Shown piece by piece: positions 1 to 64,000 of a stretch of 64,000 nt of DNA; within the stretch, counting starts at the first letter, position 1; each line of letters opens with the position of its first letter. Below the pieces are notes generated by a model. That model was given only the letters and a program-made list of their open reading frames with translations. It was not told the origin of the DNA and did no database searches. Source of the DNA: an uncultured bacterium (GTDB taxonomy: Bacteria; Zixibacteria; MSB-5A5; CAIYYT01); NCBI GenBank assembly GCA_963726455.1, contig CAVSCK010000001.1, positions 32,001 through 96,000 on the forward strand, written 5' to 3'. Made by a program: the position numbers and the translations under genes.

Positions 1-1073
1 GCCCGAGCAAGTGCAGCTTTTGACGCGCCGCTTGAAGCATCTGTTGTCTCATGTAATGTAAGCTCACTGTCGGCGATTGTCTTCTGCGTGGCCTTGCGCG
101 CCACCATCAAGTCTTGTTGTGCCTGCGCCAACTCAGGACTATAGAGCGACAGCAACGGCTGTCCCGCTTTGACATATTGCCCGGTTTGATCGACGAACAG
201 GTCTCTCACCCAGCCGCTGGCGCGAATATGAACATTTGCAGTATGTGTTTCATCGGCCGTCACATAACCCGCAAGCCGCAGTTTGTTCGCGATGATTCGT
301 TGTTCGACTTCTCCGATGCGAATGTTGATTAGCTGCTGGCGCTCCGGCTCGATGGTCACGGTGACGAGTCCCGGAACGGTTCCAGTCGTTGTTGAATCGT
401 GAGTCGCTTGAGTTTCCGGCATAGACATCCCCGACATGTCTATTGCCTGACCGGAACTCGACACCGGTTCTGACACTAGTAACAACGTCATCCCGCAGAT
501 TGGACATGCACCCGGCTTTTCGGCCACAACCTGCGGGTCCATAGGGCACGAGTATTGTCCCGCCTTGGCTCCCGAGGTTGCCCCGTCTCCCGCGTTCGTC
601 TCCGGTTTCGAAACCAACTCCAGGTTCATACCACACTTAGGGCACTTCGACGGTTCATCCGAAACCACTTCCGGATCCATTGGGCACGTGTACTGTCCCG
701 GTTTGGCCTTGACCGTGGTGTCACTGCGCGCTCCCTGGCCCGCCATCGTCTTGGTCGAATCCGTCACAGTCGCGCTCTTGCCATTGTCGTTGATCGGTAC
801 CAGCGTCATGCCGCAGATCGGACACTCGCCCGGCTGATTGCTCACGTACGTCGGGTGCATCGGGCAGTGGTACATAACAGCGCTGGCCTGAGTCGACGAC
901 CAGGGCGTGGCGCCGAAATAGCTCAGCACCATGAAGAGAGCAAATATCGAAATCGCTCCCAGTATGATCCAGCGCACAATTGCCATCGTGTGAACGTATG
1001 GCGGGGGCGCCTCTACTCCTTCCGGCAGCGGCTCGTGCTCGTAGGGATTGTATTCCTCGTGTGGTTCTGACAT
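1..1073 (-). CDS. CusB-like RND efflux periplasmic adaptor with three heavy-metal-binding domains (runs off window; apparent frameshift at about 52-60)
   Basis: Not in ORF track. Hand translation from ATG 1073: MSEPHEE..., TM helix, YHCPMHP..CPICGM, YTCPMDP..CPKCGM, YSCPMDP..CPICGM, then [25 protein letters not shown]. Directly downstream of TolC gene. Confidence 0.85.
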
Positions 1074-1077
1074 TTAT

Positions 1078-2392
1078 CTATCCTTGGTTTGATTGTTGCT
1101 TCCGCTCTGTAAGTCCGGAAAGTTGCGCCGGATCAGTCGTGTAACGTTCCACTTCTGCGATTGTCTTGGCGAGATCGGCATCAAGCTGATTTGCCGTCAG
1201 GCGATCGCGAAACATTGTAATCGCATAACTAAGTACCGTCGACAACGTCGCGCGATTGTTGATGTAGCCGGAGAATGCATTGCGATACGCTTCCTCGTCG
1301 GCGGGAATAATCCGCTCGCGATACAGGCCGGCGTTCTCCCGCAGATGAAGCGCGTCAAGATAACAGCATCTTAAGTCTGGTCGTAACATCGCGAGCCAAC
1401 TGCGCCGCCTCTGCATCGGTGCTTTGCTTCATCAGATCCATCGACTTACCCATCGCGCGCTGCTTGCGGCCGGAGAAAATCGGTAGCGACAAAGTTGCCT
1501 GGAAACCGACCATGTTGTCGCGCTGTTCCATCTCGGTGCTAAAGCGAAAATTATAGTTCGCAGACAGACCAAGCATCGGCCACTCCATCCGGCGCTCCGC
1601 TTCCGCAGAGAAGCCGTAGCTTTTCGCCTGTTCCGAGAGTTTCTGCAAGGGCGGATAATGCTCTCGCGCTGCGGCAATCCACGGATCAGCATTGGCAGGA
1701 AGCTGGATTGAATCGGGCGTCGCCGGTGCATACATCGGACTCTCGGTCGCCAGCCCCCGCAAGGTATTCAGATTATACTGGGCGCTTTCGACCTGATGTG
1801 ACGATGGCGTAAGTTGTGTTTGCAGCCGCCACAAATCGGCCTGAGCCGCGTAGACATCTTCCGGATTTGACTGGGAGGTTGCCACTCGCGACTTCACCGA
1901 CGCCACCACATCCTGCGATACCTCGATTTGCTTCATCAACAAATCGACGCTGCGCAGACTGTAATACAGATCGAAATATGCCAGCTTCGCCGCGGTGGCG
2001 AGTTCCAATTCAGAGTCATAACGATCCTGTGTAGCCGCTCGCGCATCAGCCAGCGCCGACTTCTTTTCGAGTCCCTTCTGGCCCGCGTAGGGGATATTCT
2101 GGCTCAATCCCACCATTCTCATGGTCATCGGGTCCATCTTGAAATCAAATGAGGTCGGCAGATTCACAACTCCGAGCATCAGCATCGGATCATCCCAGGC
2201 GCCGGCAGACCTGGCCTTGGATTTGGCGGCATCTTCCATATAGCGCATGGCAGCCAACCGATCATTATGCTGAATGACCTCGGAAATAACCTGTTTCAGA
2301 CTCAGACTATCAGCTGTAGATTGTGGCCGTACAGTGACCGGACTCGAGAGACTGAGGATTAGTACCATAAACACAGTAACCTTCCAATTCAT
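1078..2392 (-). pseudogene. TolC/CusC-family outer membrane efflux protein, split by an apparent 1-nt frameshift near 1362-1368 (possibly a sequencing artefact)
   Basis: ORF 1355..2392 has a signal peptide, WDDPMLMLG, SQNIPYAGQK and SLPIFSGRKQ motifs. ORF 1078..1416 supplies the missing C-terminal helices (LYRERIIPADEEAYRNAFSGY). Confidence 0.8.
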
Positions 2393-2691
2393 CTCTCCTC
2401 CTTACTGCAATCCGTATGCCGGACTGGTACAATCCGAGAATCTGCGATCTGACAACGGTTTACACAGGGAAAACATCGGTGCTGAACATTCTACGTCCAC
2501 AATATTGGCGAAATCTAGAGAATATTATTCAACAAGACAATCGGGAATTGGACATGTGAGCCTGCTCGGGTGGGTGGGCCTTTTCATTCTCAACGACTTA
2601 GCGAATGTTGCCTCGATGGGCACATAGATTGAACCGTACGAGGGTTAATGGTGTTATATCAGAAGGCAGAAGAAACAGAAAGGATTTAGAA

Positions 2692-3162
2692 ATGTTCAGA
2701 ACGGCAATCTACTTCACCGCATTGTTATCGATTCTAGCTTTCGGCTCGCTGCTCGCAGCCGACAGCACCAAAGTTGTGCCGGCTCCGTCGAAACCCAAAG
2801 AACTTCACGCGCAGGAGCTTTGCCCGGTCATGGGAAGCAAGATCGACAAGAAGATGTTCCTCGATATGCAGGGTCAGCGAGTGTACTTCTGCTGTGCCGG
2901 TTGCTCGGATAAATTCAAGGCAGACCCGGACAAATATTTCAAGCAGGCCGCTGCCGATGGCGTCGTGTTCGAAAACGTTCAGAAGATCTGTCCGGTCTCA
3001 GGCGAGAAGATTGACAAGAAGGTGTACTCCGACTGGCAGGGACGCCGAGTGTATTTTTGCTGCAAGAAGTGCCGCTCGCTGTTCCCGAGTTCACCAGACA
3101 AATACATTAAACAACTCGACATGCCGCCCGACAGCGTCAAGTGGGATAAGAGTATGATGTAG
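2692..3162 (+). CDS. Exported tandem YHS-domain metal-binding protein
   Basis: Signal peptide from ATG 2692 (AAGGA upstream); two CPVxG..ID......GxRVYFCC..C...F...PDKY repeats; divergent from the Cus-like genes. Confidence 0.85.
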   Translation: MFRTAIYFTALLSILAFGSLLAADSTKVVPAPSKPKELHAQELCPVMGSKIDKKMFLDMQGQRVYFCCAGCSDKFKADPDKYFKQAAADGVVFENVQKICPVSGEKIDKKVYSDWQGRRVYFCCKKCRSLFPSSPDKYIKQLDMPPDSVKWDKSMM

Positions 3163-3204
3163 TGCGCGCCCCTCACGTGATGCGCACCAAGTTCAAAGTT
3201 ACCT

Positions 3205-3250
3205 GACGGCCGGCAGTCATTCGATCGCCGGCCGTTATCTTCTATTTTAT
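3205..3250 (+). terminator. Probable intrinsic terminator after YHS gene
   Basis: Stem gacggccggc/gccggccgtt followed by a T-rich tract. Confidence 0.5.
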
Positions 3251-3340
3251 TCTAGACGTGGCAAGACCTTGTTCCGAGTTTTTTGATCTCGAATTCCACC
3301 TTCTCCGCTATTGTGACTCGCCGAAAGCTTCCGAAAGTAG

Positions 3341-3370
3341 TTGACAATCAACGACGCATTTTGCTATAAT
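3341..3370 (+). promoter_or_regulatory. sigma70 promoter of the radical SAM / precursor operon
   Basis: TTGACA-N18-TATAAT with extended -10 TGn. Confidence 0.75.
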
Positions 3371-3467
3371 GGGTCAGCGCCGGGACTCAATGGCAAAAAG
3401 TAGCTAGCAATTCATTCAGTGAGACACGCCCTCTTGTCTCATAGTGCCCTTTCTACCAGGGAGCATA

Positions 3468-4805
3468 GTGAAACCGTCACGCTACAACATCTTCGTAGAT
3501 ACGAACGACGGCAAGAAACTGGCATTCAACAGCGCCAGTGCCGCCTTGGCCGAGATCGAATCCGACAAGTTCCCCACGATTCAAAAGCTGCTCGACAATT
3601 CAGATTCCGCCGCCACGGCCGAGGAAAAGCAATATCTGGCGGCTCTCGGTCATGGCAAATATCTTATCGAAGACGACATCGACGAAATCACGCTGTTGAA
3701 AGTACGCAATAGCAAGAATCGCTTCTCCGGCAAAATCATCATGCTCACGATTGCACCGACGCTGGCGTGCAATCTTCGTTGCGACTACTGCTTTGTAAAT
3801 CAACAGGCCGTGCGCATGACACCGGAAACTGAGCAGGCGCTTTTGCGCTTCAAGGAAAACGAATTACAGCGTGCCGAAGGTCTCTCCATTACCTGGTTTG
3901 GCGGCGAGCCGACTTTGTGTCCTGACACGATCGAACGGCTGCAGGAAGGGTATCGGGAACTTTGTTCTCGTTACCAAGTCGAACTCTATCCCAGCGGTAT
4001 CGTGACCAATGGTTACTTGCTTGATGCCGCCATGTCATCCCGGCTTTCGCGTGCGGGAATCGCCAGCGCCCAAACAACGCTGGACGGCCCGGAGCGGATT
4101 CACGACAGCCGCCGTCGCCTGCAAAGCGGCAAGGGCACCTTCCAGAGGATCGTCGACAACATCGAGCAGTCGTACAATACGCTCAAGATATCGGTGCGCG
4201 TGAATGTCGATCGCGACAACATCAATTCCGCTCTCGAGTTGATGGAGTACTTGGATGACCGGAAACTCCTGCGGAAGGTCGGCATCCATTTCGCGCAGGT
4301 GCTGCCCTCTAAAGGCGCGTGTGCCGACATGCGCGACAACTGTTACTCCGAGCAGGAATATGCTCGGGAACAACTGCGCTTGTACCGGATGCTGATCGAT
4401 CACGGCTACAATCATATCAGTTACCCCAATCCTGCCGGTGGCGGTCTCTGTGCCGCTTGTTCCGACAATGCCTGGGTGGTCTCGCCGACCGGCGAACTGT
4501 TCAAGTGCTGGGAAGAAATCTCGGCCAACAGTAGTGACTCAGTCGGCTCGATCTTCGACCTGAAGACGGAATCGCACAAAACGTCCAAACTCAACAAATA
4601 TTTGGCCTGGAATCCCTTCGAAAAGTCAGATTGCGTTTCCTGCAATATTCTGCCGCTCTGTATGGGCGGCTGTCCGCAGCAAGCGCTGGAAATCAATTCG
4701 GAAAAGGCGGGAGCCTGCTGCTCCTGGAAGTATAACCTCGCGGAGATGCTTACGCTCCGCTATCTGTGTGACCAACAACAGAATCAGAAGGAGGTGAGAC
4801 AATGA
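3468..4805 (+). CDS. Radical SAM/SPASM peptide maturase with N-terminal RRE-like (PqqD-like) region
   Basis: CNLRCDYC, WFGGEPTL, TNGYLL, TLDGPERIHD motifs; SPASM Cys set C..VVSPTGELFKC..CVSCNILPLCMGGCP..C. About 85-aa N-terminal extension beginning KPSRYN. GTG start 3468 follows GGGAG. Confidence 0.9.
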   Translation: MKPSRYNIFVDTNDGKKLAFNSASAALAEIESDKFPTIQKLLDNSDSAATAEEKQYLAALGHGKYLIEDDIDEITLLKVRNSKNRFSGKIIMLTIAPTLACNLRCDYCFVNQQAVRMTPETEQALLRFKENELQRAEGLSITWFGGEPTLCPDTIERLQEGYRELCSRYQVELYPSGIVTNGYLLDAAMSSRLSRAGIASAQTTLDGPERIHDSRRRLQSGKGTFQRIVDNIEQSYNTLKISVRVNVDRDNINSALELMEYLDDRKLLRKVGIHFAQVLPSKGACADMRDNCYSEQEYAREQLRLYRMLIDHGYNHISYPNPAGGGLCAACSDNAWVVSPTGELFKCWEEISANSSDSVGSIFDLKTESHKTSKLNKYLAWNPFEKSDCVSCNILPLCMGGCPQQALEINSEKAGACCSWKYNLAEMLTLRYLCDQQQNQKEVRQ

Positions 4806-4903
4806 GATTCATCGAACAGCCAATGCCGGATGTTATCAACAAGTGCCCCATTTATCAATGGTGGTGTCCATTCGGATATTATCCGATCAGCCCGCGCGAC
4901 TAG
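4802..4903 (+). CDS. Putative RiPP precursor 1: MRFIEQPMPDVINKCPIYQWWCPFGYYPISPRD (33 aa)
   Basis: AAGGAGGTGAG RBS; ATGA overlap with the maturase stop codon; paralogous to peptides at 6300 and 6606. Confidence 0.85.
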   Translation: MRFIEQPMPDVINKCPIYQWWCPFGYYPISPRD

Positions 4904-4930
4904 TTAGCTCGCGGCGCTACTAAATCAAGT

Positions 4931-4978
4931 GAAGGAGTGCAGGGAAGTTCTCGACCGAGACGCACTCCTTCTTTTTTT
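4931..4978 (+). terminator. Conserved 3' hairpin / intrinsic terminator after precursor 1
   Basis: GAAGGAGTGC...GCACTCCTTC stem plus T7. Confidence 0.8.
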
Positions 4979-5044
4979 GAGTCGACATGAAAGCCGTCAA
5001 GCGCAATACCTGAATTCTCCGGATTGTCTTATATTGTTGAACGT

Positions 5045-6058
5045 ATGAACCCGACACGAATTGAAAAGCCCGAAATGGTCGCGTGGGAAATCACCCGCCG
5101 CTGCAATCTGACTTGTCCGCATTGTTACACGGCCGCCAGCGGCAAGGATTTTCCCGAATTATCGACGCAGGAATGTCGCGCAATCATCGACGATCTCATC
5201 GCGCTCGGCACAGTCACTATCGGCTGGACCGGCGGCGAACCGCTGTTGCGTGATGATCTCGAGGAATTGATGATCTACGCCCGCGACAAAGGCGGCATTA
5301 AGTCGGGTGTTACCACCAACGGAGTCCTGTTGGATGAAAAACGCGCCCACTGTCTCAAGCAGGCGGGCGTGGATTCACTGCAAATCAGTCTCGACGGTTC
5401 CACTGCTGAAAGAAATCACCGCATTCGTCGCGCCACCGCCGAGGAATTCGAGAAAACTCTGGCCGCCATCCACATTTGTGCGCCACTCGGTTTTCGCCTT
5501 TGTATCGCCACAGTGTTGGGAAAAGAGAATCTTGATGACGCTTGGGAGATGCTCAAGCTTGCGCATCGCGAGGGTGTCAAGTATTTCCGTTTTTGCGGCT
5601 TTGTGCCGGTTGGTCGTGGCAAGCACAATAGTTCGTTGGAACGTCTGCTGTTCGACTCCGACCTTTTGGAAATCCGGAAATTCGTTGATGAGGCCGCGGC
5701 TCTCGATCATCCCAAAGTTGCGTTCGATCCCGCCTTCGGCCCATTGGCGCCTCGCTATGACTTCCATGTCTGCAATGCCGGCGTTCACACTTTCTATCTG
5801 AATTGCCTCGGTGACGTCTATCCCTGCACTTCGCTCCTGAACAAGCGCTTCATCGTGGGAAACATCAAGGAACGTCCACTGGCCGACATCTGGAACGATC
5901 CAAAGATGACGGAAATCGCTCAATTTCTGCGCGATCAAATACGTGGCGAATGCAGCAGTTGTCGCCATTTCCACAGTTGCCGGGGAGCTTGCCGTGGCAT
6001 CACCTATGCTCACACCGGCGACCTTTTCGCTTCGTTTCCCATGTGCCTCAAGTGGTGA
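5045..6058 (+). CDS. Radical SAM/SPASM protein (NirJ/Ahb/PqqE-like, no RRE); possible second maturase
   Basis: WEITRRCNLTCPHCY, WTGGEPLLR, ISLDG; SPASM CNAG..GDVYPC..CSSCRHFHSCRGACR..C. Start at ATG 5045 or TTG 5024. Confidence 0.88.
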   Translation: MNPTRIEKPEMVAWEITRRCNLTCPHCYTAASGKDFPELSTQECRAIIDDLIALGTVTIGWTGGEPLLRDDLEELMIYARDKGGIKSGVTTNGVLLDEKRAHCLKQAGVDSLQISLDGSTAERNHRIRRATAEEFEKTLAAIHICAPLGFRLCIATVLGKENLDDAWEMLKLAHREGVKYFRFCGFVPVGRGKHNSSLERLLFDSDLLEIRKFVDEAAALDHPKVAFDPAFGPLAPRYDFHVCNAGVHTFYLNCLGDVYPCTSLLNKRFIVGNIKERPLADIWNDPKMTEIAQFLRDQIRGECSSCRHFHSCRGACRGITYAHTGDLFASFPMCLKW

Positions 6059-6128
6059 TCACTGCCTCTTTGACCCGGTCTTCAGGCGAGACGGAAGCCA
6101 AGTTTCAAGCGGTCGAACCTCTTTCAAA

Positions 6129-6157
6129 TTGACTTCGCTTAATGAGATCTGTATTAT
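6129..6157 (+). promoter_or_regulatory. sigma70 promoter for precursor 2
   Basis: TTGACT-N17-TATTAT. Confidence 0.75.
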
Positions 6158-6299
6158 ATCTGAGTTAACATAGACAAATAGTCGCAGTTGGAGTCATCGT
6201 TTGCCGATGCCTCCCGCACCTAATTGCAGCCATAAAACAGGAGCGCACGACGTTCCGATTCTAATGGATCTCAGGCAAACGGAAAGGAGGTGAGAAAGA

Positions 6300-6401
6300 A
6301 TGAAGTTCATCGAACAGCCAATGCCGGAAGTCATAAACAGTTGCAACATGTTTAAACCCTTTTGCCCGATACGGTATTACCCGATCAGTCCCCTGGTCTG
6401 A
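6300..6401 (+). CDS. Putative RiPP precursor 2: MKFIEQPMPEVINSCNMFKPFCPIRYYPISPLV (33 aa)
   Basis: AAAGGAGGTGAG RBS; colinear with precursor 1 (same leader, Cys15, Cys22-Pro, YYPISP). Confidence 0.85.
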   Translation: MKFIEQPMPEVINSCNMFKPFCPIRYYPISPLV

Positions 6402-6427
6402 TTGGCCCGTGGTGTCTCGAATGTAGT

Positions 6428-6470
6428 GAAGGAGTGCACGGAAGCTCTCGAATAAGACGGCACTCCTTCT
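6428..6470 (+). terminator. Conserved 3' hairpin after precursor 2
   Basis: GAAGGAGTGC...GCACTCCTTC, same outer stem as 4931-4971; weak U-tract. Confidence 0.7.
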
Positions 6471-6487
6471 CGTAAGCGAAACACGGC

Positions 6488-6516
6488 TTGACTTAGACGC
6501 ATTCGTTGACTATTAT
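6488..6516 (+). promoter_or_regulatory. sigma70 promoter for precursor 3
   Basis: TTGACT-N17-TATTAT, same hexamers as 6129-6157. Confidence 0.75.
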
Positions 6517-6605
6517 TCAAACATCGAACTAGAAGACATCGCGTTCCAGAGCACATGATGCTCTCATTTTCTGGGCCTGTCAAATGAGTGAAAGGAGGTG
6601 AGATC

Positions 6606-6701
6606 GTGAGATTTATCGAACAGCCGATTCCGGAAATCCTGAAGCCGCCGTCATGCATTCGCTATTGCAAGTTATTCTTCCCGATCCTTCCGCCGTGGTA
6701 G
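6606..6701 (+). CDS. Putative RiPP precursor 3: MRFIEQPIPEILKPPSCIRYCKLFFPILPPW (31 aa, GTG start)
   Basis: AAAGGAGGTGAG RBS; same leader, two Cys, FFPILP tail; double TAG stop. Confidence 0.82.
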   Translation: MRFIEQPIPEILKPPSCIRYCKLFFPILPPW

Positions 6702-6729
6702 TAGCCGATGCCGAAGCAGAATTGAAATC

Positions 6730-6777
6730 CAAGGTGTGCCTCAGTCGCTTGAAGGCGCGGGGCACTCCTTGTTTTGT
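6730..6777 (+). terminator. Conserved 3' hairpin / terminator after precursor 3
   Basis: CAAGGTGTGCC...GGCACTCCTTG plus TTTT. Confidence 0.7.
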
Positions 6778-6812
6778 CAGTAGAATGAATTTGCCTTCGT
6801 ACTTGGTTGGTC

Positions 6813-7139
6813 TTAGTACCCGCAAACCAATCGCCACTCGATCGTATCCCCTGCAGATGGCATGAACTGATCGCAGGCTTCCTGCGCGGGCTTGCGGTTA
6901 ACGAAATATAGCCAGAAAGCCGTTCGCGTCTGCGCAACACTGTCGATTGACTTTACGAACACTCCGGCAGCCGTAGAATCCACTTCTACCGGCCAATGCT
7001 CGCGAGTCTGCGTCAGAACCGATGTTCCGGCCTTGGCAACGAATCCCTGCGCTCTGAGAATCTGTGGCTCGTGGCTGCATGAAATGATCAGCAATGCCGC
7101 CGCAGCTAGCAGCAGAACTGTCCTGGCGAAGTTCGACAT
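6813..7139 (-). CDS. Small lipoprotein, DUF4430 / transcobalamin-C-terminal-like
   Basis: Lipobox LLIISC; GVFVKSIDS..FWLYFVN..A......GDTIEW motif. Confidence 0.7.
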   Translation of the reverse strand: MSNFARTVLLLAAAALLIISCSHEPQILRAQGFVAKAGTSVLTQTREHWPVEVDSTAAGVFVKSIDSVAQTRTAFWLYFVNRKPAQEACDQFMPSAGDTIEWRLVCGY

Positions 7140-7248
7140 GCGTCGATTCTACGTGCACATCCTCTCTGGCGCAACGCGTTTTTGAAGTACCGGCCACTTA
7201 AAGCTTGACCATCCGGCTTCGGCGGGTTAAGTTGCACCCCTGAGCATT

Positions 7249-8367
7249 ATGGCAAATAACGAGTTACTAAGAATCGACGGGAGTTTCGGGGAAGGCGGCG
7301 GCCAGATCCTCAGGACGTCCTTATCATTATCAACCTTGCTCGGTCGTCCTGTCGAAGTCGTCAATATTCGCAAGAACCGCAAGTTTCCGGGACTGATGCC
7401 GCAGCACTTGACGGCGGTCAAGGCCTGTCAGACGATTTGCGAGGCCAAAGTCACCGGCGCCGAGATCAATTCCGAACGACTCGAATTTACGCCGGGAAAG
7501 ATTCGTTACGGCAATTACACGTGGGATGTAGCCGAAAGCAAGAAGTCTGCCGGCGCAGCAACCTTGGTGCTGCAAACGGTTCTGCTGCCTTTATTGTTCG
7601 CCCGCAATGAATCTAATCTGACTATCAAGGGCGGTACTCACGTTCCCTGGTCGCCACCGGCTACGTATCTCAAACAGGTATTCCTGCCGGTGCTCGGCTT
7701 GATGGGTTGCCAGACTTTCCTGAAGATCAATCGTTGGGGTTGGTATCCTGAAGGCGGCGGTGATATTTCGTGCCGTATTCGTCCGATTGACAAACTGCAG
7801 CCGCGCCAGTTTGCCGAGCGTGGTAACTTGCTCAAGCTATACGGTCTCTCCGCAGTCTCGAATGTTGGCAACAACGTCGGCGACCGGCAGATGCGGGCGG
7901 CGCAAAAGCTGCTCAAGGCGGCAAATCTGGATGCGGAAATCCGCGTCAAGGAAGTTCCGGCTTCCGGCAAAGGGTCGCTGCTGTTTCTTACGGCGGAGTT
8001 CGAAAACGGCCGCGCCGGATTCACGACACTGGGCGAGAAAGGCCTCCCTGCGGAGAAAGTCTCCGAGGCGACTGTAAACGAGTTGAAAAACTTCCTCGGC
8101 AAATCGGTCTGCCTCGATCACTATCTCGCCGATCAATTGATCCCATACGTGGCGCTTTGCCAAACCCGCATCGAAATGAACGTCTCCAAAATCACAAATC
8201 ATCTGCTCACCAATCTTTGGGTGGTGAAACGATTCCTGCCGATTCAGTACGATCTCAAAGGACCGCTCGGATATCCCGGAACTTTGATTATCGAACCGGC
8301 TCCACCACCGCCGCCACCACCACCTCCTCCGACTGAAACGCCTGCTGAGACTCCGGCGAGCAATTGA
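7249..8367 (+). CDS. rtcA: RNA 3'-terminal phosphate cyclase
   Basis: [43 protein letters not shown] motifs. Confidence 0.95.
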
Positions 8368-8434
8368 TATATCGTCTATCTGCAAATTTGGTTGTCGACA
8401 TAACGACTTCTCAGCATCAAATAGGGAGGACGCT

Positions 8435-8851
8435 ATGAAAAGTTTCCGCAAAGAACTTTTGTTCGAAACGCCAACGCGCCGCCAGCTCGTGAACATCACT
8501 CCCAAGGTCGAGGCATGTTTACGCGAAAGCGGCATCAGCGAAGGCCTGCTCCTTTGCAACGCCATGCACATCACCGCCAGCGTCTTCATCAATGATGACG
8601 AGTCCGGCCTGCACCAGGATTTCGAGGCCTGGCTGGAAAGACTGGCGCCTGAAAAACCGCATTCCCAGTATCGCCACAACGGCTTCGAAGACAACGCCGA
8701 CGCGCATCTCAAGCGTACGATCATGGGACGGGAAGTCGTAGTTGCCGTCACCGATGGCAAGCTGGATTTCGGTCCCTGGGAGCAGATTTTCTACGGCGAA
8801 TTCGACGGCAAACGCCGTAAGCGAGTGTTGGTCAAGATTATCGGCGAATGA
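8435..8851 (+). CDS. yjbQ: YjbQ/UPF0047 family protein
   Basis: [35 protein letters not shown] motifs. Confidence 0.92.
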
Positions 8852-9024
8852 TACTCTTATGCGTGCCTCAGGCATGGGTATCGCATTCGCTTCTCGCCAC
8901 TCCAAATGTGATTGTTCCCCATTAATCCGCGCCGTAATTGTACTTGACGCTCATCTCCAAGTGAGACATTGCGTATATGAAATACAGTGTTCGATTCTAA
9001 CGTTCAAGTATGGAGGTCACTCTT

Positions 9025-9384
9025 ATGCCGAATCCTGTAGTACACTTTGAAGTCGCCGGCACAGACGGCAAGAGATCGCAGGACTTTTACGGAAAACTGT
9101 TCGACTGGAAAGTCCAAGTCGATCCCAAAATGGACTATGGCATGCTCAGCCAGCAGGAAGGTCAGGGCATTGGCGGCGGGATTTATCAGACCATGGAAGG
9201 TATGCGCCCGCACGTTACATTCTATGTCATGGTGGACGACCTGCAGAAATATCTCGACCGCGCCGCGAAACTGGGCGGCAAAGTGCTCATGCCGCCGAAA
9301 GAAATCTCGCCCGAAATCGGCTGGATGGCGATGTTCGCCGATCCCGACGGCAACCCGATCGGGCTGTTCAAGAACGTCATGTAA
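9025..9384 (+). CDS. VOC / glyoxalase family protein
   Basis: PVVHFE..FYGKLFDW..GIGGG..FADPDGNPIGL; GGAGG RBS before ATG 9025. Confidence 0.9.
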   Translation: MPNPVVHFEVAGTDGKRSQDFYGKLFDWKVQVDPKMDYGMLSQQEGQGIGGGIYQTMEGMRPHVTFYVMVDDLQKYLDRAAKLGGKVLMPPKEISPEIGWMAMFADPDGNPIGLFKNVM

Positions 9385-9422
9385 TCCCCTTTGCATGACA
9401 TGGCACGATGCCGAATGCAGCA

Positions 9423-9452
9423 GCGCCGTCAGGATTCCCATCTTGACGGCGC
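9423..9452. repeat. Palindromic REP-like element, copy A
   Basis: gcgccgtcagga-ttccca-tcttgacggcgc; similar to 18697-18722. Confidence 0.45.
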
Positions 9453-9776
9453 CTTACTTTGTATGGTTCTTCTCAGAGGCGGGTTGATCGCTTACGTGCC
9501 ATCAGCTCTTCGCGAGCACGCCATGACAGAAGGAAGAGCGTGTGGCAGATAAGCGCGATCGTACACCGCGAAAAGCCGGGGAAGTTTTCCCTTCAATTCC
9601 GTCATCGCTTTGCCTATATTCCTGCCTTCGCGGCAACAGCTTCCCGGCTCATGCCGTAAAGACTATTGATGAGGCAGATACCCTCCGACGGGAATTTGGA
9701 GCGGAAATCAGGGCGACTTGTATACAGTTTGATTGGTTGCCCGTGAACTTTCTTCTGGGAACGGAGATTCAAGAAA

Positions 9777-10349
9777 ATGGCACAAGAAGAGATCAAGACT
9801 GCCGTTTGCAGTTATGTCCTGATCAAGATCGGGGATCGCGATAAATTAGTCCCAGCCGTGGAAAAACTCTATCTCAACGATCACGTCCTGTTTTGCGACG
9901 CCGTCGACGGCGATTATGACCTGGCGCTGGTCGCGCAGGGCGACTCCGACAAAGAACTTGAAAGCTATATCGCCGGCGAGATCAAGACCATTAACGGCGT
10001 GCAGAATGTCGAAGTCCTGCGTCTGGAGACTCCTCCCGCGACCATTATCGAAAGCGCCTCTGAGGCCTCCGGCGAAGATCATGTCCCGGAACGATATGAC
10101 GGCAGCAAGGCACAGAGCTACCTCTTCATGGAAACCGATCAAAATCAACTACTGGATATTCAAAGCAGACTGCGAGAATTGCAGTCCGTCGTGGCCTGCG
10201 ATATTGCTCACGGCAAGTACCCCCTCGTCGTGCTGCTGAAAGCTGCCGGTTTTGACCAAATTCGCAAGATTATTGCGGAGAAAATCCGCGTCCTGCCTGG
10301 AGTCCTGCGAGTCAAGCAGAGCCATATTATCAAATTATTTGAAATGTGA
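9777..10349 (+). CDS. Tandem Lrp/AsnC ligand-binding (RAM) domain protein without HTH
   Basis: Two repeats of SY(V/L)...V..CD...G.Y.L......I..I.GV..V. Confidence 0.75.
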   Translation: MAQEEIKTAVCSYVLIKIGDRDKLVPAVEKLYLNDHVLFCDAVDGDYDLALVAQGDSDKELESYIAGEIKTINGVQNVEVLRLETPPATIIESASEASGEDHVPERYDGSKAQSYLFMETDQNQLLDIQSRLRELQSVVACDIAHGKYPLVVLLKAAGFDQIRKIIAEKIRVLPGVLRVKQSHIIKLFEM

Positions 10350-10429
10350 GAGACCATTCCTTATATTAGAGACCGTTTAGGTCGTGAATATGAGGAAGAG
10401 GCCTGAAAGAACATACATTGCTCACCAGC

Positions 10430-10458
10430 TTGATATTCATTTCACAAGATGCTATTAT
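10430..10458 (+). promoter_or_regulatory. sigma70 promoter with overlapping Rex-like operator
   Basis: TTGATA-N17-TATTAT with TGn; 10430-10447 TTGATATtcatTTCACAA resembles TTGTGAA-n4-TTCACAA. Confidence 0.6.
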
Positions 10459-10540
10459 GCCCCCTCGCGGCGGTCTGCGTAACTGGTCTCGCCGAGTAGG
10501 TTTCTGATGCGACTATTTGTTAAACTTCGAGGTAGACTTT

Positions 10541-11014
10541 ATGGATGCGACCACACAAGAGTTTAAACCCTTTAATTTGGACCTCTGGAAGTACGATGGT
10601 CATGCCGGCGCGCTGATACCGTTACTCCAATCCGCGCAGGACACCTACGGCTACGTCTCGGAGCGCGCGATTGATTATATCAGCCAGGTCACCGGAATTC
10701 CGTCCGCCGAAATCTACGGCGTCGTGACTTTCTACGCGCAGTTCCGCACCAAGCCGCTCGGCGAAAAGATCATCAAAGTCTGTAACGGCACGGCCTGCCA
10801 CGTCAACGGCGTCAAGGAAATTGCGGATACTCTCAAAGACGAACTGAACATAGACTACGAAGAAACCACCGACGACGGCAAGTTCAGTATGGTCTCGGTC
10901 GCCTGCCTCGGCTGCTGTTCTCTCGCACCCGTCATGATGGTCAACAACGAAACTTTTGGCCGCCTCACTCCTCAGAAAACGCGCAAAGTCCTGCGGGATC
11001 TGCGGCGCAAGTAA
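10541..11014 (+). CDS. NuoE/HydC-like [2Fe-2S] subunit
   Basis: YGVVTFY, CNGTAC, CLGCCSLAP motifs. Confidence 0.93.
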   Translation: MDATTQEFKPFNLDLWKYDGHAGALIPLLQSAQDTYGYVSERAIDYISQVTGIPSAEIYGVVTFYAQFRTKPLGEKIIKVCNGTACHVNGVKEIADTLKDELNIDYEETTDDGKFSMVSVACLGCCSLAPVMMVNNETFGRLTPQKTRKVLRDLRRK

Positions 11015-11038
11015 CCACGACAAAACGAAAGACAGAGT

Positions 11039-12793
11039 ATGAAAACGGTAATGGTTGGTCTGGCTACCTGCGGAATCTCGGCAGGAGGCGAAAAAGTATA
11101 TAAAGCATTTCAGGACGAACTCCAGAATACGGACTTCGTTCTTAAGGAAACCGGTTGCATCGGAATGTGCTACCGCGAGGTTCTGGTCAATGTCTCCAAC
11201 GGCAACGGAACCGGCTACCTCTATGGCGAAGTGACTCCCGACCGCGTCAAGCGCATCGTCAGCGAACATGTCGTCGGCGACAAACCCATCGAAGAATGGC
11301 TTGTTTCGGGCGATCATCGTGACGAGGGATTCTTCGACAAGCAAAAACGAATCGTACTGCGCAACTGCGGCATAATCGATCCCGGCTCCATCGAAGAGTA
11401 CATCGCGGCCGGCGGATACAAAGCATTGGAGAAAGCTCTCAAGACGATGACGCCGGAGCAAATCATCGACGACGTCACCAAATCAGGACTGCGCGGTCGT
11501 GGCGGCGCCGGATTCCCCACCGGTAGAAAATGGTCATTGACTCGTGCCGCCAAGGGCGACAAGAAATACCTCATCTGCAATGCCGATGAGGGCGACCCGG
11601 GAGCATTTATGGATCGCTCAGTTCTCGAGGGCGACCCGCATGCGGTACTCGAAGGCATGATCATCGCCGCTTATGCTTGTGGCGCTGACGAGGCCTACAT
11701 ATACTGTCGCGCCGAATACCCGAAGGCGATCGCGCGCTTGCGGCAGGCCATCCTGCAATCGCGCAAGGCCGGATTCCTCGGGGAGAAGATTCTCGGCTCC
11801 AATTTCAAATTCGAAATCAAAATCAAGGAAGGCGCCGGCGCTTTTGTCTGTGGCGAAGAAACCGCGCTGATGGCTTCGATTGAGGGCCATCGCGGCATGC
11901 CGCGCATCCGCCCTCCGTTTCCGGCACAAAGCGGGTTGTGGGGCAAACCGACCAACATCAATAACGTCGAAACCTACGCCAATATTCCCTGGATCATCCT
12001 CAACGGTGGCGCGGCGTTTGCCGCTTTCGGCACCGATGATTCCAAGGGCACAAAAGTCTTCGCAATGGCCGGCAAGGTCAAACGCACCGGCCTTGTCGAA
12101 GTGCCGATGGGTTTGACGATCAACGAAATCATTTACGAAATCTGCGGCGGCATCAGGGACGATAAGAAATTCAAAGGCGTCCAGATGGGTGGCCCGTCGG
12201 GTGGCTGCATACCGGCATCTCTCGGCGACACCAAAATCGATTACCAGCAGATCAACAAGACCGGCGCGATTATGGGCTCCGGCGGTATGGTCGTCATGGA
12301 CGAGACGACCTGCATGGTGGACGTCGCCAAATTCTTCCTGTCATTCACCCAGGTCGAGTCCTGTGGCAAATGCACTTTCTGCCGCATCGGAACGAAACGG
12401 ATGCTGGAGATTCTCGAAAAGATCACTGCCGGCGAGGGCAAGGAAGAAGATATCGACACGCTGGCGAGACTGGGCGAGCAAATCAAAATCGCCACGCTCT
12501 GCGGACTCGGACAGTCGGCGCCCAATCCGGTACTCTCCACGATTCGCTATTTCCGCAACGAGTACGAGGCGCACATCCGCAACAAGAAATGTCCGGCCCA
12601 CGTCTGTGCACCACTGCTGACATATATCATCGATCCCGAAAAATGCAACGGCTGTATGTTGTGTGTCCGCGCTTGCGATTCGAATGCGATCACCGGCGAA
12701 AAGAAAAAGCCGCACGTCATCAACCAGGACCTCTGCATCAAATGCGGCAAGTGCTACACGGTCTGCAACCAGGGCGCGATCATAAAGGATTAA
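11039..12793 (+). CDS. NuoF/HydB-like FMN/NADH-binding subunit with electron-bifurcating signature
   Basis: N-terminal thioredoxin-like 2Fe-2S; GRGGAGF, NADEGDPGAFMDR, GAFVCGEET, GGPSGG, ESCGKC..C; C-terminal 2x[4Fe-4S]. Confidence 0.93.
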   Translation: MKTVMVGLATCGISAGGEKVYKAFQDELQNTDFVLKETGCIGMCYREVLVNVSNGNGTGYLYGEVTPDRVKRIVSEHVVGDKPIEEWLVSGDHRDEGFFDKQKRIVLRNCGIIDPGSIEEYIAAGGYKALEKALKTMTPEQIIDDVTKSGLRGRGGAGFPTGRKWSLTRAAKGDKKYLICNADEGDPGAFMDRSVLEGDPHAVLEGMIIAAYACGADEAYIYCRAEYPKAIARLRQAILQSRKAGFLGEKILGSNFKFEIKIKEGAGAFVCGEETALMASIEGHRGMPRIRPPFPAQSGLWGKPTNINNVETYANIPWIILNGGAAFAAFGTDDSKGTKVFAMAGKVKRTGLVEVPMGLTINEIIYEICGGIRDDKKFKGVQMGGPSGGCIPASLGDTKIDYQQINKTGAIMGSGGMVVMDETTCMVDVAKFFLSFTQVESCGKCTFCRIGTKRMLEILEKITAGEGKEEDIDTLARLGEQIKIATLCGLGQSAPNPVLSTIRYFRNEYEAHIRNKKCPAHVCAPLLTYIIDPEKCNGCMLCVRACDSNAITGEKKKPHVINQDLCIKCGKCYTVCNQGAIIKD

Positions 12794-12801
12794 GGTGAGC
12801 A

Positions 12802-15800
12802 ATGATTAACATAGCAATAAACGGACAGAAGATCACCGCCGATCCGAACCTGACAATCCTCGAGATCGTGCGTCAGAACAATATTGACAAGATTCCGACG
12901 TTGTGCCACGACCCCAAACTGCCGCCGTTCGGATCATGCTTCCTTTGCGTCGTCGAGATTGAGGGCTTCCCGCGCCTGCTGCCCGCCTGCTCCACCAAAC
13001 CGATGGAGGGCTGGGCCATTCAAACGCGTTCACCCAAGGTTGTCGATGCGCGCAAGACCTGCCTCGAATTACTGGTATCGAATCACTACGCCGACTGTTT
13101 TGGCGCCTGCCGCCTGAACTGTCCCGCTGATGTTGATATTCAGGGTTACCTGTCATTGACTCATCTCGGCAAGTACCATGAAGCCATCCGCCTGATCAAA
13201 GAGAAGAATCCCTTCCCATCAGTCTGCGGCCGCGTCTGCACCCGCAAGTGCGAACTGGCTTGCCGCCGCAAGATGGTTGATGATGCCGTCGGCATCGACT
13301 ACGTCAAACGTTTCACGGCCGACAAAGACATGGAATCCGGTGACATGTGGCGTCCCGAGGTCAAACCACGTAACGGCAAGAAAGTCGCCGTCATCGGAGG
13401 CGGCCCGGCAGGATTGACTTGCGCCTACTATCTCGTGCTCGAAGGTTTCGAACCGACCGTATACGAAGCGTTGCCCGAAATGGGCGGCATGTTGCGCTAT
13501 GGAATTCCCGAATATCGTCTGCCGAAAAAGGTGCTCGATAAAGAAATCAAATGGATTACCGACCTCGGCGTTGAAGTTCATACAAATACGGCGCTCGGAC
13601 CAAACTTCTCGATCGACGAGTTGATGGGCAAGGGCTTCAAGGCCGTGTTCGTCGGACTTGGCGCGCAGCTTGCCAAGAGCATGGGCGTAGTCAACGAGCA
13701 CGTCAAGCGCGTCCTTGGTGGCGTTGACTTCCTGCGTGATGTCGGCCTCAGCCGGCCACCCAAAGTCTATGGCCGCGTCGTCGTGGTTGGTGGCGGCAAT
13801 ACCGCCATTGATGCTGCTCGCACGAGTCTGCGTCTGGGCGCCAAGGAAGTCATCATTCTCTATCGCCGCACCCGTCAGGAAATGCCTGCCAACGATGTCG
13901 AGATCGTGGCTGCCGAGGAAGAGGGCATTAATATTCACTATCTCGCCGCGCCGGTACGGGTCAACTCCGACAACGGCGAACTTCACTCTCTCGAATGTAT
14001 CGAGATGGAGTTGGGCGAACCGGATGCTTCCGGTCGTCGTCGCCCTGTGACCAAGAAGGGCTCGGAATTCACGCTTGCTTGTGACTGGGTAATTTCGGCA
14101 ATCGGACAGGATGCCGATCTCAGCGGCATCAAGGCGCAGGATGGCAGTGATTCCGAAATCGAAATCAGCAAGTGGAATACCATCATGGCGCAGGAAGGTA
14201 CGTTCAACACGAATCGTCCCGGCGTCTTCGCGGGCGGTGACGTGGTAACCGGACCTGCTGACGCCATCGACGCCATCGCGGCCGGGCGACTGGCTGCTTT
14301 CGCAATTATGCAATACATCGAAACGGGACATTTCCAAAGATTGCGTCCCGTATTCGCCAGTTTGCGCGACAACCTGAAGAAAGTCACTCCGGACGATCTG
14401 ACATTTATCGATAAAACCACCCGCAACATCGTGCATGAACTGCCGGTTGCCGAGCGCATACGTACATTCCAGGAAGTTGAATTACCTTACACTCAGGAGC
14501 AGGTGCTTCTGGAGACTTGCCGCTGCGTTGAATGCGGTTGCGCCGTGTCTCTTAGTTGCGAATTGCAGGATTACTGCAGCGAATACGGCGCCGACCAAAA
14601 GCGGTTCGCCGGCGAGTTCAAACGTTACCCTGTCGACACATCACATCCGTTCATCACTCTCGAACCGAACAAATGCATCCTTTGCGGCCGTTGCGTTCGC
14701 ACCTGCGCCGACATTCTCGATGTCTCGGCACTCGGATTCGTCTATCGCGGATTCAAAACTATCGTCAAACCGGCGATGGAAAAACATCTGCAGGAAACCA
14801 ACTGCGTTTCCTGCGGCAACTGCGTCGATGTCTGCCCGACCGGCGCGATCGTCAACAAGATGCCCTGGGGACGGTCCGGCCCGTGGAAGATGGAGCAGGT
14901 CAAAAACGTCTGCAATTTCTGTTCGGTCGGCTGCAACGTCGAAATCAACGCTCTCTCTCCCGACTTGTTCTATGTCACCGGCGCGTTCGCAGGTGAACCG
15001 AACTTCGGCGAGCTTTGCGTCAAAGGGCGTTATGGTTACCAGCAGCTTATCAATTCGTCGCGTCTCATGAAACCATTGGTGCGCAAAAATGGTTCGCTGG
15101 AACCGGCGACCTGGGACGATGCCTGGCGCAAAATCTCCGAGGGTCTGGCAACGATGCGATCCTCGTATCCGAGCGGTTCGGTGATGGTTTCAGCTTCTCC
15201 CAAACTGACTGACGAAGAGCTTTATCTCGCCGGCAAGATGGCGCGCGCAGCTCTCAAAACTGCCGCAATCGGCAGCTTCCACAACGAAGCTAGTGGCGCT
15301 GACTTGCATGCCTTGGATGATATTCTCGGTTCGACCTCGTCAACTTGCGGTGTCAAAGAACTCGAGGGTGCTGACGTGGTGTTGGTCGTCAACTGCGATC
15401 CGACAACCGAGAATCCGGTTTTCGGCTGGCGTCTAAAGCGGCTGCTAAAGGCCGGCAAGAAGGCAGTAGTAATTAGCTCTTCCGAAAACGGCCTCACGCC
15501 TCACGCATCGCTCTGGCTCGATGCGCGCCGTGGCTCGTCATCCACTTTGCTTAAGGGCATTACGGCCGAGATTCTGCGCAATCGTAAAGAGGATGCCAAC
15601 TATATCGCAGCTCGCACGATCAACTTCGATCGCTTCAAGCGCGCTCTGGCACAGACGAGTGTTGACGAAGTCTCCGCGATCACCGGCGTTCAATCCGATA
15701 AGATTGCGAGCGCGGTCGACCTGCTTACCTCCGACAGCCGGAAAGTTGTAGCGATCTACAACCTCGCCAGTCGTATCGACCGCAGTCCCAGCGATCTGAA

Positions 15801-16566
15801 AGCGCTGGCATCACTCATGATGGTTACCGGCAAAATCGGCACCGCCGGAAACGGTTTGATTCTGCTGACCGATCAAAGCAACAGCCGCGGCATGGAACTG
15901 GCCGGATTCGACCAGCAGCTACTACCGGGAGGCACGACCATTGATCCGGAAACCGTCGGCAAGTTGTCGAGCATCTGGAACGACAGTCTCGATTGTATCA
16001 AACAGGGCGACAGTGTCCCGGCCATGCAGAAGCTGCGGGACGGCCAAATCAAGGGCGCACTCATATTCGGTGAGAACCCGGCCATTGATCCCGCCTGGAG
16101 GAAGAAGATCGAGCAACTTGAATTCCTGGTCGTCGCCGATATGTATCTGACTGAGACGGGTGAGATGGCTGACGTTGTGCTTCCGCTCAACAGCTATGTC
16201 GAAGACGAGGGCACCATGACTAACTGGGAAGGCCGACGTCAGTCGCTGCAACCGCTTGGTGTTCCGCAAACCGGCATGACTAATCTGCAATTGATCACGC
16301 GAATCTATAACCTCGCCGGCGGCAACGGCCTGCGCGACGAAGCGCTTTTCGAACAGATCACTCGTGAGATGGAGTTGTTCATTCCCTCACGCGACTGTGA
16401 GCCGGACAATCTGGGACGATTCATCAGTCGTTTCCCGACCGGTGACGGCAAGGCCCACTTCGAGGTCTACAACACCGGTGTTGCCGTAACTGATGCGCGT
16501 TTTCCGGCCATGCTTGTGCTCGATGAACGCACCAATTCCCGCTTGTCACAATTGTTTGGACAATAA
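12802..16566 (+). CDS. Fused Fe-S / GltD-type FAD-NAD(P)H / degenerate molybdopterin-oxidoreductase (NuoG-like) subunit
   Basis: IPTLC..GSC..C; NPFPSVCGRVC, GGGPAG, GGGNTAID, YRRT; CILCGRC and CVSCGNC; CNFCSVGC..LCVKG; C-terminal Mo-enzyme scaffold. Confidence 0.88.
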   Translation: MINIAINGQKITADPNLTILEIVRQNNIDKIPTLCHDPKLPPFGSCFLCVVEIEGFPRLLPACSTKPMEGWAIQTRSPKVVDARKTCLELLVSNHYADCFGACRLNCPADVDIQGYLSLTHLGKYHEAIRLIKEKNPFPSVCGRVCTRKCELACRRKMVDDAVGIDYVKRFTADKDMESGDMWRPEVKPRNGKKVAVIGGGPAGLTCAYYLVLEGFEPTVYEALPEMGGMLRYGIPEYRLPKKVLDKEIKWITDLGVEVHTNTALGPNFSIDELMGKGFKAVFVGLGAQLAKSMGVVNEHVKRVLGGVDFLRDVGLSRPPKVYGRVVVVGGGNTAIDAARTSLRLGAKEVIILYRRTRQEMPANDVEIVAAEEEGINIHYLAAPVRVNSDNGELHSLECIEMELGEPDASGRRRPVTKKGSEFTLACDWVISAIGQDADLSGIKAQDGSDSEIEISKWNTIMAQEGTFNTNRPGVFAGGDVVTGPADAIDAIAAGRLAAFAIMQYIETGHFQRLRPVFASLRDNLKKVTPDDLTFIDKTTRNIVHELPVAERIRTFQEVELPYTQEQVLLETCRCVECGCAVSLSCELQDYCSEYGADQKRFAGEFKRYPVDTSHPFITLEPNKCILCGRCVRTCADILDVSALGFVYRGFKTIVKPAMEKHLQETNCVSCGNCVDVCPTGAIVNKMPWGRSGPWKMEQVKNVCNFCSVGCNVEINALSPDLFYVTGAFAGEPNFGELCVKGRYGYQQLINSSRLMKPLVRKNGSLEPATWDDAWRKISEGLATMRSSYPSGSVMVSASPKLTDEELYLAGKMARAALKTAAIGSFHNEASGADLHALDDILGSTSSTCGVKELEGADVVLVVNCDPTTENPVFGWRLKRLLKAGKKAVVISSSENGLTPHASLWLDARRGSSSTLLKGITAEILRNRKEDANYIAARTINFDRFKRALAQTSVDEVSAITGVQSDKIASAVDLLTSDSRKVVAIYNLASRIDRSPSDLKALASLMMVTGKIGTAGNGLILLTDQSNSRGMELAGFDQQLLPGGTTIDPETVGKLSSIWNDSLDCIKQGDSVPAMQKLRDGQIKGALIFGENPAIDPAWRKKIEQLEFLVVADMYLTETGEMADVVLPLNSYVEDEGTMTNWEGRRQSLQPLGVPQTGMTNLQLITRIYNLAGGNGLRDEALFEQITREMELFIPSRDCEPDNLGRFISRFPTGDGKAHFEVYNTGVAVTDARFPAMLVLDERTNSRLSQLFGQ

Positions 16567-16589
16567 GACGTTGTGACAGCCAAATTCTC

Positions 16590-16623
16590 AGGGCGCTTCG
16601 ACAGAAGCGCCCTTTTCTGTTTT
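16590..16623 (+). terminator. Intrinsic terminator of the oxidoreductase operon
   Basis: agggcgcttc-gaca-gaagcgccct plus T tract. Confidence 0.85.
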
Positions 16624-16774
16624 GCCCGACTTTGATTTGCCTCGTTCCGATTCGCGACTCGCGTCCACCTGTTAATTCGCTGCCTTGATTAGTTTCCCGT
16701 AATCCGCTATACTCTCTGCTTCGAAATCAATTTGGTTTCGTGCGCGAATTGACGCAGGACAAAGGAGAATAATC

Positions 16775-18607
16775 ATGAATACATCCGACGCTTCGACGAC
16801 GCTTACCAAAACCGCGCCCCGCTGGGATCTCGAGTCGATCTTCCCCGGTGGCAGCGGTTCTGCTGAATACAAAACCTTCCGTGAGAAAATTCACGCCGAT
16901 CTCGACAAGGCAAAGAAGGCATTCGCCAAATTGCCGGCAAGACTGACGCCCGCCGCCCACTCACAATGGACCAAATTTATTCTCGAATTCCAGCGCCTCG
17001 GTGAACATCTCAGCCAGGCACGCTCTTTTGTCTATTGCTGCATCTCTGAGAAGGTCGCCGATGATCTTGGCCATACGATCTTCGGTGAAGTTGACGCGAT
17101 GGCTGCGGACTGGCTCACATTGCGCACCGGCCTGGAAGCCCTCTTTGCCAAACAAACCGACAAGTCATGGGACAAGTTCATGACCGACCCGAAGCTTGCG
17201 CCGATTGCCTTCCCGCTTAGCGAGATGCGTACTCTGGCCAAGGAAAAGATGGCCCCCGAACTCGAAGCATTGGTCTCGGAACTCTCCGTAAATGGCTACC
17301 ACGCCTGGGCGCGACTGTACGACAAAATCTCGGGCGAAATCACTGTCGATTTCGAAGAAGACGGCAAAATCGTAAAGCTATCTGTCGGTCAACTGCAGAA
17401 CAAATTCAACAGTCCCAATCGCGAAACTCGCAAGCGCGCCTTCGCCAAGTTTGAAGAGGCCTGGCGCAACCGGTCATCGTTGGCTGCATCAGCATTGAAT
17501 TTTCAGGGTGGCTTTCGCTTGTCCGTCTACAAAAACCGTGGCTGGAAATCGCCGCTCCACGAACCGTTGCGGATGAACCGTCTTCAGGAGAAAACACTCA
17601 ACGCCATGTGGAAGGCGGTTGCGTCCTCACTGCCGGCAATGAAGAAATATATCGACGCCAAGAAGAAACTGCTCGGCATCGACAAGTTCTGCTGGTTCGA
17701 CCAGGTTGCGCCGGTCGGCAACTTCGACAAAGAGTTCGGCTTCGCGGAATCCGGCGACTTCATCACCAAACATCTGGGATCATTCTCCCCCGAGATGGCT
17801 GACCTGGCTCGATTGGCCTTGAGCAATCGCTGGGTCGAGGCCGAAGATCGTCCCGGAAAGGCCGACGGCGGCTACTGCACCGGCATAAATCTGATCAAAC
17901 AGAGTCGCATCTTCATGACTTACGCCAACGACTTCGGCAGCATGTCGGTTCTGGCTCATGAACTCGGCCACGCATATCACCAGTGGGTGCTGAAAGACGC
18001 GCCGTACCTTGCGACTGACTATCCGATGGGGCTGGCGGAAACAGCGTCGATCTTCAACGAACTGCGCGTAACCGATGCCGCCCTTCAGGAAGTCACCAAT
18101 CCCCAACAGAAACTGATGCTGCTCGATCAGATTTTGCAGCAACCCTTTATTCTGTTTTGCAACATCTACGCCCGCTTCCTGTTCGACAAATCGTTCTACG
18201 CGGAACGCGCAAAGGGAGCCATTAGCAAAGTTCGTCTTGATGAGATGATGATCGCCGCGCAGCGCGAGGCCTTTGCCGGAATACTTGATCCAAACGAAGG
18301 GTATCATCCTCTTTTCTGGGCCTCAAAGTTGCACTTCTTCTATACCGAGGCGCCCTTCTACAATTTCCCATACACTTTTGGTTACCTCTTTGCCGGCGGC
18401 GTGTACGAACGCGCAGTGCAAGAGGGACAGGCGTTTGCGCCGAAATATCGGGCACTGCTACAAGACACCGGCAGCATGACCACGGAAGAAGTTGCGAAGA
18501 AACATCTGAAAGTCAATTTGACCAAAGATGAATTCTGGACCACAGCTGTCAGCCGCTCGATGAGGTACGTCAACGAGTTCTGCAAGCTGGTGGATGACAA
18601 CATGTAA
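16775..18607 (+). CDS. pepF: M3B oligoendopeptidase F
   Basis: RWDLE, RPGKADGGYC, LAHELGHAYH, AETAS, FYNFPYTFG motifs. Confidence 0.9.
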   Translation: MNTSDASTTLTKTAPRWDLESIFPGGSGSAEYKTFREKIHADLDKAKKAFAKLPARLTPAAHSQWTKFILEFQRLGEHLSQARSFVYCCISEKVADDLGHTIFGEVDAMAADWLTLRTGLEALFAKQTDKSWDKFMTDPKLAPIAFPLSEMRTLAKEKMAPELEALVSELSVNGYHAWARLYDKISGEITVDFEEDGKIVKLSVGQLQNKFNSPNRETRKRAFAKFEEAWRNRSSLAASALNFQGGFRLSVYKNRGWKSPLHEPLRMNRLQEKTLNAMWKAVASSLPAMKKYIDAKKKLLGIDKFCWFDQVAPVGNFDKEFGFAESGDFITKHLGSFSPEMADLARLALSNRWVEAEDRPGKADGGYCTGINLIKQSRIFMTYANDFGSMSVLAHELGHAYHQWVLKDAPYLATDYPMGLAETASIFNELRVTDAALQEVTNPQQKLMLLDQILQQPFILFCNIYARFLFDKSFYAERAKGAISKVRLDEMMIAAQREAFAGILDPNEGYHPLFWASKLHFFYTEAPFYNFPYTFGYLFAGGVYERAVQEGQAFAPKYRALLQDTGSMTTEEVAKKHLKVNLTKDEFWTTAVSRSMRYVNEFCKLVDDNM

Positions 18608-18696
18608 GTGCGAATCGAATTGCACTTCAATCAGCTCTGCCCCGACGTTACGTCTTGCGGGAGGCCGAGCCCGTTCCACAACCCAAATCCATCTGC

Positions 18697-18722
18697 GGCG
18701 TCAGAAATCCCCACCTGACGCC
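18697..18722. repeat. Palindromic REP-like element, copy B
   Basis: ggcgtcag-aaatccccac-ctgacgcc. Confidence 0.45.
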
Positions 18723-18758
18723 TCTTCAATTCCGTCCTAACCTACCCCAACTTTTTTC

Positions 18759-18787
18759 TTGACGCCTCGTATCGGAAAATGTAACGT
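18759..18787 (+). promoter_or_regulatory. sigma70 promoter
   Basis: TTGACG-N17-TAACGT. Confidence 0.55.
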
Positions 18788-18793
18788 TAAGCA

Positions 18794-18945
18794 AATCCGA
18801 AGGACGCATTGCGTCAGTGGAAAGGAGAGTTTGTATGTTGGATATTGTGACGATCAGGAGGATTGACGAATAGTAACCCGTGCGTTTGCGCACTTTCACA
18901 AAGAACTCTCATTTCCGCAGACACCTGGGTGTCTGCGTTTTTTTT
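18794..18945 (+). ncRNA. Structured small transcript or leader (about 150 nt) containing 12-codon ORF MLDIVTIRRIDE (18835-18873); class unknown
   Basis: Bounded by a promoter and a terminator; GGAAAGGAGAGTT (18819-18831) pairs 12/13 with AACTCTCATTTCC (18904-18916). Confidence 0.5.
18916..18945 (+). terminator. Intrinsic terminator
   Basis: cgcagacac-ctgg-gtgtctgcg plus T8. Confidence 0.85.
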
Positions 18946-18958
18946 GGAGACTTCAGTC

Positions 18959-19168
18959 ATGGCAGATGAACTGAGCAATAGAAGAATCAAAGGTATCAAG
19001 AAGATGCTTAGCTATGATCGCCTTAAGGCCAAAGCGATCAAGAAGAAGAAACAGATAGAGAAAGCCAATCAGCAGAAGGTTGATCGACATAGATCGAAAC
19101 AGCAGGAAATCGACGAGTTGTTGACTGATGCTATCGACAGCGAGGAAGACTCCGGAGGTGACGCATGA
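18959..19168 (+). CDS. Small Lys/Arg-rich hypothetical protein with acidic tail, coupled to rsgA
   Basis: GGAG RBS; MADELSNRRIKGIKK...; ATGA overlap with rsgA. Confidence 0.7.
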   Translation: MADELSNRRIKGIKKMLSYDRLKAKAIKKKKQIEKANQQKVDRHRSKQQEIDELLTDAIDSEEDSGGDA

Positions 19169-20058
19169 CCGGCAGGGTCATTCGCTCCAGGGGAAAATTC
19201 TTCACGGTTCTTGCCGAAGGTCTGGAATACCAGTGTGAAGTGTTCGGCAAAGCCAAACGCGACAAAGGACAATCACCGGTCGCGGTTGGCGATATCGTTG
19301 ACTTCGTGCCTTCCGTTGATGGTCCGGGTGGAATCGAAAAGGTCCACCCACGCCTCACCAAATTCTCACGCGTCAGAGTCGGTGAGGAGCTGAAGGGTAC
19401 CGAGCAGGTAATTGTCGCCAACGTCGATCAGATGGTGATTGTCGCGAGTGTTCGAGAACCGGAACTCAAACTACGACTTGTCGATCGCTTCATCGTGGCC
19501 GCCTTTAAAGGCGGCCTCAAACCGGTCGTCGTAATTAACAAGATTGATCTGCAACATCGCCACGATCTGGCTCGTATCAAAACCATTTACGAATCAGTGG
19601 AGGTTCCCATCGTGCAGGCATCATGTGTAAGTGGAGTAGGCATCGATGAACTGCGCAAGCAACTGTGCGACCACGAATCGATTTTTGTCGGACATTCCGG
19701 AACCGGTAAGTCATCACTGCTCAACAGTCTTCAACCGGGATTGGCAATAAGAACGGCGGAAGTCTCGGAGACTACTACCAAAGGTACGCATACCACAACC
19801 AATGTTGAGTTATATGCTCTTGATTCCGGCGGTTACGTAGTCGATAGTCCGGGTTTGAAGGTGTTGGGAATCTGGGATTTGGATCGCGATGAACTGCAGA
19901 TTTATTTTCCCGAATTCGAGGCGTATTTGGGGCACTGCAAATTCAGTCGCTGTTCTCATCTCCACGAACCGGAATGCGCTGTAAAACAGGCGGTTAGCGA
20001 AGGTCGAATTTTTCCTGAGCGTTACGAAAGTTACGAACGGCTCTATCACAGTTTGTAA
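19165..20058 (+). CDS. rsgA: Ribosome small subunit-dependent GTPase A
   Basis: Circularly permuted NKID / GHSGTGKSS / GTHTT / DSPG; zinc finger CKFSRCSHLHEPEC. Confidence 0.95.
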   Translation: MTGRVIRSRGKFFTVLAEGLEYQCEVFGKAKRDKGQSPVAVGDIVDFVPSVDGPGGIEKVHPRLTKFSRVRVGEELKGTEQVIVANVDQMVIVASVREPELKLRLVDRFIVAAFKGGLKPVVVINKIDLQHRHDLARIKTIYESVEVPIVQASCVSGVGIDELRKQLCDHESIFVGHSGTGKSSLLNSLQPGLAIRTAEVSETTTKGTHTTTNVELYALDSGGYVVDSPGLKVLGIWDLDRDELQIYFPEFEAYLGHCKFSRCSHLHEPECAVKQAVSEGRIFPERYESYERLYHSL

Positions 20059-20577
20059 TCGGGAAAAAATCGTCGGCTTTAATCGCATAAGATTAAAGTA
20101 GATATAACCTTTTCAATCTTTTCTAAAGTTTTTGTTGATTTGATTTGGCGGCGGCTCCACCCTATACGCGGCGCTCTAAGTGCCATGCTTTTGGATAATT
20201 GCGGAGGAATGTGACACATCCTGCTTTGTTACGGCGTCTATTGCGCGACGATAAGCATACGTCTGCGCCTTCCACATTTAATAGTGTACCGACGTTCTGC
20301 GGCTCAATCTCGGCGGACGACAAGTTCGCCGGGCCATTCGTAACTTTCGGCGGTGCAAAGTGCAACGGCCTCTCAGGGTGGGATATACGTGACGGGTGGG
20401 AATCCCGGCGTCGAGATATTGAAACCCGTTGTAAAATTTTGAAACAAGTTGCCGATAAAAATCACTACGTACCCGACCGTTCCCAAAGCGGAATGTCAGA
20501 CGAATTAATGTCTAAGAATTTCGAGCATCGGACGCATGTGAGAATTGGGTTAAGTGAAAGTGAAGCAAAGTTTTTTC

Positions 20578-20606
20578 TTGACAGAAAAAAACTATGCTCG
20601 TACCAT
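20578..20606 (+). promoter_or_regulatory. sigma70 promoter about 510 nt upstream of the giant surface protein gene
   Basis: TTGACA-N17-TACCAT. Confidence 0.6.
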
Positions 20607-21121
20607 GACCACAAATTTTTGGGCGATTTTTCGGCACGTGCAAAATTTCACTTGCACGGTTTAGGAAAAGTCGTTAATTGCTGCTCTCATTTTTGGGGAG
20701 GGGTAGGCGCGTCTGCGGCGGGATGCGAAAGCACTCGGTTTAGAAAGGCAGAAATAGGCAAACTAGCTAACGCTCGTTATAGCATTCGATATAAGAGGAG
20801 CTTCAGGGAAGATCAGCCGCGCGGCGCATGCCGTGTTTCTGGCAACAGGGAAGAAAGTGAACTGATTATGAATACGGGAATGTGGATCAGAGGCGGAAAG
20901 GGGGAGGCGAGTATTGTTTAATCAGCTAATGACTCGTTTTACATTGGTGAGAAAAGAGGATTAGAGCAACTTAAACTCATTAAACTAAAGGAGTATTCAT
21001 GGAAGATCTTGTCCTTTTCGGGAGAGATTGGAAAGGAGGGTATTGAAGGTAATGCATTTCAATGCCAACATGGAAACGAAGACGAAAAATGGATAAACAA
21101 CGAGTAACAAAGGATTGTCGA

Positions 21122-24100
21122 ATGAAGTATGTTCGAAATCTGGCATTACTGGCAGTTGTGATGTTGTTGACTTGGTCGGTCGGAGGAGGTACCGCCTTCG
21201 GGCAGGCCTATACCGTTCTTACGACCCCGCACGACACGGTAGCGAACAACGCAACCAACATCCAGCTGCTTCAGGTGGAGCTGACGGGGTTTGATACCGA
21301 TACTCTCACTTCGGTAAAGCTGAGAAGCTACATCGAAAAAGAGTACGCTATCAGCAGTATCAAGCTGTTCAAGAACGCAGCTGCAACCCCCTTCAAGACT
21401 TACACCATTTCCGGCCGGTTTGATGCCAATTATGAGGCCACTCTGGCTGGTTTTAATGTGCCGTTCGATGCCAACGACACGCTTACAGTCAAGGTTGACG
21501 CCTGGACGGATTCAGTTGATACGGATACCTCGTATCACATGACCGGTCTGGAAGTCGTCATTCCGCCCAAGGGCTTGGTTTTCAAGCACGACGGCGTCAA
21601 TGACACCCTGTTTAATGGAACTGGAAATGATTGGATTGCCAACCCGGCAATCAATTCTTCGGACGGTCTCTGGAATACGGCGCCGCCCGATTACATCGTA
21701 CTTTTCGATCTTTATGCCCCGATTTACGATGTTGCAGTGACGATTCTGGATACCACTACGGTGCCCAATGACTGCACAAACATCGTCAACATCGGTGACT
21801 CGCTCTTCATTCTTGTTAGTAACGTCAATGAAGAAGTCTCCGGCAATTCCGTTAAGGTGGATCTGTCAGCTTTCGGCGGTGATGCCGCCCATGAGCTGAA
21901 CTACCACGCCAATGGCGCCGGTTTCGCCGATGATACCTGGACTGACACGGTTCGGGTAGGCTCTGGCTCTCTGGATGTAATTCCAGGGTACGTCATCTAT
22001 TTCACGGCTACCGACAACGCCGGAAATACTGGCACGGAATCCTATCAGTTTGTTGAACCAATCGACGACATCGCTCCCGTGTTCGATTCGTTGAAGTTCT
22101 TCATTTCGCAGAACAACATGGGTTCCGATACCTCGGCGGCTTTGGGCGATCGGCTTACGGTCATCGCCTATATGACGTCCAATGGTTACTTCGAAAACAC
22201 CAGAGTGGTTGCGGTTGACAGATGGAACAACTTCCGCAGCGATACCACGACCTGGGAGATGGAAGACATCACGAACGGCAACAATATCTGGCGTGTCGAC
22301 ATTTGGTTGACTACCCCGTTGCCGATCGACTTACCCGTAGGCGATACCATTCTCAAACACATCTACTTGACCGCTTTCGACGACGCCTGCAATTCGACTA
22401 CGGATTCGACTAACTTGGATAACGCCATCGACCTTGATCCGCCGGTGTTCTCCAACGCCCTTTATCACACGATTGATAATGCCGATTCGAGCTCTTGCAC
22501 GAATCTTGGCGACTCGGTCAGAGTTAGTGCCGATCTTACTGGCAGCCCCGATGTTGCCTCTGTTTGGGGTGACTTCCTGCACGCCGGTATCGGCGGCACG
22601 GCTACCGAGGCCTTTGTAAACAAGGCTGGTGATTGGGAGAACAGATGGAAGATCGGCAGCTTGACCGATCCCGCTCTCGATCCCGAATCACAGTACGCGC
22701 GCGATATGAACAGTCTGCCGGTTAACACCGACTACACTGTTTGGATCTACGCGGAGGACGATGCCGGTAACCTCGACTCAATGCAGACCACCGCTTTGAC
22801 CGCTGTCCTTGGTGGTTCGACTCTGCTTGACACTCGCAGGCCGACCGCTATCGATCCCGATTCTGTGGTTATTAAGCAACTCGCCGGCGGTAAGCTGCAA
22901 CTGTTGTGGCCTGCCAGCTATCCTTCGCAAGCCGGTGACGCCCAGTTCTTCTACGTTTATGTAGATTCCACTGGTGCGGGCTTCAATTACGACAACATTT
23001 TTGGTACTACGTTCAACTTGGCCTATGACAATGCGGTCGGCCCCGATACCAACGCCTGGAAATCTGAAGTCCTGACGAATGGTAAGACTTACCGCTTTGT
23101 GATTCGCACCAAGGACGATTGTGGTAACCCCGAATTCAATACCAACATGTTCTCAGCAGAGGCCGACGCTGCGGCGCCGATCGCTTGCGTGGTATTCCCG
23201 TCAGTAGCGGATACCGGCAAGTATTACGGCCCGGGCAAGCCGCTCAATATCACGGCTACGACCACTGCGCACGATCTCGCCACCGCCTGGGTGACTTACC
23301 GTCGTCACGATGTTCCGAGCGGATCGTGGGGTCCCTGGGTTGATGGCCGCACGATTGGCACCATCGGCTTGATGACCATCGAAGGTCAGACCCTGTTCGA
23401 AGGTATTGTCCTCGGAGACGCTCCGTCAACTAAGGGCTACTATCAGCTTTACATCCTGACTACCGATTCAGCCGGCAACGTTCTGCCGCTTGATACGGCT
23501 CAGGCATATTGTTCCGCGTTCACCTTCTTCTGGAACCCGGATCAGCTGGTAGCCGACATTTACACGATCAACGGTTCCGCATCACCGCAGAATCCTGGAT
23601 GCGGCTTCACCGTATGGCGTGATTCCGTGAACACGGCCGTTGTTACGGTCATGGATCCGTTGACTACTCCGGTCTACACGATCGATGCCTGGGTAATGTT
23701 CATGTACCCGGATGTTCCTGAAAATCAGGATTCGGTTCGCATCGATTTCAAGGATTTCCAGACCGTACCGTACTCCTTCGGATTCAGCGTTACTGATTGG
23801 CCGAAATCCAACGATGGCATTCCGACCAAACTGTACGTCAGAATCACGAATTCGCAGAACGGCGCCTCCGGACTTGACTCCGTCACGCTTTGCGTGCCTG
23901 ATGTCAAAGCCCCGGACATTACCATGACCTATCCGGCTGCGTACTCACGCGTGCCGATCGCCAAGTCTTCGATGAATATGGTTCCTGTGAGAGCCAAGAT
24001 TCTCGGGACTTCTTACGACCCGGATTCCCCGGTGCGTATGGAATTCTTCTACCAGCTCGACGGAACGTCGGAATGGGTAAAGATCGGCGAGACCGGAACT

Positions 24101-27100
24101 CCGCTGGCGTCTAAGGGTATCGGTGGCAAGACTGCCCTGATCAGCCCGTCGTTCCCGGAATTCCAGGTAATGTGGGATAACTCAGCGTTGTCCGAGGGAT
24201 TCGTCTGGTTGAAGGCCATTGTTCATGACAATGTCGACAACACGCAGGAATCTCCTGCTATCAAGGTTTACCTTGACAAGACGGTTCCGCTTATGACGCT
24301 GTCGATTCCGGATGCTTTGATGCTCAACGGCAAGTTGACCGTCATGGATCCAGGTTTCGACCACTTCATCAATCTGAATGCCGAAATCACGAATAACACC
24401 ATCGACATCGCGAAGGTCGAGTTCTTCATTTCCTATCGCGATTCGGTTGATCTCGTGAAGTTCTACCACAAGATTGGTGACGGCTACGCAGCTCTCAACA
24501 ACTCCATTTGGAGATATGAATGGTTCATATCCGAATGGACCCATACTTGGGATGGCGAAGAGTGGGAGGACAATGGCTGGATGAAGTGCGGCTTCGATTA
24601 CAAGTTGCGCATCAAAGTCACCGATATCGCCGGCAACGTCTATGACGATACCGACGGTGACGGCCAATTCGACGATTACACATTCTGGGCTAATCCGTTT
24701 GCGGCCCCGATTTCCTTGATTACACCCGCCGACGCTTCCAAGCTCATCTTTAGGCTTGATTGCGGCGCGCCTCAGGTCGCCATCTACGAGGCAACTGCCG
24801 GAGATCGTACCTATCAGACTCCGTCAACTCTCCTCGGTGGACCTGGGATCATCTATATGAAGAAGGGTGAATCTGTTGGTGTCCAGTCGGTCATTCTTGA
24901 TTCGCTCGCCGACTTGACCGGCATCGAACAGGTTGAGTACTTCTTCGACAGTCCAGTTCAGGACGATTGGGTTTCCGTGGGCGTGGCCACTGCGTCACCG
25001 TACCACGTTAGCTTCGATCCGTTCGCTCTCGGGCTGATCACCAAGGATGACGTATTCCACAATGAATTCCATGGTGGAATCAGAGCCATTCTGACCGACA
25101 GTCTGCACCAGACCACGCAGGATCAGATCGAATTGATCGTTCTTGATACCTTCCCGGGCGACGCTGCCTGGAGAACTCCGACGCAACCTTATGTTTGGGG
25201 TTCTGTTGATATGAGCATCTGGGCGCTGCAAGGCGACGATGCTTATCGTCAAGTCGTCTACAAGTACAAGACGGCTGGCGGCGCGTGGACCGATATCACG
25301 ACTGTCCGACGCATTGACGATGCCGACATCTACTTCACAGGTGTGTGGGCTACGCTCAATACCGTACCTGATGGCGCTTACATCCTCGGTTTCGAGACCA
25401 CGGATCAGAACCTGAACGTGAAGTCTGCCGATGAAAATCCGCAGATCAATGTAAACGTTCAGAATGCCATGCCGACCATCACTATCTCTTCGCCGACAAA
25501 TGGTTCGTTCATCTGCGGTGGTGAGATCTTCGTTGCTGAAGTGGGTAACGGCCCAGTTGGTTACGTCGACTTCCAGTGGAAGACGACCACCAGCACTTCT
25601 TGGGAGAATTTCTCCGGCCCGGGCGACAACTTCGCTCCGTGGCAGAAGATCTTCGAGACGCCTGAGGAGTTTGTCGACGGCTTCTACAACTTCCGTGCGG
25701 TCGTAGTTAACCAGGCCGGACGCGAAGGCTTCAGCCCGATGATCACGCTGTTCTTCGACGGTACCAATCCGTTGGCCCGAATCCTTTCGATTCAGGCGCC
25801 GGATACTTCCGACGTAGAATACAACAATGACTACTCCGTATCGATCGACAGAACCGCCGGTGTCGTGACCGTTTCCACGATCGCGATTGACTCATTGTCG
25901 TCGGCTGGTTCGCAGGCGATCTACAACTCCGGTGTGGCTTCAGTTGGTCTCTACCTGACCACTGGTAGTGGTCCCAGCAGTGACGAATTGATCGCCTCAG
26001 GCACTCCGGATGCCAGCGGCCACTTCACGTTCTCTTGGGATGTCAGTGGCTTGGCTCCGGGCACTTACGTGCTCCTCTTCAAGGCCTACGACAACGTTGG
26101 TTGTAATGTCGGTACCGACTCGGTAGTCGTGTACATCTTCATGCCGACCAGCCCGTACGCCTTGGTGGCCGGTTTCTGGAACGGCAAGATCGTTGGCGTA
26201 ACCTATTCCGACGAACCCGTGCAGTTCCAGTACAAGACCACTGGCGACTGGATTCCGATCGGTATCGGCCATGAAGAAACCAGTGAATCGTTCTTCTATT
26301 ATGACAACAGATGGCAGAGTTACGCTGTTTACGCTGCTGATTGGTTGCCCGCTGACGGTAGCTACCAGTTGCGGATGCTCAACTCCATGGGCGAAGATTT
26401 CGCTCCGGTGTTGAGTGCCACGATCTCCGGCGGCGTGATGACTGCCACTTCGAACCCGGCTTCCGGATGGGGCCCGGGTACCATCGAGAAGAATGCTGAG
26501 CAGGGTTGCAACCTTGAGGGCGTAGCTCGCTTCACCTCATCGTTCGGCTTCCCGTTCGGCGTGAATATTTCGATGGATCAGGACGATCAGGACTTTGTTT
26601 ATCAACTGGTCGACTTCAAGAACTATCCGCAGCAAGGTACCTCTCAACTCTATGCCGGTCCGTTCGAGTTCTTCGAAATGGAAGACGGCGGTCCAGCTTG
26701 GGGCGAGGTATTCTTCTGTGATTATAACAATGGAGTTGGCTACTCCTCAAGTCAGAGTCTCGCCACGTGGTGGGTCACCAACGACCTCGGCACCGGCGGT
26801 ACGATTAAGCTTTCGCCCAACGGCGTCGACACTATCTGGGTCAGCATTCCGCAGGAATTCGAGCCCAGTTCTTCCGGCTTCGGCGATGCTCTCGTGATTT
26901 GGGAGTCGAGCAAACCGGATCCTTGCGTTTGGCAGGATTACATTCTGACGCCTGTCTCCAACCGCAATGGTCAGGCCAACTACATCGGTCTGCCGGGCCT
27001 TAATTGTGAAGGCCTGTGCACCTCCGGTTCCGATGAACGCTATGCCAAGGTTAAGATGACCTACGATGAGGGCTGCAATCTTCCTGAAGAATCATTGTTG

Positions 27101-28756
27101 GTCGCTTGGTGGGATGGCGATGGTCACTGGGTGTATTCTGAAGACGTGTTCTTCCCGTCGACCGTAGCCGGCTTCAACACTGCGGAGCACACAGTGGAAT
27201 TCGCCACTACGTGCCTGCACGGAACCTACGCGCTGGTCAAGCGCACTCTGTATAACGGACAGGAAATTGTCACCCGCAAGGATATGATTCCGAGCTGTGG
27301 CAACTATACCAGCCCGTTCCCGTCATTCCATTACCAGTTCTCAGAGCCATTCCCGAATTCAATTGAATGGTCAACTCTGCAGGTCCTGGTGGACGGCGTT
27401 CCCGTCTATCTCGGCCCTGATGCGGACTGGGTAGCTTCACCGGGAGTCAAGGGCGTCTCGACGCCGAAGACCCTTGATGAGGCGGACTTCTGGGAAGTCA
27501 ATATTGATGAAGTTTCCGGCGTCGTAATGGTTGAGTACATCGAGCCGGGTAGCCCCGATGGCAACTCGGAAGTTACCGATCCGTCCGAGACCAATTCGCC
27601 GCTTGCTTGTGGCGAACACACGCTGTTCATCAAGGCCACGAACATCCAGTTGAAGCCTCAGTTCCTTGAGGATCACTTCGTGGTTGATTGCCAGAAGCCG
27701 GTCGTAACCTTCCCGAACTCTTACATTGGGAAGGATCCGACGATCCACTTTACGATTAACGATGACGCATCCGGCGTAAAATGGGATTCCGTTTTCGTCG
27801 ATGTGTTCTTTGTCTCTACGGACGATAGCGCCAGTGCCTACTACGGCTATCCGCGGGAGAGAGTCACCTTTATCCAGACCTTCTTCCCGGGTCAAATCGA
27901 GAACTATCTGTCCGGCAATTCCGTGTCGATTCCGACCAGCTACGATCTGTCGAACAAGCGCGCGATGTTAGTTGTCGTGTACAACGGCCACCGTCGCGTC
28001 TACTTGGACGGTGATCAAAACTGGGGTATCGATCCGGGTGCTTACGATCAATTCCAGGAGTACTACCTCGCAGATGGTGGCGCTCCGGATTGTGTCGGCA
28101 ACAATGCGACGCCTCATGTCCAGTGGTTTACTGTTGACTCACGGGCGCCGATTATCACACGGAATTCGACGACAGCGACCTGCCCGATGGTGTTCACTAT
28201 CGGGGATGACGGCGCCGGTGTTACCGCTGCCGACATCACGATCCTTGAAGACGGTATCGCGTTGGGCGAAGGTGCTGAACAGAGTTCGGCTTCTGCGGTC
28301 AACAGTGGTGGTAAGTGGTACTTCGCGCCTTCTGGTGGCGGCGGACTGCTTTACTACTGCCCGACTGCGGGTGTCAAGGCTGAGATCGTGATTACCGACG
28401 AAGTTGGTAACGTGGTCTCGTTGCTGGTCTTCCCAGAGTCACCGCTTGCTGAAGGCGATGTCGTGGCGATGGCCGGTCCGAATCCGTTTGACCCTGCTCA
28501 GGATGCTTTCAACCTGAAGATTAGCTTGCATTCGTCGGCTAATGTGACGGTGAAGATCTATGACATGGGTGGCGATCTGATTACGACGCTGAGAAGCGGC
28601 GCAGCCATGAACGCCGGTGATAACCTTGTTGCCTGGAATGGAACCGCCGATGGTGGCCGGATGGTCGCAAGGGGCGCCTATCTCGCTCACATCGTCGCCG
28701 AAAATTCCGGTGGCAGTGCTCAGACTGTGGTCAAAATCGCAGTGGTTGAGAAGTAA
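21122..28756 (+). CDS. Giant secreted multi-Ig-like surface protein with C-terminal FlgD-Ig/T9SS-like sorting domain (about 2544 aa)
   Basis: Signal peptide MKYVRNLALL..AFG; many D.AGN / D..AP beta-sandwich boundaries; FN3-like segment; C-terminal PNPFDP..VKIYDMGG..WNG....G..VARGAY. Confidence 0.85.
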   Translation: MKYVRNLALLAVVMLLTWSVGGGTAFGQAYTVLTTPHDTVANNATNIQLLQVELTGFDTDTLTSVKLRSYIEKEYAISSIKLFKNAAATPFKTYTISGRFDANYEATLAGFNVPFDANDTLTVKVDAWTDSVDTDTSYHMTGLEVVIPPKGLVFKHDGVNDTLFNGTGNDWIANPAINSSDGLWNTAPPDYIVLFDLYAPIYDVAVTILDTTTVPNDCTNIVNIGDSLFILVSNVNEEVSGNSVKVDLSAFGGDAAHELNYHANGAGFADDTWTDTVRVGSGSLDVIPGYVIYFTATDNAGNTGTESYQFVEPIDDIAPVFDSLKFFISQNNMGSDTSAALGDRLTVIAYMTSNGYFENTRVVAVDRWNNFRSDTTTWEMEDITNGNNIWRVDIWLTTPLPIDLPVGDTILKHIYLTAFDDACNSTTDSTNLDNAIDLDPPVFSNALYHTIDNADSSSCTNLGDSVRVSADLTGSPDVASVWGDFLHAGIGGTATEAFVNKAGDWENRWKIGSLTDPALDPESQYARDMNSLPVNTDYTVWIYAEDDAGNLDSMQTTALTAVLGGSTLLDTRRPTAIDPDSVVIKQLAGGKLQLLWPASYPSQAGDAQFFYVYVDSTGAGFNYDNIFGTTFNLAYDNAVGPDTNAWKSEVLTNGKTYRFVIRTKDDCGNPEFNTNMFSAEADAAAPIACVVFPSVADTGKYYGPGKPLNITATTTAHDLATAWVTYRRHDVPSGSWGPWVDGRTIGTIGLMTIEGQTLFEGIVLGDAPSTKGYYQLYILTTDSAGNVLPLDTAQAYCSAFTFFWNPDQLVADIYTINGSASPQNPGCGFTVWRDSVNTAVVTVMDPLTTPVYTIDAWVMFMYPDVPENQDSVRIDFKDFQTVPYSFGFSVTDWPKSNDGIPTKLYVRITNSQNGASGLDSVTLCVPDVKAPDITMTYPAAYSRVPIAKSSMNMVPVRAKILGTSYDPDSPVRMEFFYQLDGTSEWVKIGETGTPLASKGIGGKTALISPSFPEFQVMWDNSALSEGFVWLKAIVHDNVDNTQESPAIKVYLDKTVPLMTLSIPDALMLNGKLTVMDPGFDHFINLNAEITNNTIDIAKVEFFISYRDSVDLVKFYHKIGDGYAALNNSIWRYEWFISEWTHTWDGEEWEDNGWMKCGFDYKLRIKVTDIAGNVYDDTDGDGQFDDYTFWANPFAAPISLITPADASKLIFRLDCGAPQVAIYEATAGDRTYQTPSTLLGGPGIIYMKKGESVGVQSVILDSLADLTGIEQVEYFFDSPVQDDWVSVGVATASPYHVSFDPFALGLITKDDVFHNEFHGGIRAILTDSLHQTTQDQIELIVLDTFPGDAAWRTPTQPYVWGSVDMSIWALQGDDAYRQVVYKYKTAGGAWTDITTVRRIDDADIYFTGVWATLNTVPDGAYILGFETTDQNLNVKSADENPQINVNVQNAMPTITISSPTNGSFICGGEIFVAEVGNGPVGYVDFQWKTTTSTSWENFSGPGDNFAPWQKIFETPEEFVDGFYNFRAVVVNQAGREGFSPMITLFFDGTNPLARILSIQAPDTSDVEYNNDYSVSIDRTAGVVTVSTIAIDSLSSAGSQAIYNSGVASVGLYLTTGSGPSSDELIASGTPDASGHFTFSWDVSGLAPGTYVLLFKAYDNVGCNVGTDSVVVYIFMPTSPYALVAGFWNGKIVGVTYSDEPVQFQYKTTGDWIPIGIGHEETSESFFYYDNRWQSYAVYAADWLPADGSYQLRMLNSMGEDFAPVLSATISGGVMTATSNPASGWGPGTIEKNAEQGCNLEGVARFTSSFGFPFGVNISMDQDDQDFVYQLVDFKNYPQQGTSQLYAGPFEFFEMEDGGPAWGEVFFCDYNNGVGYSSSQSLATWWVTNDLGTGGTIKLSPNGVDTIWVSIPQEFEPSSSGFGDALVIWESSKPDPCVWQDYILTPVSNRNGQANYIGLPGLNCEGLCTSGSDERYAKVKMTYDEGCNLPEESLLVAWWDGDGHWVYSEDVFFPSTVAGFNTAEHTVEFATTCLHGTYALVKRTLYNGQEIVTRKDMIPSCGNYTSPFPSFHYQFSEPFPNSIEWSTLQVLVDGVPVYLGPDADWVASPGVKGVSTPKTLDEADFWEVNIDEVSGVVMVEYIEPGSPDGNSEVTDPSETNSPLACGEHTLFIKATNIQLKPQFLEDHFVVDCQKPVVTFPNSYIGKDPTIHFTINDDASGVKWDSVFVDVFFVSTDDSASAYYGYPRERVTFIQTFFPGQIENYLSGNSVSIPTSYDLSNKRAMLVVVYNGHRRVYLDGDQNWGIDPGAYDQFQEYYLADGGAPDCVGNNATPHVQWFTVDSRAPIITRNSTTATCPMVFTIGDDGAGVTAADITILEDGIALGEGAEQSSASAVNSGGKWYFAPSGGGGLLYYCPTAGVKAEIVITDEVGNVVSLLVFPESPLAEGDVVAMAGPNPFDPAQDAFNLKISLHSSANVTVKIYDMGGDLITTLRSGAAMNAGDNLVAWNGTADGGRMVARGAYLAHIVAENSGGSAQTVVKIAVVEK

Positions 28757-28768
28757 GTAAGGAAGACA

Positions 28769-28802
28769 AGGATGAGTCTCCCCGAAACGGGAGACTCATC
28801 CT
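28769..28802 (+). terminator. Strong stem-loop between giant gene and porV-like gene (no U-tract)
   Basis: aggatgagtctccc ... gggagactcatcct inverted repeat. Confidence 0.7.
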
Positions 28803-28847
28803 GTGAATTTGAAATGAACTCTTATGTATAGGAGGGGAGATTTCGAG

Positions 28848-29750
28848 ATGAGAAATCACCTGATGAAGTTGGTAATCTTCGCCGGATTACTTTCGACTCT
28901 CCTGATCGGTTGGAGCGGTCTGGCCCTTGCCGAAGACAACCACGGCTTTACGACGTTCCGTTCGGGCGTCGGCGCGCGTGCTTTGGCCATGGGCGGTGCC
29001 TATACCGCAGTTGCCGACAACGCAGATGCAGGGTATTGGAACCCCGCAGGACTGACAGGGATCGAAAGGTTCAATCTTACCAGCATGATTTCCGCTAATA
29101 TGTCCTATGATCGAAAGTATAATTACCTCGCTCTGGGATATAATTTCGGAAGAGCCGGCTGGGGAGGATTTTCCTGGGTGAACGGCGGCATGAAGGATCT
29201 CGCAAAGACGGACGGCGGCTTTAATGGCAGCGGCACGTTCAATGCGGATGAACATGGATTCCTGTTTAGCTATGCTAACAAGATGAACAGACTCAATGTG
29301 GGTATGACCTTTAAGGTCGCCTACTCGAAAATCGACAGTTACTCCAAGACCGGTGTTGGCTTTGATGCCGGTATCAAGTATCTGTTGAGCGACAATGTTC
29401 ATCTCGGTATTACCGCGAGAGACCTTGGCACGAAGATCGGCCGTGATCACATCCCGGCCAACTTCCACCTGGGTATCGCTGCTTTTGCGTTTGAAGGTTT
29501 TACCTTCGCGGCTGATGTCGAAAAGATTCAGTACCGTGACAACGTGAAGGCGCATCTCGGCGCCGAGTACGATTATGAATTTGCTCAGAATTACTTCGGC
29601 GCGGTCCGCGCCGGTGTCAATGACGGCAAGTTCTCGGTCGGTGCCGGCCTCACCGTGATGGGCAAGTATGCCATCGATTATGCATACGTCACCGAGCAGG
29701 AAACTTTCCTGGGCGAGAATCATCGCGTCTCCTTGACGCTGAGCTTCTAA
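28848..29750 (+). CDS. PorV/PorQ-family (UPF0164-like) outer-membrane beta-barrel
   Basis: GARALAMGGAYTAVAD..A.YWNPAGL N-terminus; amphipathic strands; C-terminal HRVSLTLSF. Confidence 0.88.
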   Translation: MRNHLMKLVIFAGLLSTLLIGWSGLALAEDNHGFTTFRSGVGARALAMGGAYTAVADNADAGYWNPAGLTGIERFNLTSMISANMSYDRKYNYLALGYNFGRAGWGGFSWVNGGMKDLAKTDGGFNGSGTFNADEHGFLFSYANKMNRLNVGMTFKVAYSKIDSYSKTGVGFDAGIKYLLSDNVHLGITARDLGTKIGRDHIPANFHLGIAAFAFEGFTFAADVEKIQYRDNVKAHLGAEYDYEFAQNYFGAVRAGVNDGKFSVGAGLTVMGKYAIDYAYVTEQETFLGENHRVSLTLSF

Positions 29751-29771
29751 GCTAATTCGCTTCGAAGATAG

Positions 29772-29805
29772 ACGCCCCGTTCTTTCACGAACGGGGCGTT
29801 TTTTT
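29772..29805 (+). terminator. Intrinsic terminator
   Basis: acgccccgttc...gaacggggcgt plus T tract. Confidence 0.88.
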
Positions 29806-29919
29806 ATCGGCAGTAATCCAAGCCAATTTCTCGCGTAAGTAATGTGCTGGGAGTTTCCCCTTGATTTAATGCCCGGATTAGCTAAGATTAGGCCGTACAC
29901 TCCAGGAAGGTGGTCAAAA

Positions 29920-32325
29920 GTGAAAGACTATAACGAAATCGTCGAGTGCGATATTCCCGATGAATTGCCACTGCTGCCGTTGACCTCTACGGCTGTCTTC
30001 CCGCATGCGGTGGTGTCCCTGCAAGTGCGTTTGGCCAAGTCTCTCAAACTACTGGAGGAAAAGGGCGGCGAGAATCAGATCATCGCCACTTTCATCACGC
30101 GCAAGGGTATCACGGTTGTCAATTCCATCGAGGACATCCACAAGATCGGCGTCGCCGTGCGCGTCATTTCCAAAGTCAAAATTCCCAACAACACCGTTCA
30201 GCTAGTCCTGCAAGGCATCAGGAGAATCCAGGTCGAACGACTGCTAGCGATGGAGCCATATATCATGGCACACTGCGAATGCCTTCCTGAAACAGGGACC
30301 GTGGCCGACAAAGCCCTTGCCGACAAACTCGAAAAAGCGCTCACGCTGTTCGAGCAGGTAGCTCAACTTGACAATCGTTACCCGGCGGAGATGGTACAAG
30401 TGATGAAAGTCAACGCCGAAGACTATGACCGCTTTGCCGACCTACTGGCCAGCTATCTCAACTTCGGCCTCGGCGAAAAGCAGTACCTGGTGGCTGCCAC
30501 CGACCTCGCCGACCGCTACGACCGCCTTATCAAGCTAATGACCGCCGAAATCCAGAAACTGCATGTCTCTGCCGAGGTGGAAAAACAGGTACGGATCGAC
30601 GTCGACAAGAGCCAGCGCCAGTTCTATCTCAGGCAGCAAATGGATGCCATCAAGAAGGCGCTGGGCGAGGAGGAGGGCACCGGCGCGGAACTGGCCGAGG
30701 TGCGCGAGAAGATCAAACAGGCCGAGCTGCCGGCGCCGGCACAGATTGCCGTAGATCGAGAGTTGGAACGGCTACAAAATATGTCTTCTATGTCCGCCGA
30801 ATATAATGTGGTGCGAACCTACCTTGACTGGATCATTGACCTGCCCTGGAGCCGATCTTCGTCCGACAATCTTGACATAAAGGCGGCCCGTGAAATTCTT
30901 GAGGCCGACCATTATGGATTGGAGAAGGTGAAGGAGAGAATTCTGGAGTTCTTGGCCACCCGACACCGTAAGGAGAATCCTCACGGTCCGATACTCTGTT
31001 TCTCCGGCCCTCCCGGGGTTGGCAAAACCTCACTTGGGAGGTCTATAGCTCGCGCTTTGGCCAGGAAGTTCGTCCGCATTTCGGTAGGTGGGATGCGCGA
31101 TGAAGCCGAAATCCGTGGCCACAGAAGGACTTACGTCGGAGCCATGCCCGGCAAGATCGTCCAGGAGATTCGCAATTGCGGGTTCAATAACCCGCTCTTT
31201 ATGATTGATGAGATCGACAAGATGGGGTCCGATTTCCGTGGCGATCCGTCCTCGGCGATGCTGGAAGTGCTCGATCCGGAGCAGAACTTCTCATTCCACG
31301 ACCTCTATCTCGATCTGCCGTTTGACCTGAGCAAGGTCTTCTTTATTGCTACAGCCAACATGGTTGACATGATCCCGCCGCCGCTGCGCGACCGAATGGA
31401 GGTCATTGAGATATCGGGCTACACGCTCATGGAGAAGGTCAAGATCGCACAGAAGTACCTGATCCAGAGACAGATTGAGGCCACCGGACTGAAAGCCGAG
31501 GAAATCACATTTACCGAGGGAGCGCTCTCGAAGATCATCTCCGGCTATACCTATGAGGCCGGAGTTCGGAATCTGGAAAGAAACATCAGCTCCATCTGCC
31601 GAAAGGTAATGGTGCGGATTCTTGACAGCAAAACCACGTCGGCCAAGATCACCGAGAACGAAGTCGAACAGCTTCTGGGGCCGCCGCAGGTCATTCCTGA
31701 GGTCGCTAATCGCTCTCCAGAAGTCGGTATTGTCACCGGCTTGGCATGGACTCCGGCCGGAGGCGATCTCCTGTTTATCGAGACCACTAAGATGAAGGGT
31801 AGCGGCAAAGTCATGGTCACCGGTCAACTGGGCTCGGTGATGGAAGAGTCGGTGGAAGCGGCCTATTCGTACGTTCGCTCGAGGGCCGACCAGTTGGGAA
31901 TTGATCCTGAAGTATTCGAGCAAGTTGATGTTCACATTCACTTCCCGGAGGGGGCGACTCCAAAAGACGGGCCGTCGGCAGGAGTTGCAGTGACCGTGGC
32001 GCTGATCTCGCTCTTTACTGGACAGCCGGTATTTCCCGATTTGGCGATGACCGGCGAGGTGACATTGCAGGGAAGAGTCCTGCCGATCGGCGGCTTGAAG
32101 GAAAAAAGCTTGGCTGCCTACCGCGGGGGAATCAAGAGAGTGGCGTTTCCAGCGGCCAATGTTAAGGACTTGATTGAGATTCCGGCGGAAGTGAAATCAG
32201 CCCTGGAAATGATCCCGATAAAGACTGTTGATGATGTCCTGCAATTAGCACTAGCGCATATCATCGTGCCTTCCGGGGACGTCATCAGTGAAATCGAGAA
32301 CCTTACCAACAAGACCGGCCAATAG
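29920..32325 (+). CDS. lon: ATP-dependent Lon protease
   Basis: GPPGVGKT, DEIDK, PKDGPSAG (catalytic Ser), IGGLKEK; GTG start at 29920. Confidence 0.96.
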   Translation: MKDYNEIVECDIPDELPLLPLTSTAVFPHAVVSLQVRLAKSLKLLEEKGGENQIIATFITRKGITVVNSIEDIHKIGVAVRVISKVKIPNNTVQLVLQGIRRIQVERLLAMEPYIMAHCECLPETGTVADKALADKLEKALTLFEQVAQLDNRYPAEMVQVMKVNAEDYDRFADLLASYLNFGLGEKQYLVAATDLADRYDRLIKLMTAEIQKLHVSAEVEKQVRIDVDKSQRQFYLRQQMDAIKKALGEEEGTGAELAEVREKIKQAELPAPAQIAVDRELERLQNMSSMSAEYNVVRTYLDWIIDLPWSRSSSDNLDIKAAREILEADHYGLEKVKERILEFLATRHRKENPHGPILCFSGPPGVGKTSLGRSIARALARKFVRISVGGMRDEAEIRGHRRTYVGAMPGKIVQEIRNCGFNNPLFMIDEIDKMGSDFRGDPSSAMLEVLDPEQNFSFHDLYLDLPFDLSKVFFIATANMVDMIPPPLRDRMEVIEISGYTLMEKVKIAQKYLIQRQIEATGLKAEEITFTEGALSKIISGYTYEAGVRNLERNISSICRKVMVRILDSKTTSAKITENEVEQLLGPPQVIPEVANRSPEVGIVTGLAWTPAGGDLLFIETTKMKGSGKVMVTGQLGSVMEESVEAAYSYVRSRADQLGIDPEVFEQVDVHIHFPEGATPKDGPSAGVAVTVALISLFTGQPVFPDLAMTGEVTLQGRVLPIGGLKEKSLAAYRGGIKRVAFPAANVKDLIEIPAEVKSALEMIPIKTVDDVLQLALAHIIVPSGDVISEIENLTNKTGQ

Positions 32326-32336
32326 ATAATATCCAT

Positions 32337-32373
32337 GCAGGGTCCGAAGCCACGCGGGCTTCGGATTCCGTGC
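32337..32373. terminator. Hairpin between convergent genes
   Basis: ggtccgaagcc-acgc-gggcttcggatt stem. Confidence 0.6.
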
Positions 32374-32437
32374 TTGTATCTCTTGTCTGTAATCAGATCC
32401 GACTTGGTGGCGTTTGGAGGGGGCGGATTATTCGCGT

Positions 32438-32761
32438 CTAGTCTGTGCCCAGCGCTTTGAACTCGCCGGTTTCCTCGATCACAACCGGGTAGCCATCAAC
32501 CTGCGAGGGGATCTTCTTTTCAAGTTCAGCCGTCTTTTTCGCAACGAATACCTTGATGCAGGGCTTACCGTCGCGTTCGCCGATGCCTGTGCCGACGACG
32601 CCGGGAAGCGCCATCCATTCACCTGTATGCTGGTCGAGAACTTGCTGTATAGTCTGCTTTGGCATGCTTGCTTCTCCGGTCTTCTGTTTGTCGCCGCTGC
32701 AACTCGTGAGAGTGAATATAGCGAACGCCAATATTAACGTGAATGCAAATCGCAACTTCAT
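32438..32761 (-). CDS. Small lipoprotein consisting only of a paralog of the adjacent protease's N-terminal domain
   Basis: Lipobox-like LTSC; GVVGTGIG..GKPCIKVF..IPSQVDGYPVVIEETGEFKAL aligns with the N-domain of 32840..33868. Confidence 0.8.
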   Translation of the reverse strand: MKLRFAFTLILAFAIFTLTSCSGDKQKTGEASMPKQTIQQVLDQHTGEWMALPGVVGTGIGERDGKPCIKVFVAKKTAELEKKIPSQVDGYPVVIEETGEFKALGTD

Positions 32762-32839
32762 CTCGATTCCGTGCTCCAATACGTTGGGCGGAAGCACCTA
32801 TTGCCTCCGCCCAAAGACGTCTAATATCTCAAGTCGCGC

Positions 32840-33868
32840 CTAGTTCGCGCAAATAGTGGCGTTGAAGCGCTGCAATATCGGACCGATGGGGCTAACGATT
32901 GCCGAGCCGGTATTGGTGCCTGCAAACAGCAGGGCAACCGGATTATTGCCGGAAGATGTGACGACTAACGAACCCGAGTCACCTGACTTGCAGAAGTTGT
33001 TGGAGGTCATGATCTGACCGACAAAGCGAGCGGTACCGTAGGTGTACCCCACGTTGACGGTGACATTGATGGCTGTCACAGTGCCGGTGGTCTGCGACGT
33101 CGTCCGACCGACTTTCTTGATTGCCTGGCCTACAAAGGCGGCGACAGTCGTCGAGCTGGGGAAGCCGTAGTAGTTGGACGGAGTCGAGCAGGTATTGGTG
33201 ACACCGCTAACATATTGTGCAATGGCGGCATCCATGGTGTTATTGGCATTGGTGCTGAAAGTGATCGATTGGAAATCCGACAGGTTGGCAACCAGGTCGG
33301 TTGAGACCTTGTTCGCACAGCGCCTATTTTCATAACGTCCCGGCTGAACAATCGGTTCGCCGATCGCCGCGTAGTTTTGTCTGGCCAATACGTGATTATT
33401 GCTCAGGATATACTTCTGGCCACCTTTGAACACCACGCAACCGATGGTTCCTGCTGCGCATTCATTGTTGTTGCCGACAGAAACGCCGATCGGAACCGGG
33501 CGATAACGTCCCGTCAAAGCCATGGCGACGAATTCGCCGGTTTCTTCGACTTCGACTGGTACGCCTTCGAGAGTAGCTGGGATGGCGTTGACGCCGGCTT
33601 TCTTGGTGAACACTTTGACGACCGGTTTGCCGTTAACGTCGACACCGGTGCCGGTGCCTACGACGCCGTCAATAGCCAGTAGCTCGTCCGTGTGTCTGTC
33701 CTGAACAGCTACGACCGGAGCGAGTTTCTCCATTGTAGGAGCGCCAAACTCAGTGACGGCGGTTGGCTTGGCAGTCTCATTTGTACATCCGTTCCAGATT
33801 ACGGCGGTGCTTAGCGTCAGCAGAAATAGCGCTGCCAATGCCAGGGATAGGAAACGGTATCTCTTCAT
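32840..33868 (-). CDS. Lipoprotein trypsin-like (S1 / Nal1-like) serine protease with N-terminal prodomain
   Basis: Signal peptide ending NGC; catalytic triad in SNNHV, DAAIA, GDSGS. Confidence 0.85.
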   Translation of the reverse strand: MKRYRFLSLALAALFLLTLSTAVIWNGCTNETAKPTAVTEFGAPTMEKLAPVVAVQDRHTDELLAIDGVVGTGTGVDVNGKPVVKVFTKKAGVNAIPATLEGVPVEVEETGEFVAMALTGRYRPVPIGVSVGNNNECAAGTIGCVVFKGGQKYILSNNHVLARQNYAAIGEPIVQPGRYENRRCANKVSTDLVANLSDFQSITFSTNANNTMDAAIAQYVSGVTNTCSTPSNYYGFPSSTTVAAFVGQAIKKVGRTTSQTTGTVTAINVTVNVGYTYGTARFVGQIMTSNNFCKSGDSGSLVVTSSGNNPVALLFAGTNTGSAIVSPIGPILQRFNATICAN

Positions 33869-34451
33869 CTTAGTGGTCCTCCAGACCGTTACGGTTTATC
33901 TTTCTACTCGCCGCGCGCAAGTTCGAGTTCGTGAGGCAGAACTGCGTCGGCAAGATGTGCCACTTCACCTCAAGAGTGGCAAGCGTTCCGAAAATCGGTT
34001 ACCAACAATCCCTCGGTGTTTCACCTCCTTTCGCCAGATTGCCTTCGCAAATGGCACCTATATCGGGACGACGCCGCCACGTATGACGACATCTAAAATT
34101 CAGCGTACTGACATCAATACGACGCAACGCTCTTATCGAACTCTGCGAATCGACAGTTCCTACATACCCGTACGAAGCTCTATAATGGGACTCTTTAGCT
34201 CCAAGATATGAATTGACCGGCGTTTGTCAACCAGAAACTGGACTGACTTTCCCACAACATGGTGCTGCGTATCGAATTGTGGAACTGCGATCTCTCGATT
34301 TCGTTAAAAGACAATTGATGGGCGCGCGACCGTCGTTGGACGGCATTATGGGTTGCTCGAGCGCACAAAATGGTATAACTTATCACGATCGCGGCCGGCG
34401 TTTTGTGCAGGCCGCCAGGTCATTTAAAGAGACGATTATGGAGGTTAGATA

Positions 34452-35294
34452 ATGAACACTATGAAAACGACATTCCTGATGGCCTTGCTGATGGTGCTGG
34501 CAGTCTTTATCGGCTACGCAATCGGCGGCAATGGAGGCATGATGATCGCCTTCGTTTTTGCACTGGGAATGAACGTGTTCAGCTATTGGTTTTCGGACAA
34601 GATCGTGCTCAAGATGTATGGGGCACAGGAAATCACCGAGACCGATTCGCCCAGACTTTTCGCAGTGGTTCGCGATTTGAGCCAGCGGGCTTCGATACCG
34701 ATGCCGCGCGTATATATGATTCCGACCGACACGCCCAACGCATTCGCGACCGGTCGCAATCCGCAGCATGCCGCGGTCGCCGTTACTCGGGGGATCATGA
34801 ACATTCTCACCGAAAATGAACTGCGCGGTGTTTTGGGGCACGAGCTGGCTCATGTTAAGCACAGAGATATTTTGATCGGCACCATCGCGGCCGTGTTCGC
34901 CGGCGCGATTTCCATGCTGGCTCACATGGCGCAATGGGCGGCGATATTCGGTGGCGGTCGCTCGGATGATGATCGCGGCGGTGGCGGACTGGGGCTCTTG
35001 GTGATGGCGATAATTGCACCGATTGCGGCGCTTTTGATACAAATGGCAATTTCCCGTTCGCGTGAATATCTGGCGGACGAGAGCGGCGCGCGCTTCCACG
35101 GTAATCCCCGCGATTTGGCGTCGGCACTGGCAAAATTGCAGCGTGGTGCAGCAGCGATTCCGATGCAGGCCAGCCCTGCGACGGCGCATATGTTCATTGT
35201 CAACCCGCTTAGCGGGCGCGGCCTAATGACCTTGTTCAGCACGCATCCGCCGATGGAGGAACGCATCAAGCGCCTCGAAGCGATGCGGATGTAA
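34452..35294 (+). CDS. htpX: M48 zinc metalloprotease HtpX
   Basis: [30 protein letters not shown] motifs. Confidence 0.96.
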
Positions 35295-35348
35295 TACGCC
35301 GATGCCACAGCTTTACGAAATCTACGCTTGGGGCAATTTGGAGATATA

Positions 35349-37487
35349 ATGGTTAAGCCAGCAACGTTCAAGACAGCTCTCCTCACTCTTGTTCTGCTTC
35401 TTCTCGGCGTCGCAGTAGGACAGACCCCCGCAAAGGAAGATCAGCTTCCGCCTCCGGTGGCAACGAAAATACCAAAGGCGGACACGACATTGGGAGACGT
35501 CCGCATTGACAATTACTTCTGGCTGCGCGACAAGAACGATCCGGACGTGATCAACTATCTGGAAGAAGAAAACGATTACACCGATTCGATTATGAAACCG
35601 ACGGTTCCGGTGCAGGATAGTCTGTTCAAGGAATTCCTGTCGCGGATCAAGGAGACTGATCTGTCGGTGCCCGAGAAGATCGACGACTACTATTACTACT
35701 ACCGCACTGAACAGGGGAAACAGTACCGCGTCGAGTGCCGCAAGAAAGGGAGTCTGGACGCGCCTGAAGAAGTGATTTTGGATCAGAATGAACTGGCCAA
35801 GGTGCACGGCTATTTCGATCTGGGCGGCTTCCAAGTCAGTCCCGACCAGCAACTGCTGGCCTATGCAGTGGACACGAATGGATCGGAAATCTACTCGGTC
35901 TACTTCAAGGATTTGCGCACCGGCCAACCGCTTCCCGATACGATCTCCAATACCGGCGCCAGTATCGTCTGGGCCAACGACAACAAGACGATCTTTTACG
36001 ACATCCTCGACGAAACCTTGCGACCCTATGAGATCAAGCGTCACACGCTGGGAGATAATCCAAAGACCGACGCGATAGCATTTGAGGAACCGGACAAGTC
36101 GTATTTCATCGACATCGAAAAGAGCAAGAGCAAGGCCTATATCTTTATAGGCGCCGGCAGCAAGACGACGACCGAGTATCGATATTTGGATGCCAACACT
36201 CCGCTGGCAGAGTTCAAAGTAATCGCGCCGCGGCAGCACGGGATTGAATACGGCGTGACCCACCATGACAACCGCTTCTTCATTCTCACCAACGAGAATG
36301 CCACGAATTTCAAATTGATGGAAGCTCCAGTGGCCGATCCTTCCCGCAAGAACTGGAAGGAATTGATGCCTTATCGCCCTGACGTCATGCTGTCGTCATG
36401 CGAGGCCTTCCGCGATTATCTGGTATTGCTTGAGCGCAAGGACGGATCGCAGCAAATTGAGATCCGCAACTTCAAAGACAACACGAGTTATTACGTGGAC
36501 TGGACGGAGCCGGTTTATTCGTATTCTGTATCGAGAAATCCCGAGTACAATACCGATCTGCTGCGATTCACGTACACGTCGCTCGTCACTCAGCGCTCGG
36601 TCTATGACTACAACATGACGACGAAAGCGCGCACGCTTTTGAAGCAGGACGAAGTTCTGGGTGGATATGATCCCACGTTGTATCAATCGCAGAAGCTCTT
36701 TGCTACGGCGAGTGACGGTGTCAAGATACCGATCTCTTTGGTCTACAAGAAAGCGCTGCTGAAGAAAGACGGATCGAATCCGATGTACCTGTATGGCTAT
36801 GGCTCCTATGGCGACCCGATGGATCCCTGGTTTAGCTCAGCTCGATTGAGTTTGCTGGACCGTGGATTTGTATTTGCGATACCTCATATCCGTGGTGGAG
36901 GTGAGATGGGACGGCAGTGGTATGATAATGGCAAGATGCTTACCAAGAAGAATACATTCACGGATTTTATCGCTTGCGCCGAATATCTGATCGCAGAGAA
37001 GTACACCGGCAAGGACAGACTGGTCATTTCCGGCGGCAGTGCCGGTGGACTGTTGGTAGGCGCCGTGGCGATGATGCGGCCCGATCTGATGAAGGTTGTG
37101 ATCGCGGACGTGCCGTTTGTCGACGTGCTCAACACGATGCTCGACCCGACTATTCCGTTGACCGTTACCGAGTATGAGGAATGGGGCAATCCGCATGAGA
37201 AGCCATATTACGACTATATCAAATCGTATGCGCCGTACGAGAATGTGACGAAGCGCGATTATCCCAATATCCTGATTACCGGAAGTTTGAACGATCCGCG
37301 CGTTGCGTACTGGGAACCGGCGAAATGGTGCGCCAAGCTACGCTCGAACAAGACCGACCAGAATTTGCTCTTGATGAAGATAAATATGGACGCAGGTCAT
37401 GGCGGATCATCCGGTCGCTATGAGCGATTGAAGGAACTGGCGCTGGAGTATGCGTTCATCTTCAAGGTTCTGGGAATAAGCTCATAG
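35349..37487 (+). CDS. ptrB: Exported oligopeptidase B (S9A)
   Basis: DNYFWLRD, GGSAGG, DPRV, AGHGG; signal peptide. Confidence 0.92.
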   Translation: MVKPATFKTALLTLVLLLLGVAVGQTPAKEDQLPPPVATKIPKADTTLGDVRIDNYFWLRDKNDPDVINYLEEENDYTDSIMKPTVPVQDSLFKEFLSRIKETDLSVPEKIDDYYYYYRTEQGKQYRVECRKKGSLDAPEEVILDQNELAKVHGYFDLGGFQVSPDQQLLAYAVDTNGSEIYSVYFKDLRTGQPLPDTISNTGASIVWANDNKTIFYDILDETLRPYEIKRHTLGDNPKTDAIAFEEPDKSYFIDIEKSKSKAYIFIGAGSKTTTEYRYLDANTPLAEFKVIAPRQHGIEYGVTHHDNRFFILTNENATNFKLMEAPVADPSRKNWKELMPYRPDVMLSSCEAFRDYLVLLERKDGSQQIEIRNFKDNTSYYVDWTEPVYSYSVSRNPEYNTDLLRFTYTSLVTQRSVYDYNMTTKARTLLKQDEVLGGYDPTLYQSQKLFATASDGVKIPISLVYKKALLKKDGSNPMYLYGYGSYGDPMDPWFSSARLSLLDRGFVFAIPHIRGGGEMGRQWYDNGKMLTKKNTFTDFIACAEYLIAEKYTGKDRLVISGGSAGGLLVGAVAMMRPDLMKVVIADVPFVDVLNTMLDPTIPLTVTEYEEWGNPHEKPYYDYIKSYAPYENVTKRDYPNILITGSLNDPRVAYWEPAKWCAKLRSNKTDQNLLLMKINMDAGHGGSSGRYERLKELALEYAFIFKVLGISS

Positions 37488-37547
37488 CCCTGGTGGATTA
37501 GCAGCTTTTGCAGACAATGCCCCGCGCGGGCGGGAAAGGGACGTTAT

Positions 37548-37811
37548 GTGATATTAGCTCTATCGATTCTGTCTTTGGCGGCGATGCTGACTTCTTTTGT
37601 TCTCATGATGAGAGCAATGTGGTTGCGGACGCCCGACGCGCCGAGTGTAAACAGTTCCAGTCCCAAGGACTGGTTCGTTCCGGTCTGGAAGCAGAGGCAA
37701 TGGTATACCGGAGCGGGCTTCCGTCTGATGGTGTTGGCGCAGATTCTGCTGTCAGTGAGCTGCATTGTTCAACTCATCATCACCGCAACTGGAGCGATGA
37801 GTACGAAGTAA
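37548..37811 (+). CDS. Small two-TM hypothetical membrane protein
   Basis: Two hydrophobic helices flanking a Trp-rich loop; fills the intergenic gap. Confidence 0.5.
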   Translation: MILALSILSLAAMLTSFVLMMRAMWLRTPDAPSVNSSSPKDWFVPVWKQRQWYTGAGFRLMVLAQILLSVSCIVQLIITATGAMSTK

Positions 37812-37835
37812 GGGCTGCCGTGCTTCACGTGGAGA

Positions 37836-39143
37836 CTAGTTGCGCGTTTCCGGAAAGTAACCCAGAGTCTTCTTGAGTTCAAGCTGCGTCATCAAGAGCG
37901 AATAACGATCCTGCAACGCCTGTGTCTCGATGGCTTCCACTTCCAGCTCGGCGTCCAGATAATCAGTGTTGGAAATCAATCCAGCGCCATACGAGACCGA
38001 CGCGATATCGAGCACCTTCCGAGCGAGGACCAGCTTGTCGGAAGTGATTCGGGCCTTGGCATCCATCTTGCGCAGTTCCTGAAACATTATTTCCATTTGC
38101 CGTCGTGTTTCGCTGGCAATGCGATCGATGTCAAGTTGGTAGCTCTTCTGCCGTTCAACTTCTTCCTGCTGCCGGTGTCTGGAATAGCCGCCGTCGAAGA
38201 ATGGGTATGACAGTGTCAAACCACCGACAAAGTTGAATTGCATCTTGTCCGGCTCGGGCATGAAGTTGTTCTTCCACCCGGCGGAACTCACGGCGGTCAG
38301 CGTCGGGCGCAACTGCTCCGAAGCTCCTGACAGGCGCGACAGAGTCTGTTGCTTCTGCAGTGCAACCACTTCCGGTTTTTGCAGTATTAGCGAATCGAAA
38401 CGAACCGTCTGAGGTGGGTTGACCGATATCTGCAAAAGCGAATCACTCGGCTCGAAGAGTTGTACCGAATCTCCACCGCAGACCTCGGTCAGCGTCAGGA
38501 GCGCTTCTTTGAGATCGACGCGTGCGATCGAGAGTTGTTCCTGGTAGGTCTTGAGCTGGATTTCACTCTTGAGTAAATCAAACTGCGAGATCAATCCGTT
38601 GGCGTATTTTGTCTTGCCGTCGTCCAGGTGTTTCTGCGACAATTCCACATATCGCATGAGCAGGTTTACATTGTCTTGCTGCAAAGCGGCTGTGGCATAG
38701 GCGCGAATGGTCTGATACGTCACCTCATTCGCAGCGCCCGCAACGTTGACCTGGCTCAAGTCGCGGCCGACACGCGCTTGAGAGACGATCTTCGAGCGCC
38801 TGCCCCAGTCAAACAGCAGATAGCCGCCGGACAGATTCGCATCCAGCACATTGTGCGTCGCCGTTTTGATCTGAGGAGCGACGATCGGCGGCGGCAGCGT
38901 AAGACTTATCTGCGGAATTCTGGACAGGTAGTTGTAGCTGCCGGTCAACTTGAATTGCGGCAGGTACGCTGACTTGGCCTGATCGACGCGCTGTTCGCTT
39001 TCCTGGACTCGGTTTCGCAACACCGTAAGCTGTTTGTTGTGCGACAATGCCCGGTGCAGCGCCTCGTCGAGCGACAAGGACTGGGAATAGGCACTGCCGG
39101 CCGAAACCAGCAGAATCGTAAGCAGGAGAAGCATTTGCCTCAT
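37836..39143 (-). CDS. TolC-family outer membrane efflux protein
   Basis: Signal peptide from ATG 39143; LSLDEAL..AL..N, YLPQF, LFDWG, YPFFDGG, YGAGLIS..DYLDAE motifs. Confidence 0.88.
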   Translation of the reverse strand: MRQMLLLLTILLVSAGSAYSQSLSLDEALHRALSHNKQLTVLRNRVQESEQRVDQAKSAYLPQFKLTGSYNYLSRIPQISLTLPPPIVAPQIKTATHNVLDANLSGGYLLFDWGRRSKIVSQARVGRDLSQVNVAGAANEVTYQTIRAYATAALQQDNVNLLMRYVELSQKHLDDGKTKYANGLISQFDLLKSEIQLKTYQEQLSIARVDLKEALLTLTEVCGGDSVQLFEPSDSLLQISVNPPQTVRFDSLILQKPEVVALQKQQTLSRLSGASEQLRPTLTAVSSAGWKNNFMPEPDKMQFNFVGGLTLSYPFFDGGYSRHRQQEEVERQKSYQLDIDRIASETRRQMEIMFQELRKMDAKARITSDKLVLARKVLDIASVSYGAGLISNTDYLDAELEVEAIETQALQDRYSLLMTQLELKKTLGYFPETRN

Positions 39144-39307
39144 AGCGGGAAAATGGTGTGCTACTACCCGATTCGCAACATTTAAGAACAAAGAATACAA
39201 AACTAAGTGCTTGAGAATTTCGTATACTTAACTGCCGAATGGTACGCGGGTTGTGGTTTGCCCCGTTTGCGGCTCTGAGCCAAAACCATATCGGAGGAGT
39301 TGGGTCT

Positions 39308-40807
39308 ATGTTGCGCAAGTTGGCTTTTGGAATCTTCCTGTTACTGACCGCGCTGTCAATTATTTTCGCGTTTCGTAGTGACAGGGATGTGACCACGAAT
39401 TCGAGTGAGGCCTACAAACATTACCAGGCCGGCGTCGACCTGGCGGAGAAGCTCTACATGCGGCAGGCAGCCGCAGAATACGAGCAGGCGGTGGCGTTAG
39501 ATTCGGGTTTCGCTGTGGCGGAAGCACAGCTAGCCAAGACTTACTATGGACTCGGATTCAAGCAGAAGAGCAAAGAACTCTGGGATCTTGCAATAGCTAA
39601 CAAACCGAAAGTATCTGAGCGGGAGCAGTTGCTGCTCGAAATGTGGAAGTCGGAGGATGGGGAAGGATTTAATCGGGTATTGGCCGACAGTCTGGCGGAG
39701 TTGTATATGGCCAAGTACCCAGACCATCGCGAGGGCTATGTCACTCTCTGCAATTCTGAATTTGGGCGCGAAAACTGGGAGCGTTGCATCGAACTCGACC
39801 AAAAGGCACTCAATATTGACCCCAATTACGCCAACGCTTACAACATGCTCGGATATCTTAACTACTATCTCGGCCGCTATGACGAAGCACTATCGCTGCT
39901 GGAAAAATACATTCAGTTATGTCCTAATCAGGCCAATCCACATGACTCGCGCGGGGAGATTCTGCTGGCGCTCGGCAAGTATGACGATGCACTCGCCGAA
40001 TTTCGCGAGGCCTTCAATATTAATCCAGATCTCGATTTCCCGGTATTGCATATGGCCGGGACCTACGCTGCACTTGGACAGATCAAACAAGTTGATTATT
40101 GCTTTCACATTCTCGCAGGTCAGGCATCCAGCGAAGTTCTCAAGAACAGCTACCTGGCACAACAGGCAAGACTTTACGCCGAATGCAAGAAATATGACGA
40201 CGCGATCCGGCTTTCCGATGAGGTAATTCGCCAGGACACCGACCCGGACAAGACCAATGCGCAATTCGGTGCGGCAGTCAAGGGATACATCGCTTACGTG
40301 CGCAGAGACCCGGAGGCGCTGAACAACGCCTGGTCCGAACGTCGCCGGTTTCTCAAGGAACTGATGGATAGAAGACCCGGCCTGGTACAGAAATCTTCCG
40401 AGGCACGCGCCAACGCTTATATGGATGCCACTTCAGCCGATCTCGCGGGAGACCTCTCGACTGCTTCGCGGTTGTTTGCTGAATGTGTCGACTCCACGAA
40501 GAGCCCCACTGACCTGATTGGAATGAGAACTCTGTACGCCGACGTTCTTTGGCGTATGGGGAGCGTCGACCAGGCCAGATCCGAGTTGCAGAAAAATCTG
40601 TCCATCAATCCCAACCATCCGCGAACGCTCATAATACTGGCGAAAATAGATGACTCGCTCGGGAATAAGGATGCCGCTTTGGCGCTCCGCCAGCAAGTCC
40701 TCGGCGTTTGGAAAAACGCCGATTCCGATTTCCCGCCGCTGGTCGAACTACAGAGATCAGTGACTTCGCCTCTGGCGTCATCGTCCAAGAGCGTCGCGGT
40801 CAAGTAA
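39308..40807 (+). CDS. Membrane-anchored tetratricopeptide repeat protein
   Basis: N-terminal TM; TTNSSEAYKHY; multiple TPRs (ALNIDPNYANAYNMLG, NPHDSRGEI). Confidence 0.85.
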   Translation: MLRKLAFGIFLLLTALSIIFAFRSDRDVTTNSSEAYKHYQAGVDLAEKLYMRQAAAEYEQAVALDSGFAVAEAQLAKTYYGLGFKQKSKELWDLAIANKPKVSEREQLLLEMWKSEDGEGFNRVLADSLAELYMAKYPDHREGYVTLCNSEFGRENWERCIELDQKALNIDPNYANAYNMLGYLNYYLGRYDEALSLLEKYIQLCPNQANPHDSRGEILLALGKYDDALAEFREAFNINPDLDFPVLHMAGTYAALGQIKQVDYCFHILAGQASSEVLKNSYLAQQARLYAECKKYDDAIRLSDEVIRQDTDPDKTNAQFGAAVKGYIAYVRRDPEALNNAWSERRRFLKELMDRRPGLVQKSSEARANAYMDATSADLAGDLSTASRLFAECVDSTKSPTDLIGMRTLYADVLWRMGSVDQARSELQKNLSINPNHPRTLIILAKIDDSLGNKDAALALRQQVLGVWKNADSDFPPLVELQRSVTSPLASSSKSVAVK

Positions 40808-41128
40808 CCATCCGCTGGACTTCCTGATCCTGGAAAAAGTCGAAATCAAGACACATTCCGGCCTGGCAGAAACAAAGCTGTCGCCGGCGACGATTTCCAC
40901 AATGTTGACTAATTGTGGATAGACCAAGTCTGTCTTCATTACTCAGCGTGGCGCGGGTAATTGCGAGGGAATAGGGCGGTTCACCGAAATCCGTCTCTGA
41001 GCGGGGATTTCAAGACAGTCGCTGTCGCATTTTTCAACGTAACTTGTTGTGATGTATTCTGTTATTGGAGCAGATAAATGCTCCCAAATCGACCCCGAGA
41101 GGCGTATCTAGTTGGGAGCCGGAGAATC

Positions 41129-41157
41129 TTGACAAGTTGACTAAGGATTGTTATTCT
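41129..41157 (+). promoter_or_regulatory. sigma70 promoter of rrf2-iscS-mnmA (GTTGACTA in the spacer resembles an IscR half-site)
   Basis: TTGACA-N17-TATTCT. Confidence 0.6.
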
Positions 41158-41187
41158 TATCGCAGAAGGACTATGGAGGAGTAGCTT

Positions 41188-41643
41188 TTGTCGTTATCGA
41201 CTCGCGGCAGATACGGTGTCCGGGCCATGCTAGCTATGGCCAGGGCAAAACGGCCATTATCGACGGTGCAGATTTCGCGGATGGAAGACATCTCGCTGCC
41301 GTATCTCGAACAGATTTTCAGCCGGTTACGGCGCGGCGGATTGGTGCAAGCCAAACGGGGCGCGCAGGGTGGCTACGCTCTTGCCCGTCCGGCGGAAGAA
41401 ATCAGCGTCGGCCAGATCGTCAGTGTGCTTGACGGGCCGATCACCTTCAGCCATTGCCACCGCCCGGGGCATGAAGAAGACTGTGTCCGCAGGGAGATTT
41501 GCGCGTCACGCAAATTCTGGGCGGACCTGGAGAACACGATCAATACCAAGCTGTTTAATACAACGCTCGAGGATTTGCGTAACGTCGAGACCGGGCTTCT
41601 CGAAAAGAAACGAGGCATTAGCAGTGCGACGAATATACTTTGA
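41188..41643 (+). CDS. Rrf2-family (IscR-like) transcriptional regulator
   Basis: STRGRYG, YLEQIF..L, RGAQGGY, three Cys. Confidence 0.9.
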   Translation: MSLSTRGRYGVRAMLAMARAKRPLSTVQISRMEDISLPYLEQIFSRLRRGGLVQAKRGAQGGYALARPAEEISVGQIVSVLDGPITFSHCHRPGHEEDCVRREICASRKFWADLENTINTKLFNTTLEDLRNVETGLLEKKRGISSATNIL

Positions 41644-42790
41644 TCATAACAGTACCACTCCGTTAGATCCCCGGGCTCTCGAGGCGATGACGCCGTACCT
41701 GTTGGAGTTTTACGGCAATGCCTCTTCGGTTCACTCCGTCGGACAGTCGGCGCGCGCGGGACTGGAACAATCGCGCGAGAAGATCGCCAGTTTGCTCAGT
41801 TGCCGTCCCGATGAAATATATTTTACCTCGGGCGCTACCGAGTCGGACAATACCGTGATCAAGGGCGTGGCTGATGCTCTCGTTCAGAAGGGCAAGCATA
41901 TCATCACGTCGCGTATCGAGCATCATGCAATCCTGGAGCCCTGTGAGTATCTCATGCGGCACGGATACGAGATAACCTATCTCGGCGTTGACCGCATGGG
42001 TTATGTCGATCCGAACGAACTGGCGGCGGCAATTCGCACCGATACGATTTTGGTCTCGATCATGCAGGCCAATAACGAAGTCGGCACGATTCAGGATATC
42101 AGAAAACTCTGCCAGATCGCGCATGCCAAAGGTGTGCTATTCCACACCGACGCCGTACAGGCGATCGGCAAGATCAAGGTTGATATCAAGAATCTCGAAG
42201 TTGATTTCCTCTCCGGCTCGGCGCACAAGTTCTATGGTCCGAAAGGTGTAGGCATTTTGTTTGCCAAGACCGGCGCACGGTTTACTCCATTCGCCCACGG
42301 TGGCGCCCATGAGCGCAATAAGCGCGCCGGCACTGAGAATGTCGCCGGAGTGGTTGGTATGGCGCGGGCGCTGGAACTGGCGACGACCGAACTCGACAAG
42401 AACACCAAACACTTGCAGGAGCTTGCGAAACGACTCTTCGACGGCATCCTCGCAACCGTGCCCGATTCTCATTTCAATGGCGACGCAGATCATCGAATCG
42501 TGAACACGTTGTTCTTTACTTTCCCCGGCGCCGAAGGCGAGGCGACAATCCTGTCACTCGATATGAAGGGGATTGCCGTTTCCTCCGGTTCGGCTTGCAC
42601 GTCCGGCGCGGTGGAGCCGTCCCATGTCCTATTGGCGATGGGGGTTCCGTCGGAAGAGGCGCAGACTGCGGTTCGTTTTTCACTGGGCAAGGGCAATACA
42701 GCCGAGGAAATCGACTACACCCTCGAAGTCCTGCCGCCCGTGATCGAGCGCCTGCGCATGATGTCGCCGATCTACGCGCAATCCAAATAG
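41624..42790 (+). CDS. iscS: Cysteine desulfurase (IscS/NifS group I)
   Basis: YFDHNSTTP, SAHKFYGPKG, SSGSACTS; GTG start at 41624. Confidence 0.93.
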   Translation: MRRIYFDHNSTTPLDPRALEAMTPYLLEFYGNASSVHSVGQSARAGLEQSREKIASLLSCRPDEIYFTSGATESDNTVIKGVADALVQKGKHIITSRIEHHAILEPCEYLMRHGYEITYLGVDRMGYVDPNELAAAIRTDTILVSIMQANNEVGTIQDIRKLCQIAHAKGVLFHTDAVQAIGKIKVDIKNLEVDFLSGSAHKFYGPKGVGILFAKTGARFTPFAHGGAHERNKRAGTENVAGVVGMARALELATTELDKNTKHLQELAKRLFDGILATVPDSHFNGDADHRIVNTLFFTFPGAEGEATILSLDMKGIAVSSGSACTSGAVEPSHVLLAMGVPSEEAQTAVRFSLGKGNTAEEIDYTLEVLPPVIERLRMMSPIYAQSK

Positions 42791-42800
42791 CACTCTGGGC

Positions 42801-43901
42801 ATGAAGAAACTAGTTGCTGTCGCGATGTCAGGCGGAATCGACAGTTCCGTCACTGCCGTCAAGCTCAAGCTGGAGGGCTACGATGTCATCGGCCTGACGA
42901 TGAAGCTCTGGGACTTTGACGAAATCGGCGGCGCAGACAAGCATGTCAGCCGGCATTGTTGCTCGCTGGAGATGTTCGAAGATGCCCGCAGTGTTTGCTT
43001 CAAGTACGGCATCCCGCATTATGTACTGAACATGCACAAGGATTTCAACGAGACCGTGATTCAGGATTTCGTGTCCGAGTATGTCAACGGACGAACTCCG
43101 AATCCGTGCGTCGTCTGCAATTACAAAATCAAGTGGGGACTGCTGGAGAACAAGACGAAGCAGCTCGGTTGCGACTACTTAGCCACCGGCCACTACGCGC
43201 GAATCCATCATGACGAAACCAGCGGTCGTTATCAAATCCTCAAAGGTGTTGATGCGACCCGCGACCAGTCATACTTCCTCTGGGGTCTCTCCCAGGAATC
43301 GCTGGCACACACATTGTTTCCGTTGGGGGATCTGCACAAGACCGAAGTGAGACGCCTGGGGCATGAGTACGGCCTCATCAATGCCGATGGCGAGGAGTCG
43401 CGCGAAATCTGCTTTGTGCCGGACGACGATTACGCACGGTTGGTGCAATCCCGGCACCCGGAACTCGCGCAACCGGGAATAATTCGCGACACCGCCGGCA
43501 ATGCGGTGGGAAAGCACGAAGGATACTATCGCTACACGATCGGACAACGGAAACGAATTCAAATTGCGACGACAGAAAAGCGCTATGTCACGCAGATCAT
43601 TCCGGACAAAAATGAAATTGTAGTCGGTTCGGATGACGACCTCCTGACCGATCATTTCCGTGTGTCCGAAGTCAACTGGATAGCCATCGATCTCGCGAAT
43701 AGCGACGACCAGCGCAACCGGACGATACCCGCGTTAGTGAAGATTCGCTATCTGCACAAACCGGTTGCCGGCGAGTTATCCTTGCAGTCCGACAATTCCG
43801 TTGAGGTCCGGCTTTCGCAGAAGCAGCGTGCGATCACTCCGGGGCAAAGTTGCGTCTTCTATGACGGTGATGTAGTCTTGGGTGGCGGGAAAATAGTCTG
43901 A
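42801..43901 (+). CDS. mnmA: tRNA 2-thiouridylase
   Basis: AMSGGIDS, TPNPCV.CN, ATGHY, DQSYFL, TIGQR, TPGQ motifs. Confidence 0.96.
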   Translation: MKKLVAVAMSGGIDSSVTAVKLKLEGYDVIGLTMKLWDFDEIGGADKHVSRHCCSLEMFEDARSVCFKYGIPHYVLNMHKDFNETVIQDFVSEYVNGRTPNPCVVCNYKIKWGLLENKTKQLGCDYLATGHYARIHHDETSGRYQILKGVDATRDQSYFLWGLSQESLAHTLFPLGDLHKTEVRRLGHEYGLINADGEESREICFVPDDDYARLVQSRHPELAQPGIIRDTAGNAVGKHEGYYRYTIGQRKRIQIATTEKRYVTQIIPDKNEIVVGSDDDLLTDHFRVSEVNWIAIDLANSDDQRNRTIPALVKIRYLHKPVAGELSLQSDNSVEVRLSQKQRAITPGQSCVFYDGDVVLGGGKIV

Positions 43902-43913
43902 CCATTCCAAAAA

Positions 43914-43938
43914 GTAGGGGCGCACGGCAGTGCGCCCC
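43914..43938. repeat. GTAG-type REP-like palindrome / bidirectional terminator
   Basis: GTAG-GGGCGCAC-ggca-GTGCGCCC between convergent mnmA and ahcY. Confidence 0.55.
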
Positions 43939-43972
43939 AGATCAGCAATCTATATTGTAATTAGTTACTCGT

Positions 43973-45232
43973 TTACGTCCCCATCTGCCAACTGGCAAGA
44001 TACTTCTTCTGTTCCGCCGTGAGCTTGTCAATGGTCGCGCCCATCGACTTGAGTTTCAACTCGGCTACCTGATAGTCAAGTTTCGCCGGCAACGCGAAAA
44101 CGTCTTTCGACAGCTTCCTGTAATTCTTCACAATGTACTCGCAAGCAAGTGATTGATTGGCAAACGACATATCCATCACCATCGCGGGATGTCCTTCGGC
44201 CGCGGACAGGTTAATCAGCCGCCCTTCGGCGAGAACATTGATCTTGCTGCCTGATTGAAGCGTAAACTCCTCAACCAGGTTGCGTACCATGCGGCGCTTC
44301 TTTGACATCTTGGCCAATCCTTCGAGATCGATCTCGACATTGAAGTGTCCGCTGTTACAAACGATCGCGCCCGACTTCATTTTCAGGAAATGCTCCGGAC
44401 GGAGAACGTTGATATCGCCGGTGAGTGTGACGAAGACATCTCCGAGCGGTGCGGCTTTCGCCATGGGCATCACGCGGAAGCCGTCCATTGCGGCTTCAAT
44501 GGCCTTGATGGCATCAACCTCAGTGACAATCACGTCCGCACCGTGTCCCTTCACCCGCGTCGCCAATCCGCGTCCACACCAGCCGTAACCGGCGACCACG
44601 ACAACCGAGCCGGCTATCAGGAAATTGGTAGAGCGAATGATGCCGTCGATGGTCGACTGTCCGGTACCGTAACGGTTGTCGAACATGTGCTTGGTCTGCG
44701 AATCGTTGACTGCGACAATCGGATACTGCAAAACCTTGTCGTGCGCCATCGCGCGCAGGCGGATGACGCCGGTCGTCGTTTCCTCGGTGCCGCCGATCAC
44801 ATTCGGCAGCAAATCTCGGCGGTCTGAATGCAGCACGTTGACTAAATCGGCTCCATCGTCCATCGTGATATCGGGTTTGATGTCGAGTGCGGCGTTGATA
44901 TGCTGGTAATAGCCCTTGGTGTCGATGCCGCAGATGGCGGAAACATCAATGCCGTAATCCTTCACCAGCGATGCTGCCACATCATCCTGCGTCGACAGCG
45001 GATTGGAAGCGCAAAGGTGCAACTCGGCTCCCGCCGACTTCAGCACGCGCATCAGGTTCGCGGTTTCCGTCGTCACGTGCAGGCAGGCGGCGATCTTGCG
45101 TCCCTTAAGCGGTTGTTCTTTCTTGAGGCGCTCTTCGATCAGCGAGACCACCGGCATGAAATTGCCGGCCCATTCGATGCGCCTTTTGCCCTCGGAAGCG
45201 AGGGCGAGATCCTTAACGTGATACTTGTTCAT
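43973..45232 (-). CDS. ahcY: Adenosylhomocysteinase
   Basis: [37 protein letters not shown] motifs. Confidence 0.97.
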
Positions 45233-45252
45233 TCAGGTATTATCCCCCGTCG

Positions 45253-46416
45253 TTAGGCGTCTTTCTGCAATTCTTTTATTTTGTCAGTGCGTTCCCACGT
45301 GAACTGTTTTTCATGCCGTCCGAAATGTCCATAGGCCGCCGTGCTCCGATAGATCGGGCGACGCAGGTCGAGCATGTCGATGATGCCGCGCGGCGTGAGC
45401 TCGAAGTGTTTGCGGATCAGCTCGATAATGCGATTATCGGACAGCTTCGAGGTCTTGTCGGTGAACACCATGATCGAGACCGGATTGGCGACTCCGATTG
45501 CGTAGGCCAGTTGTATCGTGCACTTGCGGGCGATACCGGCGGCAACGATGTTCTTGGCGATATAGCGCGCCATATACGCGGCCGAGCGGTCAACCTTGGT
45601 CGGATCTTTTCCCGAAAACGCGCCGCCGCCATGCGAGGCCATGCCACCGTAAGTGTCCACGATGATCTTGCGGCCGGTCATGCCGGTATCCGATTGCGGG
45701 CCGCCGATCACGAACTTGCCGGTCGGGTTGACATAGAACTTGGTCTTGCTGTCAATCATCTTCGCGGGGACTACGGGTCGAATGACCTTCTCGATAATCT
45801 CCTGCCGCGCGCGTTCGGTGATCTTCTTGCCGGTGCGATCGAGGATTCTTTCCGAATGTTGCGCGGAAATCACAATCGCTTCGCAGCGTCGCGGCCTGCC
45901 GTCGATGTATTCGATCGAAACCTGCGACTTGCCGTCCGGGCCGAGGTAATCGAGCACGTTCTTCTTGCGCACGTCCGTCAGGCGCCTCACGAGTTTGTGG
46001 GCCAGCATGATCGGTAGCGGCATCAGCTCCGGAGTCTCGTCACAGGCATAGCCGGTCATCAAACCCTGATCTCCCGCTCCCCCGCGGTCGACACCCTGCT
46101 TGATATCGGGCGATTGCGAGCCGATGGCGTTGAGTATCGAACAGGAGTTGAAGTGAAAGCCGTATTCTGGTTTTGTGTAGCCGATGTCGTTGACAATCCT
46201 GCGCACGAGACGGTTGATGTCGCAGAAACCGGTAGTGGTGATTTCGCCGCCGACGACTACCAGGCCGACTGTGACAAATGTCTCGCAGGCGACGCGGCTG
46301 TTCTTGTCTTGTCGCAGCAAGTCGTCGAGGACACCGTCGGAAATCTGGTCGCAGAGTTTGTCGGGATGTCCTTCCGTGACCGACTCGGAAGTAAAGAGAA
46401 ACTTGTTTGTTGCCAT
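45253..46416 (-). CDS. metK: S-adenosylmethionine synthetase
   Basis: [28 protein letters not shown] motifs. Confidence 0.97.
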
Positions 46417-46484
46417 ATCTATTTCCTTTTCCAGTGATTTCTATCTATCGCCGAAGCGAATATTCTATTCGGTAACGCTCACTA

Positions 46485-47465
46485 TTACAGTATGTGCAAT
46501 TCGCCGATTTCGCTGTAGTCGCCAAGATTGTAAGAGCCGTTGGCATCGTGCATCATGACATAGTTGCCGATCAGCGAGTTCTCAATCGTACAGGATACCA
46601 CCTGAGTATGGTCGGCGATTATCGAATCGCGGACGATCGAGTTACGGACGACAGTCTCTTTGCCGATCGAGGCATACGGGCCGATCACCGAATTCTCGAT
46701 CACCGCCTCGGACGAGACGAACGATGGCGGAATAATCACCGAACCGTCGCGATACGACGATGCGGCCTTGCGGTCGAGCAGGAAGCGGTTTGTCGACAGC
46801 ATGGTTTCCTTGCGTCCACAATCATACCAGCCGGTTGTCGGGAAAGTGTGAATGGCCGACCCCTTCTTGATCAAGAGATCAAATGCATCGGTGACCTGAA
46901 TCTCGCCGTGCGTGGTGATCCCCTTCTCGATGACTTCGGTAATGCACTCGAAAAACTTGGCCGTTTCACGGATATAGTAAACGCCGACCACCGCCAGATT
47001 TGTCGGCGGGTCCTGCGGTTTTTCCACCAGATGCACGATGTGGTCGTTCTCGATTTCCACCACGCCAAACGCGCGCGGATCGCCGACTTCCTTGACGACA
47101 ATCGTATTGCGGTTGGCCCCGATCATGCTGCTCCAGTCCAACTCAACAATGGTGTCGCCCAGCACGACCAGCAATTCCTCGGAGCGGTTGACAATGCCGA
47201 GATAGACGGCGTAGCCAAGCCCGTAGAGGCGCTGCTGTTCGATAAAACGCGCGGTGAAGTTGTAATTACTGCGAATGAATTTTTCGATCTTCTGGCCGTT
47301 GGGTCCGGTGATGAAAATGACCTCGCTGAAATCGAGCGCGAGAATCTGGTCGACGATATGTCCCAGAATCGGCTTGCCGGCTACCTGCAGCAAGCACTTG
47401 GGAGTACTGTACGTGTGTGGGAGAAGACGTCTCCCCTCGCCGGCAACCGGAATTACAATTTTCAT
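46485..47465 (-). CDS. Sugar-phosphate nucleotidyltransferase (long RmlA-like form)
   Basis: IPVAGEGRRLLPHT..PK, EKP, WYDCG; C-terminal left-handed beta-helix. Confidence 0.9.
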   Translation of the reverse strand: MKIVIPVAGEGRRLLPHTYSTPKCLLQVAGKPILGHIVDQILALDFSEVIFITGPNGQKIEKFIRSNYNFTARFIEQQRLYGLGYAVYLGIVNRSEELLVVLGDTIVELDWSSMIGANRNTIVVKEVGDPRAFGVVEIENDHIVHLVEKPQDPPTNLAVVGVYYIRETAKFFECITEVIEKGITTHGEIQVTDAFDLLIKKGSAIHTFPTTGWYDCGRKETMLSTNRFLLDRKAASSYRDGSVIIPPSFVSSEAVIENSVIGPYASIGKETVVRNSIVRDSIIADHTQVVSCTIENSLIGNYVMMHDANGSYNLGDYSEIGELHIL

Positions 47466-47472
47466 TCAGACC

Positions 47473-48123
47473 TCAACCCAGTTTAATCAGCTTCAGCCAG
47501 TCAATAAAGATAAACTGCACTTGCCCGATCAACAAACTAATTCGCCCCATCACGGTGTAGCCGAAATGGGCGCCAAACGCGATCATTATAAACCAAATGC
47601 CGACCCGAGCGCTGCCGCCCAAAACGCCGGTGTGTTCTTTCGAAAAATAGAAATAGATCAGTGTCGTCAGCACTCCGAAGAAGATTATGATGCTGAGCGG
47701 ACTCAGCAGGTTCACGAATGTTCCCGCAATCTGCGGGATCAATCGTCCGTGCAACTCCGACATCAGATAGATACCCGCGGTGTTACCCATGACAAACGCC
47801 AACGGATAACGTGATATCCAGGACGCCTTCGGGAAGAAGCGCGTAAACATGAGAACGCCCAGACCTCCGGCGAACAACAGGAAGGCAATCTTCATGAGAT
47901 GGAATCCCGGCTGGTCGCCTGCGGAAACCGACGTCCAGTGCTGGCTGATCGGATCAATCAACTGCTGCAGTATCACCGAGCGATAAATCAACCCAACATA
48001 ATATCCGGCGGATAGTCCCGCAAAGATATGTTCAGCCAGGCGATAGAAGGGGTTGTCGCGGTACAAGAATGAAAACAGCGACAGCGTTAAGAAACCGGCT
48101 AACCAGAGTCCAAGAGTGTCCAT
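47473..48123 (-). CDS. Polytopic membrane protein of unknown function
   Basis: About six TM helices; FSFLYRDNPFYRLAEH; FGYTVMGR. Confidence 0.8.
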   Translation of the reverse strand: MDTLGLWLAGFLTLSLFSFLYRDNPFYRLAEHIFAGLSAGYYVGLIYRSVILQQLIDPISQHWTSVSAGDQPGFHLMKIAFLLFAGGLGVLMFTRFFPKASWISRYPLAFVMGNTAGIYLMSELHGRLIPQIAGTFVNLLSPLSIIIFFGVLTTLIYFYFSKEHTGVLGGSARVGIWFIMIAFGAHFGYTVMGRISLLIGQVQFIFIDWLKLIKLG

Positions 48124-48956
48124 CAGGTACTCTTTCCCTTCTGACCACGAATCATGAAGTAAGATATGTTGCCGATGATCACGAAAAAGATGATCAGCAA
48201 ATGCACAAGTGATTGCGAGTCCATGCCGATCGTTGCCATGGCCGGTTTGTTAACGAGCTTTTCATATTCAGCCGCTCCCTTCATGCCACCCAAAAGTCCG
48301 GTCATCTGTTTGGCCTGAACGTAACTGTAAAACTTCGGCGCCATTACCGCGGTTACACCGGCGCCCATCGGCACGCCGAATTGCGCGTTGACGATCGAAA
48401 TCCAGTTATCGACGATGCCGTTATCCGCGACAATGAAGATGAAACTGATATCCTTGTAACTTTTGACCCGCTGCATCAACGGCAATTGCGCCAGCGGCGT
48501 GCCGTACTGATCCGCCGGGTAGATTGACTCAATCGAGGATCCCATTCCCAGCAACACGGCGGTATAGTTTGCCTTGTAGCCGAGATTGACATAGTCGATG
48601 CCATAGGTCTTGTTATATAACTTGGCCATCTCCTTCATCGTGCGATCCGCCATCGACGGACCGCCCAGAGGGATCGTCGTCATGGTGACAACTTTGAGAT
48701 TCTTGCGGAACAGTTGATGCAGTGCCGCCACCGACATCGGCCTGGTTTCCGCCACCGTCGACGGATAATAGTCGAACGTTAGCATTACTACCGAGCTGTC
48801 GGGAAGCGCTTCGACGGCATCGTACAGTTGCCTCGCTTCCGGCGTAATTGCAACCGGCAGCCGCATCGGCAAGAGCAGGGGGAAAATCACTGCCAGCGCC
48901 ACAGCCAGGTAGATCCAGCGGCGATCAAGTAGCGAAATGCGTTCCCAGAAACTCAC
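48123..48956 (-). CDS. Membrane-anchored protein of unknown function (similar architecture to 49614..50486)
   Basis: TM, alpha/beta domain, C-terminal TM; YVNLGY, GLLGGMKGAAEYE; GTG start at 48956. Confidence 0.8.
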   Translation of the reverse strand: MSFWERISLLDRRWIYLAVALAVIFPLLLPMRLPVAITPEARQLYDAVEALPDSSVVMLTFDYYPSTVAETRPMSVAALHQLFRKNLKVVTMTTIPLGGPSMADRTMKEMAKLYNKTYGIDYVNLGYKANYTAVLLGMGSSIESIYPADQYGTPLAQLPLMQRVKSYKDISFIFIVADNGIVDNWISIVNAQFGVPMGAGVTAVMAPKFYSYVQAKQMTGLLGGMKGAAEYEKLVNKPAMATIGMDSQSLVHLLIIFFVIIGNISYFMIRGQKGKST

Positions 48957-48957
48957 G

Positions 48958-49617
48958 TCAGGTTTTCCCCATATAAGTGCGCTCAATTCCAAGCATGATG
49001 CGCAGTGATGTCGCGGCCGCTCCCAGCGCGGCGCCGATTATGATTCCGCGCTGCACCGCAACATTGACTCCGCCCATGATGTAGGTATTGATCCATTGCG
49101 GCAGATTGGCGTTGATCGCTAGGTATACTTTTTCACCCATCGGCACACGCCAGAGCATCACGACAGTCGCCGTAATTAACAGCAACGTGGCTTCCGCGTT
49201 GCGCGCCCTGAATGCGCGAAACGCAGCCGAGGCGACATAGAAAGCGAGCATGGCAAACATGGTCGCCATCATCGGCGCATTCAGATTATTGAAACACCAA
49301 TCATATATCGATCCCGAATCCGTGCCGAACAGCGGCGACGAACCCACCGGCAGCATTGCCGGTATCGCCGTCACGGCCACCGCCAGCAGCAGCGCCGCCC
49401 GGTTGAACCAACCTTTTTCACGTCGCAATACCGGCCGCCAATTGACCCGCACCATCGACACCACCCCCAGCAACAGCGTGAATCCGGCGATGACAGTGGT
49501 CCACTGCAGCAACTCGCCTTCTACGTCTCCGGTCTTCTCCGGGTTGAGCAGGAACACGGCGACCATGGCCAGGCCGGACAGAAACGCAATGGCAATCGGC
49601 AGCTTGGTCTTCATCAA
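48958..49617 (-). CDS. Polytopic membrane protein of unknown function
   Basis: About six TM helices; FYVASAAFRAFR; RIMLGIER. Confidence 0.8.
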   Translation of the reverse strand: MMKTKLPIAIAFLSGLAMVAVFLLNPEKTGDVEGELLQWTTVIAGFTLLLGVVSMVRVNWRPVLRREKGWFNRAALLLAVAVTAIPAMLPVGSSPLFGTDSGSIYDWCFNNLNAPMMATMFAMLAFYVASAAFRAFRARNAEATLLLITATVVMLWRVPMGEKVYLAINANLPQWINTYIMGGVNVAVQRGIIIGAALGAAATSLRIMLGIERTYMGKT

Positions 49618-50486
49618 CGAACCTCGAACAGTGATCTAATCCAGTCGCCGCCGCTATGCAGCGTAACCATAATCGTTGCGACAACGATCAGCACTACGAT
49701 CAGAACCTTCATAAAATCCTGCCCCTTCAATCCGCCCAGCATCAGTGGCTCATGCGACAAATATGCTGACGCCGCGAATAATTCCTCGCCCATCAGCGTG
49801 TAGTCGCAGGCGGCGATAAAAAACGGCAGTTGTTCCGGCTGTGCAGTTCCGGCGATCTGAATCGACCCCGCCGCATTGCCGGTTTCCGCAAGTAGCAGCG
49901 ACTCAGCGTAAAACGCGCCCATCATGATATTAGCCGCCGGGCGCTCGCGCATCATGTAGCCGTTGACCGCCGCGGTGAACGCAAACTGCTCGCCCGCGAC
50001 ATAGCTGATCATATCCTGATTGTAGGAATCCGCCCGGCCTTCAGTGATATACGACTGCTGTACTACTTCCTGTGCAGCCGCCAGCACCATCGGATAGCGC
50101 ACCGGCACATACAGCGGCGTCTCGTAGCGCGCCGTGATCAAGGCGACTCTGCCAAGAATAGAGAGACCGGCGAGGGTGTCGATCGTATCAATCTCGTTGA
50201 TCCCCGGAATGAAGAGCACCGGCTTGCCCATTTCTGTAGCGCGTCCGACAGCATCCTCGACTTCATCAAGCCCGGCGATCTTGCGGATGAATAGCTTTTC
50301 ACCCCGTCGCGCGCGGCGGGTGTAATACAGGACCGCGATAGAAAACACGGCGGCAACGACCAGCGCATTCAGGCGATAGGTGCGGAACCAACCGGTGTCG
50401 GCAGGAGCGCCGTTAGTAGCGAATATCTGCGGAACAATCAGGAGTAAAATGAGTGCTGCAAGTCCGAGCAGTCGGGCCAATTTCAA
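49614..50486 (-). CDS. DUF6754-like membrane protein
   Basis: IRKIAGL..AVGRATEMGKP, DYTLMGEELFAASAYL motifs (family recalled, not searched). Confidence 0.75.
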   Translation of the reverse strand: MKLARLLGLAALILLLIVPQIFATNGAPADTGWFRTYRLNALVVAAVFSIAVLYYTRRARRGEKLFIRKIAGLDEVEDAVGRATEMGKPVLFIPGINEIDTIDTLAGLSILGRVALITARYETPLYVPVRYPMVLAAAQEVVQQSYITEGRADSYNQDMISYVAGEQFAFTAAVNGYMMRERPAANIMMGAFYAESLLLAETGNAAGSIQIAGTAQPEQLPFFIAACDYTLMGEELFAASAYLSHEPLMLGGLKGQDFMKVLIVVLIVVATIMVTLHSGGDWIRSLFEVR

Positions 50487-51548
50487 TTCAGTTTCTCCAA
50501 AGCAACCTTAAGCCGTTCGATGTCATTTACGGGAGTAGGATCAATCTTGTTGAGCAGCGCCAGATAATAACTGGTAAAATCGCCAAGCTGAATCAATGAA
50601 AATATCTCCGCCAGCCGATTCGGACCCTGCGCTTTCAGCATCGACGTTCGCGACTTTCTTACGGCTCAGGATCTTGCCTATAATCTTGAAGCGATTCGTC
50701 ACGCCCGCGGAATCCGCCGGACCGGTCAGGAAGACCACCTGCAACTTACTCAGCGATTTCGCGGGGAAATTGTATCCCATCAGTTCATTGTGATTAAACT
50801 CCGGGCAAATATTGGCATAAGCCAGCGATTTGGCGTTTTCGCAAAGTTGGCCTTTGAACCGTACAGCTGTGGCATCATAGTAATCGGCGCCTGCATATAT
50901 CACGGCGATCTTGTCTTTCAACTTCGCGGCCAGTTGCCTTGCGGGATTCCGCTTATCTGAAGTCTCTGTTCCGAGCTTTTTGCGATTGCCCACCAAGTAG
51001 GCGCAAGTCGCCTCAACATTATCGGACTGACTTGCTGCAAATCCCAGTCTTTCCGCTAGATGCAACAGCGGTCCGAATGCATATCCGAGTGCCGCGCGCG
51101 GCTGCAAACCGGCCGGCAATACGACATGAGGATAGGCGCCTTCGATTGCGATTCCTCCGAGTCGGCCGCCCGTCGTCGTAATTATGATCCGGCAACCACG
51201 CTGCTTCGCTTGCGCGAATGCTGACAGCGTCTCCTCGGTGTTGCCCGAATACGATGACGCAATCAACAACGTGTTCTGATCGGCATAGCGGGGAAGATTG
51301 TAGTTACGGTTGACTACGATCGGTACCGGCATTTCTTCGGCCAGATAGGAACGCAGAATATCTCCACCGATTGCCGACCCACCCATTCCGGCAATAATGA
51401 TGTTCTTGATCTCGGCTGCGTTGATATTCGTCAGGTCGCCGTTGATGGGCAGCGAATAACCTTCGCGCAATTGCTCGGGGAAGTGATACACGCGCGAATA
51501 CATGTCAGCGGGATCAAGTTTCTTTAGCAGCGCCGGTGTCAGTAACAT
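50483..51548 (-). CDS. Bifunctional phosphoglucose/phosphomannose isomerase with apparent frameshift near 50642
   Basis: GMGGSAIGG, SYSGNTEET, QPRAA, ENAK, EFNHNE. The family C-terminus (GDFTSYYLALLNKIDPTPV..IERLK) continues in the next frame to TGA 50483. Confidence 0.85.
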
Positions 51549-53321
51549 TTAGTCCTCGTCGTCCAATTCGCCTACGTGCGTTGAGTACCATTCCTGCAGT
51601 GTCGCTTCTATCTGTGATGTCGTCGACATGTTCATGACCTTGGCAGCCAGCCTGACGCACTCGGTATAATCGAGCCTGGCAATTACTCTCTTGACTTCTG
51701 ACAGTCTCATCGGCCCGACCGAAAATGATGCCAGGCCCAAGCCGACAAGAAGCGGCAGCGCCAGATCCTCACTCGCCATTTCGCCGCACATTGAGACATC
51801 GATGCCAGTAGTTATGCCTGCATCAATCGTCATTTTGATCAGCCGCAGCACGGCGGGATTGAATTCGCGGTAGAGCGAGGCCACTCTCTTGTTGCCCCGG
51901 TCAACCGCGAGCGTGTACTGGATTAGATCGTTGGTTCCGATCGACAGGAAATCGACGTGCTTTGCGAGTTCGCATGCCATCACCGCCGCCGAAGGAACCT
52001 CCACCATGATGCCGATTTCAACATCCTCGTCGAACGCAACACCTTCCTTGCTCAATTCCGTCATGGAAGCGTGAATTAGCTTCTTGGTGCGGACGATTTC
52101 CGATACGGTTGACACCATCGGGAGTAGAATCCGGACGTTGCGAAATTCCGACGCCTTCAGCAGCGCGCGAATCTGCGCCCTGAAAATTTCCGGCATATCC
52201 AGGTCAAAGCGAATGCCGCGCCATCCAAGTGCCGGGTTGACTTCTTCGGAGTTACGCAAATCCCCGACAATCTTATCGGATCCCAAATCGAATATGCGCA
52301 TGACCACCGGATTCGGAAAAAACGTCCTCGCAATCGCCCGGTATTGCTTAGTCTGTTCCTCTTCCGACGGAAATTTCATCGCGCTGAGGTAGAAGAACTC
52401 CGTGCGATACAGGCCGACGCCGATCTTTGCCGCTGACAGAACCAGATCAAGGTCGGAAGGGATTTCCAGATTCGCCATGACCGTAATCATGCGGCCGTCT
52501 TTGGTGGTGGAGGGCAGCCGCGCGATTGACTTGAGTTGCCGCGATGCCACGCCGCGATGGCGTTTGTGCTCCGCTTGATATCGAGTAAGAGTCTTGGCCT
52601 CCGGATTAACAATGACTAATCCGTTATCACCGTCAACGATCATCGAAGAGTCGTCCGGACACTTCTTGAGCAGGTTGCTGACACCAACCACGCCGGGAAT
52701 CGACAGTGACTTGGCGATTAAAGTCATGTGCGAGGTCGCGCCGCCCATCTGCGTGGCAAAGCCCGGAATATGATACTTGTTCATCAGGATCACTTCGGCA
52801 GGGGAGAAGTCCTCCGCGAGAGCGACCTTATGCGGATTATCGACAATCTTATTTGAACGAACGCCCGCCAGATGGTTGAATACTTTGGCGGCCGTCGTGC
52901 TGATATCATTCGCCATTTCGCGCAGATAAGTATCCTGAGAGGTCCGGAGTGATTTGAGCGTCTGCTGCAAGTGCCGGTCGTAAACGAACTCGGCATTCAG
53001 CGACGATTTCGCAATGTCATCCGACACCTGCCGGAAAAACTCGGCGTCACGCAGGATCAATAATTGCGCTTCGAAAATCTTTGACAATTGTGGGCCAAGC
53101 GTGCGATCGGCTTCGCCGCGAATCTGCTCCAGGTCCTTCACCGCCTTGCCTACAGCAGTCTTGAGCCGCTCTATTTCGGAATCAACTTGGGACCTGGGAA
53201 TGCTTCTGCGTACAATCGCGAAGCCGTCCAGATGGTGCCTGAAGCTCTTGCCAATGGCAATGCCCGGGGAAGCCACGATTCCCTTGAGCACAAGTTCTTT
53301 GAGTTTGGTTTCTTGTTTCAT
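51549..53321 (-). CDS. ptsI: PTS enzyme I
   Basis: GGATSH, GLYRTEF, NPALGWRGIR, SIGTNDL, MCGE motifs. Confidence 0.95.
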   Translation of the reverse strand: MKQETKLKELVLKGIVASPGIAIGKSFRHHLDGFAIVRRSIPRSQVDSEIERLKTAVGKAVKDLEQIRGEADRTLGPQLSKIFEAQLLILRDAEFFRQVSDDIAKSSLNAEFVYDRHLQQTLKSLRTSQDTYLREMANDISTTAAKVFNHLAGVRSNKIVDNPHKVALAEDFSPAEVILMNKYHIPGFATQMGGATSHMTLIAKSLSIPGVVGVSNLLKKCPDDSSMIVDGDNGLVIVNPEAKTLTRYQAEHKRHRGVASRQLKSIARLPSTTKDGRMITVMANLEIPSDLDLVLSAAKIGVGLYRTEFFYLSAMKFPSEEEQTKQYRAIARTFFPNPVVMRIFDLGSDKIVGDLRNSEEVNPALGWRGIRFDLDMPEIFRAQIRALLKASEFRNVRILLPMVSTVSEIVRTKKLIHASMTELSKEGVAFDEDVEIGIMVEVPSAAVMACELAKHVDFLSIGTNDLIQYTLAVDRGNKRVASLYREFNPAVLRLIKMTIDAGITTGIDVSMCGEMASEDLALPLLVGLGLASFSVGPMRLSEVKRVIARLDYTECVRLAAKVMNMSTTSQIEATLQEWYSTHVGELDDED

Positions 53322-53355
53322 TCAGCGTTTCTATATTCTGTCGGCAGGCCCGATA

Positions 53356-53622
53356 TTATTCAAACCTGGATCCAATCACCTCTGCCAAAGCGTCAACGGC
53401 TGCATCTTCATCATCCCCGCGAGCGGTAATCTTGACTTCCGATCCCATTTCTGCTGCCAGCATCATCACCCCCATGATCGACTTCCCATTCACTTCCAGC
53501 CCGTCCTTCTCCAGGATGATTTCGGACTTAAACTTGGTGGCGGTTTGCACCACTTTAGCCGAAGGACGCGCGTGTAACCCTAACTTATTAGCAATCTTAA
53601 CCGTTTTCGAGGCCAATTTCAA
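53356..53622 (-). CDS. ptsH: Phosphocarrier protein HPr
   Basis: GLHARP, NGKSIMG motifs. Confidence 0.95.
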   Translation of the reverse strand: MKLASKTVKIANKLGLHARPSAKVVQTATKFKSEIILEKDGLEVNGKSIMGVMMLAAEMGSEVKITARGDDEDAAVDALAEVIGSRFE

Positions 53623-53628
53623 ATCCTT

Positions 53629-55867
<2,239 letters not shown>

Positions 55868-55887
55868 TTATGTAGATGGCGGTACGG

Positions 55888-57669
55888 CTACTTCATTAGC
55901 AGCATCTTGCGGGTTTCCGACATGCCGCCGGCGTCGATCTTGTAGAAGTAGACGCCACTGGACACCTGGTTGCCGCGATTGTCTCTGCCGTCCCAGGTAA
56001 CCTGATGATTGCCTGCCGACATAACATTCTCGGAAAGAATCCGCACTACCTGGCCAAGCGAATTATAAACCGCGACTTTGACCTCGCCGGTCTGAGGAAC
56101 GGCGAAGAAGATTGTGGTGGTCGGATTGAACGGATTCGGGAAGTTCTGGCTCATCATCGTCGGAGCGGTCGCAGGCGGAGGGATAAAGCCGTTGATCGTA
56201 TTTCCGTTAATACAGCCCATAGCCTCGACGCAAGCGCCCGGGCACGGCGCTTGTAGAGTGCCGCTGACGCAAACCGAGTCACCGACTACGAAGCTACCGT
56301 AGTTTTCCAATACGAACTTGTGTCCGCCCATGCCGCCCATTCCCAATTGCGAGAACAACACGCAATTCGTGCCCTGAACCAGGAAGCCACAACCGTTGAA
56401 CCCCGGTGTCGGAGGAGTGGTCGGACGGATGTCGTTCATCACGAGGCACGCGACGGCTTCGGGACACATGTTGGGGCAATCCGGCCTTACCATGCCCGTC
56501 ACACAAACCGAATCGCCCACGACAAACGGTCCGTAGTTCTGCAGTACAAATCTGGCATTGGGATCATTCGCGGCCACAAAGACCACGCATGCTGTGCCCT
56601 GCACCAGCACGCCGCAACCCTGATAATGATTGCCCGGATTGTGTTGCCACGGATCGATTGTATTGTTCGCCAGGCAGGCGGTGGCCTCCGCACAGGGAAG
56701 CTGGCAGTCTGGGTCAAGCATTCCGTGCACGCAAACCGAATCGCCCACGACGAACGGTCCGTAATTCTGCAGCGCGATCAGACGACTTGAGTTGCCGGCT
56801 GGCGCAAACAGAACGCAGTCGGTTCCTTGTACCAGTGTGCCACAGGCCTCGAACGGTCCGCCGGGATTGGATGGCGGAGTAGATATGGTGTTGTCTCTGA
56901 TACATCCATGGGCCTCCGGGCACTGTCCTTCGCAGTGAGGGAACATCAGGCCGTCAACGCAAACTGTGTCGCCGACGACGAAGGTGCCATAGTTGTCAAG
57001 AACAAATCCGCCCTGTTGCATGCAGCCCATAGGCGAAAGAATCACGCAGCCGGTTCCCTGAACCAGTACGCCGCACATGCTCGTCGGAATTCCGGGGAAT
57101 GGGTCGCCGACAACAGTCATGGTCTTGCAGGAGGTGGCGCTGAACTCGCCGCTCACGGCAGTCGCGCAGAACGTGTAAGTTCCCGGCATCGGCGGAACCG
57201 GAATTCTGATCGGATGAGTAATCGTATCGCCCGGCGCCATCGGTACATGGATCACGCGGAACGTAATCGTGGTATCAAGAACGTCGTTGATATGGAGCGT
57301 AACCTGAAACACCAACGTTACCAGCGACGCGGAGTCGCCGCAGTTGACCAGTTGAAATGCGCCCAGAACCGGCATATGATGCATGGGCGTCACATGGACC
57401 GTGTCCGGCAGCATCAATGACACGGCCACGCAGCTCGTGCTGTAACCGCCGCGACCGGAGCCGTTAAGATCGTTATAGATTTCTTCTACCGCGCCCGACA
57501 CCGCGTCGATCACCTGATTGGCGGGAGCGCTGTAATCAAGCAGGTTGTTTGAATTTCGATGGTCGGCATCATTACGTGAGCCGTTTCCGGGAATGCCTCC
57601 GCCAAAGCTCGGCGCGTACAGAGCCAGCAGTAGCAGACTGGCCAGAAGAGCAACAGCAGTACGTTTCAT
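55888..57669 (-). CDS. Secreted protein with four Cys-rich repeats and FlgD-Ig/T9SS-type C-terminal domain
   Basis: Signal peptide; 4x CGxLVQGTxC..F..L.NYG.FVVGD.VCV.G..C..C.EA..C..N.I; QNFPNPFNPTT...WDG....G..VSSGVYFY...KMLLMK. Confidence 0.88.
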   Translation of the reverse strand: MKRTAVALLASLLLLALYAPSFGGGIPGNGSRNDADHRNSNNLLDYSAPANQVIDAVSGAVEEIYNDLNGSGRGGYSTSCVAVSLMLPDTVHVTPMHHMPVLGAFQLVNCGDSASLVTLVFQVTLHINDVLDTTITFRVIHVPMAPGDTITHPIRIPVPPMPGTYTFCATAVSGEFSATSCKTMTVVGDPFPGIPTSMCGVLVQGTGCVILSPMGCMQQGGFVLDNYGTFVVGDTVCVDGLMFPHCEGQCPEAHGCIRDNTISTPPSNPGGPFEACGTLVQGTDCVLFAPAGNSSRLIALQNYGPFVVGDSVCVHGMLDPDCQLPCAEATACLANNTIDPWQHNPGNHYQGCGVLVQGTACVVFVAANDPNARFVLQNYGPFVVGDSVCVTGMVRPDCPNMCPEAVACLVMNDIRPTTPPTPGFNGCGFLVQGTNCVLFSQLGMGGMGGHKFVLENYGSFVVGDSVCVSGTLQAPCPGACVEAMGCINGNTINGFIPPPATAPTMMSQNFPNPFNPTTTIFFAVPQTGEVKVAVYNSLGQVVRILSENVMSAGNHQVTWDGRDNRGNQVSSGVYFYKIDAGGMSETRKMLLMK

Positions 57670-57819
57670 TAGACCTCCTATGTGGTTGTTGATTTCCTAT
57701 TAATCTTTCCAAGTTTCTATAACTGGAGTGCGCTCAGCGATCCGATTTGATACCGTTTTTTTTCGCTTTCTCACTACCGAAACCCGGTCGCCCGCTTTGC
57801 GGGAATCGCACATTGACGC

Positions 57820-59916
57820 CTACTGGCAACCAGGGGCGCGGCCGCCGGCGAAGATGTAATTTATCAGGAATACTACGTCGGATATGTCAATTACCCGATC
57901 GCAGTTGGCGTCACCGGCATCAAACAATGCAGGCGGCGGACCGGAAGCGAAAATATACGTGCACAAATACACCGCGTCCGAGATGTCAACGCTCCCCGAG
58001 CCATCGGCATCTCCGACCAGAATCACGATTGGCGGGGATTCGTTCCAGACCGCGCCGGCGGCATTGACACAACCATAGCCATAGTATGGATCAACCGGCA
58101 CGATTGTCGTGCCGTGTAGAGTCTTGCTGGCCGTGGATCGAATCTGAATTTCCATGCTGAACGAATTCAAGTCCGGAAACGCGGCCTTGGCCAGAGCGCA
58201 GGTGCCGCTGACGACTGCTGCACCGAAGGATGTGCCGCTCCAGGTGCCCCATTGGTAAGTCCCCGCCAGCGAACTGTACAGATTTACTGCCGGCGCGCAG
58301 ACATCAATGTATTCGCCATAATTCGAAAACCAGGCAATTGCTTCGGTCGTATCGAGGGCCGAGACAGCAATCACTCCATTCAACGCCGCCGGGAATATTG
58401 GCATAAACGTTGAATCATTCCCGGTGGCAGCGACCATAGTGACGCCGTTTGCCACTGCGGTGCTACAGGCCTTGACCAGCAGGTAGCTATTGTCATAAAC
58501 GCCAAAGCTCATATTGATAATGTCTGCGCCGTGGTCGATGGCATAATAGATCGCCTGGGCGATTGCGAAAGTGTTACCGACTCCGTCTTGATCGAAGGCC
58601 CGCAGAGGCATCAGTTTGCTCTCCGGTGCTGTCAGGCGAATCAGCCCGGCAACGAAAGTGCCATGGCCGTAAACCGTTCCCGGTAATTCGCTGGGATCGT
58701 CGTCATTGTCGAAGAAATCGTAGCGGCTCGTGTCGAGCGCTCCCGCAAACAGGGGATGAGTCAATTCGATGCCGTTATCGATCACGGCTACACGCGTACC
58801 GTTTCCCTGCGTGCGGGCATGCGCTGAATCAATCCCGATTTCGTAGTTGGCGGGCTGCTCAAAGTACGAAGCCGGACTGACGCCGTAAACCAGCGGCGGG
58901 GCATTTTCGTCCGGAAACGAAATACTCATTTGCTGCACTTCGGGCAATGACGTCTCGAAATTTGGCTCGGCAAACAATACGCCGTGATGAGTCCTGAGGA
59001 TTTCCAATTGCGCGTCGACGGACAGCGTGTCGTCGAATCTGAGCAAATAGGTCATGCGGTGCGCGATACTATCGATAACGGATGAACCGATCGAGGATAC
59101 AATGGCAGCCAGAGAGTCGCCGGAATCCAGCCGCAGCACGGCATGTCCCGACATCGGCATCATCGGAGGCGGAGCACAGAAGAGTATCGAGTCGACCTCC
59201 AGACATCCCGCAGCACCCTGACAAACTGTGCTGCAGGGCAGCACTCCGGGAGCAAAAACACGGACTGTGTCGCCGACCTGGAAGCCGAAGGCATTGCTGA
59301 GCACGAAGCGCGTGAATGGATCACCGCCCGGAGAAAACATTATGCAGGTCGAATCTCCCACGATAACACCGCAGCCGCAGAAACCGGAACCATGCTGTCC
59401 CTGCATCGTGATCGAGTTTGATACTATGCAGCCGGTCGCTGCCGGACACGGGTTTAAACAATCGTTCAAACGGTTTCCGGTTACGCAAACCCGGTTTCCG
59501 ACGTGGAAGCTTCCATAATTGTCGAGTCGCAAATGCGCCATTGGCTCGTTGTCGGGAACGAACAACATGCAGCCGGCCTGATCGATCAGACTGCCGCAGG
59601 CCTGATATTGGGAATCGGGAGGATTGGCCGGCGAAATGGAATTGTTTACGATGCAGCCCATGGCGTCAGCGCACTGGGGCTGGCAGTACATTTGCAATTG
59701 ACCGGTAACGCAGACATGGTCTCCGGCGTGAAATGGTCCGTAATTGCCGAGCCCGTACAACGCCATCGGACCGCCACCTGGCTGAAATAGCAGGCAGTTC
59801 GGCCCCTGTACGAGCATACCACAGCCGCTGAATGGCGAGGCCGCCTGCAAGATCGGCGTGCAACAGAGTATTATCAGCAGCGCCGCAAGTCCCATCGATT
59901 TACCCGGTCGTTTCAT
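57820..59916 (-). CDS. Secreted S8 subtilase with three N-terminal Cys-rich repeats and C-terminal dockerin-like domain
   Basis: Catalytic triad in VAVIDNG, HGTFVAG, GTSFG; GDADGSGSVDISD..GDANCD..IDISD duplicated motif. Confidence 0.9.
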   Translation of the reverse strand: MKRPGKSMGLAALLIILCCTPILQAASPFSGCGMLVQGPNCLLFQPGGGPMALYGLGNYGPFHAGDHVCVTGQLQMYCQPQCADAMGCIVNNSISPANPPDSQYQACGSLIDQAGCMLFVPDNEPMAHLRLDNYGSFHVGNRVCVTGNRLNDCLNPCPAATGCIVSNSITMQGQHGSGFCGCGVIVGDSTCIMFSPGGDPFTRFVLSNAFGFQVGDTVRVFAPGVLPCSTVCQGAAGCLEVDSILFCAPPPMMPMSGHAVLRLDSGDSLAAIVSSIGSSVIDSIAHRMTYLLRFDDTLSVDAQLEILRTHHGVLFAEPNFETSLPEVQQMSISFPDENAPPLVYGVSPASYFEQPANYEIGIDSAHARTQGNGTRVAVIDNGIELTHPLFAGALDTSRYDFFDNDDDPSELPGTVYGHGTFVAGLIRLTAPESKLMPLRAFDQDGVGNTFAIAQAIYYAIDHGADIINMSFGVYDNSYLLVKACSTAVANGVTMVAATGNDSTFMPIFPAALNGVIAVSALDTTEAIAWFSNYGEYIDVCAPAVNLYSSLAGTYQWGTWSGTSFGAAVVSGTCALAKAAFPDLNSFSMEIQIRSTASKTLHGTTIVPVDPYYGYGCVNAAGAVWNESPPIVILVGDADGSGSVDISDAVYLCTYIFASGPPPALFDAGDANCDRVIDISDVVFLINYIFAGGRAPGCQ

Positions 59917-59937
59917 GATCTATATCTCCGTCAGCAA

Positions 59938-62694
59938 TTATATTCCCAGCAATACATAAGGCGCCCAGAAAGCAGGATTGTCGTTAATCTTCATCACATG
60001 ATTGATGGCGGCTGCGTAAGCGGCAGGCACATCATTGTTGGCGCTGAGCGATTGATAGAATTCCGTCATGAACATCATGCTCAATTTGTCTGATACCGTC
60101 CAGAGTGATGCCAATACAAACCGCGCTCCGGCTTGATAAAAAGCCTTCGCCAAACTGAAAGAATTTGCGTAATGAATTCCCGGCGCCGCGGTCTGGCACC
60201 CCGATAGGGTGACCAGCTGTGCAGCGACACCGCTTCCAAACAGATCAAACGGAAAGAACGGCCCGTCGTTCAAAAGAATCCTGCTGAACAGCGGATTTTC
60301 CGAAGATCGCGACGCGTGAGTAGCGATATGTACAAACCCGGTGGAATGCCGCAATTCATCCAGCAGGCGATGCGATGAGACGGCATCGTCAGTGTACAGC
60401 ATGGCTTCCGGAAATGCCGCGCTGATTCTGCTTCCTTCGATCTCGACCATTGGCAATCCGCTTGCGGAAGGCGCGAAAATTGCGGAGCGCAATGTTGTTA
60501 TCGGTTCAGTTGCTTGTGACTTATAGGCCAGGTCATCCGGACTTACAATGATGCGCATCTCAGCGCTATCTTTCAAGTATGCCTGTCCGGAATCGGGGAG
60601 CGCGGCAAAAGGTATTTGCGCGAAAATGCCGTCAACCAGGAACACGGGCTTACGGTCTGCAATGTATTGCTCAATCGGAGCCAGCAACCAATCGCGGAGT
60701 TGATTCAGATGCTGAATGATGGCCTCACGCGAGCCGCCGGTCGGCATGTAAACTGCATTTTCCATCAGGAAGTGCAGCTGCCGTACCGCTGCATTCAATT
60801 GATTCGGAGTAACCCGGCATCGGACGAAATCTATACTGTCATTTGTGACCGAGAAGACGCCCACGGAATCTTCCAGTGCCACGGGATTAATCAGGATATG
60901 GGAGCCATCCACCAGATTGTTGGCGCCTGCAACTCTGCCTGAAGGCATTGTCTGAAGCGAGCTCGCTGCGGTGAGGATGGAGGCAATTCTCCGTTCGCTG
61001 GTGTAAAGCTGATGCTCAATCTTTCGCATCGCCGGCGCCGAAATCGTACGTGTCGCCGACTCACCGGGAGCTTGCTGCAGCCGCTTGAGCGATAAACGCA
61101 AACGATCGCGCTCCCGCAAGAACTGCTGCGGGACTTCGCGGGCGATCTGCGAATCAGGAACCCGGCGCTGGTTGAGAATCGCCAAGGCGCGCGAATTCTG
61201 CGCGAATGATTCGTCGGTCTTGCCCAATTCCAGCAGACATTCAACGGCGGAGGAATAGCCAGATGATTTGCCCAGTGCGAAGAAGAAGCGTCTTTCGTCC
61301 GCCGGGAGATTCGGCAGCACCTTCTCGACAACAGCTATGGCTTTGCGGAAATGCCGCAACGCCAGTGCGGAACGCGATTGTTGCTGCAGGCATTTTCCCA
61401 GCAGAAATTCCAAGCGATACTGCTGATAGCTGGATAGCGGCCGGTTGAGCAGCGACTTGGCTTTTTGCTGCGCTGACTCGGCTGAGCCGTTTGCGAGTCC
61501 GGCTTCGATCAATGTTATCTCGGCGTCGAGTGTGCGCCGTTCATCTCCACTTATTTGGAACAGTCGCCGGGCCGCAGTGGCTGTTCTCGTTGCGGTCTTG
61601 ATTTTGCCGGCGTCAAGCTCGAATCTGGCGCGCTCCAGCTCGACCATTCCGAGCCAGAGTTGATTTTTCTCAGACCCGAACAGCTTCTTCGCTTTGTTCA
61701 GATACCTGGCGGCTTCATCGTTGTCTCCAAAGTGACGCAACGCCTCGGCGATGAAGTACGCCGCTTTGCCTTCTTCATAAAAGAGATTGAGCTTCTTACA
61801 GGCGGCGTCGGCATCCTGGCCGTACATCACGGTAGAACTAAGTTGATTCAGATATGTGCTGATCTCAGCGAGATCGAGTGTTGTCACGGCGACCGCCTTG
61901 GCATCGCCGAGTTTCTTGAATGACACCAGCGATTTGTCGAAGGTCGCCAGCGCCAGCGTGTACTGATCTTTGAGAAAATACAAATATGCCAGAGAGTATT
62001 CGGCCTTGGCCTGTGCGATCGCCATGCCTCCTTGACGATAGATTTCGGCCGCGTCGCGATATAGCTGCTCGGCTTCGTCGAGGCGATTGAAATTGACCAG
62101 GATGTTGGCGCGGTTGAAATCGACAATCGCCAGCGATATGCCGCCCTGCTTGGCGAATATAGCGCGCGCGAGATCGTAGTAGCTTAGCGCTTCACGGTTG
62201 CGATCGAGGCGATGATAAACGTTGCCGATATTGGTCATCACGCGCGCCGCCTGAGTGTCGAGGTGCTTCTTTCGGAAGTATTTCAGCGCAGCTTTGCCGC
62301 AGTCCAACGCCTGCGGATGCTTGCCCAAGTACATGAACGCATCCATCAGTCCCTGTTGTGTCTGCGCGGCCAATTGATATTGCTTCTGTTTTTCGAACTG
62401 CCGGATGGCGTTTTCATACTTACGTACTGCGTTCGCGCTCTTGCCGCTCCAGTGGGCCAGGCGCGCTTGCATGGCAAGCAATCGAGGCGCCTGAGACTTC
62501 GGAAGCAGTGCAAAACATTTCTCGGCACGTTCGACATACTTTGCGGCCTTCTTCAGGTCGCTCTGGAGCAGTTGATTGAGCGACGAACTGATATCGCTGG
62601 CGAACTTGTCGGTATCACCCTGATACCGGTCGGTAATTAACCGATCAAGCGCCGCTTGCTTGGACAGCCGCGACATTTCAGCGAAGGTAATCAT
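59938..62694 (-). CDS. TPR-CHAT (caspase-like) protease
   Basis: Long TPR array; QIPFAAL, HIATH, LVTLSGCQT, AGA..VLASLW.V.D, FWAPY motifs. Confidence 0.9.
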   Translation of the reverse strand: MITFAEMSRLSKQAALDRLITDRYQGDTDKFASDISSSLNQLLQSDLKKAAKYVERAEKCFALLPKSQAPRLLAMQARLAHWSGKSANAVRKYENAIRQFEKQKQYQLAAQTQQGLMDAFMYLGKHPQALDCGKAALKYFRKKHLDTQAARVMTNIGNVYHRLDRNREALSYYDLARAIFAKQGGISLAIVDFNRANILVNFNRLDEAEQLYRDAAEIYRQGGMAIAQAKAEYSLAYLYFLKDQYTLALATFDKSLVSFKKLGDAKAVAVTTLDLAEISTYLNQLSSTVMYGQDADAACKKLNLFYEEGKAAYFIAEALRHFGDNDEAARYLNKAKKLFGSEKNQLWLGMVELERARFELDAGKIKTATRTATAARRLFQISGDERRTLDAEITLIEAGLANGSAESAQQKAKSLLNRPLSSYQQYRLEFLLGKCLQQQSRSALALRHFRKAIAVVEKVLPNLPADERRFFFALGKSSGYSSAVECLLELGKTDESFAQNSRALAILNQRRVPDSQIAREVPQQFLRERDRLRLSLKRLQQAPGESATRTISAPAMRKIEHQLYTSERRIASILTAASSLQTMPSGRVAGANNLVDGSHILINPVALEDSVGVFSVTNDSIDFVRCRVTPNQLNAAVRQLHFLMENAVYMPTGGSREAIIQHLNQLRDWLLAPIEQYIADRKPVFLVDGIFAQIPFAALPDSGQAYLKDSAEMRIIVSPDDLAYKSQATEPITTLRSAIFAPSASGLPMVEIEGSRISAAFPEAMLYTDDAVSSHRLLDELRHSTGFVHIATHASRSSENPLFSRILLNDGPFFPFDLFGSGVAAQLVTLSGCQTAAPGIHYANSFSLAKAFYQAGARFVLASLWTVSDKLSMMFMTEFYQSLSANNDVPAAYAAAINHVMKINDNPAFWAPYVLLGI

Positions 62695-63275
62695 ATTTCC
62701 AAATCAACCACTGCTAAGGATTCGCCCTGGATTATTTTCAAATGGTACTTGCCGCCGGGAAGTCGTTCGATGTGAAATACTCCGAATTGATCCGCCTGCG
62801 CTGTGATTTTGCGTTGACCGCCACTCAATTCGATCTTGATTTCCTTTGTGCCTACCGTGACAGAAAGTTGGCCTATTAGTTCGTAGGACTTGGGTGACAC
62901 CGGATAGAGTGACAATTCCAGCCGCTGGTCGCCGACCTGATAGCGCACACGGCGGGTGTCGACCAGTGCCGGACGAACACCATCCGGAAGCGGCAGCATT
63001 TGGCTGTCATAGGTCACAATGCCTCGCTCTTGGCGCGGGTTCTTGCCGGCTTCGCGGGTGTCCTTGAGCATGCCCTTGAGCAGGGAGTGTGCCGACTGGC
63101 GTAACTTCTCCCACTCCGACAACGCTGCCGAATCGGTGTCACCAACGAGCGATTTCAATTCCGCCAGATCCTGATCGCTGTCCAGCTTCTCCGCTAACTC
63201 CTCGCGCTCTTTATCCGACAGGCGCTTCAGCAGGTCATCCGCCAGCTTCTCTATGTTTTTCTCTTTCTTTCCCAT
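62691..63275 (-). CDS. Soluble hypothetical protein, putative anti-sigma partner (C-terminal carboxypeptidase-regulatory-like beta-sandwich)
   Basis: Lies between the ECF sigma and CHAT genes, ATGA-coupled to CHAT; YDS....GVR; ADQFGVF..LPGGKY.L. Confidence 0.65.
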   Translation of the reverse strand: MGKKEKNIEKLADDLLKRLSDKEREELAEKLDSDQDLAELKSLVGDTDSAALSEWEKLRQSAHSLLKGMLKDTREAGKNPRQERGIVTYDSQMLPLPDGVRPALVDTRRVRYQVGDQRLELSLYPVSPKSYELIGQLSVTVGTKEIKIELSGGQRKITAQADQFGVFHIERLPGGKYHLKIIQGESLAVVDLEI

Positions 63276-63319
63276 TAATCCACCTGTATTCAGGTCTCGC
63301 TTTTCGTGTCAAAAAATAC

Positions 63320-63892
63320 CTAAAAATTGAACTTCTTTCGCTTTAGTATGCGGCACAATTTGTCCAGCGCCTTGCCTCGTAAGGGACCGATTGATGACAC
63401 CGGCATCTTCAGTGCCCGCGCAATCTCCTTATATGACGGTTCCTCCGGATCGAGAAACAGCGCCGTCAGCAGCCGGAAATCTCTGTCGTTCAATTCGCTC
63501 ATTGCCGCCAGCAGCGCTTGACGCCGCCGGGCTTGCTCATAGACTTTTTCAGGGTGGTCGGCGCAATCGTCCGCGACCAGTTCCAGCGATTCATCGCCCA
63601 CGATTTCGACCATTCGCAATTTCTGGTAGAAACTATAAATCTGGCGGCGGGTAATTGTGGCTACGACCGCCGGAAGTTTCTCGGCTTCGCGAATGGAGTC
63701 GATGCTCTTGACCAGCTCAAGACAGACTTGCCCGTAGATGTCGAAACTTTCGTCCCGGGTCAATCGGCTGCGTCGGCAGAGGGCAAAGATCACCGGGCCG
63801 ACCAAGTCGATCAGTTCGTGCCAAGCCGGTTCATCACTCTGGCGGCAGAGTCGGACTAGTTCTTCGAGAGTGTGCTGGGCACGTCTGATCAT
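63320..63892 (-). CDS. ECF sigma-70 factor
   Basis: LV..C...DEPAW.EL region 2; region 4 L..RD..LL.ALF...SYKEIA..L.MP..SIGP.R.KAL.KL. Confidence 0.9.
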   Translation of the reverse strand: MIRRAQHTLEELVRLCRQSDEPAWHELIDLVGPVIFALCRRSRLTRDESFDIYGQVCLELVKSIDSIREAEKLPAVVATITRRQIYSFYQKLRMVEIVGDESLELVADDCADHPEKVYEQARRRQALLAAMSELNDRDFRLLTALFLDPEEPSYKEIARALKMPVSSIGPLRGKALDKLCRILKRKKFNF

Positions 63893-64000
63893 CGGCGCTC
63901 GACGAATTTAAGGGCAGTTTTCGGGACCGCGGATTGTACCGGCCTCCGGCAAATCAATATAATGGCTGTCGTCTATCTTCAAAGCGAAATGATGAATCAG

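Follow-up and report, generated by a model that had tools for sequence, protein, structure and literature searches.

A probable RiPP cassette with two radical SAM/SPASM enzymes and three paralogous precursor peptides

Do two radical SAM/SPASM genes and three very short open reading frames (ORFs) around them form a RiPP system, and what might such a system make? A sequence-only reading of this DNA had proposed a RiPP system with paralogous precursors, and the proposal found support on every testable point. We give a probability of about 0.7 to the locus being a RiPP cassette of an uncurated family. That it is a real RiPP cassette with both enzymes serving these peptides is very probable.

Gene anatomy of the locus

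The radical SAM/SPASM genes E1 (3468–4805) and E2 (5024–6058) are flanked by three ORFs of 31–33 codons in the window, i.e. the whole stretch of 64,000 bases that was analysed; all features given here lie on the + strand. The coordinates and translations previously given for the ORFs were correct: precursor peptide 1 (4802–4903, 33 aa), precursor peptide 2 (6300–6401, 33 aa), and precursor peptide 3 (6606–6701, 31 aa), the last with the start codon GTG, not ATG. The start of precursor 1 overlaps the E1 stop as ATGA, the coupling to a SPASM enzyme that had been claimed. The Shine-Dalgarno 12-mer AAGGAGGTGAGA, likewise described as preceding all three ORFs, occurs three times in the window, at 4788, 6284, and 6592. 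Each copy (4788–4799, 6284–6295, and 6592–6603, respectively) ends 2–4 bases 5' of a peptide start and there is none elsewhere in the window; the chance expectation is 0.01, and three matches were reached in 0 of 100 shuffles. The copy of precursor 1 lies within the last E1 codons, where the C-terminal consensus K-E-V is encoded by AAG GAG GTG.

Promoter-like sites precede E1 (P1, 3341–3370), precursor 2 (P2, 6129–6157), and precursor 3 (P3, 6488–6516). P1, called by its match to the consensus alone, has 12 of 12 consensus positions (TTGACA, an 18-nt spacer, and TATAAT, with TG preceding the second hexamer); P2 and P3 have 10 of 12 each. Eight such sites were present between 3100 and 7300, compared to 2.9 expected from shuffles. 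Precursor 1 is followed by a terminator-like 10-bp hairpin (4931–4978) with the arms GAAGGAGTGC and GCACTCCTTC and then seven T. The 82-nt stretch containing it has a z-score of only −0.08 against shuffles, and thus its support as a terminator is anatomical, not statistical. The hairpin after precursor 2 (6428–6469) has the same arms without a T-run (z-score −0.67), and the terminator-like hairpin after precursor 3 (6730–6777) is followed by TTTTGT (z-score −2.10), with 7 of 200 shuffles folding equally well or better.

Coding evidence for the precursor peptides

The peptide family (n = 45) has the leader M[KR]FIExP, exactly two cysteines in 39 members, and an aromatic-x-Ile/Val motif in 43, usually within a tail of the form F-x-I-L-P-P. 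Of the window copies, precursor 3 comes nearest to the consensus tail of the family, F-P-I-L-P-P-W. In 1000 shuffles of the cores the aromatic-x-[IV] motif was found in 16.5 peptides on average and in 27 at most, and among peptides of relatives lacking E2, which have 3–7 Cys each, it was found in 3 of 18. The core had been described as variable around two Cys; the two Cys are there, but the Cys pair and the aromatic-x-Ile motif are conserved across the family. The peptides had also been called unannotated, which holds only in part: peptides 1 and 2 are recorded, without names, among the gene calls of a public protein collection.

A profile of the peptide family, searched across the complete set of 149,256 small ORFs from the 3.64 Mb genome, recovered the three window ORFs alone (E-values 2.5e-10, 3e-10, and 1.8e-8; next best 0.53). 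Among eight orthologous peptide genes (28 pairs), differences at the three codon positions numbered 101, 41, and 260, and codon differences were synonymous in 234 cases and non-synonymous in 99 (127 vs 26 in the core, 34 vs 0 in MKFIE). These patterns are those of coding sequence under purifying selection. It is scarcely credible that the small ORFs arose by chance or have a non-coding role, for instance as regulatory leaders, and that the enzymes act on another substrate: the ORFs are indeed very short, but this reading is at odds with a Shine-Dalgarno 12-mer limited to the three peptide sites, with amino-acid conservation amid synonymous drift across genomes, with the outcome of the genome-wide profile control, and with a conserved peptide position relative to E1, ATGA overlap included.

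Enzyme E1 and leader recognition

E1 is a radical SAM/SPASM peptide maturase of 445 aa with an RRE-like N-terminal domain. Starting from an in-frame upstream GTG at 3444, the protein would have 453 aa; GTG 3468, the start assumed previously, is the likely one because the resulting MKPSRYN is the family consensus and the 445 residues equal collection record P0001. Both E1 and E2 have Radical_SAM and SPASM matches, as anticipated for two such enzymes. In E1 the CX3CX2C motif (C109/C113/C116) and the 7-Cys SPASM pattern (C336, C355, C397, C400, C406, C410, C425; 453-aa numbering for both) are invariant in 22 homologues. A search against the NCBIfam maturase models, which had been suggested, left E1 under every cutoff: the top match was TIGR04334, the Clo7bot maturase (341.7 bits, cutoff 600), followed by TIGR04463 (308.5 bits, cutoff 525). 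The nearest families (Clo7bot, TIGR04463, CefB, FlmE/OhkG, geopeptide, and PapB) are all maturases of Cys-containing peptides.

The AF2 model of E1 (pLDDT 88.2) has CteB, TigE, and anSME as top fold matches. Its N-terminal domain is modelled as beta-beta-beta-alpha-alpha and the full-length model aligns with CteB, which agrees with the RRE-like N-terminus proposed from sequence. In a complex model of E1 and peptide 1, also suggested earlier, the score was 0.84 compared to 0.00 for the best control. Solved complexes reached this mark in 58 of 80 cases and mismatched pairs in 2 of 110. Three runs shared at least 43% of contacts, with a partner pLDDT of at least 46. Confident contacts join leader residues 1–8 to E1 residues 26–38 and 63–72, among which residues 35–37 at the leader contact are nearly invariant across the family; the peptide core had no confident placement (partner pLDDT <50). 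The model thus predicts binding of the leader by the RRE, and its score may mirror what the predictor has learned from solved RRE-leader complexes (CteB, SuiB, and ChlB among them).

Recurrence and distribution of the cassette

We compared 43 related loci with E1 at ≥42% identity. An E2 orthologue (47–60% identity) lies downstream of E1 in 39 of them, and the remaining four (L017, L038, L041, and L048) end inside the E1 match or within ~400 bases after it. Homologous peptides stand beside the homologous enzymes, the co-occurrence proposed as a check, in 37 of the 43 loci, comprising 31 with a peptide-profile match and six with a divergent sub-family upstream of E1. The count of 31 is partly circular because the second profile was built from matches in the same loci in which it was then counted; the first profile, built from six sequences, already recovered most of the loci's peptides. 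As the loci come from related genomes, locus counts are not independent events. The 4-base overlap of E1 and peptide recurs in 15 further loci.

In the E1 tree (76 rows) the E2-linked genes group together in a single clade of 38 rows (SH-aLRT 99), consisting of 37 rows with E2 and the truncated L017. On these sequence data E2 is the obligate companion of E1 in this clade. Sampling of 201 genomes of the phylum, from 108 genera, gave the cassette in 38 genomes and 18 genera; the one other sampled genome of the same genus lacks it. Across the loci we found no protease, transporter/exporter, or immunity gene conserved with the cassette, which would be atypical of a secreted bioactive peptide. Next to the cassette in this genome lie the gene of a YHS-domain protein and an efflux operon of the CusCBA-like kind; among 79 loci, YHS and OEP homologues were found in only 1, that of the window.

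Enzyme E2

E2, which has no RRE, starts at TTG 5024 or ATG 5045. Its CX3CX2C motif begins at residue 27 (C27/C31/C34), and this motif and the SPASM Cys pattern (C250, C268, C310, C313, C319, C323, C341) are invariant or nearly so in 22 orthologues. The top NCBIfam match was AhbD (184 bits, cutoff 500); MftC (168.5 bits, cutoff 265) and PqqE (127.1 bits, cutoff 381) aligned end to end. Neither the nearest families (AhbD, NirJ, MftC, PqqE, and StsB) nor the fold matches (SkfB, CteB, PqqE, and SuiB) tell the possible chemistries apart. That E2 makes a second cross-link of a different chemistry is a tentative proposal, less likely than not.

It is unlikely that E1 alone does the chemistry, with E2 as a structural or electron-transfer partner in an E1 complex, as TrnD is with TrnC. 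The missing RRE and the constant company of E2 in this E1 clade would fit such a role, and there is a precedent in thuricin CD, for which the available text of the report describes a tight complex of TrnC and TrnD that works only as a complex, with the radical SAM activity of only one strictly essential and both enzymes active (PMC12093266). The conserved radical SAM motif and complete SPASM Cys pattern nevertheless argue for a catalytically active E2, and the peptide type shifts with the presence of E2, from 3–7 Cys to two Cys and an aromatic-x-Ile tail.

Quite improbable is a product that stays inside the cell, either a cofactor derived from the peptide or a peptide that handles metals, as in mycofactocin, PQQ, or SCIFF, instead of a secreted natural product. 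The lack of a conserved protease, exporter, or immunity gene, the full-length alignment of E2 with the MftC and PqqE models and the PqqE structure, and the metal-related neighbours in this genome would suit such a product, and the CrpC cluster too has an adjacent copper-binding protein according to the available text (PMC13692751). Those neighbours are not conserved, however, the cassette is patchy, and E2 remains under the MftC cutoff. Cofactor pathways as a rule have a single, strongly conserved precursor, while several loci here have two or three divergent paralogous precursors. No MftB- or PqqD-like RRE gene appeared among the conserved neighbours.

Proposed biosynthesis

In the preferred reading, a RiPP cassette served by both enzymes, the most likely product would be a peptide cross-linked by thioether and bearing a second radical modification, installed by E2. 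The three small ORFs would yield precursors of 31–33 residues, each with an N-terminal leader M[KR]FIEQP and a core of ~15–20 residues that contains both the two Cys and the aromatic-x-Ile-x-Pro tail. The N-terminal RRE of E1 would bind the leader, residues 1–8 adding to its third beta-strand, and the radical SAM cluster and two SPASM clusters of E1 would then form one or more intramolecular thioether cross-links from the core Cys. Between thioether and C–C chemistry, the alternatives named by the sequence-only reading, we infer the former for E1 with slightly better than even confidence. By kinship, thioethers to a non-alpha carbon (ranthionine type) are the more likely. In characterised ranthionine synthases the acceptor is a polar residue (Asp, Asn, or Thr, for example); an acceptor of this kind is not conserved in the core.

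As E2 lacks an RRE, it would have to act on the E1-bound or E1-modified peptide, and may place a second radical modification on the aromatic/Ile tail, with a second thioether, an aromatic-to-aliphatic C–C link, or a role as obligate partner of E1 as options. Since the conserved cassette includes no protease or exporter, trimming and export, if any, would fall to unlinked functions. The family had been called undescribed, and so it appears within the scope of NCBIfam, Pfam, and the full-text literature searched. The locus is probably one more uncharacterised radical SAM RiPP family: a compact cassette in dozens of related genomes, matched by no curated family, with a modified natural product, cross-linked from very short Cys- and Pro-containing peptides by the two iron-sulfur enzymes, as its most probable output.

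Comparison with known systems

Clo7bot (TIGR04334 and TIGR04333, Clostridia) is to our knowledge a bioinformatic family without a solved product, and our full-text search found no publications on it. Like E1, its maturase is an RRE, radical SAM, and SPASM enzyme of ~440 aa, several paralogous short precursors adjoin the enzyme, and the leader M-K-F-I-x-K-P is common to both peptide families. The likeness, noted before as a loose one, is real, but does not amount to membership. A plain member of the defined Clo7bot system would explain the top match of E1 and the M-K-F-I-x-x-P leader, yet is very improbable. Against the 600-bit cutoff, the E1 genes sampled from the clade, 12 in number and with the tandem paralogue L015:2614-3984 among them, all score 231–354 bits, compared to 728 and 841 for clostridial controls. 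Window peptides 1–3 had no match to NCBIfam models; with TIGR04333 (cutoff 31), clostridial control peptides score 58.1 and 36.8, and one of six other clade peptides matches over nine leader residues with 9.4 bits. Membership is refuted at the level of curated models by these enzyme and peptide scores. The Clo7bot clade is also separate in the E1 tree, its loci lack an E2 orthologue, and the Clo7bot peptides examined have 4–7 Cys, compared to two in the window family, and no aromatic-x-Ile-Leu-Pro-Pro tail.

CteB, the SCIFF maturase (PDB 5WGG, 5WHY), is the solved structure closest to E1 (sequence E 4.3e-12; fold E 2.3e-17 over 465 columns; identity 16–18%). It is likewise an RRE-bearing SPASM enzyme and forms thioethers, but in a single-enzyme system, and SCIFF peptides have six Cys in ~45 residues. 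CrpC of Methanococcus voltae (TIGR04463), also an RRE, radical SAM, and SPASM enzyme, installs ranthionine thioethers in an adjacently encoded Cys-containing substrate; in the available text of the report this substrate is a protein of 28.8 kDa in which Cys motifs recur, unlike the ~30-residue peptides here, and no second radical SAM enzyme is described (PMC13692751).

Ruminococcin C is reportedly encoded with two radical SAM enzymes (RumMC1/RumMC2) and several precursors. The same arrangement holds for thuricin CD with TrnC/TrnD, which according to the available text work only as a complex (PMC12093266). The products of both are sactipeptides of Bacillota, unlike the system in the window. MftC and PqqE, with whose models E2 aligns end to end but under both cutoffs, have no fused RRE, rely on the RRE of a second protein, and modify a short peptide at its aromatic residues. 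Set against these, a conserved C-terminal reaction is unlikely here because the precursor ends differ from one another. The aromatic-x-[Ile/Val] motif has the form of the aromatic-X-X motif cross-linked by three-residue cyclophane maturases. E1 matches the triceptide maturase models YhhB, GrrM/OscB, and AmcB weakly (62.5, 55.8, and 59 bits; cutoffs 445, 310, and 425), and none of them is among the best 25 of 92 families matched by E2. The two conserved Cys of the window family are no triceptide feature.

The cassette and its precursor genes

On re-reading the window, the three small ORFs that the sequence-only reading had proposed as precursors were recovered with the same positions and translations: peptides 1, 2 and 3, of 31–33 codons, lie on the plus strand at 4802-4903, 6300-6401 and 6606-6701, peptide 3 having GTG as its start codon. 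Together with two radical SAM/SPASM genes, E1 (3468-4805, plus strand, with an RRE-like N-terminus) and E2 (5024-6058, plus strand), they form a cassette that we read as a RiPP pathway. The ATGA coupling described for peptide 1 also held, as the E1 stop overlaps the peptide start in this form. Every precursor start is preceded, at 2–4 bases, by the 12-mer AAGGAGGTGAGA, whose three copies (0.01 expected by chance; 0/100 shuffles gave three) are the only ones in the 64 kb window. A public protein collection includes peptides 1 and 2 as unnamed gene calls. Of the 149,256 small ORFs in the 3.64 Mb genome, all searched with a peptide-family profile, only peptides 1–3 were retrieved (E 2.5e-10, 3e-10 and 1.8e-8), the next best ORF having an E of 0.53.

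E1 most likely starts at the GTG at 3468, because this start yields a protein of 445 residues, as in the collection record, whose first residues MKPSRYN match the N-terminal consensus of its homologues; E1 residue numbers follow the 453-residue reading from 3444 that was used in the alignments. The conserved C-terminal K-E-V of E1 homologues is encoded in the window (4788-4805) by AAG GAG GTG; the same bases serve the overlapping precursor gene as Shine-Dalgarno site, so the ribosome-binding site may impose part of the C-terminal conservation of E1. Sigma-70-like sites were located before E1 (3341, 12/12 consensus matches), peptide 2 (6129, consensus match) and peptide 3 (6488, consensus match). 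A hairpin stands 3' of each peptide gene, with identical 10-bp arms after peptides 1 and 2 and similar arms after peptide 3, and T-runs trail the first and third. These hairpins were not listed by a simple terminator scan of the region, and they are treated as anatomy only because their fold energies are unremarkable against shuffles (z-scores of -0.08, -0.67 and -2.10 for peptides 1, 2 and 3). Rfam gave no family at gathering score in the whole window, hence no known riboswitch or leader RNA in the 5' UTRs. A look-up of sequencing runs covering 3300-6800 returned none.

Recurrence and phylogeny of the E1–E2 pair

Scanning a set of species-representative genomes with the E1 alignment yielded 78 related loci, 43 of which have an E1 of at least 42% identity (the E1 clade). 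An E2 orthologue (47–60% identity) lies just downstream of E1 in 39 of these 43, and in none of the loci below 42% E1 identity. The four clade loci lacking it (L017, L038, L041 and L048) each end inside the E1 match or about 400 bases or less past it. Co-occurrence of peptide and enzyme in related genomes, which the sequence-only reading had proposed to look for, was found at 37 of the 43 loci. Thirty-one of them match the peptide profile, mostly directly 3' of E1 and in 15 cases with the 4-base overlap of E1 stop and peptide start seen in the window; the six others carry, upstream of E1, a divergent peptide sub-family with two aromatic-Ile-Ile-Cys repeats. The six loci without a candidate peptide are the four that end early, L045, which starts inside E1, and L054, where the E1 match covers 66% of the query.

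A quick maximum-likelihood tree (IQ-TREE with SH-aLRT) of 76 E1-like sequences unites the E2-linked E1 genes in one clade of 38 rows (SH-aLRT 99), comprising 37 with E2 and L017, which ends early. The divergent-peptide loci are a sub-clade, and the Clo7bot maturases of Bacillota (NCBIfam TIGR04334, acting with TIGR04333 peptides) form a separate clade. Going by the organisms named as sources of its nearest homologues, the window comes from a member of the Zixibacteria. Within the phylum the distribution of the cassette is patchy: an E2 orthologue was found in 18 of 108 genera and in 38 of the 201 genomes sampled (36 of 180 when counting those of high quality), and none was found in the only congeneric genome sampled besides this one. 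In metagenomes, E1 clusters at 44% identity or above number over 100.

Beyond E1 and E2, no neighbour conserved with the cassette was found among 79 loci. Clusters recurring in four to eight loci (PfkB kinase, CDP-alcohol phosphatidyltransferase, low-molecular-weight phosphatase) are housekeeping genes of one lineage and look like lineage synteny outside the system. Homologues of the window's YHS protein, outer-membrane efflux protein (OEP), DUF4430 protein, RtcA and UPF0047 protein occur in one of the 79 loci each, the window itself. Copper-efflux and YHS genes were ruled out as cassette members, as they stand beside it in the window only (1/79 loci). The efflux genes belong to a CusCBA-like heavy-metal RND operon that lies immediately upstream of the cassette, on the minus strand (L086 7799-14389, equal to G000:C1:27799-34389 in the genome containing the window; its last part is window 1078-2392), in which the membrane-fusion gene, with three heavy-metal-binding domains, and the outer-membrane gene appear as two overlapping ORFs each, perhaps through frameshifts or errors of assembly. 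Between this operon and the cassette lies a protein (window 2605-3162) that has two metal-binding domains of the YHS/TRASH type. The RtcA-like RNA 3'-phosphate cyclase (window 7249-8367) ends in ten consecutive prolines and then a tail rich in Thr, Pro, Ala and Glu.

Further E1-like genes turned up outside the cassette. The same genome has a second RiPP-like locus (L002, G000:C4:936878-941035, minus strand), where two paralogous small ORFs (L002 3562-3666 and 2991-3110) with an M-I-Y-L-I-D-P-Q leader, two to three Cys, an aromatic-Tyr-Pro motif and a GGAGG site before each are located upstream of another radical SAM gene and of an E1 paralogue (33% identity) whose reading frame seems to break in two around query residue 394. 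This genome's third E1-like gene, again of the radical SAM/SPASM type (L003, G000:C3:647649-651929; ORF 1477-2868, 463 aa, 33% identity), is followed by a 37-codon ORF (2980-3093) that is preceded by a GGGAGGTG site and is Cys-rich at its C-terminus. A Desulfobacterales contig (L079) carries four tandem E1-like radical SAM/SPASM genes with starts at 1270, 2656, 4007 and 5362, whose clade is near TIGR04463-like sequences in the E1 tree.

A family of two-cysteine peptides

The consensus of 34 aligned members is M-K-F-I-E-x-P, about six variable residues, and K-P-C-P-C-Y-K-x-L-F-x-I-L-P-P, with the initiator Met and the first Cys invariant and the Ile kept in at least 90%. Exactly two Cys are present in 39 of 45 family peptides, and 43 of the 45 have aromatic-x-[IV] after residue 10, against 16.5 on average and 27 at most in 1000 shuffles of the cores. 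The core contains the aromatic-X-X motif form of triceptides, a form that is in itself no proof of a cyclophane. Peptide 3 is near the family consensus; in peptides 1 and 2, a local variant, the Cys stand further apart and the tail reads Y-Y-P-I-S-P. Other variants were noted elsewhere: loci L015 (2498-6392) and L030 (1863-6398) have one and three precursors, respectively, then two tandem E1 paralogues and E2, their consensus-like precursor ending in Pro-Ile-Ile-Cys in place of Ile-Leu-Pro-Pro, and the precursors of L009 (5579-5704) and L016 (5594-5719) have, in this order, one Cys, the aromatic-Pro-Ile motif, a stretch of Glu/Pro-Pro-Pro repeats and, close to the C-terminus, the second Cys.

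Selection was assessed on eight orthologous peptide genes of one lineage (28 pairs). Differences by codon position numbered 101, 41 and 260, and codon differences were 234 synonymous versus 99 non-synonymous overall, 127 versus 26 in the core and 34 versus 0 in the first five codons, a pattern that clearly points to purifying selection on the peptide genes. The 60 bases 3' of the peptide genes are 35% identical in an ungapped comparison that includes L028.

Peptides 1–3 had no match in NCBIfam or Pfam at E up to 1, nor had five of six other clade peptides in NCBIfam at E up to 10. The sixth matched the Clo7bot peptide model TIGR04333 over residues 1–9, the leader, with 9.4 bits against a cutoff of 31, which clostridial control peptides passed (58.1 and 36.8 bits). 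Peptides beside E2-less E1 relatives, namely those of Clo7bot loci and of acidobacterial loci with M-K-F-I-V-P-P-Q leaders, differ in having 3–7 Cys, and only 3 of 18 carry the aromatic-x-Ile/Val motif. This association of E2 presence with peptide type is a correlation and not a set of independent events, because the groups are related lineages.

E1 is a divergent SPASM enzyme with an RRE-like N-terminus

E1 matches Pfam Radical_SAM (E 3e-14), and its CX3CX2C motif for the SAM-binding cluster (C109/C113/C116) is invariant in 22 sequences. SPASM domains show the seven-Cys pattern C-x9-15-G-x4-C ... C-x2-C-x5-C-x3-C ... C. The corresponding E1 residues C336, G350, C355, C397, C400, C406, C410 and C425 are all invariant in 22 homologues, as are two additional Cys beyond both motifs, and E1 passes the SPASM model TIGR04085 (49.5 bits, cutoff 27). 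The sequence-only reading had also pointed to the NCBIfam maturase models; here E1 stayed below every family cutoff and gained no membership. Its best families are all maturases of Cys-containing peptides: Clo7bot TIGR04334 (341.7 bits, cutoff 600), TIGR04463 (308.5 bits, cutoff 525; cyanobacterial control L083 631.4), CefB (229.7 bits, cutoff 600), then, ranking below CefB, the FlmE/OhkG and geopeptide models, and PapB NF047865 (123.7 bits, cutoff 340). All 12 sampled clade E1 genes are likewise under the NCBIfam cutoffs, with TIGR04334 scores of 231–354 bits compared with 728 and 841 for clostridial controls, which pass. The cyclophane maturases YhhB NF041707, GrrM/OscB TIGR04261 and AmcB NF041718 gave E1 62.5, 55.8 and 59 bits (cutoffs 445, 310 and 425).

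No PqqD-type Pfam match in E1 was listed at E up to 1. The AlphaFold2 model (pLDDT 88.2) has at its N-terminus three strands (15–19, 25–29, 34–38) followed by helices 43–51, 59–70 and 81–94, with pLDDT above 90. It aligns full length to the RRE-bearing thioether synthase CteB (E 2.3e-17, 465 columns), which is also the nearest solved sequence to E1, and to RRE-bearing TigE, and it aligns to anSME as well.

A complex of leader and RRE, whose modelling the sequence-only reading had suggested, was predicted for E1 and peptide 1, both as alignments, in three runs with three controls. It scored 0.84 against 0.00 for the best control, a mark that 58 of 80 solved complexes attained, as did 2 of 110 mismatched pairs, and part of this pass may be model memory, since solved RRE–leader complexes exist. 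The runs share at least 43% of contacts with partner pLDDT of at least 46. Confident contacts join leader residues 1–8 to E1 26–38, the third N-terminal strand, and 63–72, the next helix, E1 residues 35–37 being nearly invariant across the family; the peptide core had no confident placement. The model supports docking of the leader as an added beta-strand but is no proof of it; this would be the classical RRE mode.

E1 would dock the short leader on its RRE-like domain and make one or more thioether cross-links from the core Cys, a role proposed on kinship, because all of its nearest families act on Cys-containing peptides. For one of these families, TIGR04463, the characterised member CrpC is reported to install ranthionine links (PMC13692751). 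Ranthipeptides and sactipeptides are defined by a thioether that joins the sulfur of a Cys to another residue, at a non-alpha carbon in the former (ranthionine) and at the alpha carbon in the latter (sactionine); of this the cassette has the prerequisites, core Cys and an RRE-SPASM enzyme of a thioether-forming neighbourhood.

E2 and a putative second modification

E2 matches Pfam Radical_SAM (E 4e-31) and passes Pfam SPASM (49.7 bits, cutoff 21.5). In 22 sequences, C27 of its CX3CX2C motif is invariant and C31/C34 are kept in at least 90%, and the SPASM residues C250, C268, C310, C313, C319, C323 and C341 are all invariant. There is no room for an RRE, as the radical SAM motif begins at residue 27. 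Its nearest families are AhbD, NirJ, MftC, StsB and PqqE, all scoring under cutoff (mycofactocin MftC TIGR03962, 168.5 bits, cutoff 265), and none of the YhhB, GrrM/OscB and AmcB cyclophane models is among the best 25 of the 92 families matched. The nearest solved structures are SkfB, CteB, PqqE and SuiB. A cofactor-like product with an intracellular role would suit both the resemblance of E2 to PqqE/MftC and the absence of a protease or exporter from the cassette, but sits poorly with the patchy distribution and with the multiple divergent precursors per locus, and we regard it as a minor rival.

In evolution, E2 arises along with the aromatic-x-Ile tail and with the reduction of the Cys to two, and most likely it would carry out a second radical step on that tail. 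Candidates for this step are a second thioether, an aromatic-to-aliphatic C–C bond, to which the form of the motif points, or a non-chemical partnership. The last would make E2 a partner of E1 in the manner of TrnC/TrnD of thuricin CD (PMC12093266); we keep it as one option beside the second radical step that we favour. The strict E1–E2 pairing and the switch from Cys-rich to two-Cys/aromatic-x-Ile cores provide a clear and cheap route to the role of E2.

Proposed pathway and comparison with known systems

In the boldest reading, the two SPASM enzymes would add cross-links of two different chemistries to a lipophilic core some 15 residues long. E1 would form one or more thioethers from the Cys pair, and E2, acting at the conserved aromatic-x-Ile-Leu-Pro-Pro tail, either a cyclophane-type C–C link from aromatic to Ile or a thioether that ends on an unactivated aliphatic carbon. 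The seven-residue N-terminal tag M-K-F-I-x-x-P would be a portable leader for the RREs of an entire enzyme superfamily, made up of the Clo7bot clade, the acidobacterial clades and this one, and the whole would be a new RiPP class. We hold this reading as tentative, with a probability of roughly one in four.

A search of full-text literature found no description of the peptide/enzyme family, which subscription papers and supplementary tables of RiPP-mining studies could hold. In the same literature, no paper was found on Clo7bot or on Zixibacteria with radical SAM and RiPP, OhkG/FlmE and the peptide motif strings gave nothing relevant, NCBIfam accessions gave only the CrpC paper, and queries on radical SAM/SPASM precursor peptides, Acidobacteria and thioether returned nothing related.

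Radical SAM/SPASM RiPPs have been a rich source of bioactive macrocycles and of new peptide cross-links, and many uncharacterised radical SAM RiPP families exist. The family described here is real, recurrent and experimentally tractable, and overturns no established concept or rule. The cassette is compact, with two enzymes, a precursor of about 30 residues and a leader of only about 13, and its 39 intact E1–E2 pairs in species-representative genomes offer sources in Zixibacteria and Acidobacteriota. The very short shared leader could serve engineering as a minimal recognition tag.

The family is well supported and belongs to a known kind, within which three elements set it apart: the distinct E1 clade, the obligate second radical SAM enzyme and the new precursor family. 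The cassette fails the curated membership tests for Clo7bot, TIGR04463, PapB, MftC and the cyclophane maturases; it has the leader motif and the enzyme superfamily in common with Clo7bot, and by analogy it would work like the RRE-SPASM thioether RiPPs.
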